The translations under genes were made by a program, and so were the position numbers. The notes under the pieces are model-generated. The model was not told the DNA's origin. It was given only the letters and a program-made list of their open reading frames with translations, and searched no databases. A DNA stretch of 64,000 nt from an uncultured Parachlamydiaceae bacterium (GTDB lineage: Bacteria; Chlamydiota; Chlamydiia; Chlamydiales; Parachlamydiaceae), in assembly GCA_963742415.1 (NCBI GenBank), contig CAVULX010000003.1, positions 768,001 to 832,000 of the forward strand. The letters run 5' to 3'. Shown piece by piece: positions 1 to 64,000 of the stretch. Every line of letters begins with the position of its first letter. Position 1 is the stretch's first letter.

Positions 1-1
1 T

Positions 2-352
2 ACAGATGAAACTAAACATGCTGAAGCTATAGAGGTCATCTTCGATCCAGAGGTAACAACCTATGAAAATCTAGCAAAGTATTTTTTAGAAATTCACGAT
101 CCTTCCCAAAAAGATAGGCAAGGCCCAGATATCGGGAGCCAATACCGTTCGGCCATTTTTTATTTGACGGCTGCCCAGAAAACTATTGCCACGAAGTTAT
201 TGAAGACACTAGAGAATCAGGGAATGAAAATTGCTACCGAAGTTGTTCCTGCGCAGCCATTTTATCCTGCGGAAGTGTACCATCAAAATTATTATAATAA
301 GGAAGGAAAATATCCTTATTGTCATAGGCACATCAAGCGTTTTTCTGATTAA
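2..352 (+). CDS. msrA: Peptide methionine sulfoxide reductase MsrA, C-terminal part (runs off window start)
   Basis: Frame from nt 2 reads HAEAIEVIFDP...IHDPSQKDRQGPDIGSQYRSAIFY...FYPAEVYHQNYY...YC, which are MsrA motifs. Confidence 0.93.
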   Translation, partial: TDETKHAEAIEVIFDPEVTTYENLAKYFLEIHDPSQKDRQGPDIGSQYRSAIFYLTAAQKTIATKLLKTLENQGMKIATEVVPAQPFYPAEVYHQNYYNKEGKYPYCHRHIKRFSD

Positions 353-361
353 AAGGTTCTT

Positions 362-631
362 TTAGCGATTATGTTCTCTATCCCACCGCTCATCATCTAG
401 CTTTCGTTGCAGTCTTTTTTCCTCTTCTCTTTTGTCTTCTAATCGATTTTCTTCTAACTTATTTGCTTGTCGTATGTCTTCTAAGCGTTGGTCTTCTAAT
501 TTTTGCTCTTGAATTTTTTCATCTTGCCGATTTTGTTCAGCCTTTTGATCTTGAAACATATCGGCGCTCAAAGGCAATAATATAGAGGTAAAATAAAGAG
601 ATAAAATTGTGACTGCATATTTTTTTTTCAT
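362..631 (-). CDS. Small exported protein with a charged E/Q/R/K low-complexity helical body
   Basis: Signal-peptide-like N-terminus; repeats EDQRL/EENRL/EEKRL. Confidence 0.6.
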   Translation of the reverse strand: MKKKYAVTILSLYFTSILLPLSADMFQDQKAEQNRQDEKIQEQKLEDQRLEDIRQANKLEENRLEDKREEEKRLQRKLDDERWDREHNR

Positions 632-703
632 ATCAATTCAACCTGGGTTTTGGGTTTTTCTTCTTGATTTTCGGGTGTTTTCACCTCAATTAATGATTTT
701 TTC

Positions 704-1813
704 TCAAATTCGCGCGCATCGGTTGAGAAGCATCGCATCGATTAAGACAAGAGCAAGCATGGCTTCAACGATAGGTACGGCCCGAATTGCAACACAAGGA
801 TCGTGGCGCGACCCCGCAGGGAGTTGAATGGAAGACTTTTTTTTATCTGTTATAGTGATGGTTTCTTGAGACTTCATAATGCTAGAAGTCGGTTTAAAGA
901 CAACTCTTCCCTCTAAGGGCATCCCGTTAGAGATCCCTCCTAAGGTTCCTCCGGCATGATTGGTTTGAGTCGTGACTTCCCCTTGTGTGTGCATAAATAG
1001 GTCGTTATGTTGCGAACCTTGCATGCCGATCGATCGGAATCCCGATCCCATTTCAAACCCTTTGGTAGCAGGGAGGCTCAACATGGCGTGGGCAAGGTTG
1101 GCTTCTAATTTTTCATATACGGGATCCCCTAAACCTGGCGGAATCTGGGATGCTATGAATTCGACGATGCCGCCTAAAGAATCTCCCTCCTCTTTAGTTT
1201 TTTCGATTAAAGCCATCATTTTCGAAGAGGCTTCTGGATCGGGACAAAATACAGGACTCTGGTAAATCAATGCACGCAACTGCTCAAGGTAATCTGACCC
1301 GATTGCATCCCCTTCAAGGAAAGCCTCAATGGGGCCTATTTGCTTGATGTAAGCGGTTAGCTGAATGCCGCAGCGAGTTAAACATTTTTTTGCGATTGCT
1401 CCGGCAGCTACTCGACATGCCGTTTCCCTGGCAGATGAGCGGCCTCCGCCCCGATAATCAAAAATTCCATATTTTTCTAAGTAGGTATAATTGGCATGCC
1501 CAGGCCTGACCAAATCTTTTATCGGCTCATATTTGCTTGAATCAACATCCTTATTGGGGATGATTATACTGATGGGAGCTCCAGTGGTTTTTCCTTCAAA
1601 AACTCCCGATAGAATTTCTGCCTGGTCAGGTTCTTTCCGGAGGGAAAGATAGGGATTTTTTCCTGGCGCGCGGAAGGCTAAGGCAAGATTGATCTCTTCA
1701 TCATTGATCTCCAAGCCTGCGGGGCACCCATCTATGACTACGCCGATCGCTTTGCCATGTGATTCTCCCCATGTTGTGATTTTAAAAATGTTGCCGAATG
1801 AATTGCTTGCCAT
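704..1813 (-). CDS. aroC: Chorismate synthase
   Basis: TWGESHG, RPGHA, GGGRSSARET and RHDPC motifs. Confidence 0.98.
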   Translation of the reverse strand: MASNSFGNIFKITTWGESHGKAIGVVIDGCPAGLEINDEEINLALAFRAPGKNPYLSLRKEPDQAEILSGVFEGKTTGAPISIIIPNKDVDSSKYEPIKDLVRPGHANYTYLEKYGIFDYRGGGRSSARETACRVAAGAIAKKCLTRCGIQLTAYIKQIGPIEAFLEGDAIGSDYLEQLRALIYQSPVFCPDPEASSKMMALIEKTKEEGDSLGGIVEFIASQIPPGLGDPVYEKLEANLAHAMLSLPATKGFEMGSGFRSIGMQGSQHNDLFMHTQGEVTTQTNHAGGTLGGISNGMPLEGRVVFKPTSSIMKSQETITITDKKKSSIQLPAGSRHDPCVAIRAVPIVEAMLALVLIDAMLLNRCARI

Positions 1814-1823
1814 AATTATCTTT

Positions 1824-2729
1824 TTATTTTGATAGGGAGATTGGCATGAGGAGCTGCATTTCCGCTAATAGGTTCTCAAGCCGCTCTAAATTGTTTGGGG
1901 TCATCTGCCACAAGGGGAGGCGGCATATTCCTGAAGGCATGCCGCAAAGTTGCATAGCCGTTTTGATAGGGATAGGATTAGTTTCCATAAAAATGGCTTT
2001 AAAAAACGGCAGCAGCTGATGATGCTGCTGCCGGGCATGATCAAAATTTCCTTGCAAGGCTGCTTTGACGAAGGCTATGACTTTGTCGGGAATCAAATTG
2101 CTTGCAACCGAAATGACCCCATGAGCCCCTAAAGAGATCATAGGCAGGGTTAAGATGTCATCTCCGGATAACACACAAAAGTTCTTTCTTGTTTTGGCAA
2201 TGGTATGGATGACATCTCCCGTCTGGTTGATATTTCCCGAGGCCTCTTTCACGCCGATCACATTGGGCAAATCGGCAATTCGTTCTAAAGTGGGAGTTTC
2301 GATATTGACGCCGCACCTTCCAGGGATGTTGTAGATAATGAGAGGGATGTCTACAGATGTACAAATGGCTTCAAAATGGCGAAAAATTCCCTCTTGCGTG
2401 GGCTTGTTATAATACGGTGTCACCACGCTGACAATATCCGCGCCTAAATCTTTAGCCTGTTTTGTTTTTTCAATGGCTTTGCGGGTGCAATTTGATCCCG
2501 TTCCCACATAGATGGGGGTTTTCCCTTTTGCTTCCCGTACCGCAAGCTGGATCATTTTAATTTGCTCTTCGTTTGTCAAGGTGGAGTCTTCTCCGGTAGA
2601 GCCAAAGAGGAGGATTCCATCGATTTGGTTCTCCATTTGGAAACGGATGTTCTGGACGAACCCTTCCTCATCGAGATGATGGTTGGCAAAGGGGGTGATT
2701 AAAGCTGTAATGACACCTTGTTTTTTCAT
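1824..2729 (-). CDS. dapA: 4-hydroxy-tetrahydrodipicolinate synthase
   Basis: ALITPF, GSTGE, PYYNKP, YNIPGR and GVKEASG; start moved to ATG 2729, which overlaps the dapB stop (ATGA). Confidence 0.96.
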   Translation of the reverse strand: MKKQGVITALITPFANHHLDEEGFVQNIRFQMENQIDGILLFGSTGEDSTLTNEEQIKMIQLAVREAKGKTPIYVGTGSNCTRKAIEKTKQAKDLGADIVSVVTPYYNKPTQEGIFRHFEAICTSVDIPLIIYNIPGRCGVNIETPTLERIADLPNVIGVKEASGNINQTGDVIHTIAKTRKNFCVLSGDDILTLPMISLGAHGVISVASNLIPDKVIAFVKAALQGNFDHARQQHHQLLPFFKAIFMETNPIPIKTAMQLCGMPSGICRLPLWQMTPNNLERLENLLAEMQLLMPISLSK

Positions 2730-3421
2730 AATGCCCTTCTTTGAGAAATATCTTTTAGACAGTCTGAAAAGGTAAAAAGACCTTTTTTGTCCTGTAACCA
2801 TTCCGCGGCCATAAGGGCCCCTTGGGCAAATCCTTCCCGATTTCTGGCGGCATGGGTAATGGTGATGCTATCACAAAAGGAATCGAAAATCACACTATGT
2901 GTTCCCGGAATTGAACCGCATCTGATGCTGGTAAAGGCGAAGGGAGCAGCATGATGCATTTGCTGCTCAATTGTTTTGGCGATCTCTAGAGCTGTGCCAG
3001 ATGGTTTGTCCTTTTTCTTGGCATGATGGTATTCCACCCCTGTGGCATCATATTCAGTAAAGGGATTAATGATAGAGGCAGCATTCTGTAAAATGGCTAA
3101 GAGGAGGTGAACGCCTAAGGAAAAATTGGCCGCATAAAGGAGGCCGATGTGGTGTTCGTGCACAAGATGCTGCACTTTTTCTAAGTGGTCATACCATCCT
3201 GTCGTTCCCACAACTATCGGCTTTTTCAAGGGGGCCAATCGTCTGATATTATCTAGAGTGCTCTCGGGTTGGGTGAACTCTATAAAAAGATCGGCCTTTT
3301 GCAGAGCATCCAAATCCCAAGATTGAGAAGACTGCCGAGCAACGATGGTATGTCCTTGTTGCGTGGCGGCCTTGTCGACCATTTGCCCCATTTGCCCATA
3401 ACCTATCAAACCAACTTTCAT
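2726..3421 (-). CDS. dapB: 4-hydroxy-tetrahydrodipicolinate reductase
   Basis: GYGQMG, VVGTTG, NFSLG, EYHHAKKKDKPSGTA. Confidence 0.96.
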   Translation of the reverse strand: MKVGLIGYGQMGQMVDKAATQQGHTIVARQSSQSWDLDALQKADLFIEFTQPESTLDNIRRLAPLKKPIVVGTTGWYDHLEKVQHLVHEHHIGLLYAANFSLGVHLLLAILQNAASIINPFTEYDATGVEYHHAKKKDKPSGTALEIAKTIEQQMHHAAPFAFTSIRCGSIPGTHSVIFDSFCDSITITHAARNREGFAQGALMAAEWLQDKKGLFTFSDCLKDISQRRAL

Positions 3422-3570
3422 GTTTCGGCTGATCCATTTATTAAATCGTTCATAATTAATCCATTTTTCTCTATTGAAGTCCAGAGATAATTCTGTAGGA
3501 AAACAAATTCATTTTTGTTAAACATGTAATTGTATTTCTTAATGGAAATATCCATACAAAAAGGGGTTTT

Positions 3571-4257
3571 ATGGATAAAGAGATAACAAAAAAAACATTT
3601 TCTATAAGCGAAAACATATCGCTGGGTTGGCACCTGATGTGGAAAAATGTTGGATCACTTATTCTGTTTGAGATTTTCTCTTTTCTTATTTTAGTCCTGG
3701 TCGGAATTCCAGGTAACGCAGCTTTTCTTAGTTATTTCAATTTGGCCCCTTCGGGGAATTCTCAGATGTTCATAAGATTTTTCGCTGGTATCATTCACTG
3801 GTTAGTAATGGGAATCTTTAGTATAGGTTTTTATAATGTATATCTTAAAATAATTGATTCTCAACAGATAAAAATTGGAGATTTATTTACTAAGTCCCAC
3901 TTATTGTTAAGATATATCATTGCTTCATTTTGTGCCTCTCTGGCTACGATCATTGGGCTTATTTGCTTGATTATTCCAGGCCTCATTATTGCACTAAGAT
4001 TTAGTTTGTTCGGATTTGATCTCGTCGATAAACAAGTGGGTGGTATTCAATCTCTGGAAGATAGTTGGGATTTAATCGGGGGTTGTACTTGGAAGATATT
4101 TTTCTTTTTTATTACTGTTATGCTCATTAACCTATTGGGCTTGTTGTGCTTAGGAATAGGCCTGTTATTTACAATTCCTGCAACAGGCATTGCGTCCGGC
4201 CTTGTTTACCGCAAGTTGGCAGCCCAAACCCAGCAAGGTGCAATAGCCTCTTTTTGA
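3571..4257 (+). CDS. Integral membrane protein (DUF975-like)
   Basis: Several TM segments; GLICLIIPG and SLEDSWDL..G motifs. Confidence 0.65.
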   Translation: MDKEITKKTFSISENISLGWHLMWKNVGSLILFEIFSFLILVLVGIPGNAAFLSYFNLAPSGNSQMFIRFFAGIIHWLVMGIFSIGFYNVYLKIIDSQQIKIGDLFTKSHLLLRYIIASFCASLATIIGLICLIIPGLIIALRFSLFGFDLVDKQVGGIQSLEDSWDLIGGCTWKIFFFFITVMLINLLGLLCLGIGLLFTIPATGIASGLVYRKLAAQTQQGAIASF

Positions 4258-4375
4258 TTAGCTACGGCTATAACTTTCATAAGGCTCCCCAGTTTTTGTT
4301 AACGCATTGCTGTATGCCATAATTATGGCAAGATATTCATATGTCTTGCCGTGGAGCTGTCGTTTTGTCTTTATG

Positions 4376-4642
4376 TTAAAATAGCTCCGAGTGAGAGCCG
4401 ATTCTTTCAAGGTAGAGATATTTATCATCGGTGAAGTAAATCAAAAGAGTGTCGGGTTTAACATGACATTCTCGATGTCTTACATAATTTCCAGTTAAAG
4501 AATGATCTTTATATTTTTCTGGCAGTTTTTTCTTGTTGCAAAGGATTTGAATGACTTCATGCAATTCATCAACAATGTCTTGCTTATGCTTAAATCTCTT
4601 CATGTCTCTTTTAAATTTAGTCGATGGTTCAGGAATAAGCAC
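4376..4642 (-). CDS. yafQ: Type II TA toxin, YafQ/RelE family mRNA interferase
   Basis: FKRDMKR, LPEKYKDHSLTGNY, RECHVKPD.LLIY and C-terminal RIGSHSELF. Confidence 0.92.
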   Translation of the reverse strand: MLIPEPSTKFKRDMKRFKHKQDIVDELHEVIQILCNKKKLPEKYKDHSLTGNYVRHRECHVKPDTLLIYFTDDKYLYLERIGSHSELF

Positions 4643-4904
4643 TTGGTTTCATCCCCATCTTTTCCCAAAAATCCTCGATAGACTCGCATTTGATACCGAG
4701 ACCTTCCTCGCACTCCTTCATGGCTTCTAGAGTTTCTTTGTTAGGTGTCTTTTCAGGAAAATCCTTTCTAAGGTAAGAAAGAATAAACTCGCTTAAATTC
4801 ATGTGAGCTTTAGCAGCTAACATTTTAATGTAAGCCCTCTCATCAATTGTACAATCAATAGTTACTTTTGCCCTACCTTGATGGCGGGCTTGAGAATTCC
4901 CCAT
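4629..4904 (-). CDS. Cognate antitoxin (RHH-like N-terminus, DinJ/RelB-like C-terminus)
   Basis: Upstream of and overlapping the toxin; PNKETLEAMKE...SIEDFWEKM tail. Confidence 0.85.
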   Translation of the reverse strand: MGNSQARHQGRAKVTIDCTIDERAYIKMLAAKAHMNLSEFILSYLRKDFPEKTPNKETLEAMKECEEGLGIKCESIEDFWEKMGMKPSAYS

Positions 4905-4926
4905 ATTAACCTCCCAGTAAAACCCT

Positions 4927-4966
4927 ATTATACCAAGTCGCCTAGTTTTTGGAAATCCCTAGTTTT
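4927..4966 (-). promoter_or_regulatory. Probable TA operon promoter with candidate operator repeats
   Basis: Minus strand TGGTATAAT (extended -10, hexamer 4927-4932), TTTCCA 17 nt upstream; direct repeat CCTAGTTTT at 4941-4949 and 4958-4966. Confidence 0.5.
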
Positions 4967-5088
4967 ATTTTTCTTGGAACTCTTGATGCTAAACACACCG
5001 TTTTTCTCTAAAGAATATCACCAACAAGTCCTTGATTAACACCTAATCCGTAGCAGAATAATAAATACGAACGACATAATCTATACTT

Positions 5089-5835
5089 CTAGACAATCTT
5101 TAACGGGGTAAAGTCTCGATAATCGGCGGCGGCATAATAATATTTTATGCCGTTCTTTTCTCCAAAAAGGGGAATCCCTTTTTTGACATTGTGAAGATGG
5201 CCAAACACGCAATATTCTACCTCATACTTTTCTAAGAGCGCAGAAGCTCGGGAATCTTTTAAATCTGCGCTAATAGGAGGATAATGGGTCATGGCGATCT
5301 TTTGCCCGCCTAGTTTATCCATTTCTTTCAGACTAAGCTCCAAGCGGTTTAATTCCCTTTCAAAAATTTTTACAGCTTCTGCAGTATGATCGATCTCTTC
5401 GATTTTTTTTGCTTTTGGATTTAAGCTATAATGAATGTATTCTTGAAAACTATATTCAGGGGTATCCCACAACCGCGCGCCGCCAATGACATAATCGCCC
5501 CACTTAAAAGCGTTATTTTGTATGACGTGGAGCGACGGGGGGAGAACCGCTTTGATTTGTTTGAGGGAAGCCCACCAGTAGTCATGATTGCCCTTCAGCA
5601 TCACTTTGGTTCCCGGAAGTTCATCGATAAAAGCGAGATCCGGCTTCGCTTCAATAGGGCGCATGGCCCATGAAATATCTCCAGGCAATAAAACCAAATC
5701 TGTGGGTTGAACAAGGGATGTCCAATGGGTCTTGATTTTATCGATATAACCCACCCAGGGTTCCCCGAAGATATCCATATTTTTCTCAGGGGTTCCAATA
5801 GCCAAATGAAGATCTGCCAACGCCCAGACGACCAT
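5089..5835 (-). CDS. Calcineurin-like metallophosphoesterase
   Basis: DLH, GDISW, GNHD, HYPP and GHLH motifs; next to glgC as in other chlamydiae. Confidence 0.92.
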   Translation of the reverse strand: MVVWALADLHLAIGTPEKNMDIFGEPWVGYIDKIKTHWTSLVQPTDLVLLPGDISWAMRPIEAKPDLAFIDELPGTKVMLKGNHDYWWASLKQIKAVLPPSLHVIQNNAFKWGDYVIGGARLWDTPEYSFQEYIHYSLNPKAKKIEEIDHTAEAVKIFERELNRLELSLKEMDKLGGQKIAMTHYPPISADLKDSRASALLEKYEVEYCVFGHLHNVKKGIPLFGEKNGIKYYYAAADYRDFTPLKIV

Positions 5836-5843
5836 ATAAAATC

Positions 5844-7184
5844 CTAAAAAGTAAAACCGTCGGGAAGAGAGACACCACGAGGGACGATAATGATCCCATC
5901 GCGGACGTAGATATTTTCCCCATTATAATAGTGAAATTTATTCTTGTTGATCAATTGAACCTCTTTCCCTAAGCGGACGTGTTTATCTAAAATTGCTTTT
6001 TTAATGATGCAGTTTTCACCGATGTGGAGCTCTGAGGGCAGTTGTTGCGCATGGATTGGGGGGGTGTAAAAATCGTGGCCGAAAATATAGGTGTCTCGGA
6101 TGATGCATCCTCGATGAATGACGCATCGGGGCCCTAAAATGCTGCCTGAAATTTCTTTGGCTTCAATCAGACACCCTTCGCTGATGATCGAATTTTCTAT
6201 ATGCGTATTAAAAATTTTTGGTCCTTGCAAAAAGGGGCGCGAAGAAAAAATAGGCCAATTTTCATCGTAAAAATTGATAGGAAATGGGGGCTTCGTCAGG
6301 TCCATATTGGCTTTATAGAAAGATTCGATAGTTCCGATATCTTCCCAATATCCGCGGTGGATATAGGCGGCTGCATTTCCTTGGCTTACTTTTGTGGGGA
6401 TAAGATGTTTCCCGAAATCTTCTCGCAAATCTTGTTTAAGGAGGTTAAAAAGAGCTTCCCGTTTAAACAGATAGATCCCCATGGAACCCAAAAATGGTTT
6501 ATCGAAAAATTTTACCACTAGGTCTGAATCTGAAGGCGCAAAGCCGAAACGGGACAAGGCAGCCTCATCTTGAGGTTTCTCACAAAAATCGGTTATAAAG
6601 TTATCCTCATTGATACGAAGGATCCCCATCCGCTTGGCATCCTGCTTGAAAATGGGGAGGGCGGCAATCACCAGATCGGCATCGGTTTGCTTAGCAAATT
6701 GCAACATATGGAGATAGTTCATGGTGTAAAGCTGATCCCCCGAAAGAATTAAAAAGTAATCGACAGGGGTGTCCATGATGTATTCGATATTTTGACGGAC
6801 CGCATCTGCCGTTCCTTGAAACCACCCTTCGCGGGAGGGCCTTTGTTCGGCAGAAAGCAACTCTAAAAATCCGCTTGGAACTCCAAGGTGGCCATATGTT
6901 CTAAAAATATGCTGATGCAAAGAAGAGGAGAGGAATTGTGTGATAAGAAAAATTTTATGGCAGCCGGAATTGATCGAATTCGAGATGGGGATGTCAATTA
7001 AGCGGTGATGCCCTCCAAAGAAGATAGCAGGCTTGCAGCAAGCTTGCGTTAATGGAAATAAGCGGGTCCCTCTTCCCCCTCCTAGAATAATGGCAGCAAC
7101 TTTTTTCATGTCGGGAAAGAGATCGACTACTTGAGAGCTCTCCGATTTTGGAGAAGCAAAGGATGCAAATGCAGCTACAGTCAT
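5844..7184 (-). CDS. glgC: Glucose-1-phosphate adenylyltransferase
   Basis: ILGGGRGTRLFPLT, WFQGTADAVRQ, SMGIY, DFGKHLIP and YWEDIGT. Confidence 0.97.
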   Translation of the reverse strand: MTVAAFASFASPKSESSQVVDLFPDMKKVAAIILGGGRGTRLFPLTQACCKPAIFFGGHHRLIDIPISNSINSGCHKIFLITQFLSSSLHQHIFRTYGHLGVPSGFLELLSAEQRPSREGWFQGTADAVRQNIEYIMDTPVDYFLILSGDQLYTMNYLHMLQFAKQTDADLVIAALPIFKQDAKRMGILRINEDNFITDFCEKPQDEAALSRFGFAPSDSDLVVKFFDKPFLGSMGIYLFKREALFNLLKQDLREDFGKHLIPTKVSQGNAAAYIHRGYWEDIGTIESFYKANMDLTKPPFPINFYDENWPIFSSRPFLQGPKIFNTHIENSIISEGCLIEAKEISGSILGPRCVIHRGCIIRDTYIFGHDFYTPPIHAQQLPSELHIGENCIIKKAILDKHVRLGKEVQLINKNKFHYYNGENIYVRDGIIIVPRGVSLPDGFTF

Positions 7185-7269
7185 ATCAGAACGTCTATCT
7201 TATTGACAAAAAGAGTAATACATTTATCTTTTTTTAAAAAGAAATAATTTAAATCCCTTTAAGGGTTGC

Positions 7270-7893
7270 TTAAGAGTCATTCAAAACAGCTTCAAGTTCT
7301 TTAAAGGAACGGTTGCTAAAGTAGGGAAAAAAGAGATCGCAGCCTTCCCTTCCTTGTAAGGGGAGATAATTTTTTACTTTATAGGCAGGTTGGCAAACAA
7401 TGATTTTTTCCTTAGAAGGGTTTTTTAGCCATATTCCAATGCCATATTCATGCGGATGTTCAATAAAGCCGGCCCGGGAAATTATACTGAGAGGGACTTT
7501 CAACATCAATTTTTCTTTGACAATGTAGTCAATGTGTTTGTTTTCGACGACCACTAACTTATCCGGCACCATTTCTTTTCTGGTCAATTGCCGGTAGGGG
7601 AGCAATCCATAAGCAATTAAAAAGCCTCCGGCAATGAAAAAAAGGGGACCCCATACCGCTAAAACAGACACAGGAAGAAATAGACCCCCGCATAAAAAAA
7701 GCAAACCTCCACAGGAAGCGAACAACGTGCCTTTCAGCAACACATGCTGCTTTAGGCCTGTAGAAATAGTGCTGCGCATGGTCAAAGTTTCATGCTCCAT
7801 AGACGGTTTAAAGTTCTCCTCTACTAAAATAACCTTTCCATCCTCATGAAAATCATAGATTTTTTTTGCATATCCGCATATATAAGATTTCAT
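7270..7893 (-). CDS. Hypothetical two-TM membrane protein
   Basis: Long ORF co-oriented with glgC; two adjacent hydrophobic segments; start uncertain. Confidence 0.7.
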   Translation of the reverse strand: MKSYICGYAKKIYDFHEDGKVILVEENFKPSMEHETLTMRSTISTGLKQHVLLKGTLFASCGGLLFLCGGLFLPVSVLAVWGPLFFIAGGFLIAYGLLPYRQLTRKEMVPDKLVVVENKHIDYIVKEKLMLKVPLSIISRAGFIEHPHEYGIGIWLKNPSKEKIIVCQPAYKVKNYLPLQGREGCDLFFPYFSNRSFKELEAVLNDS

Positions 7894-7921
7894 TCAGCTA
7901 TACACAACAGGAAAAAAAACC

Positions 7922-9199
7922 ATGGAAATACATGCGACATCTTGGGTTATGATTTTCGTTTTTATCTTGGGCTACTTTCTCATCACGATCGAACATATCA
8001 CTCACATCAATAAAGCAACAATCGCATTAATGATGGCCGTCGCTTGTTGGGTTCTTCAATTTGGAAATGAGACTGTCCTAAGCGAAGAAAATTTGTCTTT
8101 TCTCGGCCATCATCTTGCCAACATCAGCCAAGTCGTTTTTTTTCTTTTAGGTGCTCTAACAATTGTAGAAATTATCAATGTCCATCACGGATTTGATATG
8201 ATCTCCCAAATCCTTCGTGTTCAATCCAAAAGGAAAGTTTTATGGGTCTTTGGAGCCCTCGCATTTGTCCTTTCAGCCATCCTTGATAACTTAACAACGA
8301 CCGTTGTAATGATCACTTTGCTTCGTGAAATGGTTAAAGAGGGGGAAGATAGATTGCTGATCGGCGGAGGCGTTGTCGTCGCTGCAAACGCCGGAGGCGC
8401 CTGGACCCCTATTGGCGATGTCACCACGACCATGCTCTGGATCGGGGGAGAAATTTCTACCCTTAACATCATGAAAATATTATTACTCCCCAGCATTATT
8501 TGCATGATTGTTGCTATTGGTTGTCTTTCCTGGATGCTATCGGGAAAATTTCAAGCCAAAAAACTCAATGCAAAAGAAAAATCAGAACCGATTGGCCGGT
8601 TCATTTTTTATTTGGGTATCGGCTCGCTGGTGTTTGTTCCTATTTTTAAAATCTTAACCGGACTGCCCCCTTTCATGGGGATGCTCTTTGGATTGAGTGT
8701 GATGTGGTTGATAACGGATATCATCCACTACCGTGAAGATAGTCAAAATCACTTGAGAGTCCCTTCTGTTTTGACTCGGATTGATCTTTCTGGCGTCCTC
8801 TTTTTCTTAGGGATTTTGTTAGCTATCAATGCGTTGGAAACAGCGGGCCTCCTTGAGATGTTGGCAAAGTATTTGGATACCACGATTGGGAATACGTCCA
8901 TGATAGCCGCACTCATTGGCTTGGCTTCCGCCGTTGTCGATAACGTGCCTCTTGTTGCAGCTACCATGGGAATGTACGATATGTCACAATATCCGGTTGA
9001 TCATTCATTATGGCAATTAATTGCCTATTGCGCAGGAACTGGTGGGAGTATCCTCTTAATCGGTTCGGCAGCAGGTGTTGTCTTCATGGGGATGGAAAAA
9101 GTCGATTTTGTTTGGTATATCAAAAGGATCTCTATTCCAGCTCTTTTGGGTTATTTCGCAGGGATGGTAATTTATTTGATAGAGTGCAGTTTTTGTTGA
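7922..9199 (+). CDS. nhaD: Na+/H+ antiporter, NhaD family
   Basis: LDNLTT, ANAGGAWTPIGDVTTTMLW, VDNVPLVAA and GGSILLIGSAAGV. Confidence 0.94.
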   Translation: MEIHATSWVMIFVFILGYFLITIEHITHINKATIALMMAVACWVLQFGNETVLSEENLSFLGHHLANISQVVFFLLGALTIVEIINVHHGFDMISQILRVQSKRKVLWVFGALAFVLSAILDNLTTTVVMITLLREMVKEGEDRLLIGGGVVVAANAGGAWTPIGDVTTTMLWIGGEISTLNIMKILLLPSIICMIVAIGCLSWMLSGKFQAKKLNAKEKSEPIGRFIFYLGIGSLVFVPIFKILTGLPPFMGMLFGLSVMWLITDIIHYREDSQNHLRVPSVLTRIDLSGVLFFLGILLAINALETAGLLEMLAKYLDTTIGNTSMIAALIGLASAVVDNVPLVAATMGMYDMSQYPVDHSLWQLIAYCAGTGGSILLIGSAAGVVFMGMEKVDFVWYIKRISIPALLGYFAGMVIYLIECSFC

Positions 9200-10017
9200 G
9201 TGGACAAAGCCTCCCGTGCAATAAGCACGTAAGATAAATTCCAGAAAATATAAAGGAAAAGCATGGGAATTGATTCCTGTTGATTTCCCCTTTTTTCTTT
9301 CAGTAGGCCATCTTGATCCATACTCTCTAAACGAGCTACGTTAAAATTAAATAACCCTAAGCCTAGGTTAGAAGATGTCTGATTTGTCCAGTTTTCAATT
9401 AAATATCGTTCCCAACTGTATTGAAGCTCCCTTTGTTGTTCAAAAATATCTTTGCTTAACGGATGACTTAAGTAATTATTGATCAAAAATTCTTCGGAAG
9501 GGAATAAACGTTCTTCAACTGTAGATTGTGAGGGGACACCGGCGATCCGATTTTCAACAGCATAAGCAGCTGCTAATAAGGGTAATAACCACAAAGCTTC
9601 AACAGCTCCCTCCACTCGTAACAAAAGCAAAATGGACAGAATAATCGAACCCAGCAGCCACATGAGCTTTAAAAAGGGGATTCCAAATACAATTTCATAG
9701 ATCGCTTTTTGGAATTTAACAACAAAAGGAGCACTTAAGGCATCCGTCAACAAAGCGTAACCTTTAAGTATTTGCCCTTTTTTCTCGGGTGGAAGTTGGT
9801 CAAAAAAATCTTTGTTTTTTTCCTTTGCCACTCCCAAAACATCTTGGAAAATGAGCATTTTGGATTTAATTCTGAAATGGTCTTGCATAAAAGGCTTAGA
9901 ACCAATCCACAAAAAAATTGAAAAGGCGACGCAAAGTTGCAAAATGGCCACGACTCTTGCGGGTGTGGCTATAAAGGTTCCAGGGGGAAAATATTTGGGC
10001 GTACGTTTGCGAAACAT
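9172..10017 (-). CDS. Hypothetical membrane protein
   Basis: 281 aa ORF with about 4 TM segments, in an operon-like run. Confidence 0.7.
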   Translation of the reverse strand: MFRKRTPKYFPPGTFIATPARVVAILQLCVAFSIFLWIGSKPFMQDHFRIKSKMLIFQDVLGVAKEKNKDFFDQLPPEKKGQILKGYALLTDALSAPFVVKFQKAIYEIVFGIPFLKLMWLLGSIILSILLLLRVEGAVEALWLLPLLAAAYAVENRIAGVPSQSTVEERLFPSEEFLINNYLSHPLSKDIFEQQRELQYSWERYLIENWTNQTSSNLGLGLFNFNVARLESMDQDGLLKEKRGNQQESIPMLFLYIFWNLSYVLIAREALSTQQKLHSIK

Positions 10018-10024
10018 ATGAATT

Positions 10025-10828
10025 TTAATTTTGTGATTTCGATGTTTTTATTAAATCTTTCCAATGAGCTCGATTTTCAATAGATAAATAAGGAGTTAGC
10101 TTTTTATAGGAGACAGGCCATTGACTAAATGTTTGAGTATCCACAAAAGCGATCCGTCCATCTTCGGAAAATGGTATGTTATCTGGCTTTGCACAGTCAC
10201 GCAGGCCTAATGTTTCCAATATAATAAAAACTTTATTTAAGATATCAGGGCTCACATTTTTCCAAAGACGCTTATTTTTCATTGACGACAATAATCCCAT
10301 GTCCTCTTCAACAAGGATAAAATGCTTTTGACGGTATTCAGGGGAAGCATTAGGCGTTTGGGGTACTGCGTAGATCCACTTTTTAGGAACTTTAAAAATC
10401 CCTTCCCACTGATGCTTAGCGATTTCTTGCCGGATCGCCTCGGCCCCTCGAATCCTAGAAATCCAAATATGATGCTCCGGCTGGTCCTGGTTTTTGAGTT
10501 GAGCATCTAAATAAGCCTTAACGATATAACCTCGAAGCTTCGGATGGGATGTGACAACAATGTGTGTAAATTTTCTCGGCTTCGGGTTGATGAAACCCGC
10601 ATTCTTCATCGTGGCGATATTCAAAAGGACTCTTGATTTAGAAAAAATTCGATCTAACTTTGCCTTTAAAGGGTCTTCATTAGGCAATAAATAGGGGGAC
10701 ACTTCTTTCAAAATATTTTGCGTCGCCGCAACGCCTTGCCCAGGTACAAAAAGAAAGATGAAGAAAACGAAGAGGCACAAGAGGAAATAAACAAAAACGT
10801 TTTTGTATTTAAAATATTTATTATACAT
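10025..10828 (-). CDS. Exported or anchored protein with protein-kinase-like motifs
   Basis: N-terminal hydrophobic segment; YIVKAY, LVEE, RDCAKPDNI and AFVDTQ. Confidence 0.55.
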   Translation of the reverse strand: MYNKYFKYKNVFVYFLLCLFVFFIFLFVPGQGVAATQNILKEVSPYLLPNEDPLKAKLDRIFSKSRVLLNIATMKNAGFINPKPRKFTHIVVTSHPKLRGYIVKAYLDAQLKNQDQPEHHIWISRIRGAEAIRQEIAKHQWEGIFKVPKKWIYAVPQTPNASPEYRQKHFILVEEDMGLLSSMKNKRLWKNVSPDILNKVFIILETLGLRDCAKPDNIPFSEDGRIAFVDTQTFSQWPVSYKKLTPYLSIENRAHWKDLIKTSKSQN

Positions 10829-10839
10829 TTTTTGCTTAC

Positions 10840-11646
10840 TTAAAACGTTGCAGTAGCTCCAACGGAAAAACCCCCGCCGGTCCCTACATTTTCACCCCAT
10901 AAGTGTTCGAAAAACCCTGCATTAAAAGAGATCCACGATCGTGGTTGCAAAACAAGTTCTAATTCAATACTCAACAGCCTGAAATTAGGATTAAAAGCGA
11001 TTTGGTTAAAGTGCTCCTTTCGCTTGCCATTAAAAAGCCCATACTCCAGCCGGCTATCTCCCCGTATAAACCAAAAAGAATAAATTTGATAAACAAAACC
11101 AAAGTCAAAGCGCAATTGATCAGAAGGAAACCCCTGATACGCTCGATAACCCCCTCTTACACAAAATTCTACGAAATGATTCTTAAGGTTAAATGAGCTT
11201 AAATAAAGAAGATCCCCCTCAATGCCAAAACAACCATAACGGAGAGCATGGGTTTCCCCTCCCGCAGGGATGACCCCTAAAACTTGAGTAAAAAAAGTTC
11301 CTTGGCAGCAAGATCCTAAACAATGGGTCCACACGACTTCAAAATCGGCAAACCCATACGTTTTCCCTTCCAAGGTTTCATCAATGAAGTCATACTCTAC
11401 ATATCCGGAGATCATCTCACCGGAAATGGGAACATAGGATGTCCATAATGTAAGGGCATTTTCCTTAAAATGATTAAAAGCAGGCTTTTTTTTGCCGTTT
11501 TTATTCCAAAAGTGCTTTGTTTGGTAGTGATAAAAATCGAATTCAAAGCAAAGGCCTTCAAAACAAAAACCCTCTAAACCCTGAAAAAAAATCAGATGTA
11601 AGAAAAAAGCAGCAAAGAAAATAAGTTTTTTTTTCACCTGACCCAT
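10840..11646 (-). CDS. Probable outer-membrane beta-barrel protein
   Basis: Signal peptide, aromatic-rich alternating strands, C-terminal Phe (GFSVGATATF). Confidence 0.6.
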   Translation of the reverse strand: MGQVKKKLIFFAAFFLHLIFFQGLEGFCFEGLCFEFDFYHYQTKHFWNKNGKKKPAFNHFKENALTLWTSYVPISGEMISGYVEYDFIDETLEGKTYGFADFEVVWTHCLGSCCQGTFFTQVLGVIPAGGETHALRYGCFGIEGDLLYLSSFNLKNHFVEFCVRGGYRAYQGFPSDQLRFDFGFVYQIYSFWFIRGDSRLEYGLFNGKRKEHFNQIAFNPNFRLLSIELELVLQPRSWISFNAGFFEHLWGENVGTGGGFSVGATATF

Positions 11647-11659
11647 TTACGACCGAAAA

Positions 11660-12010
11660 TTATAAATTGTCGAGCTCTTCAGATCCTTCCACATCATTAT
11701 TCAAAACTGATTGCGTAGCTAAAGCAATATTCGAATCATTTTTCCAGCAAAAAAGGGGAACATATTTTTTATCTTTATTCAAAATCATCGTGCCCCCTCC
11801 GATGAGAACAGCACCAAACAGTGATATAACGAATCCAGATATAGCATAAATTGGATTGCCGCCCGCTCTAAATTGATTAGAGAACCCTTGAACATTGCCG
11901 TAGGTAAATAAGATGCCCCCAAAAACAGCTAAACTCTTTCCCGTACATTCTCTTGAAAACCTGAAAACTTCTCCTAAAGTAATTTCACCTGAATTTGCGT
12001 AAACTTGCAT
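11660..12010 (-). CDS. Hypothetical small two-TM protein (Inc-like topology)
   Basis: Two hydrophobic stretches; AGGTG RBS upstream. Confidence 0.5.
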   Translation of the reverse strand: MQVYANSGEITLGEVFRFSRECTGKSLAVFGGILFTYGNVQGFSNQFRAGGNPIYAISGFVISLFGAVLIGGGTMILNKDKKYVPLFCWKNDSNIALATQSVLNNDVEGSEELDNL

Positions 12011-12585
12011 TGAACACCTAAACTTAAAAAATCAAAAGGAAGTAATAATCTAAAAATGATTTCATATTTTGACAAGAACTTTATGGAAAGTTTATGAGGG
12101 ATAGGGAAGGGATCTAGGGATGCCAGAAATATTGTCTAACGGAAGAATATCGCTATTTTTAGCTGTCCATTGATCCATATTGAGGCATTAAATTCAGAAA
12201 TACACGCCCCTCATGCCTTCCATACCCTCCCTATTTGTAAATAAAAAAAGACCCTTACACACAACTCTGCACAGATTATCAGAAAAAAAGAAAAAAAGGT
12301 GTTGCGCAAATAAGACGATTTTTTGTATGTTTTGAGCTTCGTTCGCAAGATCGGCTCTCATAAAGCAGGATTGCAAACCGAATAAAAGACGTTAGCAAAC
12401 GTTTTAATATAAGCTGTTTTGACAACAAGAGAAAGATGATGTGCAAGCAAATGTAGAAATACAAAAACATGGAGCTTGTGCTGAAATGAAACCGTAATTA
12501 GCGAAAGCTGAAGATAGGAAAGAATAGATCGCGATTATATTTAGGAACATTCAGTTCCGAAGCAACCAAATTTTCAAAGATTTTA

Positions 12586-14129
<1,544 letters not shown>

Positions 14130-14450
14130 AAAGGACAAAGTGAGTATGCGGAAGCATACCTAACTAGGTTGGGCAAGCTCTATGGCTTCACATCGTCTTC
14201 CTCGCTGTCAAAACAGTATTGTTATCTTGACAGTCCAAGAAATCAAGAATCAAGTAAAATCCAAGCGGAGAAATTTATTAAGTAAATTTCAAAAATTCAC
14301 TGACAAAAATCGACGCTTGAGGATAATCTTCACATAAAGACATAGTAAATTATGTTTGTAAAATAAAGGCGCACAAGCAAAGCTTGTGCACATCGTAGCT
14401 CATAAAAAGGCTTGAAAAACAAGCCAAATACAGCTTGTATCAAATAATTT

Positions 14451-17396
<2,946 letters not shown>

Positions 17397-17552
17397 CCTT
17401 TTTTTTAAGAATAGATGGAAGAGGAAGACCAATTCCTTTCATCGAGAAGAGTGGTCACAAGATTTTTTAAGTTCACAAGTTGTATGATGAGAGTGAAGAG
17501 AGTCTTTAAGCGTCGATTTTTGTAAGTGAAGCCGAAAGGCAGCTAAGATTTT

Positions 17553-17668
17553 GCTTGGTGGCAATAGAGAAGGGGAAACACCTGATCCCATTCCGAACTC
17601 AGAAGTCAAGCCCTTCATCGCCGATGGTACTGCACACAAGAGTGTGGGAGAGTAGGTCGTCGCCAAGC
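17553..17668 (+). rRNA. rrf: 5S rRNA
   Basis: GCTTGGTGGC...CCCATTCCGAACTCAGAAGT...GATGGTACT...CGCCAAGC. Confidence 0.98.
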
Positions 17669-17677
17669 TTTTTTTTC

Positions 17678-17712
17678 ACCCTGATACTCATAAAAGTATC
17701 AGGGTTTTTTTT
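17678..17712 (+). terminator. Rho-independent terminator of the rRNA operon
   Basis: ACCCTGATACT-cataaa-AGTATCAGGGT followed by a T-run. Confidence 0.9.
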
Positions 17713-17784
17713 TGGAATTCGTCGGCTTGCCGCTTTTAGTCCATCTCGCCTATCTCGTCCACTTCCGGGCGGGCTGTTTTTTTC

Positions 17785-18180
17785 TTACTTCTTTTTGTTT
17801 TGCCTCTTCTTCACATGGGCGCAGGCCTGCCGAATTTCTTTTTTAAATTTATTGAAGTCGATTTGCAATCCCGAGACGTATGTACTCCACCCTGCACTTG
17901 ATTTTGCAAAATGGATCGCATCTTCTATTTCTTGCTTTGTTGCACCATTGAGCTTTGCCAATTCAGTGTGAAAAAAAATGCAGTACTTGCATTTTGTTAT
18001 AGCACTGATGGCTAAGCCGATTAATTCCCGATATTTATTTGGAATGGGACCTTTATCGAATTGAACTTTTTTAAATAAATGCCATTCAAGCGCTAATGAA
18101 GAGTCTGGCAATTCTTTAAACATCGAGGGGACATTTCCAAATAATTCTTTTATTTCTTTATAAATTTTCTCTCTGGACAT
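17785..18180 (-). CDS. Carboxymuconolactone decarboxylase / AhpD family protein
   Basis: KYRELIGLAISAITKCKYCIFFH with CxxC; AGGAGG RBS before ATG 18180. Confidence 0.88.
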   Translation of the reverse strand: MSREKIYKEIKELFGNVPSMFKELPDSSLALEWHLFKKVQFDKGPIPNKYRELIGLAISAITKCKYCIFFHTELAKLNGATKQEIEDAIHFAKSSAGWSTYVSGLQIDFNKFKKEIRQACAHVKKRQNKKK

Positions 18181-18398
18181 GTGCCTCCTTCCTTTGAACA
18201 CCGGTTAATTATTTTTTTGCACAAAATAAGGTCTTTTTCAAGGGAAAAATCAAAAGAGGAATCCGATTCAAATTATATAAATATAGTTTTTATTGTTATT
18301 GCCATTATAAAACGCATTAATTTATTGTAAAATTATTGCTATTTATATTACTATTTAAATATTGTTATTTGTATTGCAACTTTATAAGGAGGTTAATT

Positions 18399-18872
18399 AT
18401 GGATCCAACGGGCGGAAAGCCAACCTTAGTTTCTTTTAGTTCTTTTGCTGCTGAAGGTAGGCCGCGTAATAAAGAGACATTGCTGGACGCATTTTCTAGC
18501 AAGGTTGAATTGCAGAAATTGAATAAGGGAAAAGAGCCCTATTATATGAAGTCATCAGGTGTTTGGGAATGTATGGCGAGAGGCTTTGCAAGGGGAGAAT
18601 CATTTCTTGTAGGACAAAAGTGGTGTAGGAGTCTCGAAGAAGCTGAGGAACAAGAAGAGGAGATTCTAGCAAAAGCCTTTTCTAACGGGGAATTTGTTAT
18701 GCTGGATGACAAACCGTTCAAGTCCTTTGCAGCTATTGACCAGTGGGATGAGACTGGAAAATTTTTACCTCTCGAAAAACAACCTCTTGATACTGAAGCA
18801 AACAATTCTTCTCAAACCATCGAATCTAAAGAGAGTCGACAGTACTCTGCTAAGGAACAGTGGAACGACTAA
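18399..18872 (+). CDS. Hypothetical protein
   Basis: AAGGAGG RBS before ATG 18399; no recognisable motif. Confidence 0.65.
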   Translation: MDPTGGKPTLVSFSSFAAEGRPRNKETLLDAFSSKVELQKLNKGKEPYYMKSSGVWECMARGFARGESFLVGQKWCRSLEEAEEQEEEILAKAFSNGEFVMLDDKPFKSFAAIDQWDETGKFLPLEKQPLDTEANNSSQTIESKESRQYSAKEQWND

Positions 18873-18983
18873 ATTGCCCTTATATTAATATAGTTTTTGT
18901 TTGATTTTTATAATAAATTTTGTTAAATTAGTTTAAACTTTGTTTTTATTAATACATTTAACTATTAATCTAGAGTAAAAATT

Positions 18984-20195
18984 ATGCAGCTGCGATTCGC
19001 CAAAGATGGAGACAACTTATTCCCTCTAGCAGCGAATATGTATTTTAATCTTGATTTAGAAAATAGATTTAATCCTATTTTCGAAAAGGCCCGTGAATTT
19101 TCGGAAATTTTTAAATCAGACCGACTTGCAAGAATAACTAATATGGTTCTTTCCTTGGCAACCTTTTTTCAGCCGGAACCAGTAAGGGTCGCTTTGACTT
19201 TGCAAGTGGGGAGTGGCATTGGTTGGAATCTCACGCAAAAAATTATTAAAGACTACAAAGCAAGCGCATACGTAGAAACTAGCCGCGACCTATTAAGATT
19301 AACGGCGAATGTAGCGCTTGTGGCATTCACTATTTTTCGACCGAGTGTTGCAGCAATCCTTGGGGAAAGTTTTAAAATTGTGAGTAATGTCAATGAGCTT
19401 TGCCAAGCGATCAAGGCAAAAGAAGGAATAAATGCAGCTTCAAAATTTCTTTTAATCTCATTTTCAGCCATTCATATAATGGCTTTAACAACAAAGAATC
19501 CTATTACTATTGCTACATCTATTGTAGCTCAAGGTTTATTTGAATTTTATAGTGCCTATAATGAGTATAAAAACGATAGATGGTTAGAAGGCGGCTGCAG
19601 ATTAGTGGTTGCCGCAATCCGACTAGTACAATTTAAAAAATATATGCAACAGCATTCCAATCAGATTCGCCTAACATATAAAAAGGCTACAGAGAAAATT
19701 GTTTATAACGAACCTTCCGATTTGAATATGATCGTCATTCCAAAACAGAATTTTAAAACCCAAACAGAAGATTTTACTTCTTACCGTCACCAATTTGACT
19801 TTTGGGGAGGAGAAGAGGAAAAATTTGTTTCAGGAAAAAGTTCTGTGTTGAAAGTCGCGACTAAAGATGATAAAGGGCTATTTTTTTATACTTACCTGAG
19901 GCTGCCTCCTACAAGCAGAAGTATAATTGACCGTCCTCCACTGGCAGAGCAATATCTGGATTCTATCAAAGAGAAGACTGGCATTCAATTTGATCCGGTC
20001 TCCCATACTTGTTCGCATCCTGCATTAGGGAAAGGGCAATGGGTGTTAAATGATGAATTCAGAAATGCCCATCAAGCCAGTGACTGGAGAGAGAGGGCTC
20101 ATCATCATTCCCTTTCTCTTTCTATCTATTTTGGGAATGACAATTCGGAACAATGGTTCAACACCACGAAAACTATGCAAATCAAAAAAGCCTAA
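18984..20195 (+). CDS. Hypothetical protein with a central hydrophobic helical region
   Basis: 403 aa ORF in AT-rich surroundings. Confidence 0.7.
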   Translation: MQLRFAKDGDNLFPLAANMYFNLDLENRFNPIFEKAREFSEIFKSDRLARITNMVLSLATFFQPEPVRVALTLQVGSGIGWNLTQKIIKDYKASAYVETSRDLLRLTANVALVAFTIFRPSVAAILGESFKIVSNVNELCQAIKAKEGINAASKFLLISFSAIHIMALTTKNPITIATSIVAQGLFEFYSAYNEYKNDRWLEGGCRLVVAAIRLVQFKKYMQQHSNQIRLTYKKATEKIVYNEPSDLNMIVIPKQNFKTQTEDFTSYRHQFDFWGGEEEKFVSGKSSVLKVATKDDKGLFFYTYLRLPPTSRSIIDRPPLAEQYLDSIKEKTGIQFDPVSHTCSHPALGKGQWVLNDEFRNAHQASDWRERAHHHSLSLSIYFGNDNSEQWFNTTKTMQIKKA

Positions 20196-20324
20196 ATTGT
20201 CCATATATCGGTCTTTCTCTCGGCGAATAGCATTGAAAAATAGATAGACACTTAAAGTCTAATAGGATAATTTTGTATGAAATTAAGAGGCAGTCTCTAG
20301 AGTACGAACAATATAAGGGGATTT

Positions 20325-22163
20325 GTGTTAAAACAAATAATTCGCAAACTTTCTTCTTTTACTTATCTGAATATTACCCAATTTTTAGGTGCTCTTAACG
20401 ATAACATTTACAAGCTTTTGATTGTTTATTTTTTGATCCAATTGGATGGCATTGAACATAGCCATTGGATTCTCGCCTCTACCGGCGCTGTCTTCGTATT
20501 GCCTTTTTTACTTTTTTCCGCTTCCTCGGGAACTTTGGCTGATCGGTTTAGCAAGCGAAACATCATTGTGCTGACAAAAGTGCTGGAATTGGTCACGATG
20601 CTAGCGGCTGTTTTCACCTTTTACTTTGAAACCCAAGTAGGATGCTACTGTGTTCTTTTTCTACTTGCAACCCAAAGCGCTATCTTTGGTCCTTCAAAGT
20701 ATGGAATAGTGCCGGAATTAGTCTCTACGGATAAGATTTCGAAGGCTAATGGAATCATGACTTCGTTTACATTTTTGGCCATTATATTAGGAACCTTTTT
20801 AGCTTCTTTTATCTTAGATATCACCGGCCGCCACTTCATCGTAGCAAGTTTACTTTGTTTGCTCGTCGCTGTCGTCGGTCTTATTACAAGTTTTTGCATT
20901 GAATATACTCCCCCTGCAGGCTCGTTAAAACGATTCAACATTTTTTTTCTTTATGAAATATATAGCACAATGCGTTTGGTAGCAACAGAGCGCTCATTGC
21001 TGATGGCTGTGATTGGATCTTCTTTTTTTCTATTTTTAGGAGCCTTTGTTCAGCTCAATATGATTCCTTTTGCTGTTGAATCCCTTCATCTTACAGATGT
21101 CCAAGGGGGATATCTCTTTCTTTTGACGGCTTTAGGAATTGGATCAGGAGCTGCCTTATCAGGAAAGATCTCAGGAAAAATTGTCGAATTGGGCCTTCCC
21201 CCTATTGCAGGATTGGGGGTCGTTCTGAGTTGTTATGCCCTTGATCTTTTTTCTAATAGCCTTTGGACTTGTGTTCCTCTTGTTGCTCTGTTGGGATTAT
21301 TTGGCGGAATGTATGAAATACCACTCGATTCTTACATTCAAGTTGCAAGCCCTAAAAAGCACCGCGGGCAAATTGTAGCGACGACAAATTTTTTTAGTTT
21401 TTTAGGAGTTCTCTTTTCTTCGGGACTCATTTTTTTAAGTGGAGAAATTTTAGGCCTCAAAGCTGATAAAGGATTTACCCTGATCGGTTCAATTACTTTG
21501 GGTGTGGTTGTTTTGTTAACATTTCAATATTTTGATTATCTTACACGGTTTATCTGTTCTATTCTTTCAAAGCTGCATTTTCAAACCACTTATACAGGCT
21601 TAGATAATATCCCAGCATCCCCTGCTATCTATGTTTGCACCCATCTGGCTTGGAACGATGCTTTATTAATGATGGGAGCCCAAAGAAAGCGGATGCGTTT
21701 TTTTATCGAGCAAGAGCAAGATCATTCAAAATGGATGCGCCGTCTTTACCGTCTTTTACGGGTTGTTTTTATACCGACATTAGAGCCCTTAGAAAAAAAT
21801 CAGGCTTGTTTAAATACCATAAAAAGCACTTTAAAAAAAGGGATATCAGTTTGCATTTTTACAAATAATGAAGACATTTGTGACGAAATCGAAAAGCTTA
21901 AACATTCTTATTCTTTTAGAGAAATTTTAGAACAGACACATTATCCGATGATTCCCGTTGCTATCGAAAAAGGGGAAAAATTCCAACCCCATTCTAGGTC
22001 CCGATTGGCTTCACGACTATTGCAGAAGTTTCGAGTCCCAGCCGCTATTTCTTTCGGTTCGATGATTTGCGGCGCGTTCCTTCCCCCAATGGAAGAAGTA
22101 GATGATGAAATAGAATCAAAAGATTCTTCTGAAACAGAACAGCTTCCGTTGCCAACAACATAA
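20325..22163 (+). CDS. MFS lysophospholipid transporter (LplT-like) fused to a PlsC-like acyltransferase domain
   Basis: TQFLGALNDN, GTLADRFSKR and QSAIFGPSKYGIVPE; C-terminal H-x4-D (HLAWND). Confidence 0.82.
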   Translation: MLKQIIRKLSSFTYLNITQFLGALNDNIYKLLIVYFLIQLDGIEHSHWILASTGAVFVLPFLLFSASSGTLADRFSKRNIIVLTKVLELVTMLAAVFTFYFETQVGCYCVLFLLATQSAIFGPSKYGIVPELVSTDKISKANGIMTSFTFLAIILGTFLASFILDITGRHFIVASLLCLLVAVVGLITSFCIEYTPPAGSLKRFNIFFLYEIYSTMRLVATERSLLMAVIGSSFFLFLGAFVQLNMIPFAVESLHLTDVQGGYLFLLTALGIGSGAALSGKISGKIVELGLPPIAGLGVVLSCYALDLFSNSLWTCVPLVALLGLFGGMYEIPLDSYIQVASPKKHRGQIVATTNFFSFLGVLFSSGLIFLSGEILGLKADKGFTLIGSITLGVVVLLTFQYFDYLTRFICSILSKLHFQTTYTGLDNIPASPAIYVCTHLAWNDALLMMGAQRKRMRFFIEQEQDHSKWMRRLYRLLRVVFIPTLEPLEKNQACLNTIKSTLKKGISVCIFTNNEDICDEIEKLKHSYSFREILEQTHYPMIPVAIEKGEKFQPHSRSRLASRLLQKFRVPAAISFGSMICGAFLPPMEEVDDEIESKDSSETEQLPLPTT

Positions 22164-22187
22164 CGACCCAAACTCAGATTGACAAGA

Positions 22188-22964
22188 TCATTGAGGAAAA
22201 ACGGCTGTTGTCTTAGGTATTACCGTAGGCTCTGTCGACAACGGAGTAGGGTTATATAATGGGGTAGGGGTATATACTGCCGTTGGCAATTCACCTTCCC
22301 CTTTTGTTATCTTTATCCCAATGATTTTCCAAGACCCTTCGGCTTTAGTTAAAAAGTAATCGACTTTAAGTTCACGGTTGTCTGTTGAAGTTAAAATCCC
22401 CTCTAAAGAAGCAATATTGTTTTTGAATTCTAACCCTGCAAACATGGCATTTTTATTTTTAAGAAACACAGGATAGCTGGTGATAAAAAAAATAAAATTG
22501 TCTAGAGAAGTTTTTTCACGGAATTGTTCTGCAGTATAAGCATTGTAAGCTCTGGCGTATTCTTCATGTTGGACGGCGTTCAATTGGTTTTCAATGACAG
22601 AGAGGATTTCTTGGGCATCTTGCCTGGTCAACCGGTCGCACGCTTCTAATGTGGGGGAGGTGACCCCTGGAGCTGAAGAAGCGGGAGCAGAAGAAGCGGG
22701 AGCAGAAGGAGCGGGAGCAGAAGGAGCAGGAGTAGAAGGGGCAGGTGCCGGTGTGGTTTTCTTGGGTCGGGATAATAGAGGTTGAACTGACTTTGGTGTT
22801 GGGTAAGGCGTATTTGTTGTCGACGGTGTAGAAGGGGGAGGCATAGGTGATATTGCTCCTCCCCCGCCGTCGTAGGCCCAAATCGACATGGGAAGGTAAA
22901 CATACGCAAGAAAACTAGTTAAACCTAAACGGCTTTTTGTTGTTAAAAATTTTTCAAGATTCAT
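22188..22964 (-). CDS. Exported DUF4864-like (NTF2-like) protein with a Pro/Ser/Ala linker
   Basis: IENQLNA...AYNAYT.EQFREKTSLDNF...YP...VDYFLTK..GSWKI. Confidence 0.7.
   Translation of the reverse strand: MNLEKFLTTKSRLGLTSFLAYVYLPMSIWAYDGGGGAISPMPPPSTPSTTNTPYPTPKSVQPLLSRPKKTTPAPAPSTPAPSAPAPSAPASSAPASSAPGVTSPTLEACDRLTRQDAQEILSVIENQLNAVQHEEYARAYNAYTAEQFREKTSLDNFIFFITSYPVFLKNKNAMFAGLEFKNNIASLEGILTSTDNRELKVDYFLTKAEGSWKIIGIKITKGEGELPTAVYTPTPLYNPTPLSTEPTVIPKTTAVFPQ
22672..22746. repeat. 15-nt tandem repeat, about 5 copies, encoding APSAP/APASS
   Basis: Unit approximately GCAGAAGAAGCGGGA. Confidence 0.85.
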
Positions 22965-24637
22965 CTTTTACTCCAATCTGAAAGTAAATGTTCTAAAAGC
23001 GCCTTCCTTTCCATCTGTCGAAGCTCGTAATTGGTAATTTCCCCCTGGCCACCCATTCGGAGGGGGGAAAAAATCAGTGTTATGATGCTATCGTTATCTT
23101 CTTCCAAAGTCGAATTGAGGATGGGAATGCTGGATCCTGATTCGACATGCCTTAAAAGCAGGTTAATCTTTTGACCCGCTGCACCATTTTTTATATATAA
23201 GTTCACATATATATCCCCAATTTCTTTTTTGAAAGTGGTGCCGTTGTCTTCAACTTTTCCATCCTCATCTATCTTCGTTCCAAAGATGGCTTTAGGAAAT
23301 TCGATGCGTGGGTTTTCTTTTTCTGTTGAGGGGGAGGGCACATTCTTTTCCAGGTTTCTATTGATGGAAGGATGGGTAAAAATGTGTAAGATTTTCCAAT
23401 TTCCATCTTGCTGAATGAGGTCGAATTCGACAGGGAGCGCAATAGTGTCGGAATGGATGATCTCTCCTGTCATGGTGGCAATGTTGTTATTGAAAATCAA
23501 TTTCTCAAAGGAGGAGTCTTTACTTTGTACAAATTCAGGATGCTTTTTGATGAATTCTTCAAAAGCATTTTGTGAATTTTCTTCTTGGAATTGACTCGAG
23601 GTCAGTGCATAGGCTTTGTCAAAATCCCTTGACCGCAAGGCAGATAAAAATGATTGAATGACCGTGATTAAGTCTCGGGTTTTAAACGATGAGCCCTCTT
23701 TGTTTTCATTGGAAGTGGAAAGAATTTGCATCCCGGTAACTTTCCATTGCCCATCCATCTTTTGAAAGGCGTACTCGACTTCCATTGTCTCGTTCCCCTT
23801 TTGAAGGCGAGCCTTCAGGAACCCTTCATTTTTTTCCGCGTCAGGCTCTAAAATATTGACGCTTTGGTGACGAGTAAACGTAGGATTGATATTGATAAAC
23901 TTCTGAAAGGTATCAAAAGGGATCTCTTTTTTTAAGTCGTCACTCAAAAAATCATAAGCTTTATTGATGTCATTTTGCCGCAACGCTTTTAGTTGCTGCT
24001 GGGCAATTTCTATGATCGCAGATCCATTATTTGCATTTTCTTGAATGTCTTTTGGGGAGATTGTTCGGATCCGTATGGACTGTATTTTCCACTTCCCATT
24101 TTCTTTGACAAGGTAGTATTGCATGAGGAGAGGCTCTTCTTCTTCGGGATTGATCATTACAGTCGCAACGCCCATATCCCCTTCTACATAGTGCTCTTTG
24201 TAATCGTGAAAACGGTTTTTGAGTAATGTTGGATAGGTTACAACAAAATTTTTAAATTTCTCAAAGGGGGTTTCCTCTTTAAATTGGGAAGAGGTAAAAT
24301 CTTGGTACCCCTTTTCTAAATTACTGGATTGCAATGCTTGTAAGATCCCTTCTATGGGAGCAACTAACTCCTCTGTGGCTGTTGAATCCTCTTTTTTAGC
24401 AGAAACTTCGGCTAAAGTGCTTGGCATTAAGACATTAAGTTGTTGTTCTGCAAGGATATAGAGATGATCCTTATAAAAATGGAACCCCTCATATAACCCA
24501 ACTATCAAAAGAGGTAGAAGTAAAAAAATAATCCATCGTTTTCCCTTTTTGCGGGCGGACTTATCATAGGGGTGGCCGCATGTAGAACAAAAACGCCCAC
24601 CATGAGCCATTAGATTACCACATTTAGAACAGTACAT
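22961..24637 (-). CDS. Zinc-ribbon + TM + three DUF4864-like domains; probable frameshift near the 3' end (restored stop at 22968)
   Basis: CSKC..CSTC, one TM, three QxxAL..AY..F..YxLxK..GxWKI units; see finding. Confidence 0.72.
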   Translation of the reverse strand: MYCSKCGNLMAHGGRFCSTCGHPYDKSARKKGKRWIIFLLLPLLIVGLYEGFHFYKDHLYILAEQQLNVLMPSTLAEVSAKKEDSTATEELVAPIEGILQALQSSNLEKGYQDFTSSQFKEETPFEKFKNFVVTYPTLLKNRFHDYKEHYVEGDMGVATVMINPEEEEPLLMQYYLVKENGKWKIQSIRIRTISPKDIQENANNGSAIIEIAQQQLKALRQNDINKAYDFLSDDLKKEIPFDTFQKFININPTFTRHQSVNILEPDAEKNEGFLKARLQKGNETMEVEYAFQKMDGQWKVTGMQILSTSNENKEGSSFKTRDLITVIQSFLSALRSRDFDKAYALTSSQFQEENSQNAFEEFIKKHPEFVQSKDSSFEKLIFNNNIATMTGEIIHSDTIALPVEFDLIQQDGNWKILHIFTHPSINRNLEKNVPSPSTEKENPRIEFPKAIFGTKIDEDGKVEDNGTTFKKEIGDIYVNLYIKNGAAGQKINLLLRHVESGSSIPILNSTLEEDNDSIITLIFSPLRMGGQGEITNYELRQMERKALLEHLLSDWSKR

Positions 24638-24748
24638 ATTTTCGCCCTGAGGTGAAGCGTATTAGATTGGAAATATAATTTTTTAGACTACCGGCTGCAA
24701 GCAAAAAGTGAAAAGCTTTCAAATTAGCGTACTGCGCTTTGAAGCTGG

Positions 24749-25783
24749 CTATTCGGTACCGTAAAATTTAATCAAAGCGTCTGCTTTTTTTGGATGAGAT
24801 TCCTTAAGCTCTTGGTAAACTTGCAATCCTTTTGCATTCATCCCTTCTTTGAAATAGAGGGCTCCTAACTTGAATAGGGTTTCTTTGTCCTCAGGGTTAA
24901 GTTTTAATACGATCTCAAATTGATGGATCTCATCCAATGGCATATTTAAGTCATGATAGCTGTAAGCTAATTGCAAATGGACCCAAGGGTCATTGGGAGC
25001 ATAGTCACTAATGATATTTAATTCTTCAATCGCTTTTTGAGCGGTGAGGCGGAATTTTTCTTCTAAAGCGGCAATGTATTTCTCTGCTTGCCACCAACGG
25101 TCAGATTTTTTTTCGATTTGCTTGATGAGGCTGGAGTAAAGGGTGGAAAGCAAGACATAAGCATTAGCTAAAGCGGCGTGAATTTCGAGGCTCGTAGGCT
25201 CGCAATGCACTAGCTTGATGTGCTCCTGGATGGAGGTCATGAGAAGAATTTCTCTCATCTTATAAATATCTTGCCAATGCCACAGGTAACTGATCGATTC
25301 GACGAACGGGGCTAGAAAATTCAGCCATTGCGGAGGTTTATAGAAAGTATATTCTTTTCCGGCTAGATTTTCAGAAAGCCTGCAAGAAGCATTTGCTAGG
25401 GCCATGTGGTGTTCTATTTGCCCTTCCTGATAGTTTAAAAGCAACTTGCAGGAATGGATATATTGATCTTTTATTTCCAGCAATTTCTCAGGCTTGATTG
25501 TATTGAAATACAACCTGAAAATAAAACACGCAAAACAGGTCAAAAAAACGATGGCTAAGCCAAAAGACAAGAAAGAAGACTTAGATAAAAATGGGAAAAA
25601 AAGGATCAGGAAAAAAACTTCCACAAACCCAATGACACAAAACGATAAATTGAATAAAGCATAAGATTTGATGAAGTGATCCAGCTGTGGAAGGACTGGT
25701 TGTATAATTTGCGTCACAGGATCATGATAAAAATGTTGATCATCAGATAAAAGTTCTTCTGCTTTAGTTTCAAAGGAAGACAT
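24749..25783 (-). CDS. Two-TM protein with a C-terminal TPR domain
   Basis: APNDPWVHLQLAYSYHDL...LNPEDKETLFKLGALYF. Confidence 0.75.
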   Translation of the reverse strand: MSSFETKAEELLSDDQHFYHDPVTQIIQPVLPQLDHFIKSYALFNLSFCVIGFVEVFFLILFFPFLSKSSFLSFGLAIVFLTCFACFIFRLYFNTIKPEKLLEIKDQYIHSCKLLLNYQEGQIEHHMALANASCRLSENLAGKEYTFYKPPQWLNFLAPFVESISYLWHWQDIYKMREILLMTSIQEHIKLVHCEPTSLEIHAALANAYVLLSTLYSSLIKQIEKKSDRWWQAEKYIAALEEKFRLTAQKAIEELNIISDYAPNDPWVHLQLAYSYHDLNMPLDEIHQFEIVLKLNPEDKETLFKLGALYFKEGMNAKGLQVYQELKESHPKKADALIKFYGTE

Positions 25784-25859
25784 TTTAATATTCCTTTAGA
25801 GAGGTGTCACTAATATAACCTAAAACTCTTATTTTTAAGCAATGGAGAAGAGTATTGCG

Positions 25860-26780
25860 TTATACCGTTGCCTGAGGTTTGACAATGAAAGCAGTTTTGA
25901 GTTCCTCTTGATAAAAGAAAAACAACCCAAAGGACACAATCGTTAAAGAGAGATAAAAAGGCCAGCTGATCACCTCTCCTAAAACGATCCATCCAAAAAG
26001 GGCGCTAAACAGGGGAGTGCTTAAACCTGCAAAAGACATAAAGGTGGCTGAAAAGCGGCGCAGAAGAGCCCCATAAAGATTATAGCAGATAAAATTGGAA
26101 ACCAAAATCAAGAGCAACGCGCATGTGATAAAGGGAAAATATTCCGACACCGGAATTGGGTCCCAAGGTTCCTTAAAATAGGAATGAGCCAGAGCTGCTG
26201 CTCCTCCTAATAGCATGCTAACCCCATTCGCCGTCAGCGGGGAATATCCATCTTCTTGCACAAGTTGTTTAAGCAAGATCCAACCATAAACGCTGCAAAT
26301 GGCGGCCCCTATGACAGCTAATTCGGGCCAAGAAAAAATAAAAAATTGACCAGCCCTTTCTTCCGCAGTCGTTTGTGATAGAAGGATAGGAAACATTCCG
26401 GAAAACCCGATGAAAAGGCCTATCCATTTTTTTAGGGTGATTTTTTCCGAGAAGATAAAATAGGAAAAAACGGCTGAAACAAACGGAGAAAGGCTGTAGA
26501 TAAAACAGGTTTTGGAAGATGTCAAGTACTGGAGCCCCCAAAACTCAAAGACATTTGTTAAATAAATGCTAAACAAAGCCAAGCATATCAGACGCCATAT
26601 GTGAACCCTTTTAAAAGAAAATTTGTCGCGCCGAAATAAATATTGATATCCTAGCAATAGAATCCCTGCCAACATCATCCGGGAGCCAATTAAGAAAAGG
26701 GGATGGCTGTATTCCAATCCAATTTTGGAAATTGTGAATACGCTGGCAAAGAGAGCATAGAGAAGGAATACAAAAAACAT
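25860..26780 (-). CDS. DMT/EamA family transporter, resembling the chlamydial SAM transporter
   Basis: About 10 TM, two EamA halves; LTNVFEFWGLQYLTSSKTCFIYSLSPF; substrate is inferred from recall. Confidence 0.85.
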   Translation of the reverse strand: MFFVFLLYALFASVFTISKIGLEYSHPLFLIGSRMMLAGILLLGYQYLFRRDKFSFKRVHIWRLICLALFSIYLTNVFEFWGLQYLTSSKTCFIYSLSPFVSAVFSYFIFSEKITLKKWIGLFIGFSGMFPILLSQTTAEERAGQFFIFSWPELAVIGAAICSVYGWILLKQLVQEDGYSPLTANGVSMLLGGAAALAHSYFKEPWDPIPVSEYFPFITCALLLILVSNFICYNLYGALLRRFSATFMSFAGLSTPLFSALFGWIVLGEVISWPFYLSLTIVSFGLFFFYQEELKTAFIVKPQATV

Positions 26781-26861
26781 GGGATCCGTATGGTTAAATA
26801 ACGAAATAATACCTTCGGTACAGTATAATTAAGTGATTATTATAATTCAATTCATTTTTGC

Positions 26862-29800
26862 TTAGTTGTTCTCAAAGTCGTTTTTGTACTGTATGTTCTG
26901 TATCTCTTTCAGTTGCTTGATTAATTTATCTGCCTCTTTAGGGTTTAAAGCACGATAGGCCTGATAGAGGGTTTCCCGTTCTTTTTTGCTTTCTTTATGC
27001 CTTTCAAATAAGGGGTTATACACCAGAATCAAAAGTTCTTTTAGAGCGGCTTGGTTTGTTGGATCTATTTTTAAGGCTTTTTCCAGGGATATTTTAGCGC
27101 TTTCAAAATTTTTTATTTCAAGGTTAACAGAGGCTAAATCGAGATAGGCTTCTGCATTATTGGGTTGATACTTTAAAACCTGCTCCAAAGCATAAATGGC
27201 ATCAATGGGATTGTCGCTGTCATGGTAAATTTTAGCTAACTCATGCCATCCATCAGGGTCATCGGGAGTGTAGCGTAGATATTCTGTGATCGTATCGGCG
27301 GCTTTTGAGAAATTTTTTAATCCGACCAGGGTTAGCCCCAAATATTTTGCCGCATTCCCATACGAACGATCGAGCTTCAAGGCTTTTTGCAAGGTTTCGG
27401 ATGCGGCTTTATAATCCTCTAATAAGAATAAGGTTTTCCCTAATAAATAGTACGCTCTCGGGATATCTTTGTGCTCCTTGGTGATTTTCTCCAATATGAG
27501 ATAAGCCTGGCGCAGCTTAGGCATTTGTGTAATAGGAATATCGGGATGGACAAGGTTGATAGCTTGCGCATCATCGATGTAAGCATTTGCCAAATTCAAT
27601 TTCAAACTAATGTTCTCCGGATCGGCGTCTAAGTCTTTTTGGATGGTGTTTATCCGGCTTTCAATAGGGCCAAAAGCTTGCACATGTTCTTCTATAAATT
27701 TTTTTGCTTCAAGATTTTCTGGATCCAGATTCAAGGCCTTTTGGGCAAATTCTAGGGCCGTTGCAGGTTGGGAAAGGCGCTCATTTAACTTAGTCAGCAA
27801 CAATAACCCTTGGGGGGTTTTTTCAAGGTTTTGCCTAATCTTTTTGACTAGATCAGCGGCCTTATCATATTGCCCTTGTTGAATCCACAAATTTAACAAA
27901 GCCTCATTTGTTGACAAAGAACGATGGGTCTCTTTTGATGCTTTTTTGAGGACATCATTCACAAAGCGTTTGGAGTGGAGGATATCCATTTGATCTGCGA
28001 TGTCGAGCTGAATGTCTATAGGAAGCGGTGGAGTTTGTTGAAGCCACTTTTTTGCTATTTGCTGCGCTTCTGAAAACGCATTCATATGGATCAAACAGGC
28101 CAGATAATTGGGCAGATCATGGGGAAGCAATAAATTGTTTTTTTCTAGAAGCTCGTATTGCTTTAAAGCGTCTCGATAGCGGTGCATATCCATTAAAGCT
28201 TCTGCGTAGGATGACCGGTAGGTTAATGATTTGGGAAATAGATGGAAGAATTCGGTGTAAGCGGACACGCTGTCAACAGTATTTCCAAGCTGTATTTCCA
28301 CTCTCGCATACAAGGGAAGGGCTTGTTTAGCTATTTCACTTTCCCAGTTAGTCCCTTTGCTTTCTTTAAGGGCTTGCTGTAATGCGGCCTTGGCTTCATG
28401 TTCATCTCCCATTGATAGCAGCGTATCGCCTATTTCCAACCATACAAAAGGGGTTGGGGGTTGGATTTTCAGAAAATAGGAGAGCGCTTTGTTTAGGTCT
28501 CCTTTAATATTTTTATAATATTGACCGGCAATGAAATCGGGGGTCTGAGAGTCGAGAAAAATCGATTTAAAGGATTGAAAAGGGAGAGAGTAAGCTTGTT
28601 GAGGAGGTTGACTTGCATTCTCCAGGATATTTTGAAACAAAATTTCAGCTTCATCCATTTGTCCCAATGAAATCAGAGACCACAAAACTATGCTGCGCAT
28701 ACCATTTAAATTTCTGAAATCGGCAGGAAGTTGAAAATAATCATGAAACACACTTTCCCATTTACCCATTTTGTATTCAGCATAAGCCAATCCGGCAATA
28801 GATTCGGGGGTTTGTTGTTTAAGCTTTTTAAACCATTCTACACTTTGTTCGGGTTTATTTTTTTCCAATAAGCCGAATCCAATCCGCAAAACAAGATCGG
28901 CAGAAAGGTCATTTTGCGTCATTTTAGCCAATAACTCTGTTCCTTTATTACTATCTCCGGCCACAATTTCTGAAATAGCTAAAGCTTCTTGGTTAGCTTT
29001 GGAGGGTTCTTTCAGTTTGCTTAAATAAAGTAAGGCTTTGTCATAGTTAGAGGTTAAGTAATTCACCGTCCCCATAATATCCAGGGCAGATTGATTATCG
29101 GGTTCAAGCTCGAGCACCCAGGCGGCCTTTTTTTCCGCTGAGGTGTATTGCTTCCGGTCAAAGAATTCTTGAGCTTGCCTAAGTTGTTCTTTCCCATCTT
29201 TTTTTTCCTGCTCATCGAGTGAACTAATGTTAAGGTCTTGTTGGGCCTTCACAACAGATTTAAGAAGGGAAATGTCATTGTCGGATAACGACAATTCATA
29301 AGCTTGTTTAAGAGAGGCTGAGTAAACTGATTGCAGGGTTGCCCGTTCGGCGGGATTGAGAAAGGAAACAGCCAATTTTATTAAAGTTAAAGCTTTGTCT
29401 CGTTGTTCTTTGCTCTTCCATAAATTTTCTGCAACATAGACGAGCAGAGTTGCAAAAGCCAAGCGTTGTTGTGGATTTTTTACAATTTTTTGCCAAAATT
29501 CCACATAAGTGCGTGTTTGGTCAAGTTGTTCATCATCCAAAAGAACCATATTGACAGTCTCATTGCCTACAATGAGACTGATTTCCTCGGTTAGTTTATC
29601 CGGATTGGTTGAAAGGGAAGAGGCGGCCTCATAATACTTGTCAATAATGTCAACGTTTCCCATCGCTAGAGCATTTGAAAGTTGAACTTTTATTTTATCT
29701 AATAAGGCTTGTTTTTCTTGGGGATTAGAGACTAATTGATTCAAAACCTTGCTTAATTCTACGATCCCATCTCCTTTCGGCCTTACAATCTGCTCGTTAA

Positions 29801-30749
29801 AGGCCTTCAGGAGTTGGCCTCGTAAGGATTCTATTTCTGAATGCGCGCCCCAAGATTCATAGGCAGATAAGAAAAAGGGAAGCTCTTGGTAAAGGTGGCT
29901 TTTCAAATCGGTTTCCAGTTGCTTATTAAACAGAGAAAGCATTTTCTTCCGTTCGTTTTGATAACGTTCATTTTGGGCGGGAATACGGTTAAAATAAGAA
30001 AAAGCAAGTTTGTAATAAGGAGTTGCAGCGGCAGGAGATTTCCCTTGGGCCTCTTGAACATAGCTAGTTCCCAGCAACCAATAAAGCTCATTTTGAGTGT
30101 TTCCAGAGGCTTTATTTATTTCTTTTTCCAAATTTTGTCGGACTTGGAGGTAATTTCCCTTTGCAATATCGACCTTGGCTTGTTGGATAAACTTCCAGGA
30201 GGGTGTAAAGATGCTTTTAAAAGATTTTTCCATCCATGAAGAAATCGAAAAGTCGGGAAGCGATTGAGCTAAAAAAGGTTCTAACTGTTCATAGTGATCC
30301 TGTAAAGAGCTTTGCAAGGCTTTTAAAAAATTGGTTTTTTCATTGTGTTCTCCGAAAATTTGCGAAGCTTTTTGCAACGGGAGCGCCATGGCTTTGGGAT
30401 CATTCATAAGGTAGGCATTTAACGCTTGGTTCAGATAGATTTCTGTTAATATTCCGGTGTTTTCTTTATCTTTTTGCGCTACAGTTAAACTTTGAAGCAA
30501 TTGTTTATCAGAGGCTTCAAGATGGTCGCGTGCCCGCTCGATATAGGCTTCATAAAGATGATATTGAGCTTCCGGAAGCTCCTTTTCAGTCTCTTTTAAA
30601 AGATTTTCTGAAGCCTCGTATCGCCCCTTCAGATATAAACTTAAGGCTTCATCCACATTACTTTCGGCACTAGGCTTAAAATGAAGGTATATGAGAAAGA
30701 CTATAATCAACACCAATGTTGCAAAAATAAAATTACGAATTATCATCAT
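26862..30749 (-). CDS. Large membrane-anchored TPR-repeat protein
   Basis: N-terminal TM; many TPR units (AYYLLGKTLF, ALKIDPTN). Confidence 0.85.
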   Translation of the reverse strand: MMIIRNFIFATLVLIIVFLIYLHFKPSAESNVDEALSLYLKGRYEASENLLKETEKELPEAQYHLYEAYIERARDHLEASDKQLLQSLTVAQKDKENTGILTEIYLNQALNAYLMNDPKAMALPLQKASQIFGEHNEKTNFLKALQSSLQDHYEQLEPFLAQSLPDFSISSWMEKSFKSIFTPSWKFIQQAKVDIAKGNYLQVRQNLEKEINKASGNTQNELYWLLGTSYVQEAQGKSPAAATPYYKLAFSYFNRIPAQNERYQNERKKMLSLFNKQLETDLKSHLYQELPFFLSAYESWGAHSEIESLRGQLLKAFNEQIVRPKGDGIVELSKVLNQLVSNPQEKQALLDKIKVQLSNALAMGNVDIIDKYYEAASSLSTNPDKLTEEISLIVGNETVNMVLLDDEQLDQTRTYVEFWQKIVKNPQQRLAFATLLVYVAENLWKSKEQRDKALTLIKLAVSFLNPAERATLQSVYSASLKQAYELSLSDNDISLLKSVVKAQQDLNISSLDEQEKKDGKEQLRQAQEFFDRKQYTSAEKKAAWVLELEPDNQSALDIMGTVNYLTSNYDKALLYLSKLKEPSKANQEALAISEIVAGDSNKGTELLAKMTQNDLSADLVLRIGFGLLEKNKPEQSVEWFKKLKQQTPESIAGLAYAEYKMGKWESVFHDYFQLPADFRNLNGMRSIVLWSLISLGQMDEAEILFQNILENASQPPQQAYSLPFQSFKSIFLDSQTPDFIAGQYYKNIKGDLNKALSYFLKIQPPTPFVWLEIGDTLLSMGDEHEAKAALQQALKESKGTNWESEIAKQALPLYARVEIQLGNTVDSVSAYTEFFHLFPKSLTYRSSYAEALMDMHRYRDALKQYELLEKNNLLLPHDLPNYLACLIHMNAFSEAQQIAKKWLQQTPPLPIDIQLDIADQMDILHSKRFVNDVLKKASKETHRSLSTNEALLNLWIQQGQYDKAADLVKKIRQNLEKTPQGLLLLTKLNERLSQPATALEFAQKALNLDPENLEAKKFIEEHVQAFGPIESRINTIQKDLDADPENISLKLNLANAYIDDAQAINLVHPDIPITQMPKLRQAYLILEKITKEHKDIPRAYYLLGKTLFLLEDYKAASETLQKALKLDRSYGNAAKYLGLTLVGLKNFSKAADTITEYLRYTPDDPDGWHELAKIYHDSDNPIDAIYALEQVLKYQPNNAEAYLDLASVNLEIKNFESAKISLEKALKIDPTNQAALKELLILVYNPLFERHKESKKERETLYQAYRALNPKEADKLIKQLKEIQNIQYKNDFENN

Positions 30750-30954
30750 GACTTGCAGTCCTACAATACAAGATCGGATTTTATGCGATTTTCCCGAAGC
30801 GATACTTTTTTTTTGAATTCAGTTGTGCGCACTTGTCCGAGTTATACTCAAAGAGGCCACATCATTGTCAATAAACTTTTTCCTTTGCTGAAAAATAAAA
30901 CTTTTCTTAATCTAAGCTATGAGTTTTTTCTCTTGCAGACTTTTGGATTTTAAC

Positions 30955-31572
30955 ATGCTTCGTCCAATCTTGCTCCTTATCCTCGCCTTTTTTAATTGCA
31001 AGCTATTAGACGCTCACGATTTGGTCGATATTCAAGAATTCGATCCCAAAATCCACATCAATTCCGTTTATGCATCCGAGAATAACGACTTTGGAAAAGT
31101 TCTCTATCCCTCCTCTCGCATTTTTGTCGATCGGTATGTTGCGATAAGGCTTAAGCGAGTAGAAACAGAATTGGCTAAAGAAGGGATAGGTTTGGTCATT
31201 TATCAAGGCTATCGTCCCCCTTCGGTTCAAACGCTGTTCTCCAATTCCCATGGCGATTGTAAATACTGTCAAGCTTGGCATGCGGAAGATGCCCCCCATT
31301 ATACAAAAGGATTAGGGGTGGATGTATCGCTCTTTTATTTAAGTGGTCAACCTCTCGAAATGCCCTGCCTTTATGGTGAAATTTGCACGGCAGCTTCATG
31401 CAATTACATTTATTCTACAGCCCAAGCTTACCATAACCGATGTCTACTAGAAAAATATATGATGTCATGCGGATTTGTTCCCGATCAAAAAAAATGGTGG
31501 CATTTTGACCTAAAAAATTGCGATGAAGCTCCTAATTTAAATGTCGAATATCATGATCTTTTGAAAAATTAA
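30955..31572 (+). CDS. Exported M15D (VanX/DdpX-like) D-Ala-D-Ala dipeptidase homologue with altered catalytic motifs
   Basis: YASENNDFGKVLY, GYRP, G.GVDVSL and WWHF. Confidence 0.8.
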   Translation: MLRPILLLILAFFNCKLLDAHDLVDIQEFDPKIHINSVYASENNDFGKVLYPSSRIFVDRYVAIRLKRVETELAKEGIGLVIYQGYRPPSVQTLFSNSHGDCKYCQAWHAEDAPHYTKGLGVDVSLFYLSGQPLEMPCLYGEICTAASCNYIYSTAQAYHNRCLLEKYMMSCGFVPDQKKWWHFDLKNCDEAPNLNVEYHDLLKN

Positions 31573-31688
31573 GCTTGCATTCTTTATTAAAAAAACTTTA
31601 TGAGTGATTTTTGATAGTTGAAAAACACCCTCTAAAATACTTCGACTAAAAACATGAATATTTTATACTGGTCGAAAAAAGGTGTGCT

Positions 31689-32378
31689 ATGCAAAAACCA
31701 AAAATTCTTCTAATCGAAGATGAAGAAGACATCGCAGCGTTAATTAAATTACAAGCTGAAATTGCCGGATATAAGCTCCATGTCGAAGTCGATGGGTTAA
31801 ATGGCCTGAGAGCCATAGAAAGAGAAAAACCAGACTTGGTCATTCTAGACATCATGCTCCCTGGACAGAGCGGCTTAGATGTCTGCCGAAAAATTAAGAC
31901 AAATCCTGACTTAAAAGATACCCACGTCATCATGATCTCAGCTAAAAGCGAAGAGATCGATGTCGTATTAGGATTAGAACTTGGTGCCGATGATTATGTC
32001 ACCAAACCGTTCTCCCCAAAAGTGTTATTTTCTCGGGTCAGAGCTGTTTTAAGGCGAGGTAAAGAGCCTGAAAAGGCTGTCAAAGTCATTGAGTTCGGTC
32101 AATTCACTTTAGAAGCAGACCGGTATCAGCTCCGAAAAAAAGATAAATATATCCCCCTCACACTATCTGAATTCGGCATCTTGCGCCGCTTGCTCCTTAA
32201 TCGAGGTAAAGTTTTAACGCGCAATCAACTCTTGGACGATGTTCAAAACAGCGATGCGTTCATCGTGGACCGCAACATAGACGTTCATGTGGCTTCCTTA
32301 AGAAAAAAGCTCGGCCCTAACTTTGATTGGATTGAAACTGTTCGCGGCGTTGGCTACCGTTTCAAAGAAGAAGAATAA
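31689..32378 (+). CDS. OmpR/PhoB family response regulator (orphan in window)
   Basis: IEDE, LDIMLPG, GADDYVTKPF and C-terminal IETVRGVGY. Confidence 0.95.
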   Translation: MQKPKILLIEDEEDIAALIKLQAEIAGYKLHVEVDGLNGLRAIEREKPDLVILDIMLPGQSGLDVCRKIKTNPDLKDTHVIMISAKSEEIDVVLGLELGADDYVTKPFSPKVLFSRVRAVLRRGKEPEKAVKVIEFGQFTLEADRYQLRKKDKYIPLTLSEFGILRRLLLNRGKVLTRNQLLDDVQNSDAFIVDRNIDVHVASLRKKLGPNFDWIETVRGVGYRFKEEE

Positions 32379-32399
32379 AAAAAACTTTTTTTTAGCCTT

Positions 32400-33476
32400 C
32401 TAGTCATATCCAACACTTTTTTCCCTGCCCAATTCCTTCAACCTCACATAATGGGATCTAATTGCGCTTAAAAAGGTGGGATTTTCATGATAAGGAAGTC
32501 CGTGTTCTTCTGCAGTGGCTTTTACAATGGGCTGGATGGCCGGATAGTGGACATGGCAAATATAGGGGAACAGATGGTGTTCAATTTGATAATTTAAACC
32601 CCCAATAAGATGGGTTAATAGAAGATTGTGGGTGGCAAAATTTGCAGTCGTCAAAATTTCATGGGCTGCCCAATAATTGGCAATAGCCCCCTGATCGTCA
32701 GGCTCAAAATAACTGACATTATCTACAATGTGGGCAAGCTGGAAAATGATCGATACCATGATGCCCGCTGCAAAATGAGCGCTAAGGAATCCTAGCAAAA
32801 TAATCCAAAAAGGGAGATTGACCACCAGCAAAGGCAAAATGATCAGTAAAAAAATATTAAGAAACTTAAATCCAAAAAAAATCCCCAAATCTTTTCGAGG
32901 CATCCGCCCTTTTTGATATTCCTTCCACATAATTGTATAATCTGTATAAAAAATCCAATTGATCGACACTAAAGAATATAAGAAGATGGCATAAATATTT
33001 TGATAAAAATGGAAGGGATATTGATGGTCTTTAGGATTTAACCTAAGGAGAATCGCTTTGTTGATATCTTCATCATATCCAGGGATATTGGTATAGGTAT
33101 GATGAAGGGTGTTGTGGGTAATTTTCCAAGCTTCTGAACTTATTCCATTTAAGTCGTATAGATAACCCATCATCTTATTTACCCAAGGCTTTTCTGAAAA
33201 GGCTCCGTGGAGAGCATCATGAACGATGGTAAAATTAATCAAGCTGGTTGCTAAGCCAAAGAGCATAAAGGTAAATATAAAAGCAAGCGGGGACAATAAG
33301 TTAGAAAGGAGCGTAATGTATAAACCAAGCTGAATCAAAAGAACCACAGAGGCCTTCATCCAAAGAAGAGCATTCCCTTTTGTAGAAAGATGATTTTGAA
33401 CAAAATATCGATCTACCCTCTCTTTCAAGACTTTATAAAACTCTTTGTTTTGAGTGCCTTCGAACTTTATCTTCAT
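32400..33476 (-). CDS. Membrane fatty acid (acyl-CoA) desaturase
   Basis: His boxes HDALH, HNTLHH and QIEHH. Confidence 0.92.
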   Translation of the reverse strand: MKIKFEGTQNKEFYKVLKERVDRYFVQNHLSTKGNALLWMKASVVLLIQLGLYITLLSNLLSPLAFIFTFMLFGLATSLINFTIVHDALHGAFSEKPWVNKMMGYLYDLNGISSEAWKITHNTLHHTYTNIPGYDEDINKAILLRLNPKDHQYPFHFYQNIYAIFLYSLVSINWIFYTDYTIMWKEYQKGRMPRKDLGIFFGFKFLNIFLLIILPLLVVNLPFWIILLGFLSAHFAAGIMVSIIFQLAHIVDNVSYFEPDDQGAIANYWAAHEILTTANFATHNLLLTHLIGGLNYQIEHHLFPYICHVHYPAIQPIVKATAEEHGLPYHENPTFLSAIRSHYVRLKELGREKSVGYD

Positions 33477-33819
33477 ATGTTCCCCTTCTTTTATTTCACT
33501 CCTCAAAAGAGAAATTTGCAATAGTTTTTTTCCTGTCCTCAAAGTATTCAGGATAAGAATTAAAGATAAATTATTAGTTAAATATATTTAATAGATATTA
33601 TTAACTTTTATTATATTTTAATATTATTTTTTTATAAAAATAGTATTTTAATTTTTAAATAAATTTTATTTTGAAAAACTTTTTGCTTTGAGACGTAAAG
33701 CTTCTTGACTCAAGATGATATATTCCACTGTCCAAAAATATGGCATGGAATGCTACCTCAAAATATTGTCTGATAAGAAATTCAGCCTAAGGTAAGGTGG
33801 AGTAAACGGGAGAGATTAA

Positions 33820-34311
33820 GTGAGAGCTTTATATCCAGGTGTGTTTGATCCGCCTACGTTGGGGCATCTCGATATCATTCAGCGGGCTTCTTTGCTCTAT
33901 AGTTCTTTAATCGTGGGGATTACCGAAAATAGAAGCCTTAAGAAGCCGATCCTTTCTGTGGAAGATAGGGCGATGCTGCTTCGGAAGTGTACAACACATT
34001 TAAAAAATGTGGAAATCGTCCATTTTAGCTCTTTGACAGTGGAGTTCTGCAAACAACGGCAAATCGATGTGATGATCCGAGCCTTGCGCACATCGGCCGA
34101 TTTTGCGCATGAATTTTCTTTAGCTTCTGCGAATCGGCAAATGGCAGGGGTTGAGACATGCTTCTTGTTGGCCAGCCCCTGTTATAGTCATATTAGTTCT
34201 TCTCTCGTAAGAGAAATTGCCTTTTCAGGAGGTCGTCTGCACCATTTTGTGCCGGATGACATCGAAGAATTTGTATTCGAAAAATTAAATCAAAGCCCTA
34301 GAAAAGGATAA
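33820..34311 (+). CDS. coaD: Phosphopantetheine adenylyltransferase
   Basis: YPGVFDPPTLGHLDII, IRALR...DF..E and ISSSLVREIA. Confidence 0.95.
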   Translation: MRALYPGVFDPPTLGHLDIIQRASLLYSSLIVGITENRSLKKPILSVEDRAMLLRKCTTHLKNVEIVHFSSLTVEFCKQRQIDVMIRALRTSADFAHEFSLASANRQMAGVETCFLLASPCYSHISSSLVREIAFSGGRLHHFVPDDIEEFVFEKLNQSPRKG

Positions 34312-34671
34312 ACCAGATATTAAACAACAACAGCAGCGCCATTCTGTTCTTTGGCTTAGTATTCGTTTACAAGAGATATTAGACTTTATAGGTTGAGAAT
34401 TCTAAGGTATCGGTTTCAGGACGAAAAACATCAATATGCTTAATGATCTTTGAAAGACATTGGTTTTTGTATAAACAGGTGGGTCAAAATCATTCGGCCA
34501 AAGTATAGTATTTGTTGTTGAACTAAGTTTTGGGCTAAACATAACAAGTTATTATAAATATAATATAATGAAGTTATAACATGTATTAAAAAATTAACTG
34601 TATCCTTTTTTAATTATAAAAGTCAAATTAAAACACATATCAATTATATTAATATTCAACATCCACACACT

Positions 34672-35421
34672 TCATGATTGTTCGTAGTAGGCGGCGATCC
34701 CTTGGGCTATGCCCCAAGCGAGCTTTTTGATATAGACCGGATCTTTGAGCTTCAGCATTTCGTCATCATTAGTCAGGAAGCCCCCCTCAATTAAAATCGC
34801 GGGCATATTTGTTAAACGGATCACAGCGAAATCTCCATGTTTAACACCGCGTGATTTTGCTTGCGTGTTAGCAATCGTTTTATCCAAGACATTTCTGGCT
34901 AGAAGGCGGGAAGCTTGCACTCTTTTTTTATCCTGATCAGTCTTGTAAAAAAAGACTTCAATCCCATCTGCTTCTTTGCTTGGCGCCGAGTTATAATGGA
35001 CGCTCACAAATAATTTACCCTTTTTTTCATTAGCAAAAATAGCCCGTTGATCTAAGGGGATAAAGGTGTCGTCTGAGCGGGTCATAACGGTTGAAAAACC
35101 CAATTGTTTCAAAAAGGCGCTAAGTATTTTGGCGGTGGCTAAATTAAGGTTTTTTTCATAGTAGGTCGGTTTAGAGAGCGATTGAGCCCCGTAGTCATCC
35201 CCTCCATGACCCGGATCAATAATAATCAAAGCTCTATCTGCGTCATTTGTTTTCTTTTGCCCTAAGCCATATATCATCTCTTTTGGCATGGGGGGAAGAG
35301 GTGTCCCATTACCAACGTCTTTCACTCGGCATGGGGGCAATGAAGATGGGCAGACTTGAGATTTTGTACAAGCTGTCAATGTTAAACAAAAACAAATAAA
35401 TGTAAAAAAAACTTTAAACAT
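34672..35421 (-). CDS. amiA: N-acetylmuramoyl-L-alanine amidase
   Basis: IDPGHGG, EKNLNL, FVSVHYN and ILIEGGF; possible lipobox LTAC. Confidence 0.93.
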   Translation of the reverse strand: MFKVFFTFICFCLTLTACTKSQVCPSSLPPCRVKDVGNGTPLPPMPKEMIYGLGQKKTNDADRALIIIDPGHGGDDYGAQSLSKPTYYEKNLNLATAKILSAFLKQLGFSTVMTRSDDTFIPLDQRAIFANEKKGKLFVSVHYNSAPSKEADGIEVFFYKTDQDKKRVQASRLLARNVLDKTIANTQAKSRGVKHGDFAVIRLTNMPAILIEGGFLTNDDEMLKLKDPVYIKKLAWGIAQGIAAYYEQS

Positions 35422-35448
35422 AGTAGAGGATGAAATTTTTTCTATAGG

Positions 35449-36954
35449 TTATTTTTTTGGGGGTTGACTTTTTTGTTCTTTCAAAGCACATAGTTGCGAG
35501 GCAATTTTGACGTCGTCAAATTCAATGGTCTTATGGGCAAAGACTTGATAAGGTTCATGCCCTTTGCCGGCTATAAGGATGATATCTTCCGGATGCGCGC
35601 TCTCGATAGCTTTTGCGATGGCTTCCCGACGATCGATTTCTACAAGATAACTATCTTTTTTATGAAAACCTGTAATAATTTCTTTCACAATATCTGCAGG
35701 ATTTTCTGATCGGGGATTATCTGAGGTGACAATGGAAAGATCTGAATATTCTTCACTGGCCTGCGCCATCTTTGGCCGTTTCGAACGGTCCCGATCCCCT
35801 CCGCAGCCAAACACGGTGATCAACTGTCTTTTTTTGATTTCTTGCAAGCATTCCAACACATTGATCAAGGCGTCATCAGAGTGGGCAAAATCCACGTAGA
35901 TTTTTAAGCCCAAGCTGTTCGGAACCATCTGCAGCCGTCCTGGAACAGAAGGGGCTGTTTGTAAAATATCTAAAATGGCATCAAGAGGGGCTCCAAGGCT
36001 TATCCCTGTAGCCACAGCAGCCAAGCAATTATAAACATTAAAACGGCCCACTAAAGGAAATTTGAAAGGGTATGACCGGCCTTGATATGAGATGTCAAAG
36101 GAGGTGTAATCCGGAGCCAGTATGATATTGGAGGCATAACAGTCTGCGGGGTTGATGATCCCGTAAGTCAATGTTTGGGCTTGGCACCCTTTTAAAACAC
36201 GAGGGTGCCAGAAGCTGTCTACATTAACAATGGCAGTTTTGGTCGTATTTTTTCCCGGTTTCTTTTGAGAGGGATCTAAGGAGCGGAAAAGCTTATTTTT
36301 AACATCGCAATACTGCTCCATCGTATGGTGGTAATCGAGATGGTCTAAAGTAAGGTTGGTAAACACCGCGGCGTCGTAATGAATCCCGTCAGTCCGCCCT
36401 TGGTCAAGGGCATGGGAAGTGACCTCCATGACTGCGGAAGAGCACCCTTGGACAAGCATTTCCCTTAGCATCTTTTGGTTCGTCGTCACATCTGGGGTGG
36501 TCCTTGTAGCTTGGTACCGGTGCCGGCCTATAATATATTCGACAGTTCCGATCAGCCCGCAAGGTCCTTGGAGCTTGTCAAGAAGGTGTTTAATAAGAAA
36601 GGTCGTTGTGGTTTTTCCGTTCGTGCCGGTCACTCCGACCGTAAAAAGCTCGTTGCTGGGGAACTGATAATAACTTGCTGCTAGAAGCCCTTCAATGCTA
36701 GCGACGTGAGGGTGAACCAGCTGGGCAATATTTTTGAAAGAAGGATCATAGATATCTGTCAGGACAGCTACAGCGCCGGCTTCTATGGCTTCAGGAATGA
36801 ACGTAGCCCCATCATCGACGCGCCCCCTTTTAGCAATAAATAGATTTCCTGGAGCCACCAGCTTCGAGTTGGCACAAATTCCCGTGATCTCGATCTCTTT
36901 AGATCCTTTGAATTGCTTAAGAGGTAAGTTCTTAATAAGTTTTTTTAATTTCAT
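35449..36954 (-). CDS. murE: UDP-MurNAc-tripeptide synthetase
   Basis: GVTGTNGKTT, DHLDYH, VDFAH, SDNPR (meso-DAP type) and AGKGHE. Confidence 0.97.
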   Translation of the reverse strand: MKLKKLIKNLPLKQFKGSKEIEITGICANSKLVAPGNLFIAKRGRVDDGATFIPEAIEAGAVAVLTDIYDPSFKNIAQLVHPHVASIEGLLAASYYQFPSNELFTVGVTGTNGKTTTTFLIKHLLDKLQGPCGLIGTVEYIIGRHRYQATRTTPDVTTNQKMLREMLVQGCSSAVMEVTSHALDQGRTDGIHYDAAVFTNLTLDHLDYHHTMEQYCDVKNKLFRSLDPSQKKPGKNTTKTAIVNVDSFWHPRVLKGCQAQTLTYGIINPADCYASNIILAPDYTSFDISYQGRSYPFKFPLVGRFNVYNCLAAVATGISLGAPLDAILDILQTAPSVPGRLQMVPNSLGLKIYVDFAHSDDALINVLECLQEIKKRQLITVFGCGGDRDRSKRPKMAQASEEYSDLSIVTSDNPRSENPADIVKEIITGFHKKDSYLVEIDRREAIAKAIESAHPEDIILIAGKGHEPYQVFAHKTIEFDDVKIASQLCALKEQKSQPPKK

Positions 36955-38974
36955 TCCGTTTTTGCTTGTCACTTAAATCATGGTTATTCCACTTTTCATA
37001 CATTTCTTGCAACTGTCTCGTTTCTTTGGCCCAGTCGGCTTTATTAGGATCGTATCTTGGATCACCCACAGGATAGCCGTAAGGATCATCGGGGGGGATT
37101 CCTAAATATTCCAAGACACGTTTGGCGATTTCCCTAAATACGGGAGTAGCGCAGGTTCCCCCGTGGTGATTTTTTCCAAGTCCCGGGACAAAGCCATATT
37201 CCGGTTCATCCATGGTGACGACGATGACAAAAGCAGGGTGATTGACGGGGGTAAACCCGACGAATGTAGAGCAGTAGAGTATGTTCGAATAAACACCGTT
37301 GATGACTTTTTGAGCGGTTCCCGATTTCCCTGCTTCCGTGTAGCCTGGAACATCGGCGCGGCGGCATGTGCCTCCCGGTTTTGTTGAGTATTTTAAAGCC
37401 GTCGTCACTCGCCGGGCAATGTCTTCATTGAGGACTCGAGGAAATCGGAGAATTCTGTCAGGTTTTGTATGATCCAATAAGATCTCTTCCGAACCATCGG
37501 AGTGGGTTTTCACGATTTTTTTTATTAAAGTTGGCTGGACAAGAAACCCACCGTTGGCAAAAATAGCGAAAGCGCGGGCGATTTGGAGGGAGCTGGCTTG
37601 GATGTTATGCCCCATGGCAAGGGAGTAAGGAGTTGGAACAGACCATTCTAAAGCTCCGTTAGGATGCTTTTTGCCTGGGGTTGGGACAAGCCCGATCCCC
37701 TCAGATGGCAATTCAATCCCTGTTTTCTCCCCAAAGCCAAAAGTATCGTGTAGAGCCCGTTTGTACCAATTGTTCCCCATCTGTTGAATGACTTTATCAA
37801 TTAACCTGGCGACGTAAATATTGGAAGATTTTCGGATGGCCATATTCATGTTCAAAAAGGAATGCATGTGCAAATCTTTTAAAGGCTTGCGTCCAGGAAA
37901 ACGGCAGTCGGAGGTGGCCATTTTTTCTTCAGGGTCAAAAAGTGGCGCTTTTCCCAGGGCCTTAAGTTCCTGATTGGCTTTAAGCGCTATAGCCACAGTG
38001 ATGGGTTTCATGACCGATCCAGGCTCATTCGCGTCGACAACGGCTTTAATGCGTGCATCGTCTATCCGCTTAGGATCAGCATAATAGGTTTGGTACTCAG
38101 AAGGGTTAAAAAAGGGGTAATGGGCTAAGGCGAGAATCTCTCCGGTTCTGGGCTCTAACAGGATGGCCCACCCAGATTTAGCTTTACAATTTTGGACTCC
38201 TCGAGCTAATTCCTCCTCGGCAATGGCTTGTAAATAATGGTTGATCGTTAAGTAAATATCAGCACCATTCTCCGGCGATGCAATGACTTCTCCAAGCTCT
38301 AAAGAATGTCGAGGGGATCTCATGAGGCGCCTTTTTCCCTCTTTTCCTTTTAAATATTGATTGAAATAAAGTTCTAGGCCTCCCGTGGGAATGGCTTGCC
38401 CTGTTTTTTCGTCTTTTAGATTTTGGACCGTCTGTAAGACTTGCCCAAGAAGTTTGCCAAAAGGATAAGAGCGTTGATAGTCATGGGTAAAAAACAGCGC
38501 ATTCCGGGGGATCCGATGGTTCTTCGCATAAGAAAGCCACCAGTTTGATATTTGGTCGCGCGTATCCTTGTCCAGCCACATAGCCAGCTTTCGGTCACGG
38601 CTTTTTAAGAGAAAATGGGTGATAAACTGTTTTTTTTCTTCTTGCGGAACATTTAATAATGCCATGAGCTCTAAGAAAATGGTCTTTTTGAACTCTTGAG
38701 GAATAGATTCCGGATCAATATGCAAGTGGAATGTCAAAATATCAGTAACCAGTTTCTGGGGGATTTCCGGATGATCTTGCTTGATAGCAGTATTTGAGTA
38801 GAATGAACCCCGTAAAAAAGGCTCTTTGACAACAAAAAAATGCTGTTTGGTTGCTTCTCGAGCCCATTTATCCCCCTCCTGAACTTGAATGGTGTAAAAC
38901 TGAGCGACTAAAAGCCCGAATAGCGAAAAAAGGAAAAGGGCTAAACAAACTAAACGTTTTCTTCCAGAGATCAT
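36932..38974 (-). CDS. ftsI: Penicillin-binding protein 3
   Basis: EPGSVMK (SxxK), SSN and KSGT; between ftsL and murE. Confidence 0.93.
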   Translation of the reverse strand: MISGRKRLVCLALFLFSLFGLLVAQFYTIQVQEGDKWAREATKQHFFVVKEPFLRGSFYSNTAIKQDHPEIPQKLVTDILTFHLHIDPESIPQEFKKTIFLELMALLNVPQEEKKQFITHFLLKSRDRKLAMWLDKDTRDQISNWWLSYAKNHRIPRNALFFTHDYQRSYPFGKLLGQVLQTVQNLKDEKTGQAIPTGGLELYFNQYLKGKEGKRRLMRSPRHSLELGEVIASPENGADIYLTINHYLQAIAEEELARGVQNCKAKSGWAILLEPRTGEILALAHYPFFNPSEYQTYYADPKRIDDARIKAVVDANEPGSVMKPITVAIALKANQELKALGKAPLFDPEEKMATSDCRFPGRKPLKDLHMHSFLNMNMAIRKSSNIYVARLIDKVIQQMGNNWYKRALHDTFGFGEKTGIELPSEGIGLVPTPGKKHPNGALEWSVPTPYSLAMGHNIQASSLQIARAFAIFANGGFLVQPTLIKKIVKTHSDGSEEILLDHTKPDRILRFPRVLNEDIARRVTTALKYSTKPGGTCRRADVPGYTEAGKSGTAQKVINGVYSNILYCSTFVGFTPVNHPAFVIVVTMDEPEYGFVPGLGKNHHGGTCATPVFREIAKRVLEYLGIPPDDPYGYPVGDPRYDPNKADWAKETRQLQEMYEKWNNHDLSDKQKRNEIKKTY

Positions 38975-39294
38975 TGGGGAGATTCCTCTAAAGTCAAAGG
39001 AGGGGGTTCCGGTAAGGTAATCACACTGGAAGTATAGGGGTATTTGAGATGGGTAAATTCAGGTCTTCGTGATAATTCCATCAAATGGATCGGATTTTCG
39101 AACCGGTCAATTTGGAATTGCAGTCGGGCGTTTTCTTCTTGAATGCCTTTCACTTCTTTTTGTAAGGAGGGAAGAGCGAGTCGCAATTCGACGAGTTCAT
39201 TTTGCTTATCGATGTAAGCATACAGGGTCCATCCAATCGCAAAGATGCAGATCAAAACACGCAGACTGGTCCAAAGGGTGTTTGATGCTCTCAT
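38971..39294 (-). CDS. ftsL: Cell division protein FtsL-like
   Basis: TM plus coiled coil, between rsmH and ftsI. Confidence 0.8.
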   Translation of the reverse strand: MRASNTLWTSLRVLICIFAIGWTLYAYIDKQNELVELRLALPSLQKEVKGIQEENARLQFQIDRFENPIHLMELSRRPEFTHLKYPYTSSVITLPEPPPLTLEESPQ

Positions 39295-40226
39295 AATTTT
39301 TCTATCACCCGAAGTTTTGCACTCCGGCTCCGGGGGTTCCGTTCTATTTCTGAGGCGTTGGCAATGACAGGTTTTTTTGTGATCACCTTGATCGAAGGGG
39401 GTTTATCCCGAAATAAGCCCCCTAAACCCGAGGTGTCCTCTTTATCGGAAGCTTCATACTGAAAAAAATGTTTCACAATCCGATCCTCTAAACTATGAAA
39501 ACTTATTACAGCTAGTCTCCCCCCTTGCCTTAAGCTTTTCAACGCTTGAGGCAGGACGGCGCGCAATGCCTCCAGCTCCCCATTGACAAAAATCCGAAGT
39601 CCTTGAAAGACAAGAGTAAGTGGATTGATATCCTTTTTTGCTCTCCGCTTTAATATCGGATATAACGTATCAGCCAAATCTTTCGTCGTCTGAAAGGGCT
39701 TCTTTTCCCTCCTTTTGACGATAGTTCTTGCCGCAAGCTTCCACTGCTTTTCTTCCCCATAATCACGTAAAATTTTCCCAATTTCAACCTCGGACCAAGT
39801 ATTGATAACGACTGCAGCGGTCAAGGGGTTGTCGGGATCCATCCTCATGTCTAAAGGTCCTTCATGCATAAAACTGAACCCTTTTTCAGGCATGTTTAAC
39901 TGCATAGATGAAACCCCCAAATCGATTAAAATTCCATCCAAGGGAGGGAGGTTTAAGGAACCCAAAATTGTATGGAAATCACGAAAGTTTCCAGGGATGA
40001 AGGTCGACTTTTCCTTCCATGGCAGGAGTTGTTGCATGGCGATTTGACGGGCGGCAGGATCTTGGTCGATCCCAACAAATCGGACGATCTCAGGATGGGA
40101 AGTCAATAGGGCTTTGGCATGGCCCGCCGCACCTAGAGTGCAATCAACAAAAGTGGGAATCTGAAGGTCTTTGAAAAAAAAGAGAATTTCATCAAGAAGA
40201 ACAGGAGTATGAGCCGATGATGACAT
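39291..40226 (-). CDS. rsmH: 16S rRNA m4C1402 methyltransferase
   Basis: HTPVLL, DLGVSSMQL, PLDMRM, SFHSLEDR and NPRSRSAKLR. Confidence 0.98.
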   Translation of the reverse strand: MSSSAHTPVLLDEILFFFKDLQIPTFVDCTLGAAGHAKALLTSHPEIVRFVGIDQDPAARQIAMQQLLPWKEKSTFIPGNFRDFHTILGSLNLPPLDGILIDLGVSSMQLNMPEKGFSFMHEGPLDMRMDPDNPLTAAVVINTWSEVEIGKILRDYGEEKQWKLAARTIVKRREKKPFQTTKDLADTLYPILKRRAKKDINPLTLVFQGLRIFVNGELEALRAVLPQALKSLRQGGRLAVISFHSLEDRIVKHFFQYEASDKEDTSGLGGLFRDKPPSIKVITKKPVIANASEIERNPRSRSAKLRVIEKL

Positions 40227-40300
40227 AAAGAAAACCTTACCAAAATATCTAATAGTTGATAAAATTAATATGTGGAGTTGGTACTCTTAATCGAGGTGAT

Positions 40301-40750
40301 ATGGCTACTATTGACAAATTAGATTTAAGTGTCTACAACCTTTATGCCATTCGCACCAAAATGATCGAACAGATCGAGGAGCAGATCCCGATTGCCAAGG
40401 CGGGAACCATCCCTCCTCATACGACGATTTTTGGGACTTTCCAACAGTTGACTGAAATCGATATCCTCCTTGGCGTTGTTCCATTGTTTACCCCTTGGGC
40501 TTATTTTTACCCCCCAAAAAATTTTCGTAACCAAAGGCGTTCATCTTTTGCTTTTTATAGGGTCGCACCTTCTCTGGGATCCTTCAAAGAACAAGAAGAG
40601 GAAGAAGCGCGTTTAGCTGCCATCCCATGTGCAAACCCCCAAGAAGAAGCACAAAAAGCATCCCTAACCTCTTGTTTCAAAATGATCAGTAAGCTGAATG
40701 GATGGCTCAGTTTCATTGTTGGACGCGTCGGCCAGTTCCTACAAGGGTAA
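40301..40750 (+). CDS. Conserved chlamydial hypothetical protein (CT273-like position)
   Basis: GAGGTG RBS before ATG 40301; divergent from rsmH and followed by a TPR gene, as recalled for chlamydial synteny. Confidence 0.7.
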   Translation: MATIDKLDLSVYNLYAIRTKMIEQIEEQIPIAKAGTIPPHTTIFGTFQQLTEIDILLGVVPLFTPWAYFYPPKNFRNQRRSSFAFYRVAPSLGSFKEQEEEEARLAAIPCANPQEEAQKASLTSCFKMISKLNGWLSFIVGRVGQFLQG

Positions 40751-40757
40751 TCTGTAG

Positions 40758-41153
40758 ATGAGTACAAAAAATTGGCTTCAGGAATTGGGATGGAATGAAG
40801 AGCAGGTTGAAGATCTCCGTTTCACAGGGTTTGCTTACATTCGACAAGGTAAGTACGATATAGCTTTGCCTTTCTTCGAAGCCCTTGTCGTCTTAGAGCC
40901 TGAAAGCTCTTACGACGCCCAAACTTTGGGCGCCCTTTATCTCCAACTTAACAATCCTGTAAAGGCTTTAAAGGCCATCGATAAAGCTCTTAAATTGGAC
41001 GCCGATCATGCACCTACCCTCCTCAATTTGACGAAAGCCCTCCTTATGTTGGGGCGGACGGACGATGCTTTAAAACTCGCCAATATCCTTAAAAATGAAC
41101 AAGATCCGATGATTTCCAATATCGCTAAAGCCCTGATTTTAGCTTGGAGTTAA
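40758..41153 (+). CDS. TPR protein, T3S class II chaperone-like (CT274-like)
   Basis: YIRQGKYDIALPFFEAL...QTLGALYLQ...TLLNLTKALL. Confidence 0.8.
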   Translation: MSTKNWLQELGWNEEQVEDLRFTGFAYIRQGKYDIALPFFEALVVLEPESSYDAQTLGALYLQLNNPVKALKAIDKALKLDADHAPTLLNLTKALLMLGRTDDALKLANILKNEQDPMISNIAKALILAWS

Positions 41154-41173
41154 CAACTCAGGTTATAACAGCA

Positions 41174-41222
41174 AGAAAGCCAAAAACCACAGCGATTGCG
41201 TCTCTGTGGTTTTTGGCTTTCT
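41174..41222. terminator. Bidirectional terminator hairpin between convergent genes
   Basis: Perfect 19-bp stem AGAAAGCCAAAAACCACAG / CTGTGGTTTTTGGCTTTCT. Confidence 0.85.
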
Positions 41223-41251
41223 CTGATTTTCTATTTTTCCATTATCTACGA

Positions 41252-42007
41252 TCATTCTCGATTGGCTGCAGAACGCTTGTCTTTCATCTTTTGGTAAACA
41301 AGACGAACAGCTAAGTTTTTATCTGATAAAGCGCATTTTCCTCGCCCTTTACAGGCGCTTTGGCCAGCACAGTTATTGTTACTGCTTCGGCAGGCATTTA
41401 AATGGGAACAGACATTCGTCGCAGCACAACGGGTACTCGCCACCTGTAAAGCTAAAGCTTTACCTGCGGGTGAAAGGCTTTCATAGAGTTTGATTCCATC
41501 TTTGTTGAGTTCTAGCTTGAGCTCTTCTTCCGACATCAAATGATAACCTAAATTACCATCGTTAGGATCACTGTTGGAGTCAGAATTGTTTGAATTGCCG
41601 CCAGAATTTTTATCAAGATTTTTAATTGGCAACTTGGTTTGGGTAGGGTCCCGATCGGCGATGCTGCCGCATCCATGGCTGCAACTGTGATCCCATGCTG
41701 GGGCGTTGCGATCGGCGATGCTGCCGCATCCATGGCTGCAACTGTGATCCCACGAAGGGGCGCCACGGTTGCCTAGGCTGCCGCACCCATGGCTGCAACT
41801 GTGATCCCAGGAAGGGTTGCTTGAGTCTGCTAAGCCTGGACATCCATTTTTCCCTTTGCATGCATGCTTTGTCGCTGCCGCAAGCATTTGACCTGACACC
41901 GGATTATCGCTGCTTTCATCGGCAAATGCCGCACCGGTTTGACTTGATATAAACAGTCCGCTCGCCATTCCCATTAAGGCTAAATTTTTCAAATCCCGTT
42001 TTTTCAT
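41252..42007 (-). CDS. Exported Cys-rich repeat protein B (3x PxWDHSCSHGCGS; C-terminal BufA2-like six-Cys domain); candidate RiPP or metal-binding precursor
   Basis: AAGGAG RBS, signal peptide ending AAFA, 14 Cys; paralogue of 42088..43125. Confidence 0.75.
   Translation of the reverse strand: MKKRDLKNLALMGMASGLFISSQTGAAFADESSDNPVSGQMLAAATKHACKGKNGCPGLADSSNPSWDHSCSHGCGSLGNRGAPSWDHSCSHGCGSIADRNAPAWDHSCSHGCGSIADRDPTQTKLPIKNLDKNSGGNSNNSDSNSDPNDGNLGYHLMSEEELKLELNKDGIKLYESLSPAGKALALQVASTRCAATNVCSHLNACRSSNNNCAGQSACKGRGKCALSDKNLAVRLVYQKMKDKRSAANRE
41652..41816. repeat. 57-nt coding tandem repeat, 3 copies
   Basis: Units start at 41652, 41709 and 41766; shared core CCATGGCTGCAACTGTGATCCCA. Confidence 0.95.
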
Positions 42008-42037
42008 TGAAGTAACTCCTTGTGTTGCAGGGGACTA

Positions 42038-42074
42038 TTCCATGAGAACCGGCCCTAAAGCCGGTTCCATGGAA
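42038..42074. other. Intergenic hairpin between the two Cys-rich paralogues
   Basis: TTCCATG-a-GAACCGGC-cctaaa-GCCGGTTC-CATGGAA; no U-tract on the coding (-) strand. Confidence 0.75.
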
Positions 42075-42087
42075 ATTTTAGTTTTGA

Positions 42088-43125
42088 TTACTTTGTATTC
42101 ATCATGGCACGCTTATCAGCCATTTTTTTAGCTGCTACTTTCACAGCTAAATTTTTGTCTTTAAAAGCGCATTTGCTTTGTCCAGCGCATCCAGCCATTC
42201 CAGCGCAGGAATTTTTATCTGTCCTGCAAGAATTTAATCCTTTGCAATCATTTTTTCCTTTGCAGGAGGAGCTAGCAAGTTTAAGAGCTAAAGCTTGGCC
42301 TTCTGGACTCAATTTGTTGAAGGCGTCTTTTCCTTCGTCATTGAGTTGATCCACCAATTGATCTTTGGTCAATTGAGTAGATTGGCCGCTTTTTGCTTCC
42401 CCGTTGGTTTGCGCGGTGAAAGTACGGCTTCTATAGGACCTATAGCTGTTGGGATTGTCACTTCCTGGGGTTTGGTTTGGTTTTCCTGTCCCTGTGCCTG
42501 TGCCGCTAGAGGAGTTGTCGTCATCGTTTTGTGCTGTCAATGAATTACGGCGGTTATTGTAGCTTGTTGGGCTGTTGCTTTGAGGTTGAGATTGATTGTC
42601 TGGCATCATCTTTTGAGGCATTGGAGGATATGTCTGAGGCTTGTTCCCTTCACCTGTTTGGGGAGGTTGAGGTTGATAGCCATTGTATCCTTGCTGGCGG
42701 GGATAATTACCGGAACCCATGCTGTTGCAGCCTTGGCTGCCAGAGTAATAGCCGCCGGAACCCATGCTGCTGCAGCTGTGGCCGCCGGAGTAATAGCCGC
42801 CGGAACCCATGCTGCTGCAGCTTTGGCCGCCAGAGTAATAACCGCCAGAACCCATGCTGCTGCAGCTATGGCTGCCAGAGTAATAGCCGCCGGAACCCAT
42901 GCTGCTGCAGCCTTGAGTACTTCCGGAATAATATCCACCATCATAGTATCCGCCACCGCCAGAAGATTGCCCGTGGCACCCATGCATCCCTCCACAACTT
43001 CCCCCAGCAAGCAATTGCTCAGTAACTAGCCCTTCGGTTTGCTCAGCTTGCAATGCTCCTTGTGTCATTAGTATGCCCCCGGTAATCCCCAGAAGGGCCA
43101 ACTTTTTCATATCTTTCTTTTTCAT
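42088..43125 (-). CDS. Exported Cys-rich repeat protein A (5x GGYYSGxxxCSSMGS; C-terminal BufA2-like six-Cys domain); candidate RiPP or metal-binding precursor
   Basis: GAGGAG RBS, signal peptide ending ALQA, 13 Cys. Confidence 0.75.
   Translation of the reverse strand: MKKKDMKKLALLGITGGILMTQGALQAEQTEGLVTEQLLAGGSCGGMHGCHGQSSGGGGYYDGGYYSGSTQGCSSMGSGGYYSGSHSCSSMGSGGYYSGGQSCSSMGSGGYYSGGHSCSSMGSGGYYSGSQGCNSMGSGNYPRQQGYNGYQPQPPQTGEGNKPQTYPPMPQKMMPDNQSQPQSNSPTSYNNRRNSLTAQNDDDNSSSGTGTGTGKPNQTPGSDNPNSYRSYRSRTFTAQTNGEAKSGQSTQLTKDQLVDQLNDEGKDAFNKLSPEGQALALKLASSSCKGKNDCKGLNSCRTDKNSCAGMAGCAGQSKCAFKDKNLAVKVAAKKMADKRAMMNTK
42711..42939. repeat. 45-nt coding tandem repeat, 5 copies
   Basis: C(G/A)GAACCCATGCTG recurs at 42711, 42756, 42801, 42846 and 42891. 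Confidence 0.95.
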
Positions 43126-43346
43126 AAACGAACTCCTCTTTAGTTATTTTGCTATTCAAAAAAAAATCACATGCAAGGATATAAAAAAATATCTATCATT
43201 ATTTGTAGTCTAAAGCAAGAAATTTTTGAAAAAATGATCTATGAGAATCTTTTTGCGTCTTCTCCTAAATTTTAAGTTTTATGAATACTTGGTAATTCGT
43301 TAAAATATGAAGAACATTGAAAATTTGTTAAATTATTAGAGGAAAA

Positions 43347-45866
43347 GTGAACCAATACTTAACTTATATAGGAATTTTCTTAGCGTTTGTAACTTTTCAG
43401 ATGAAAAGCAATGCAAACGAAGACTTTACTTCAATGCTTAAAGTAAGACAGCCCAATTGGCAGATGGAAATAGTGGATTTTTATTCTAATGGCGCACCCA
43501 AACAAGTCATTTTCTTTGAACCTCTTCCTGAAAAAGCAGCCGGGTCTCCCGTCAAAAGCTTAGCATTCACTTTACAAGGCCACCTCCTCTCTGAAACAGA
43601 TTTAACGGCCGCCTCGGATCCCTCCCATCCTATTCCCCATGGATCCAGTGTCACTTTCAACCTCAATGGAGAAATAGAAAAAGTTGAATCCTACCGCGAA
43701 GGGATTTTAGAAGGACTTGCAAAGGCCTATTATTTGACAGGAGTTTTGAAGGAATCAAGCCTTTATCATAAAGGAAAATTAGAGGGTCTGGTGGAATCCT
43801 TTTATGAAAACGGTAAACTCAAAGAAAAAAGGAATTACGTAGAAGGAAAAAAGCAAGGGCCTTCCGAATATTTTTATGAAAATGGAACAATGTCAGCATC
43901 TTATAACTTCGAAAACGGACTCTTAGAAGGGGAATCGAAAGAATGGGACGAAAATGGTGCCATCAAAGCGGTTTCCTATTATCAGCATGGGCTGCTTAAC
44001 GGTGATCACACACACCCCGCCCAGACGCTTTACTATCCCGATAAGACCATTGCTGAACAGCAAGATTTCCGACAAGGGATCCCTATTGGGAAGCATGAAC
44101 GCTTTTACCCCAATGGAAATCCCCGCTATTATGCTTTTTATCTCCTAGGGAAAAAAGAGGGACGCGAGCAAGAACTTTTTGAAGATGGGACTGTGGGTTT
44201 GGAAGGCACTTATCACCAAGGCCTGCCGATCAATCACCATACAAAAAAGGATCCCAATGGAAAGCTGTCTTTTGCCGCACACTATGACCATGAAGGCAAT
44301 CTCATAGAACCTATTAAGGAATATGATGAAGAGGGGCATCTCGTATTGCAATATGAGATGAAAGAGGGAAAATATCATGGAGCCTTTTACGAATGGTATC
44401 CCTCAGGCGAAAAAAAACGGCAATATTATTATCTTCTGGGAGAATGGGATGGGGAGCAGCGGGAGTATTATCCATCCGGTCAATTAAAGACTTCCGCTTT
44501 CTACAGCCAAGGATATAAACAGGGCGATTACGCTGAGTGGCATAAAGGGGGCGGGCAAGCCTTAAAAGCAACCTTCAAAAAAGGGAAAAAAGAAGGGCCT
44601 ATACTTTCTTGGCACCCCAACGGCACTAAAGCTTCCGAAGCTTTTTTTGTAAGAGGAAAAGAGGAAGGTGCATGGAAGGAGTGGGATGCCAACGGTCAGC
44701 TTATCCTGTCCGCAGAGTATAACAAAGGGCGGAGGCACGGACGGGTTCAAATTTGGAATTCAAAAGGGGCTTTACTCTTTGAAGCGAATTTCATTCAAGG
44801 GCAACCCGTGGGAGTGGTAAAAGAATGGGGTGAAAATGGTTCTTTAAAAAGGGAAGCAACCTACAAAGAAGGTCTATTGGAAGGGAAGGAGAAATTATTC
44901 CATGTCAATGGCAAACCAACTTTGGAAGCCGACTACCTCAAAGGATTGCGTCATGGGGATTATTTGACCTGGTACGAAGATGGAACGCCTTACCAGATAC
45001 GTCGTTATGATCACGGGACTTGCTTAGGGGAGCAAAAAGAATTTTATCCCTTGGCTCAAGAGGGGGGATCGCAGCACCTTGCAAAAAATCTTTTTTATAA
45101 AGATGGAAAGCTCCACGGGGAACAAAAAACCTATTTCCCCGATGGGACAGTCAAAGTGCTTATGAATTATGACAACGGCTTATTAGATGGCAGAAAAGCT
45201 ATTTGGGATGAGAAAAATAAATTGAAAGAGGAAGCCTTTTATAAAAAGGGAAAACTCGATGGCAAATACTTTGCTAGAAAAGAAAATGGGAGCGAAGTGA
45301 TTTACCATTACAAAGATAATCTCCTTCACGGCTTGCACCAAGTATTTTTCCCTCCCCATCCCACGTTGGGAAAAATCAAAGCCCTTGAAGCCTATTTTGA
45401 AAATGGATTGCTTGAGAAGGAGGCTATCGAATTCAACCCATCAGGAATAAAAATAGGGAGTTCTTTTTACCACAAAGGGCTTAAAGAAGGAATTACAGCG
45501 GTCTTTAATGAAGAAGGGCGGATCCTTCTTCAAATCGAATTTGCTGATGGAAAACAGTCGGGCATGAGTTATGAATATTTTCCTAATGGAAAGATCCATA
45601 AGACGGCGACGTTTGTTCATGGATTAAAAGAAGGGGAAGAGAAGGTCTATCATGAAAATGGACAGCTTGCATCCCAAAGATCCTACAGCAAGGGGCTTCA
45701 GCATGGATTGTCTCAAGAATGGAATACATTCGGCATTTTAGTATTTGAAGGCTCCTACGATGAAGGAAAGAGGCACGGTAAATTTAATAAATACGATGAT
45801 CAAGGGCGCCCCTTGGTTTTGCAGATATTTGATCATGATAAATTAATTGAAAAAAACAAAAATTAA
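43347..45866 (+). CDS. Exported MORN-variant repeat protein (YwqK-like)
   Basis: Dozens of Y.NG.L.....Y..G...G units; N-terminal signal-like segment. Confidence 0.88.
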   Translation: MNQYLTYIGIFLAFVTFQMKSNANEDFTSMLKVRQPNWQMEIVDFYSNGAPKQVIFFEPLPEKAAGSPVKSLAFTLQGHLLSETDLTAASDPSHPIPHGSSVTFNLNGEIEKVESYREGILEGLAKAYYLTGVLKESSLYHKGKLEGLVESFYENGKLKEKRNYVEGKKQGPSEYFYENGTMSASYNFENGLLEGESKEWDENGAIKAVSYYQHGLLNGDHTHPAQTLYYPDKTIAEQQDFRQGIPIGKHERFYPNGNPRYYAFYLLGKKEGREQELFEDGTVGLEGTYHQGLPINHHTKKDPNGKLSFAAHYDHEGNLIEPIKEYDEEGHLVLQYEMKEGKYHGAFYEWYPSGEKKRQYYYLLGEWDGEQREYYPSGQLKTSAFYSQGYKQGDYAEWHKGGGQALKATFKKGKKEGPILSWHPNGTKASEAFFVRGKEEGAWKEWDANGQLILSAEYNKGRRHGRVQIWNSKGALLFEANFIQGQPVGVVKEWGENGSLKREATYKEGLLEGKEKLFHVNGKPTLEADYLKGLRHGDYLTWYEDGTPYQIRRYDHGTCLGEQKEFYPLAQEGGSQHLAKNLFYKDGKLHGEQKTYFPDGTVKVLMNYDNGLLDGRKAIWDEKNKLKEEAFYKKGKLDGKYFARKENGSEVIYHYKDNLLHGLHQVFFPPHPTLGKIKALEAYFENGLLEKEAIEFNPSGIKIGSSFYHKGLKEGITAVFNEEGRILLQIEFADGKQSGMSYEYFPNGKIHKTATFVHGLKEGEEKVYHENGQLASQRSYSKGLQHGLSQEWNTFGILVFEGSYDEGKRHGKFNKYDDQGRPLVLQIFDHDKLIEKNKN

Positions 45867-45893
45867 CCTATGAATTCGGGTTATGAGCCAATA

Positions 45894-46166
45894 ATGAAAT
45901 GCTGGAAATGTGGAGCAGAGATTTCTAATAAATCAGATCGGATCTCTTTTCGTGAACTATGCGATCAATGCCAAGCCTGGCTGCATTGTTGTAAGAATTG
46001 CCGCCGCTATAAACCCGGGGCCGCCAACGATTGTGCGATCCCCGGTACGGAATATGTGGCCGACAGGGAAGCCGGCAACTTTTGCGAAGATTTCAAAATT
46101 CTTGGCGAAGGTCCTAAAAAAACATTAGATCCCAAAGATATCGCTAAACGTCTGTTTAAAGACTAG
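45894..46166 (+). CDS. Small Cys-rich (9 Cys) putative metal-binding protein
   Basis: CWKC..CDQC..HCCKNC..C..NFC; start could be 45870. Confidence 0.75.
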   Translation: MKCWKCGAEISNKSDRISFRELCDQCQAWLHCCKNCRRYKPGAANDCAIPGTEYVADREAGNFCEDFKILGEGPKKTLDPKDIAKRLFKD

Positions 46167-46179
46167 GTTAGCGCATAGA

Positions 46180-46599
46180 TTATCGCCAATACCCCTCTGT
46201 CCAAACCCAATGGTGATGATGGCTTGTCCAACAGCCAGACACCCAAATAGCGGTAGCATGAGGCCTTACACCCCAATGGCCATGGACCCGCACCCAGTGG
46301 AACCCATCCCATCTCCAATGCCCTTTAATCCACACATAATTGGCTCCGGGGCATACGCCCATCTCTTCCTCAAAATCAGCAGGAGGTTCGCTTTCCACAG
46401 TGACATAAGCTGCAGGAGCTTGGGGTTGGACAACCACCGTTGGGGCTGGCTGCACGACTACAGTCTGAGCTGGAGGCTGAACGATGACAGTGGATGCCGG
46501 CTGTTCAACAATATAAGTCTTGTGGGAATGGGCCTGGGCCTGTTGAATAGAAAACGCACATGGGGCTAGTAACAATAAGAAAAGTGGCATTTTTTTCAT
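46180..46599 (-). CDS. Exported YXWGXW/WXXGXW-repeat protein
   Basis: Signal peptide, VVVQP repeats, WIKGHW/WVSGCW/WTEGYW and a His run. Confidence 0.85.
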   Translation of the reverse strand: MKKMPLFLLLLAPCAFSIQQAQAHSHKTYIVEQPASTVIVQPPAQTVVVQPAPTVVVQPQAPAAYVTVESEPPADFEEEMGVCPGANYVWIKGHWRWDGFHWVRVHGHWGVRPHATAIWVSGCWTSHHHHWVWTEGYWR

Positions 46600-46888
46600 A
46601 ATGGTAACTCCTATTAGATAAAGCAGTTTGTAATCGTCATTTTAAGCCAAAACGAAGCCGCACCGGCAGGTACATATTCACGAAACGTATAAACTTAAAA
46701 AAACTTTTTACATGAAAAATAAAGTAAGCTCTTTTTTATTGCAATAGCGATACCCGCTTGTCGAGAACAGTTATCAATTACATTCAAAATAACATATTTT
46801 TTATAATAATTTTATTGAAAACAATCTTAAAAACAATTACAATCCATATTTGTTTTGTTTAACATAATAATAAAATAAAGGATTTTGT

Positions 46889-48259
46889 ATGCTTAAACGT
46901 TTTAATGCTGTTTTTTCGTCCATGCTCTTTTTTTCACTGTGTTTCCAAAATTATCTTTCAGCTCAGGATATGGGGACGGAGAACGCAGATTCAGGTTATT
47001 CCTACTATAAAAAGTTTAAGTATGAGGCTTCTTTAGCCTATACCAATTTCAATAGAAATGACTGGTGGACCAAGATAGAGCCATTCAATATCTACTTGGG
47101 TGCGCTTCCTCTCAAAAATAAGCAACATCTAGACAAAATCGTGGATCTTGGGGTGACCCACGTGATTTCGATGGTCGAGGATTTTGAAATTGAAGATGGA
47201 TGGTTGAACAAACCTGTTAAAAGGCTAGATTGGGAAGCTAGAGGAATTCAAGTTAAACATATCCAAGCTGTTGATTTTCTTCCGCTCACGCATGAGCAAA
47301 TAGAAGAGGGGGTCGAACACCTCAACGCCCTTTTAGAACGAAATTACTCTGTTTACATCCATTGTAAAGCCGGACGTGGCCGAAGCGCGACAATCGTCAT
47401 CGTGTATTTGATGAAATATCAGGGCTTTTCCTTTAATCAAGCGTTTTCTTTCATCCAAGAGCAGCGTCCTCAAATCAATCTAAATGAACAACAACAAAAG
47501 GCCATTTTGGAATATTTTGGGATAGACCAAGATTCAGCCAATGCTGACCCCAAAAGCCCAAGTTACCAAGCCCGATTTTCCCAAGGGATCTACTCCCTCT
47601 TTAATAATGTAAACCAAATGAGTGAAGACAAACTTGCCGAGCTTTTAAACCAAGTTCTCCATTATGTGATCGAAGGGATCTCTTATTCTCCTTCCGAAAT
47701 GGTTCCAGCATCCATTTCCACATGGGTCCCATCAATTGAAGTTCAATCCACCTTGGAAAGGAGAAACCGCTACTTGAGAGAGTATCAAGGGGATCAAGCT
47801 ATAGCAACCGACGCGTCGATCAAGCGGAATCACGGTTTAATGAGACGCTTTAAGATCATGGCAGCAGGCGCTATACCTTTTGTAGGTACTCCCACAAGCC
47901 ATTCTATAAGCCTTTGGCATCAATTAAGGGAAATTACGCTGATTGCGGCTCTTAATGGACACGATATCCAAGACCCGGATGTAAAAATGAAAATATTGAG
48001 CTGCCTTGTTGGAGGGAACATCCTAAAAATTCCGGCCTTGACAGTCGATTTTATTGCCAAAGAAATTATAAAGAAGATTGTGGCGCAAGCGGGCTTTCAC
48101 GCCCTTCCTGTGGGGATCCCAGCACAATTGATCTTTAACTTTTTCACCAGCAATTCAGCAAAAGTTGCCACTCACGCTAAACAAGCTTTTGCCGGCGAAA
48201 ACGCTCTTCCAATACCTCAGGAAGAGTACTGGGTGCACAAGCAGCCAGTCGCCAAATGA
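46889..48259 (+). CDS. Exported dual-specificity phosphatase (PTPMT1-like) with an extra C-terminal domain
   Basis: WWTKI..IYLGALP, VDF and VYIHCKAGRGRSAT (CX5R). Confidence 0.85.
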   Translation: MLKRFNAVFSSMLFFSLCFQNYLSAQDMGTENADSGYSYYKKFKYEASLAYTNFNRNDWWTKIEPFNIYLGALPLKNKQHLDKIVDLGVTHVISMVEDFEIEDGWLNKPVKRLDWEARGIQVKHIQAVDFLPLTHEQIEEGVEHLNALLERNYSVYIHCKAGRGRSATIVIVYLMKYQGFSFNQAFSFIQEQRPQINLNEQQQKAILEYFGIDQDSANADPKSPSYQARFSQGIYSLFNNVNQMSEDKLAELLNQVLHYVIEGISYSPSEMVPASISTWVPSIEVQSTLERRNRYLREYQGDQAIATDASIKRNHGLMRRFKIMAAGAIPFVGTPTSHSISLWHQLREITLIAALNGHDIQDPDVKMKILSCLVGGNILKIPALTVDFIAKEIIKKIVAQAGFHALPVGIPAQLIFNFFTSNSAKVATHAKQAFAGENALPIPQEEYWVHKQPVAK

Positions 48260-48455
48260 TGCAATAATTAAAACCAGTGAGCCAGTGAGATCACTGAGGA
48301 TTGTTGGGAACATTGAGAGGAATGACACAGATGAATAAGGACGTCGAACTGAATGATTAAAAACATATATAATATGTTACCCCGTATAAATTTTATTCGA
48401 GATTAAACTTTTAATCGATTTAGTTTAAAAAAAGATCAAAAAAAAAGTCTATCTT

Positions 48456-49178
48456 ATGTTTTTATGCGCCACCTCTATGCAGCTCAAGCATGCCAACATC
48501 ACCTCAAATGATATTATGTCTAATGAAAATCCATATCTTCATTATCTCGTGAAATGCTGGCCTATTTCACCTTTGTTAACGAATGGAATAACCGGTATCT
48601 ATCCTATTCCTGCGTCAACACAGTTAATTTCTAAACGAGAGCTGATCATTACAACAGCTCTTACAATCGCCTCTTTCGTCACAATCCATGCTGGGCATCT
48701 TTTTTTTCTCTATTTTATCGCTTCTGAAGCGGGTGCTTTTTTCTGGTATCCACTTAGCTTCGGAGCAATTGTAGGAGCCATAGTGGGAATTTTTGCCGGC
48801 TTGAGTCTTACGCATATTAACTCTACGAACGACTCATTTGGCTATTTCATAGAGAATACAATTTTTGAAAGACTTCAAGCTGAGGGGGAAATAAGATCAT
48901 GCATGAATTTTAAAAAAAAAGTGATCCAATTCAGTACAGAAATTTTAGGATCCGCTGCATTTGAAACAATTAAATTTATTTTTATGAGAATGCATCCTTT
49001 TCTTGGTATTCCTTCGGGCCTCATTAATGGGTTTTGTTATAGCTTTGAAGCCACAAAAATTGTGGCACGATCAATACTTTTATACAAATTTCCCAATTGG
49101 CCAAATGAATGCCTCCTACCACGACAGGATCCTCGTCCGGATTGTAGTTTATTTTGGAAAATTTTTGGTGAGAATTGA
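48456..49178 (+). CDS. Hypothetical membrane protein with a bilobed hydrophobic domain (Inc-like)
   Basis: Hydrophobic hairpin LIITTAL...IFAGLSL. Confidence 0.55.
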   Translation: MFLCATSMQLKHANITSNDIMSNENPYLHYLVKCWPISPLLTNGITGIYPIPASTQLISKRELIITTALTIASFVTIHAGHLFFLYFIASEAGAFFWYPLSFGAIVGAIVGIFAGLSLTHINSTNDSFGYFIENTIFERLQAEGEIRSCMNFKKKVIQFSTEILGSAAFETIKFIFMRMHPFLGIPSGLINGFCYSFEATKIVARSILLYKFPNWPNECLLPRQDPRPDCSLFWKIFGEN

Positions 49179-49223
49179 ATTATATTATCGAAATTTTAAT
49201 GTGACTTAAAATTTTGGAGCTGC

Positions 49224-49961
49224 TTAACGATTAGCAATCGGATGTGAGTGGTCTGTGAATGGACTTTTTGTGTTCTCACCAACGCGAGGACCGCTTTCCA
49301 AAGTGGTTATCGGGGTCGCTAATTTGATCCCTGTAAACCCTTGAAAAGCCATCGCCATCAACCCTGTCATAATAAAGGTAATTCCCATTCCCCTCAAAGC
49401 GGGAACAACATCGGCCGTGGCGAGCCGTTCCCGGATCGCAGCAATGAGCGCAATGGCTAGCCACCAACCGGCGCCCGAGCCAAAAACATAAATTAAATTG
49501 GGCCAGAAAGGATAATCTCTCGTCACAGCAAAAAGGCAAGCTCCTAAAATAGCGCAATTGACAGCAATCAGCGGCAGATAAAGCCCTAGCGACAAATATA
49601 AGGCTGGAGATGTTTTTTCGATGACAATCTCAAGCATTTGAACGAACCCTGCAATCACGGAAATAAATAATAAAAATTCAAGAAATCCTAAATCAATTTG
49701 AGCCGCATCCAGCCCTATCGCATTGAGCCACGATAACGCCCCAGGCCCCGTGACAAATTTGTGGACGCACCAGTTGAGGATTCCCGAAATCGTCAAGACA
49801 AAGACTACAGCCACACCAAGACCATTAGCTGTTTTCAATTTTGTGGAACACGCAAGGTAGGTGCACATCCCTAAAAAGTTGGCCAATAAAAAGTTCTCAA
49901 TAAAGATGGCTTGCAGGAGCAAACCAAAGAGATTTAATGACTCGTAATTACCCATCCACAT
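49224..49961 (-). CDS. nqrE: Na+-translocating NADH:quinone reductase subunit E
   Basis: FLGMCTYLACS, LPLIAVNCAILG and GITFIMTGLMAMAF. Confidence 0.96.
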   Translation of the reverse strand: MWMGNYESLNLFGLLLQAIFIENFLLANFLGMCTYLACSTKLKTANGLGVAVVFVLTISGILNWCVHKFVTGPGALSWLNAIGLDAAQIDLGFLEFLLFISVIAGFVQMLEIVIEKTSPALYLSLGLYLPLIAVNCAILGACLFAVTRDYPFWPNLIYVFGSGAGWWLAIALIAAIRERLATADVVPALRGMGITFIMTGLMAMAFQGFTGIKLATPITTLESGPRVGENTKSPFTDHSHPIANR

Positions 49962-49963
49962 TG

Positions 49964-50596
49964 TTATACCTTTTTGTTAACAATGTTAAAGATCCAGATT
50001 AACCCTCCGATAAGGAAAAAAGCAGCTGGAGGGCTGACCATTAAGGCAAAATTGTCATAAGCATCGGGCTTTTCAGCCGTCGCATACCAGCTTAAAGGGA
50101 TCACTTGATAGCCGAAAAGTTGGCCAAAACCAAAGAGTTCCCGCACACCCCCGATGATGAAAAGGATCCATGCGTACCCCAAACCTGCGCCTAAACCATC
50201 TAAAAATGCAGGAATAGGTTTTACATTTTTGGCCATCCCCTCGGTCCGCCCCATGACGATGCAATTGGTGATGATCAGCCCGACAAAGACGGTCATCACC
50301 TTAGAAATGCTAAAAAAATAGGCCTGCAAAAATTGATCGATGATAATGACGAAAACAGAAATAATCGCGAGTTGAGTGATCATTCTCACGCTATCTGGAG
50401 TGATTTTTCTCAATAAAGAAACAAAAAATGAAGAGCATGCGGTGACAAAAGAGACCGAGAGCCCCATGGTGATTGAAACAGAGAGGCGGTTGGTGACCCC
50501 AAGCGCGGAACAGATCCCCAACACAGCCACTAAGATTTGATTGCTGCTCCACAGTTGATTTGTCAAGTAGGACATGGCGGGTACATTTTGGGCCAT
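49964..50596 (-). CDS. nqrD: Na+-NQR subunit D
   Basis: [10 protein letters not shown] and [14 protein letters not shown]. Confidence 0.96.
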
Positions 50597-50598
50597 GG

Positions 50599-51543
50599 TC
50601 AAGCCTCCTTTCCTTCAGGCTTTTCAGACTTTTCATATTGTTCGTGGATTTTTATCAAAAAGTTCCTGTAAGGCGCCAAAACATCACGATAGGCATCTGT
50701 CACCCCATTGCCTGTCAATGTGGCGCCTGACATTCCATCGACGGCACTTTTCGCTTTGGAGGAGCTGCCTAGGACTTCGGCGACCTTCCCTTTTACTACA
50801 GTAATGCCTAGAGGCGTTGTTTTAAAGTCGGTTTTTCCACCGGCACTTTCCTGAAAGATTTTTTTGCTAGGAAAAAGGCTTTGCCAAGGGGGATCTGCAA
50901 TATTGGCACCTAAACCCGGAGTTTCTTTTTGTTCATACCAAGAAATGCCAATCACGGTGTTGCCATCGGGTTTGATAGCCAAGTAACCGTAGATGGCATC
51001 CCACAAGCCAAACCCATTGATAGGGATCACATACCCTTCAGGCTTGATCTCCGCGGAAGCCGCCTCTGTAGAGGAGGGATTAGGTAAAATTTTGTAAAGA
51101 AGCTTCCAAGGGAGCTTGTAATAGCCGCCTTTTCTATTTTCAGAGACATATTTCTCTTCATTAAGGCCCGCTTGTTGAAATGTGGTGGTTTCCCCTTGGT
51201 CATTCACTAAAAAAGGAACCAAACGCTTCTTGTATACCTCAATCAACTGAGATTGCGTTGCCCTATCGTGAATAGATCCGGGAATTAAACTTCCATTTTT
51301 TGCATATTTCGCAGGAACATAATTTCCCTCAGCATCGGGTATGATAAAATATCCTTCCGGGGAAAGGATTTTTGCCGCCATCATCATTTGTTTGCTTCGG
51401 TCTAAGTCTTTGGCGATCTCCTTAGGCTCAGCCAAAGCACTGGCCAGCAAAGATAAAATCAAAGCGCATACAAAGCTGAGGATCACCATGAAAAAGATGG
51501 TTTGCTTACTGCTTTGGGAGATGTTAGGTTGCGGCTCGGACAC
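50599..51543 (-). CDS. nqrC: Na+-NQR subunit C
   Basis: GFGLW, ETPGLG and FMN site DGMSGATLT. Confidence 0.96.
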
Positions 51544-53057
51544 GGCTTAAACTCCTTTTCCTATATCTACGAGAAGCATAATAATCAAAAAGAGGAGCAA
51601 AAATATTGCCCATCAAAATGGCAAGCATCACCCCTTCAGGATAGGCAGGGTTGACCACCCGGATCACAATGGCGATGGCTCCGCAAAAGATGCCGTAAAT
51701 CCATTTGGCAGAAGCCATGCTGGGGGAAGAGACGGGATCGGTAGCCATAAAGACAATCCCAAAAGCCAGTCCCCCCAGCAACAAATGCTTGTAGGCAGGA
51801 ATTGCATATTGGGCCGGATTCCACGCTCCTCCGTCAGCTCCAAAAAATTTAGCCCCAGCCTCAAATAGAAAAGCTGTAGCAAAGGCCCCTAAGGTCATTG
51901 CGATCATTGTTCGCCAGGAGCCTACCCCTGTCCATATGAGGAACAAGGCCCCCAGAATGCAAGCCAAAACGGAGGTCTCTCCCATAGATCCTAATTTGTC
52001 CCCTAAAAACATGTTCCAGTCTCCATTATGGCCGATGCCGTAATTGACGGCGGAAAATTGGTAGGCGTCTTCATAATACCCTGGGGATAGACCCAGGCCC
52101 CCATTAGCAAATGGACTGGTGACAAAACTATACATTTGATCTTGGGTGAGCTGCCCTATTTGCGCGCCATGATTTCCTAAGGAATTCCACTGGTTGAAAT
52201 ATTTTTCTACGGCCGGCCCTGTGGAAACATGCGTGCCAAGATTATTTGTAGCGATGGCGTCGACATGGATCCGCTTAATGTCATGGGTTATGTTTAAGAG
52301 GGCCAGCTTGGTCGCTTGCGTATAACCATCAATGCCCAGTTGCGCATCGGCATTCATTTTCACAAGGCTTTCTCGGACGATGGTTGGATTTGTGCCGGCC
52401 CAGATCGTCTCCAGACATTTTTCCTGGAAAAGTAAAAAAAAGGAAAGCGCGGCAGGCTAAAGCTGGGTTCACGATGTTCATTCCCGATCCGCCAAAAACT
52501 TCTTTTCCAAGGACGACGCCGGCAGATACCCCTACAGCGGCCATCCAATAGGGGATCGTAGAGGGCAAAACTAAGACATACAGAATTCCTGTGACTAAAA
52601 ATCCCTCTGATATTTCATGCCCCCGGACACAAGCAAAAATGGCTTCCCACATTCCTCCTATGGCATAGGAGATAAAGATCAAAGGAACGACCGCGATGAC
52701 GCCCAGCTTTAAAATTGTGAGATACCGATCCTCTTTTGCGGCGAAGCTCCAATACCCGTCCCAAGAATTGGCACCAGCCAGGTATTCGTTCATCAATTTG
52801 TAGTCGCCGCTGGAATAAACAAAACCCTGTAATCCGGTATTCCAAATGGACATGAGAATGCATGGAATGAGGGCGAATACGACGATGATCATCCACCGTT
52901 TGACATCAATGGCATCCCGAATGTGGGGGCCAATCGTTGTTTTTACCGGCGCTTCGTAGAGAAAGGTATCCGTTGCAGTTATTAAAGGGCGCAAGCGATA
53001 TAAAGGCTTCCCTTTTTCAACAAGTGATAGCTGGAAATCCAAAAATCGTCTAAGCAT
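51524..53057 (-). pseudogene. nqrB: Na+-NQR subunit B split by a 1-nt insertion at about 52405-52406 (pseudogene or sequencing error)
   Basis: 5' part has PHIRDAID.KR, SEGFLVT and KEVFGGSG.N..NPAL; 3' part has GSMGETS, FMATDPVS and YPEGVMLAIL; removing one base joins them as MSGD(V/I)WAGTNPT. Confidence 0.9.
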
Positions 53058-53261
53058 GGTAAAACTTCATAAAAGTGATATTTACGATGAAGCTTCAAGC
53101 TATCAAAACAAGTCGTTGAACTGCAAGGAAAAAAGCAGGGAATTTGGAGTGCGGATAAAGGCCCCACGCTCTAAAGTTCCTATTTTTTCCTTTGTTATCC
53201 TTTTTTTCTTTTCGTAATTTCACAATTAAGTCAAAATTAGAGATTTAAGCTACAGAATATT

Positions 53262-56200
53262 ATGTTAAAAGCGCCTATAAAAAAAATATTATTATTTAGT
53301 TCTTTATTTGTATTGCTTGTTTGCGTGCTTTTTTTCCGTTTTATTTTGACATCAAGCATGGAATTAGGAATCAAATATTTTTCTGAAAAAGTTTTAGACG
53401 CCGACTTTATTTCTGAAAACGTCTCTTTTAATAAAGGCAAATGGGTTTTCGATAACGCAACGTTTGCAGGAAAAAAATCAATCAAAGAGGGGGGGGTACA
53501 GGCAAAAGTTGAAAAATTGACCATCATGATTCAACCCCATTTGTTTGATAGGGAAGTGGATATAGAAATCCATATTTCTAAACCCCATCTTGATATAAGG
53601 CGTTCCCCTGCAGAATTCTATCGTAAATTGGTTGAGTCTCTGCCTGCGCGAGGACTTGTAGCCTTCAAAAGTAAAGTTGTCGTAGAACATGGCGTCGTTT
53701 CCATTCACGACACCGAACGGCAGCCTTCGATTGCGCAAACCCTTTTCTTTCAGCTCAACGGGGAATGCAGTTCAAATATCAAAGGATCTTTAATTGTCAG
53801 TTTAGACGATCCCAACTTGGAAAAAAATTGCATTGCTTTATCCCTTGCTCAAATGGAAAAGAGGCATTTCGCGTTGGATTTAAATTTCGACGGTGTCGAT
53901 TGTGCTTCTTTAGTGGGGGCTGCGACCCCCTTTTTCCCTCCCTTGCAAACGGTGGCTATCGAGGAAGGATTTTTAAAAGGTAAAATGGAACTGACATTAC
54001 CCAAAACCGGAGCCCCTTTCGCCAGGGGAGATATGACGATTCAAAACCTTGCTTTAAACGCGCCCGCTTTTGAGATGCAAGGGCAGTTTAAAGAAGTGCG
54101 TATTCATCTGCAGGAAAACGAAGATCCCCGGTCAAAGCCCACCGATGAAAAAGTCAAACCTTCTGTATCTCGCACTGTGGGGCATTTGGAGCTGGCCGAA
54201 GATGCAAACATCTTATTTCAAAAAGATGGAATTCACTTCTGCAACATCCAGCACTTAATAGGAGCACTCTATTTTCAGACCGAGACAGGAGCTCGCCTTG
54301 CCTTCGAGGGGCAATGTGAACACCATGGAAAACTTTCTCCTCTTCATGTGGAAGGGCAAGCAGTTGTAAACAATAAAAAAGACACCTCTTTGGATTTAAA
54401 GATTACACTCGACTCGGAAGAAAAGGAAAATGCTTCTATCCATTTTGTCACTCGGCAGCTCGAAACACACTTTAAATACGCTGAGATTACATTTGCAAAT
54501 ATAGGTCCCAGCGAATTTGATATGATCACAACATTGGCGACCCCCCATTTTCCTGAAATACGGCAGATCAATATGAACGAAGGGAGGATTGATGCCTCTG
54601 CTTTGGCCTATATGAAAGGGTTGCTAATTACCGACTTTAAAATCGAAAAAATGAAGGCAAAAAACCTTCAATTCGACATTATCCCTTGGGATTGGACCGC
54701 TCGCATGGATGAGTTATCCGGCGATTTGATGGTCAACCTCGACGCAAACAAAGTTTTTGAGACTCTAAATGGCAATCTTGTCATTGCCGGAGGCCAGCTT
54801 TGTTTTGATAAAAACAATTACGACTTATGCCAGTTGAATGATGTAAACACAAGATTGAAAATAGCACGTGGCGTCGTGTTAGAATCAGCAGTTGAAGGGA
54901 CCTTCGCTGGCCTTAAAGGCACCATTCACCTCGATGGACTTTCCCCCGACGGAGAAATGGCAAAATTAAAATTTCATGGCAATCCAAGGGGATTGATCTC
55001 CTTGTCTCCTCCCCATTTACGCCCCCAGTTAGAGCAGCGGTTTAATGAAGATTTGTTGACCGTTTCAGCTAGCATAAGCAAGCTGACAGATGGTGCAAAA
55101 ATCGTGGGTCTCATGGAAATAAATGCCCCTCTCGAAAAAGAGGCCCAGAAAATCCATTTTGGTTTTGAACTGGAAAAAGCTTCTCAAAAATTATGGGGAG
55201 CGGAACTTCATCAACTCGTTTCTTCCTATTGGGAAGGGATTGTGATGGAAGGGACGTTGGCCTACTTGCCTATCGTTCTCCCTATCAGCTTATTGGAAGG
55301 AAAATGGCTGCACAAAGAGATGGGCCTCCCGGGAATCATATTCCGTAACGGATGGTTTCAGGCTCAAGACATCTCTTTAGATAAATATATTGCACCTCTC
55401 ATGTTTCCTGAAGCAGATGTAAAAATGACAGGGGTAGGGGATCTGCAAGGAAACTTTGACAGAATGACATTAAAGGTCGGCTATAACGTAAAAAACTTGA
55501 GCTTCGAAAGCAGCGATTTCTGTATCACCGCAACACATGAACTTCCTCAACAAAAAAATGAATTTCTAGGGACCCAATTTTTCGATTTAATCTCCGGAAC
55601 CTCCCATGGGACATTTCCTATGCGCTCCGGTACCTATCTCGAGAAAAAAACAGGGTCGTTTTTTGAAGATATCGCCGCTCTCATCACGTTTTCCGGCAAT
55701 AAATTCCAATTGGATGATTTGGAAACACGATGCAAAGGGATCACATTTAAAGGGAAATTGAATTTCGATTTGTCACCTCCAGGGAAGGGGAATTTCGATG
55801 TCGATATACAAGCACACACAATTCAGAGCAGTTTTTCTCAACTCCAAGACTTTTTTTCCCCCTTTCCCAAGCTGAGTTTTTTTCAAAAATTTCCCCTTGA
55901 AGGTACCTTGGCGTTGAGAGATGAAGGGATGAATGTGCGCATGTCGTTTAGATCTGAAAAATTGGACATGCAAACAAAAATCGCTGGAACCTTCAATCAG
56001 GGAACTCTTCTCTTCCGCAATGTGGATGTTGTGACGAAAGATTTAAGCTTTAATTTTGATTATAATCAATTTGCGGAGAGCTTTGAAATAAAAGATATTA
56101 ATGGACAAGTCTTTGTTGGAAAAGGGGATCAAGTTGAAAACTATGCCTTAGCAGGGGATAAGTTCTCTTTCCACCACCTCTCCCGAAAAGAAGCGGAATT

Positions 56201-58622
56201 CGATCTCTGGATTGGTGACCAAAAAAGAGATATCATCAGAATCGCCGGCCAGACATCTTCTAAAGAGGAGCCGCTCTCTCAAAACCACATGAACGTGACC
56301 TTTGACCGGGATGTTTCCCACTTTGGCGATGTCCACCCTTCAGTTTTAGAACTTTCACTTAAGGATTGGACCCAAGTTGAGCAGCTGAACCTAGCCTTCG
56401 AAGTCTCCTTAGAAACTATCCTCCGGGACCTCCAAATCGTGGCCAAATCAGGGCTTTTTTGCCTTCCATCTATTACAGACAAAGAATTTGACGACTTGAA
56501 AAATGCTTCAGGCCGCTTTGCTGTCAACATCAGCTATGATGCCAAGGTAGACGCTCTCACTTATCATGCGATTGGACAAGAAGTCAAAATAGATAATTAC
56601 AAATTTAATAAGTGTTCCTTGCATGGCGGTAAAAAAGATTGCCGCTGGTCCATTGATCAATTGATCTTAGATGATTTGGCAGTGGCGGCCGATGTGAGCA
56701 TGATGCCGGAGGGATGGAAATTTGATTTTTTAGGTTTGCGGTATGGAGAATCATTTCTAGCTGGATTAGAAGGGGAATATCGGCATGGGGGCCAAGGGAT
56801 CGATGCCAAGGTCAATTTGCTTGAATGCAATTTGTCCAAACTTCATGAGTGGCCTTTCTTGCAGACTTTTATTTCTGAGTATCATCCAAAGGGATTTTTA
56901 CGCGCTAACGGCCAGCTTCGCTTGGAATTGCCTTCAGCTTCAAAAAAATGGCGCTTGGATGCATTAGTCAGTGGAAATGTGCGCTCTTTAGAACTTAAAG
57001 GAATACCCCTTCAAGATGCTTCCAATGTTTCTTTTCATTTTAATTCCAATTCCGGCCTTACCATACGGCAGCTCCAAACTGCTTTTAAAGACCCATTCAC
57101 AGAAGAAGTGTTAGGGCTTTTAAGTTTTGAGAAGGTAGAACATAATCACTCGCAGGAAGAGCTAATTTTTGACAGGATCCACTTCAATGTTCCTGCAGAA
57201 AACTTAAAAAGGACAGCCCAGCTTCTTCAACATAGCTTTCCGCACGCGATAGAAGACTCTGTAGCTTCCATCATTTGTAATTTAAAGCAGAACGGCAATG
57301 TCGAAGGATCCTTAGCTTTGCACAAAAATCCAAGTTCGACCCTTTCTCAAATAACATTAAAAGAAGGCTCGTACCACTTCCTCAAAAAAGAGCACGAAGT
57401 CAACAATTTCACTCTTAACTACGATCTCAAAGAACTAAAAATTTTAACTCAATACCGTTTCCAAAATCACCTCTTTTGGCTTCAAATAAAATCCCGCGGC
57501 CCTTCCTATCATGCTGGCAACTTGCTGCTTTCCGATGGTCATCCAGACCTGCAACAGAACTCAGGAGCCTCACCCTTAAGAGTGGAATGGAGAAATGACC
57601 CTTGGCTCGGCCTCCAAGTTCTCAAAGCAGAAGGTTCTCTTGCGGGCATGGATATTCACTTGGTTAATGATCACAGCATCTCCTGGTCGGGAGAATCGAT
57701 TTATTTAATAGGGGATGTCGCCTTCCACCCTCAAAAAACCACAGCTTTGATATCTACAGAATTATGTGAAAGAATGAAAATGTTGCGGATCGGCGACCAA
57801 GTCACCCTCAAGGGGCAATGGCGCCTTGATAAATTTACCAAAGAGCAAGGGGAAAGCCCACTCTATTTTCAAGGGGATCTCCTGGGAAATAACATCTCCA
57901 TCAAAGGATATCAATTCCAAAGATTGTTAGCACAAGTCGATTGCATTCCCAAAAGCATTGAAGTAAGGCAGTTTCGGATCGAAGATCCTGCGGGTATCCT
58001 GTCCATCGACAGAATTTCCCTATATAAGACTCCAGATGGGATCTGGCAGCTTGACATTCCTCGGTTGAACATCGTAAATTTCAGGCCTAGCTTATTGCAA
58101 GAAGTTGGATCGACCGGGATGGTTTCTCCCAAACCTTTATTGGTCAAAAGATTAGATATAGAGGGGTTAAAAGGCAGTTGCAGAGACGTAAATACTTTGC
58201 GCGGTTCTGGTAAACTTTTTTTTGTCAACCCGCCAAAAAAACATCTCCAAAATACCATTCTGGCTATTCCTGCTGAAATTTTAACCATGATCGGCTTAGA
58301 CTTAACAGTCTTGAACCCAATTTCAGGCACCATCATGTATGATATTTACGACGGGAAAATCATGCTCACAAAGTTCAAGAATGTCTATAGTGAAGGGAAG
58401 CTATCCAAATTCAATCTCAGTCACTCTAGCCCCGCTTCATATCTAGACTTTGATGGAAACTTGCATGTCCATATCCGCATGAAACAACACAACCTATTTT
58501 TTAAATTAGCAGAACTTTTTACAGTCAGCATCGGCGGCAATTTAATCAAACCGTCCTACTCTCTGCAAAGGCTGCACCAAAATAAATCTTCTGATCAAAA
58601 GAAGGTTGCATCCTCACAATGA
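53262..58622 (+). CDS. Very large membrane-anchored beta-rich protein, AsmA/TamB-like
   Basis: 1786 aa, one N-terminal TM, long amphipathic beta character; family is inferred. Confidence 0.55.
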   Translation: MLKAPIKKILLFSSLFVLLVCVLFFRFILTSSMELGIKYFSEKVLDADFISENVSFNKGKWVFDNATFAGKKSIKEGGVQAKVEKLTIMIQPHLFDREVDIEIHISKPHLDIRRSPAEFYRKLVESLPARGLVAFKSKVVVEHGVVSIHDTERQPSIAQTLFFQLNGECSSNIKGSLIVSLDDPNLEKNCIALSLAQMEKRHFALDLNFDGVDCASLVGAATPFFPPLQTVAIEEGFLKGKMELTLPKTGAPFARGDMTIQNLALNAPAFEMQGQFKEVRIHLQENEDPRSKPTDEKVKPSVSRTVGHLELAEDANILFQKDGIHFCNIQHLIGALYFQTETGARLAFEGQCEHHGKLSPLHVEGQAVVNNKKDTSLDLKITLDSEEKENASIHFVTRQLETHFKYAEITFANIGPSEFDMITTLATPHFPEIRQINMNEGRIDASALAYMKGLLITDFKIEKMKAKNLQFDIIPWDWTARMDELSGDLMVNLDANKVFETLNGNLVIAGGQLCFDKNNYDLCQLNDVNTRLKIARGVVLESAVEGTFAGLKGTIHLDGLSPDGEMAKLKFHGNPRGLISLSPPHLRPQLEQRFNEDLLTVSASISKLTDGAKIVGLMEINAPLEKEAQKIHFGFELEKASQKLWGAELHQLVSSYWEGIVMEGTLAYLPIVLPISLLEGKWLHKEMGLPGIIFRNGWFQAQDISLDKYIAPLMFPEADVKMTGVGDLQGNFDRMTLKVGYNVKNLSFESSDFCITATHELPQQKNEFLGTQFFDLISGTSHGTFPMRSGTYLEKKTGSFFEDIAALITFSGNKFQLDDLETRCKGITFKGKLNFDLSPPGKGNFDVDIQAHTIQSSFSQLQDFFSPFPKLSFFQKFPLEGTLALRDEGMNVRMSFRSEKLDMQTKIAGTFNQGTLLFRNVDVVTKDLSFNFDYNQFAESFEIKDINGQVFVGKGDQVENYALAGDKFSFHHLSRKEAEFDLWIGDQKRDIIRIAGQTSSKEEPLSQNHMNVTFDRDVSHFGDVHPSVLELSLKDWTQVEQLNLAFEVSLETILRDLQIVAKSGLFCLPSITDKEFDDLKNASGRFAVNISYDAKVDALTYHAIGQEVKIDNYKFNKCSLHGGKKDCRWSIDQLILDDLAVAADVSMMPEGWKFDFLGLRYGESFLAGLEGEYRHGGQGIDAKVNLLECNLSKLHEWPFLQTFISEYHPKGFLRANGQLRLELPSASKKWRLDALVSGNVRSLELKGIPLQDASNVSFHFNSNSGLTIRQLQTAFKDPFTEEVLGLLSFEKVEHNHSQEELIFDRIHFNVPAENLKRTAQLLQHSFPHAIEDSVASIICNLKQNGNVEGSLALHKNPSSTLSQITLKEGSYHFLKKEHEVNNFTLNYDLKELKILTQYRFQNHLFWLQIKSRGPSYHAGNLLLSDGHPDLQQNSGASPLRVEWRNDPWLGLQVLKAEGSLAGMDIHLVNDHSISWSGESIYLIGDVAFHPQKTTALISTELCERMKMLRIGDQVTLKGQWRLDKFTKEQGESPLYFQGDLLGNNISIKGYQFQRLLAQVDCIPKSIEVRQFRIEDPAGILSIDRISLYKTPDGIWQLDIPRLNIVNFRPSLLQEVGSTGMVSPKPLLVKRLDIEGLKGSCRDVNTLRGSGKLFFVNPPKKHLQNTILAIPAEILTMIGLDLTVLNPISGTIMYDIYDGKIMLTKFKNVYSEGKLSKFNLSHSSPASYLDFDGNLHVHIRMKQHNLFFKLAELFTVSIGGNLIKPSYSLQRLHQNKSSDQKKVASSQ

Positions 58623-58646
58623 TTGATTTAAAATCTATAATTCCAA

Positions 58647-59624
58647 ATGAATTCAAATATGAAAACATCTAATCGTAAATATCTCCGTTTGGCTCTCTGG
58701 TCGTTGAGCGGCTGTCTGGTTCTCTTCGCTTTTATTAGGCTATACTTCAACCTTACAGATGACTTTCGAATCGGCAATATCAGTTATGAAATGCCCTTTC
58801 ATCCAGAATGGGAAATCCCCCCGCTTTCCCCTCAAGATCAACAACGGATCGAAAAAATCTTAGCACAACCCTTTACTTACATTGGCAAAGGGGCCCAATC
58901 TTATGCATTCAGCAGCGCTGACAATCAATATGTTTTGAAATTTTTTAAATTTAAACATTTGACCCCTCACTGGTTTGTCGAGCTTTTTCCCCCCTTTCCC
59001 CCTTTTTCCACTTACCGGGAAAAACAGGCTCTTCGCAAAAATAAGAAATTATATGGTGTTTTCGAAGGGTATCGCTTGGCCTACGAGGTTCACCAGGGCC
59101 CCAGCGGCCTCATCTACATCCATCTTAATAAATCCCAATCCCTTCACAAGGCTGTCAAAGTAAAAGATAAATTGGGATTGCAAAGGGAAATCGAGCTCGA
59201 TTCGGTAGCGTTTCTTTTACAAGAAAAAGCAAAAACGACCCGCCTTGTCATCCAAGAGGCCTTGGATCAAGATAATCTAACTCTTGCCAAACACCGGATG
59301 AGGCAGATTTTTGACCTGTATTTGGCGGAATACAAAAAGGGGATCTATGACAAAGACCATGGAGTCATGCACAACACCGGATTTGTCGGCGAGAAACCTA
59401 TCCATTTAGATGTCGGTAAAATGACAAGGGACAATAATTTATTCAAACCCACTGTTTGGCAACGGGATATGGAACATATTGCATGGAAATTTTCATGGTG
59501 GATAGCCGAACACTACCCAAGCTATCATCCTGTTATGGCAGCAGACATCGAAGCTAAATTGACAGAGCTCTTCAACCGCCCTTTTATGTTTAGCACAAGC
59601 ACCCGGCCGCCTAAAAAACATTAA
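58647..59624 (+). CDS. Membrane-anchored protein with protein-kinase-like motifs
   Basis: YIGKGAQSYAF (Gly loop), YVLKFF, DKDHGVMHN and HLDVG. Confidence 0.6.
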   Translation: MNSNMKTSNRKYLRLALWSLSGCLVLFAFIRLYFNLTDDFRIGNISYEMPFHPEWEIPPLSPQDQQRIEKILAQPFTYIGKGAQSYAFSSADNQYVLKFFKFKHLTPHWFVELFPPFPPFSTYREKQALRKNKKLYGVFEGYRLAYEVHQGPSGLIYIHLNKSQSLHKAVKVKDKLGLQREIELDSVAFLLQEKAKTTRLVIQEALDQDNLTLAKHRMRQIFDLYLAEYKKGIYDKDHGVMHNTGFVGEKPIHLDVGKMTRDNNLFKPTVWQRDMEHIAWKFSWWIAEHYPSYHPVMAADIEAKLTELFNRPFMFSTSTRPPKKH

Positions 59625-59630
59625 AAATAA

Positions 59631-60350
59631 ATGTTCCGAAAAATTCTTCGTTCTTTTGCTGATTTGTTGTTCCCTCCGCTATGCTTGCATTGTCAAAATA
59701 CATGTCCTGCCAGCCAACCCATTTTTTGCCAAGCATGTTTAAAATTAATGGATTTAATCGACCCCGAAGAAAGATGCCCTTTTTGTTTTTCACACCTTTA
59801 TGATCCAGAATCGAAAATTTGCGAAGAGTGTGCCCGCCATCCCCCCTTACTGGATAGAGTTGCCGCGGTTTTTGATTACACAGGGCCCCCTGCAACATTA
59901 ATCAAAAGAATGAAATATGGGAATCTACCCCACTTGGCGAAAGGAGCTGGCAGCTACATGGCGATGCAATTTTTGCAGCTTGGCTGGCCTCTGCCTGACC
60001 TGTTGACCCCTATCCCTATTTCTTATTTACGACGGCTCGAACGGGGCTTTAACCAAAGCTTGCTTTTATGTGAAGGGATAGGTTCGATCCTTCATGTGCC
60101 GATAGGAGATATTTTAAAAAGAAAAAGCGGCGATTATAGCCAAGCAGGATTAACCCGCAAGCAAAGAGCTTCGAAAGAGCAAAACATCTCATTAAAAAAG
60201 GGGTGCAGCATCTATAAAAAAAATATTTTGCTGGTCGATGATGTGATGACAACTGGGAGCACCTTGCAAAAATGTGCTGAAGTACTATTAGAGCAAGAAC
60301 CCGCAACCATTTATGCCCTCGTTTTTTGCCGCGCAACAAGATGCATCTAA
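59631..60350 (+). CDS. comF: ComF family protein (double zinc ribbon + phosphoribosyltransferase)
   Basis: LFPPLC..C, ERGFNQS and LLVDDVMTTGST. Confidence 0.92.
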   Translation: MFRKILRSFADLLFPPLCLHCQNTCPASQPIFCQACLKLMDLIDPEERCPFCFSHLYDPESKICEECARHPPLLDRVAAVFDYTGPPATLIKRMKYGNLPHLAKGAGSYMAMQFLQLGWPLPDLLTPIPISYLRRLERGFNQSLLLCEGIGSILHVPIGDILKRKSGDYSQAGLTRKQRASKEQNISLKKGCSIYKKNILLVDDVMTTGSTLQKCAEVLLEQEPATIYALVFCRATRCI

Positions 60351-60378
60351 ACACCACAGAAGCACAGAAAAGAAAAGA

Positions 60379-60524
60379 GGAACAGGATAGGCAGAATCGT
60401 AACCGGCAGGATAAACAGGATGGATAAAAAAATTAATTTTAGAGTGGCTTAAAGCTACTCTTTCGCTTAAAATTTATTTTCATCCTGCTTATCCTGCCGG
60501 TTACGATCCTGCCTATCCTGTTCC
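60379..60524. repeat. Long palindromic element (44-bp arms, 2 mismatches), MITE/REPIN-like
   Basis: Arms 60379-60422 and 60481-60524 are built from CAGGATA(A/G)(G/A)CAG units. Confidence 0.88.
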
Positions 60525-60716
60525 ATTTACTGCTGTAGAGCAAAATGATAGCTTTCTGTCTTTTCTTGCAGCCACTCGATCTCTTCAGGCAAAAGGCCTG
60601 TAATAATTTTTTGTAATTGTAAGAAAATGGTCGACCTCATAGCATTGATCCATCTCTAGCTATTTTGGAATTGGTTAAAAACCCAAAGTTCAGGTTAAAA
60701 GAAGCGGGTTCAACAA

Positions 60717-61181
60717 ATGAGAATGCTGATTCAACATGTCAAAGAAGCCCATGTCAAAGTCGACGGATCCATAGTTGGTAAAATTGGAAAAGGTCTTCTC
60801 GTTTTTCTTGGTGTCCATCTCACAGATACACTTGAGGATTGTGCTTGGATGAAAGAGAAGCTTATTAATCTGCGGATATTTAAGGATGCAGATGAAAAGA
60901 TGAATCTTTCAATCCAAGACGTTCAAGGGGAATTGTTAGTCGTATCCCAGTTCACCCTCTATGCTGAATGTACTAAAGGGCGGCGCCCTTCGTTTACGCA
61001 GGCAGCTCCGCCTGATTTAGCAAAAGCTTTGTATGAAAGATTTGTTGCAGATCTCAAACCCCATTTAAAAAATGTGCAAACGGGTCTTTTCGGCGCTTAC
61101 ATGGAAATCCACCTCATCAATGACGGCCCCTTAACCTTCTTGATCGACTCAAACTGCCAAGAGAATAATAGAACAAGATAA
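60717..61181 (+). CDS. dtd: D-aminoacyl-tRNA deacylase
   Basis: LRIF..MNLS, SQFTL, KGRRPSF and NDGP. Confidence 0.96.
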   Translation: MRMLIQHVKEAHVKVDGSIVGKIGKGLLVFLGVHLTDTLEDCAWMKEKLINLRIFKDADEKMNLSIQDVQGELLVVSQFTLYAECTKGRRPSFTQAAPPDLAKALYERFVADLKPHLKNVQTGLFGAYMEIHLINDGPLTFLIDSNCQENNRTR

Positions 61182-61294
61182 GCAGGATTAAGAGGTGTTT
61201 GAAGTACTTCGTCAAGTAGCAGTACCCCAAACAGCCCTTAATCCTGCTTATCCTGCCGCCGAAGGCGATCCTGCTTATCTTGTCTGTTATTATT
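61164..61294. repeat. Second palindromic element of the same family
   Basis: ACAAGATAAGCAGGATTAAG ... CTTAATCCTGCTTATCCTGC-cgccgaaggcg-ATCCTGCTTATCTTGT. Confidence 0.82.
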
Positions 61295-61295
61295 G

Positions 61296-62246
61296 CTAGG
61301 CCGATTCCCAATCAAAAGGGATGACTTCATTGATATTGATTTTGCAGTGGCGGAGCATCATCAGGCGGTCGAAGCCTACAGCAACTCCACAACAGTCTGG
61401 AAGACCTTTTTGCAATGCTGACAGAAAATTTTCGTCTAGGGGAAGCAGCTGCTTGCCCATCTGGACCCTCATTTCATTGGCTTCGATAAAACGGCGCCGC
61501 TGTTCTATGGCATTGGCAAGTTCATGATACCCATTGGCGAGTTCTGTCCCTTGATAATAGACTTCGAACCTCTCGGCAACAAGCTCTTCTTCATGCCACT
61601 TGGTTTGGGCAAGAGCAGCTTGAGAGGAGGGATAATAGGCCAAAACTGTCAGCTCATTTTTTCCTAAATAGGGCTCAATCAAGGTCCCTAAGATGACATT
61701 GAGAAGAGCATCCTTTCCCTCTTCAAGGACTGAGCGGTCTACAGCAATTTCCCTTTCAGACAGAAATTCATAAAGATCCTTGTTAGTGGCAGTCACATAA
61801 TCGATGCCTAGAAATTTTTTAAAAACGTCTCTATAGGTGATTTGGGAAGCAGGCAATGCTCCTAAAAAAAGCCTAATAAAATCGAGGGTCTCTTTTATAA
61901 GATCGTCAAAGGAAAACCCGATCCGATACCATTCAGCCATCATAAATTCAGGGTTATGTTTATGCCCATATTCCCCTTGCCTAAACACGTGGGACAACTG
62001 ATAGATATCCCCAATCCCCTCTGCCAATAATCTTTTCATCCCATATTCTGGAGAGGAATGCAAATAACGTGTCTCTCCGGAAGCATCGGTGGAGGGGATA
62101 AGGTCTATGTGGGCATCGACCGAAGCGGAAGAGGTGACAATCGGACAATCGACTTCCAAAACATTCCGTTCTTTGAAAAAACGGCGTGCAGCTTCTAGCA
62201 TGTGAGCACGGTCTTTCAAAGTGGTTATTTTATTAGATATAATCAT
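61296..62246 (-). CDS. epmA: EF-P lysine aminoacylase
   Basis: LHSSPEYGMKRLLA, HNPEFMMAEWYR, ELANGYHEL and GVAVGFDRL; LysRS catalytic domain only, next to efp. Confidence 0.95.
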   Translation of the reverse strand: MIISNKITTLKDRAHMLEAARRFFKERNVLEVDCPIVTSSASVDAHIDLIPSTDASGETRYLHSSPEYGMKRLLAEGIGDIYQLSHVFRQGEYGHKHNPEFMMAEWYRIGFSFDDLIKETLDFIRLFLGALPASQITYRDVFKKFLGIDYVTATNKDLYEFLSEREIAVDRSVLEEGKDALLNVILGTLIEPYLGKNELTVLAYYPSSQAALAQTKWHEEELVAERFEVYYQGTELANGYHELANAIEQRRRFIEANEMRVQMGKQLLPLDENFLSALQKGLPDCCGVAVGFDRLMMLRHCKININEVIPFDWESA

Positions 62247-62254
62247 AAAAAAGA

Positions 62255-62824
62255 TTAAGAAACTCTTGAAACGTAATCACCCGTACGAGTATCTACCTTG
62301 ATTTTTTCCCCCTGCTCAACAAAGATGGGGACTTGCACTTTAGCTCCACTTTCAACGATGGCAGGCTTCAACACACGGCCAGAAGCTGTGTCGCCACGAA
62401 CGCCTGGGGCAGTTTCTGTGATAAACATTTCCATAAAGGTCGGGGGTTCGACGGTAACAGGGGTCCCTTTATAGAAGATAATTTCATAGAGATGGTCATC
62501 CATCAACCATTGGGAAGTATCTCCAATATGTTCGTGAGGAATCTTAATTTGCTCGAAGGTATTGTCATCCATAAAGATAACACCATCGTTTTCTTTGTAA
62601 AGCATCCTCATTTCTGTTTCGACAACGTCGGCAAGATCCACTTTATCTCCGGACTTGAAAGTGCGGTCAATTGTGCGGCCCGAGATCAGATGCTTCAAAC
62701 GAACACGGTTAAACGATTGCCCTTTTCCAGGCTTGACGAATTCATTGGTGATAATCGTATAAGGTTGCCCCTCTACTTCAACTTTCATGCCCGCTTTGAA
62801 TTCGTTGGTGCTCACTTGTGCCAT
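62255..62824 (-). CDS. efp: Elongation factor P
   Basis: VKPGKGQ loop, PGVRGDT and VDTRTGDYVSR; start moved to ATG 62824. Confidence 0.97.
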   Translation of the reverse strand: MAQVSTNEFKAGMKVEVEGQPYTIITNEFVKPGKGQSFNRVRLKHLISGRTIDRTFKSGDKVDLADVVETEMRMLYKENDGVIFMDDNTFEQIKIPHEHIGDTSQWLMDDHLYEIIFYKGTPVTVEPPTFMEMFITETAPGVRGDTASGRVLKPAIVESGAKVQVPIFVEQGEKIKVDTRTGDYVSRVS

Positions 62825-62927
62825 ATTGATTTCCTTGATATGTAAATTTACATGCATAAACTATAACAAAGTGGTGTGCGTGTGTCTAGTATAAGTTTTT
62901 CTAGAACCGTCCGACAGGTTTTGAGAC

Positions 62928-63188
62928 TTGCAAAATATCTTTTCTCAGATATATTTTTTGAATCATGCCTGGAGAATGAAGATGTGGTTTAGAGAATATA
63001 GAGATTATAAAATCGATTCGTCAACGAAAAAAGAACAACTTTCATCGGGGCGGGGGATCATTGGTTGCGAAATGCACGACCTTAATGGTTGGGGGGAAGA
63101 ATATCACATAGCCACACCAAAAAAGAAAAAAGGGGTTTTCGCTTCTTTGCTAGAAGTTCTCTTTCCTAAATCTAAGCAAATGGAATAA
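62928..63188 (+). CDS. Small hypothetical protein (start uncertain)
   Basis: Co-oriented run with 63192.. and amn, 3-nt gaps. Confidence 0.5.
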   Translation: MQNIFSQIYFLNHAWRMKMWFREYRDYKIDSSTKKEQLSSGRGIIGCEMHDLNGWGEEYHIATPKKKKGVFASLLEVLFPKSKQME

Positions 63189-63191
63189 AAT

Positions 63192-63422
63192 ATGACGCAA
63201 AAGGGAACTCATACCTGGGATCTCATTGTCCAATACCACAGATGTCCTAAATGCAGCCGTATTTTTGAGAGTAGGGAAGATTATCAATATCGTTTAGGTA
63301 GGTATGAGAAGGATTTGGAATGTCCAAACTGTCATTATATGTACACATTAACAAAAGAAAAACGACCCTCCTTTGGACCTTTGATTGGAGAGCCGCAGCC
63401 TAAGGAAATAGAATGGGGTTAA
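63192..63422 (+). CDS. Small zinc-ribbon protein
   Basis: CPKC...CPNC. Confidence 0.7.
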   Translation: MTQKGTHTWDLIVQYHRCPKCSRIFESREDYQYRLGRYEKDLECPNCHYMYTLTKEKRPSFGPLIGEPQPKEIEWG

Positions 63423-63425
63423 TAT

Positions 63426-64000
63426 ATGTTGCATGAACTTTATGAATGGAAGCCCGATCCTCAAGAAGAACAAATCGCCAGGGAAACTTTAGAAAGGTAC
63501 TCCGGGTCGGAAGTTGCTGACTTTCAACCGTATCTCCTCCTCACGAATTTTCCCAAGTATGTCCAATACTTTTCTGAAAAAAAAAAGGTGCCCATTTTGG
63601 AAGGGTCGATGTTCAAAGTGGCACACTCTCCAAAAGATCATGTGACTATTCTAGACTTCAAGATCGGTTCTCCTGCGGCAGCGCTCGTCATTGACTTGCT
63701 GGCCCATCTGCCGATCAAAGCAGCCCTTTTATTGGGGATGTGCGGAGGGCTAAGGAAACATTATAAAGTGGGGAATTACTTTGTTCCCATCGCCAGCATC
63801 CGAGGGGAGGGAACATCCGATTTTTATTTTCCGTCCGAAGTTCCTGCCCTAGCCAATTTTTTAGTCCAAAAAACCGTGACAAACGTTCTTGAAAAAGAAA
63901 AAGCCCAGTATCATATCGGGATCTGTCATACAACAAATAAGCGGTTTTGGGAGTTCAATACAGAATTTAAACACCGCCTTGAAACAACGCGCCCCCAAGC
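63426..64000 (+). CDS. amn: AMP nucleosidase (runs off window end; absent from ORF track)
   Basis: Manual translation from ATG 63426: LERYSGS..YLLLTNF..FKIGSPAAAL..LGMCGGLR..IRGEGTSDFY..TTNKRFWEF. Confidence 0.93.
   Translation, partial: MLHELYEWKPDPQEEQIARETLERYSGSEVADFQPYLLLTNFPKYVQYFSEKKKVPILEGSMFKVAHSPKDHVTILDFKIGSPAAALVIDLLAHLPIKAALLLGMCGGLRKHYKVGNYFVPIASIRGEGTSDFYFPSEVPALANFLVQKTVTNVLEKEKAQYHIGICHTTNKRFWEFNTEFKHRLETTRPQ

Follow-up and report, generated by a model that had tools for sequence, protein, structure and literature searches.

In the window, a 64,000-nucleotide stretch of the genome of an uncultured Parachlamydiaceae bacterium, two adjacent genes, here called A and B, probably encode bufferin-2-related precursors (Table 1). 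The precursors would be modified in trans by a BufB–BufC enzyme pair (BufBC) that forms thiooxazoles, exported by Sec, and used for multi-site copper binding in the periplasm, having been made in advance for the elementary body (EB). That A and B are substrates of an MNIO enzyme at all is very likely on the comparisons below, and we are less sure of the copper role and of the fate of the variable cores than of this.

Genes A and B are co-oriented and each encloses a Cys-repeat middle, unrelated to that of the other, between a common leader and a common 88-aa tail. This architecture was proposed in a first-pass annotation of the DNA and holds up on comparison, with 45.7% identity between the tails over 92 aa (E 3e-25) and 38% between the leaders over 58 aa (E about 1e-6). 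The fivefold and threefold arrays read in the two middles outscore every other tandem repeat in the window (342 and 239, first and second of 43 rows). The array of A consists of a 16-aa first unit and four 15-aa units (DNA array 42710-42915, period 45 × 4.6 copies, 90%), and that of B of three 19-aa units (41652-41816, period 57 × 2.9 copies, 87%). Judged by composition, both N-termini resemble signal peptides, with four to five K/R within residues 1–9 and the most hydrophobic 12-mer at residues 9–20. A GGAG ribosome site precedes A as well as B, and the hairpin after B is probably a terminator common to B and a convergent TPR gene. Upstream of family genes, a TTGCA-N17-TG-extended pattern occurs in 10 of 12 regions against a shuffled mean of 0.15, a control that overstates the excess because the pattern itself was derived by eye from the regions tested; it looks like a housekeeping promoter. 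A generic promoter and terminator scan gave no excess over shuffles and detected neither hairpin. Ala-rich and Cys-rich ORFs on the plus strand over the repeats were rejected as shadows, since homologues, ribosome sites and family matches are confined to the minus-strand frames. Searched in six frames, the genome yielded no further family members: HMMs of the leader, the helical part and the Cys cassette matched A and B only, with the next match at an E-value of at least 0.18.

Table 1. Positions in the window of genes A and B, their parts and the adjoining signals.
Feature	Position	Strand	Description
Candidate major-sigma promoter 5′ of A	43190..43218	-	TTGCTT, 17 nt, TG-extended TAGATA
Precursor gene A	42088..43125	-	345 aa, 13 Cys; A-type tail
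A leader	43045..43125	-	Signal-peptide-like, residues 1-27; conserved; putative cleavage site placed by eye
A first core	42970..43014	-	xLA, then C-x4-GC
A repeats	42712..42939	-	GGYYSG..CSSMGS ×5, each with a single Cys
A [ITVL]A[DEQ] motif 1	42529..42537	-	In SLTAQND; putative site of processing or recognition
A [ITVL]A[DEQ] motif 2	42409..42417	-	In TFTAQTN, immediately 5′ of tail; putative function as for motif 1
A tail domain	42109..42372	-	Three helices, Cys loop and C-terminal helix
A BufA2-like Cys cassette	42169..42264	-	C-x5-C-x5-C-x6-C-x5-C-x5-C
Intergenic hairpin A/B	42038..42074	-	-27 kcal/mol, z -5.25; GGAG ribosome site for B next
Precursor gene B	41252..42007	-	251 aa, 14 Cys; B-type tail with NxGYH
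B leader	41921..42007	-	Signal-peptide-like, residues 1-29, ends AFA
B first core	41834..41887	-	CKGKNGC, then LAD motif
B repeats	41648..41815	-	PxWDHSCSHGCGS ×3, each with two Cys; IAD closes units 2 and 3
B tail domain	41273..41536	-	Cys cassette 41333-41428
Long hairpin 3′ of B	41174..41222	.	z -6.4 and -7.3; probable bidirectional terminator

The source genome (G000; 2.69 Mb, 4 contigs, 84% complete) encodes a single MNIO (PF05114) at G000:C2:232695-233465, which scores above the cut-off of the BufB model NF050167 (320.2 against 310), and a DUF2063 (BufC) gene lies immediately 3′ of it (PF09836, 49.9 against 27.2 bits). This bufB–bufC pair is flanked on contig C2 by a PseC-like aminotransferase gene and rsmB, with no precursor-like ORF beside it. 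Among the maturase types suggested by the first-pass annotation, DUF692 (MNIO) and DUF2063 are thus represented, two DoxX genes are present and both unlinked, and YcaO was not found in this 84% complete genome; searches of the same assembly likewise found no DUF2282 precursor and no CsoR-family regulator. A copper-type P-ATPase scores above its cut-off, so the genome has another copper defence. Among 36 of the 68 chlamydial BufB sequences collected, columns average 74% identity, and D253 and nine putative metal-ligand positions are invariant in all 36. Asp also occupies position 254, following the proposed catalytic Asp, in 31 of these sequences, the state given for Cys-Lys (BufA2) enzymes in section 12 of bioRxiv 2025.11.18.689057.

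In a sample of 401 chlamydial genomes, an MNIO occurs in 139 and a match to the precursor profile in 115 of the 400 scored with it (one genome was unscored). An MNIO is present in 79 of the 80 genomes with a family match at E < 1e-14, the exception being a pair at a contig end, and in 107 of 115 at E ≤ 1e-3, counts in which kin are not independent; 253 of 400 genomes have neither, and 32 of the 139 MNIO genomes have no family match. Both are found in 44 of 45 genomes of f1, the family of the source genome, which also includes genomes with proteins recorded as Protochlamydia, Neochlamydia and Rubidus, and in none of the families f4 (genomes of 1.0-1.3 Mb, taken to be Chlamydiaceae), f8 and f30. 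When those listed matches that reach at least profile position 223 are compared with MNIO places down to E 1.9e-92, 67 of 76 chlamydial genomes have a precursor gene co-directional with bufB and at most 1.5 kb 5′ of it (median gap 97 nt); of the remaining nine, eight are non-adjacent (several at contig edges) and one has no MNIO. The suggestion that a maturase should co-occur with homologues of A and B is thereby borne out. In the common order, an A-type or tail-less gene is followed by a B-type gene, bufB and bufC, frequently with rsmB next, and a MORN-repeat gene points away at the 5′ end; it is usually the B-type gene that stands immediately 5′ of bufB. Among the matches listed (at least 62 loci), there are no full-length relatives outside Chlamydiota, and the named non-chlamydial proteins match the Cys cassette only. 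The genes before bufB vary in Cys content: Protochlamydia has three leader-bearing genes with 1–4 Cys and no cassette, Waddlia has a 64–70 aa gene with 2 Cys (its locus tags led to no publication and are not among the supplementary rows of PMC6090853), and at one locus the gene, of 286 aa, has a leader but no Cys. Four of 27 loci have no precursor-like ORF (L140, L156, L157 and L030, the last overlapping L157).

A search with the tail of A collected 68 proteins of 189–378 aa, query counted, and one with the tail of B collected 11. The expectation that cores vary while flanks stay fixed is confirmed in this set: in 400 pairs drawn at random from the 61 proteins (of 68) whose leader was located, median pairwise identity is 65% in the leader (a 17-residue stretch) and 58% in the tail, and 20% in the middle against 18% after shuffling. 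The middles contain 0–12 Cys each, 416 in 69 proteins, and the long ones are Cys-poor and rich in S/G/Q/N/Y. The residue before a middle Cys is G, S or K in 390 of 416 cases (G and S together make up 27% of the middles) and the residue after it is G, S, N or A in 364, so the cores keep a small-residue context despite their differing sequence. Some chlamydial homologues carry KCGAGKC repeats (P0044). The first Cys follows [LIVM]A by 1–5 aa in 59 of 68 homologues. A second motif, [ITVL]A[DEQ], drawn by eye from the family sequences themselves, has 65 copies in the middles, where 200 shuffles gave 10.6 on average and 19 at most. It is present in 46 of 68 proteins, its last copy lying a median of 55 residues before the tail cassette, and is missing from the other 22 and from the repeats of A; B has it at the end of the first core and of two of its three repeats, and both copies in A lie 3′ of the repeats. 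The motif may serve in processing or recognition.

The reading of the tail is also refined: rather than passively trailing the repeats, it holds a BufA2-like Cys cassette and is itself a bufferin-2-like core. The tails of A and B match the BufA2 model NF050166 with 34.9 and 31.4 bits (E 1e-8 and 2e-7) against a cut-off of 60, over profile positions 27–69 of 79 only, and nine homologues score 28–40 bits. In alignment, tail Cys 1–5 are in register with two above-cut-off BufA2 proteins, whereas the sixth is spaced by x5 and so falls outside their canonical C-x5-C-x5-C-x6-C-x5-C-x12-C. The earlier description gave the tail six Cys; across the family, just 30 of 69 members have the sixth and 39 lack it. 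The tail of B also departs from consensus at two usually conserved Gly positions. On two tests that define BufA2, model score and six-Cys register, A and B fall below the one and outside the other while appearing to work like bufferin 2, and we therefore class them as a chlamydial variant. A structure model of the tail has three helices, a low-confidence Cys loop (pLDDT 49–63) and a long last helix, with no strands (overall pLDDT 70.8, pTM 0.61), and raises the idea that the helices clamp the Cys loop, replacing the CysI–CysVI disulfide of bufferin 2. Fold searches with this model, which are silent on fold novelty, gave no Foldseek match at E ≤ 0.001 and a best Z of 3.7 in a wide search. Separately, the best feature score for the proteins in a protein atlas was 0.79, a lead only.

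The cassette and its linkage to bufB in relatives strongly suggest that BufBC modifies the tail, and the conserved small-residue flanks hint less firmly that it also modifies Cys of the variable cores. Flanking residues govern MNIO turnover according to bioRxiv 2025.11.18.689057, and the D254 signature would fit the Cys-Lys tail and not obviously the G/S-C-G/S cores. One extended reading is that environmental chlamydiae use, on a developmental schedule, a single conserved, open-substrate enzyme pair that heterocyclises any Cys with small-residue flanks borne behind the leader. Cutting at [ITVL]A[DEQ] would then give a lineage-specific set of thiooxazole peptides and a helix-clamped bufferin domain, layered in the EB beside OmcA and OmcB; we hold this only tentatively, as an outside chance.

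Published expression data for Protochlamydia bear on the timing of these genes, and describe cassette-less counterparts and not A and B themselves. In PMC5451489, pc1865 is a DUF692 (MNIO) gene and pc1866 a DUF2063 gene, and we matched pc1862–pc1864 by position to the three genes upstream. Data Set S1 of that study places pc1862–pc1864 in ‘late II’, the class of omcA and omcB, with pc1864 climbing from about 8.4 to 10.7 and 11.4 log2RPKM and pc1865 from about 5.9 to 8.1 and 8.4; the same data set puts pc1866 (bufC) in ‘early I’ and leaves pc1865 unclassed, and the study reports pc1863 and pc1864 in the EB proteome. Such timing would also suit MNIO-modified or disulfide-linked building blocks of the EB periplasm or envelope, in which the helical module assembles or anchors the proteins, the middles make up a matrix and metal binding plays a secondary part. 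The helical module outlasts the Cys cassette in pc1864 and L031 and occurs in 4–5 weak tandem copies in Cys-poor proteins immediately 5′ of bufB in family f10, the long middles are poor in Cys, and PMC2811131 predicts pc1862–pc1864 to be integral outer-membrane proteins, without orthologues and species-specific; Cys-poor genes before chlamydial bufB would moreover be poor copper sponges. A structural role of this kind has to be reconciled, however, with the close genomic linkage to an enzyme of BufB type, all characterised relatives of which yield copper-associated products (bioRxiv 2025.11.18.689057), with the lack of any OmcA/OmcB family match for A and B in Pfam or NCBIfam at E ≤ 1, and with the failure to find the family in any scored genome of f4 (29 of 29), f8 (35 of 35) or f30 (17 of 17), all presumably EB-forming. 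We consider it unlikely, and the alternative originally offered for A and B, that of an unmodified envelope protein, is weakened by the same linkage.

The separation of precursors from enzymes raises a further question, whether A and B are orphans, no longer modified since the operon split and now plain disulfide or thiol proteins, if active at all. In this genome A and B lie on a different contig from bufB–bufC, the window keeping MORN-A-B and C2 the remaining operon genes, and the off-consensus Gly positions of B could be taken as decay. The split is no assembly artefact: both loci are contig-internal, and G319, from another genus and assembled as a single contig, has the identical split, with the loci 218 kb apart and equal new neighbours on both sides. 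The G000 and G319 tails are identical at 66 of 88 positions for A and likewise for B, with pN (0.16–0.20) far below pS (0.68–0.73), and their repeats differ; on these values the tails are under purifying selection in both split genomes. Since a second genus has the split too, maturation of A and B in trans is likely. The enzyme pair is also intact in the source genome, which holds no other family member or DUF2282 precursor that we could find at 84% completeness, and unlinked bufferin precursors occur in sizeable proportions according to section 14 of PMC12452194, all of which makes orphan status very improbable. That the proteins are copper chaperones or stores feeding a heme-copper oxidase turned on late in development is equally hard to credit, and co-occurrence does not support it: a COX1-family gene is present in 132 of 139 MNIO-positive genomes and late II genes are enriched for electron transport (PMC5451489), but COX1 also occurs without MNIO in 163 genomes (among them 29 of the 35 of f8, a family in which no MNIO was found), 7 MNIO genomes have no COX1 match, and no oxidase gene lies beside the operon in the loci examined.

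We favour bufferin-2-related copper binding prepared for the EB. On this proposal A and B would be co-transcribed, cytoplasmic BufBC would oxidise precursor Cys to thiooxazole rings in trans, the modified precursors would then leave by predicted Sec export, and cutting at [ITVL]A[DEQ] could free cores from the tail. The products would capture copper in the periplasm and be loaded beforehand into elementary bodies, which have to survive outside and in amoebal phagosomes, and repeat expansion would place more binding rings on each chain; the system would probably protect the infectious particle. In Caulobacter vibrioides, bufferins bind copper or protect against it and slow amoebal killing (bioRxiv 2024.03.18.585515), and copper is assigned a role in amoebal phagosomes in PMC11197307. 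In supplementary file 2 of PMC12452194, five of the eight Parachlamydiales rows listed have MNIO and DUF2063 and all eight score zero for three precursor models; the present family is likely the missing substrate of the MNIO-bearing ones. Chlamydiae are unmentioned in the available main text of PMC12452194 and in the available text of bioRxiv 10.1101/2025.11.18.689057, whose Datasets S1 and S2 may list some members of the family. The literature searched, which left most subscription papers outside its scope, contained no earlier description of the chlamydial family and no copper data for any member.

These findings recast pc1862–pc1864 as members of a phylum-wide operon in place of species-specific outer-membrane proteins. 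They open a test of whether chlamydiae that infect amoebae arm their infectious form against copper in advance, and raise the question of why several chlamydial families lack the system. An enzyme with 74% column conservation acting on cores of shuffle-level identity would be a good tool for the rules of MNIO substrate choice. If the open-substrate reading were true, the family would be a class of captophorins that are multi-core and processed by a protease, and would give the chlamydial infectious form a second Cys chemistry, one that does not rely on disulfides.

The cyanobactin precursor PatE is a multi-core RiPP precursor in which protease recognition motifs flank each core, with a YcaO cyclodehydratase. 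A and B resemble it in their fixed flanks, hypervariable cores and short recurring motif adjoining the cores, and differ in that core length is not fixed, cleavage is a prediction, no YcaO was found and no dedicated protease lies in the loci examined. With OmcA and OmcB they share predicted export, Cys richness and, for the Protochlamydia counterparts, the late II class; they differ in sequence family, in their MNIO operon tie and in not being found in several of the chlamydial families searched. The oxazolins and fontiphorins (HvfA, FonA; EGKCG Lys-Cys captophorins) are likewise exported chains of low complexity in which repeated units, many per chain and with one Cys each, are the MNIO targets, and the KCGAGKC repeats of some chlamydial homologues recall them. 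Unlike these, A and B have no EGKCG repeat and no match to NF050137 or NF050188 (NF050137 did match a control protein from L149), the repeat unit varies across the chlamydial family, and the enzyme is of BufB type with Asp, not Phe, at the specificity site. The captophorin hallmark, conversion of Cys to 5-thiooxazole (−4 Da, 302–305 nm), is proposed here from sequence. The closest comparison is with bufferin 2 (BufA2-BufB2-BufC2; Buf_6/12Cys; the Cys-Lys captophorins of Caulobacter vibrioides), which has a 61-residue core with a small, beta-sheet-containing fold. The A and B precursors are far longer than that core; Buf2 precursors reach 367 residues in PMC12452194. Unlike bufferin 2, A and B set the cassette between helices without the sixth Cys at x12 that forms the CysI–CysVI disulfide, carry a hypervariable Cys-repeat region 5′ of the cassette, are unlinked from their enzymes here and have Protochlamydia counterparts that follow the developmental cycle. 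What they share with bufferin 2 is a BufB-type MNIO above cut-off with its DUF2063 partner, a signal-peptide-like N-terminus, the spacing of the first five Cys, Asp at the specificity position and, among relatives of A and B, tandem precursors and lipoprotein-type variants, the latter making up about 16% of Buf2 precursors in PMC12452194.

The precursor genes A and B, which encode Cys-rich, bufferin-2-related proteins, are flanked by genes that recur in relatives (table). Comparison of loci shows that the MORN_2-repeat gene beside A is a conserved operon neighbor in several families and that the small Cys-rich gene also comes after it in relatives. The 139-aa protein beyond it looks exported, with a His-rich end, and bears a weak resemblance to the CDI lipoprotein BcpO. 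On the side of B, the TPR gene has a below-cut-off likeness to the type III secretion chaperone SctY, and its pairing with the DUF5399 gene beside B is repeated in G319, a genome of another genus with the same split of precursors from bufB (BufB-type MNIO) and bufC (DUF2063 partner).

Features of the window and of loci from other genomes (L numbers; G numbers are genomes)
Feature	Location	Strand	Remark
15-nt tandem repeat	window 22669-22739		4.7 copies, 92%
DUF5399 and TPR genes	window 40301-41153	+	convergent with B
MORN_2-repeat protein gene, 839 aa	window 43347-45866	+	divergent from A
Small Cys-rich gene	window 45870-46166		directly after MORN_2-repeat gene
139-aa protein gene	window 46180-46599	-	WXXGXW repeats, PF12779 above cut-off
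Family f10 helical-module protein gene	L013:699-1487	+	directly before bufB
Family f10 helical-module protein gene	L015:632-1456	+	directly before bufB
Family f10 helical-module protein gene	L145:2343-3146	-	directly before bufB
75-aa precursor, 11 Cys, no signal peptide	L141:3562-3789	+	directly before bufB
Precursor then bufC-like gene	L045:621-1914	-	second G156 locus; no bufB between
Genes inserted between precursors and bufB	L076:7234-9978	+	
Two BufA2 genes, G360	L006:2302-2852	-	above cut-off
EGKCG-type precursor, G104	L149:2142-2573	-	

The f10 proteins encoded before bufB are ~265 aa long and Cys-poor, and carry 4–5 weak tandem copies of the helical module found in the C-terminal tail shared by A and B. 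In a six-protein test, the tail HMM matched f10 helical-module proteins with whole-protein E-values of 1e-7 to 3e-5. These proteins may serve as an accessory or anchoring component.

Precursors in relatives also vary. Members of family f3 (L007, L008 and L010–L012) are probably membrane-anchored variants, because a lipobox-like LxGGC motif follows a hydrophobic stretch. The 75-aa precursor of L141 is possibly of a cytoplasmic type, and at L140 a different gene (341 aa) lies ahead of it. The L076 insertion comprises three collagen-like, Cys-bearing genes with GPT repeats and a beta-barrel-like gene. In some chlamydial genomes, as seen from the two BufA2 genes of G360 and the EGKCG-type precursor of G104, canonical systems are present as well.
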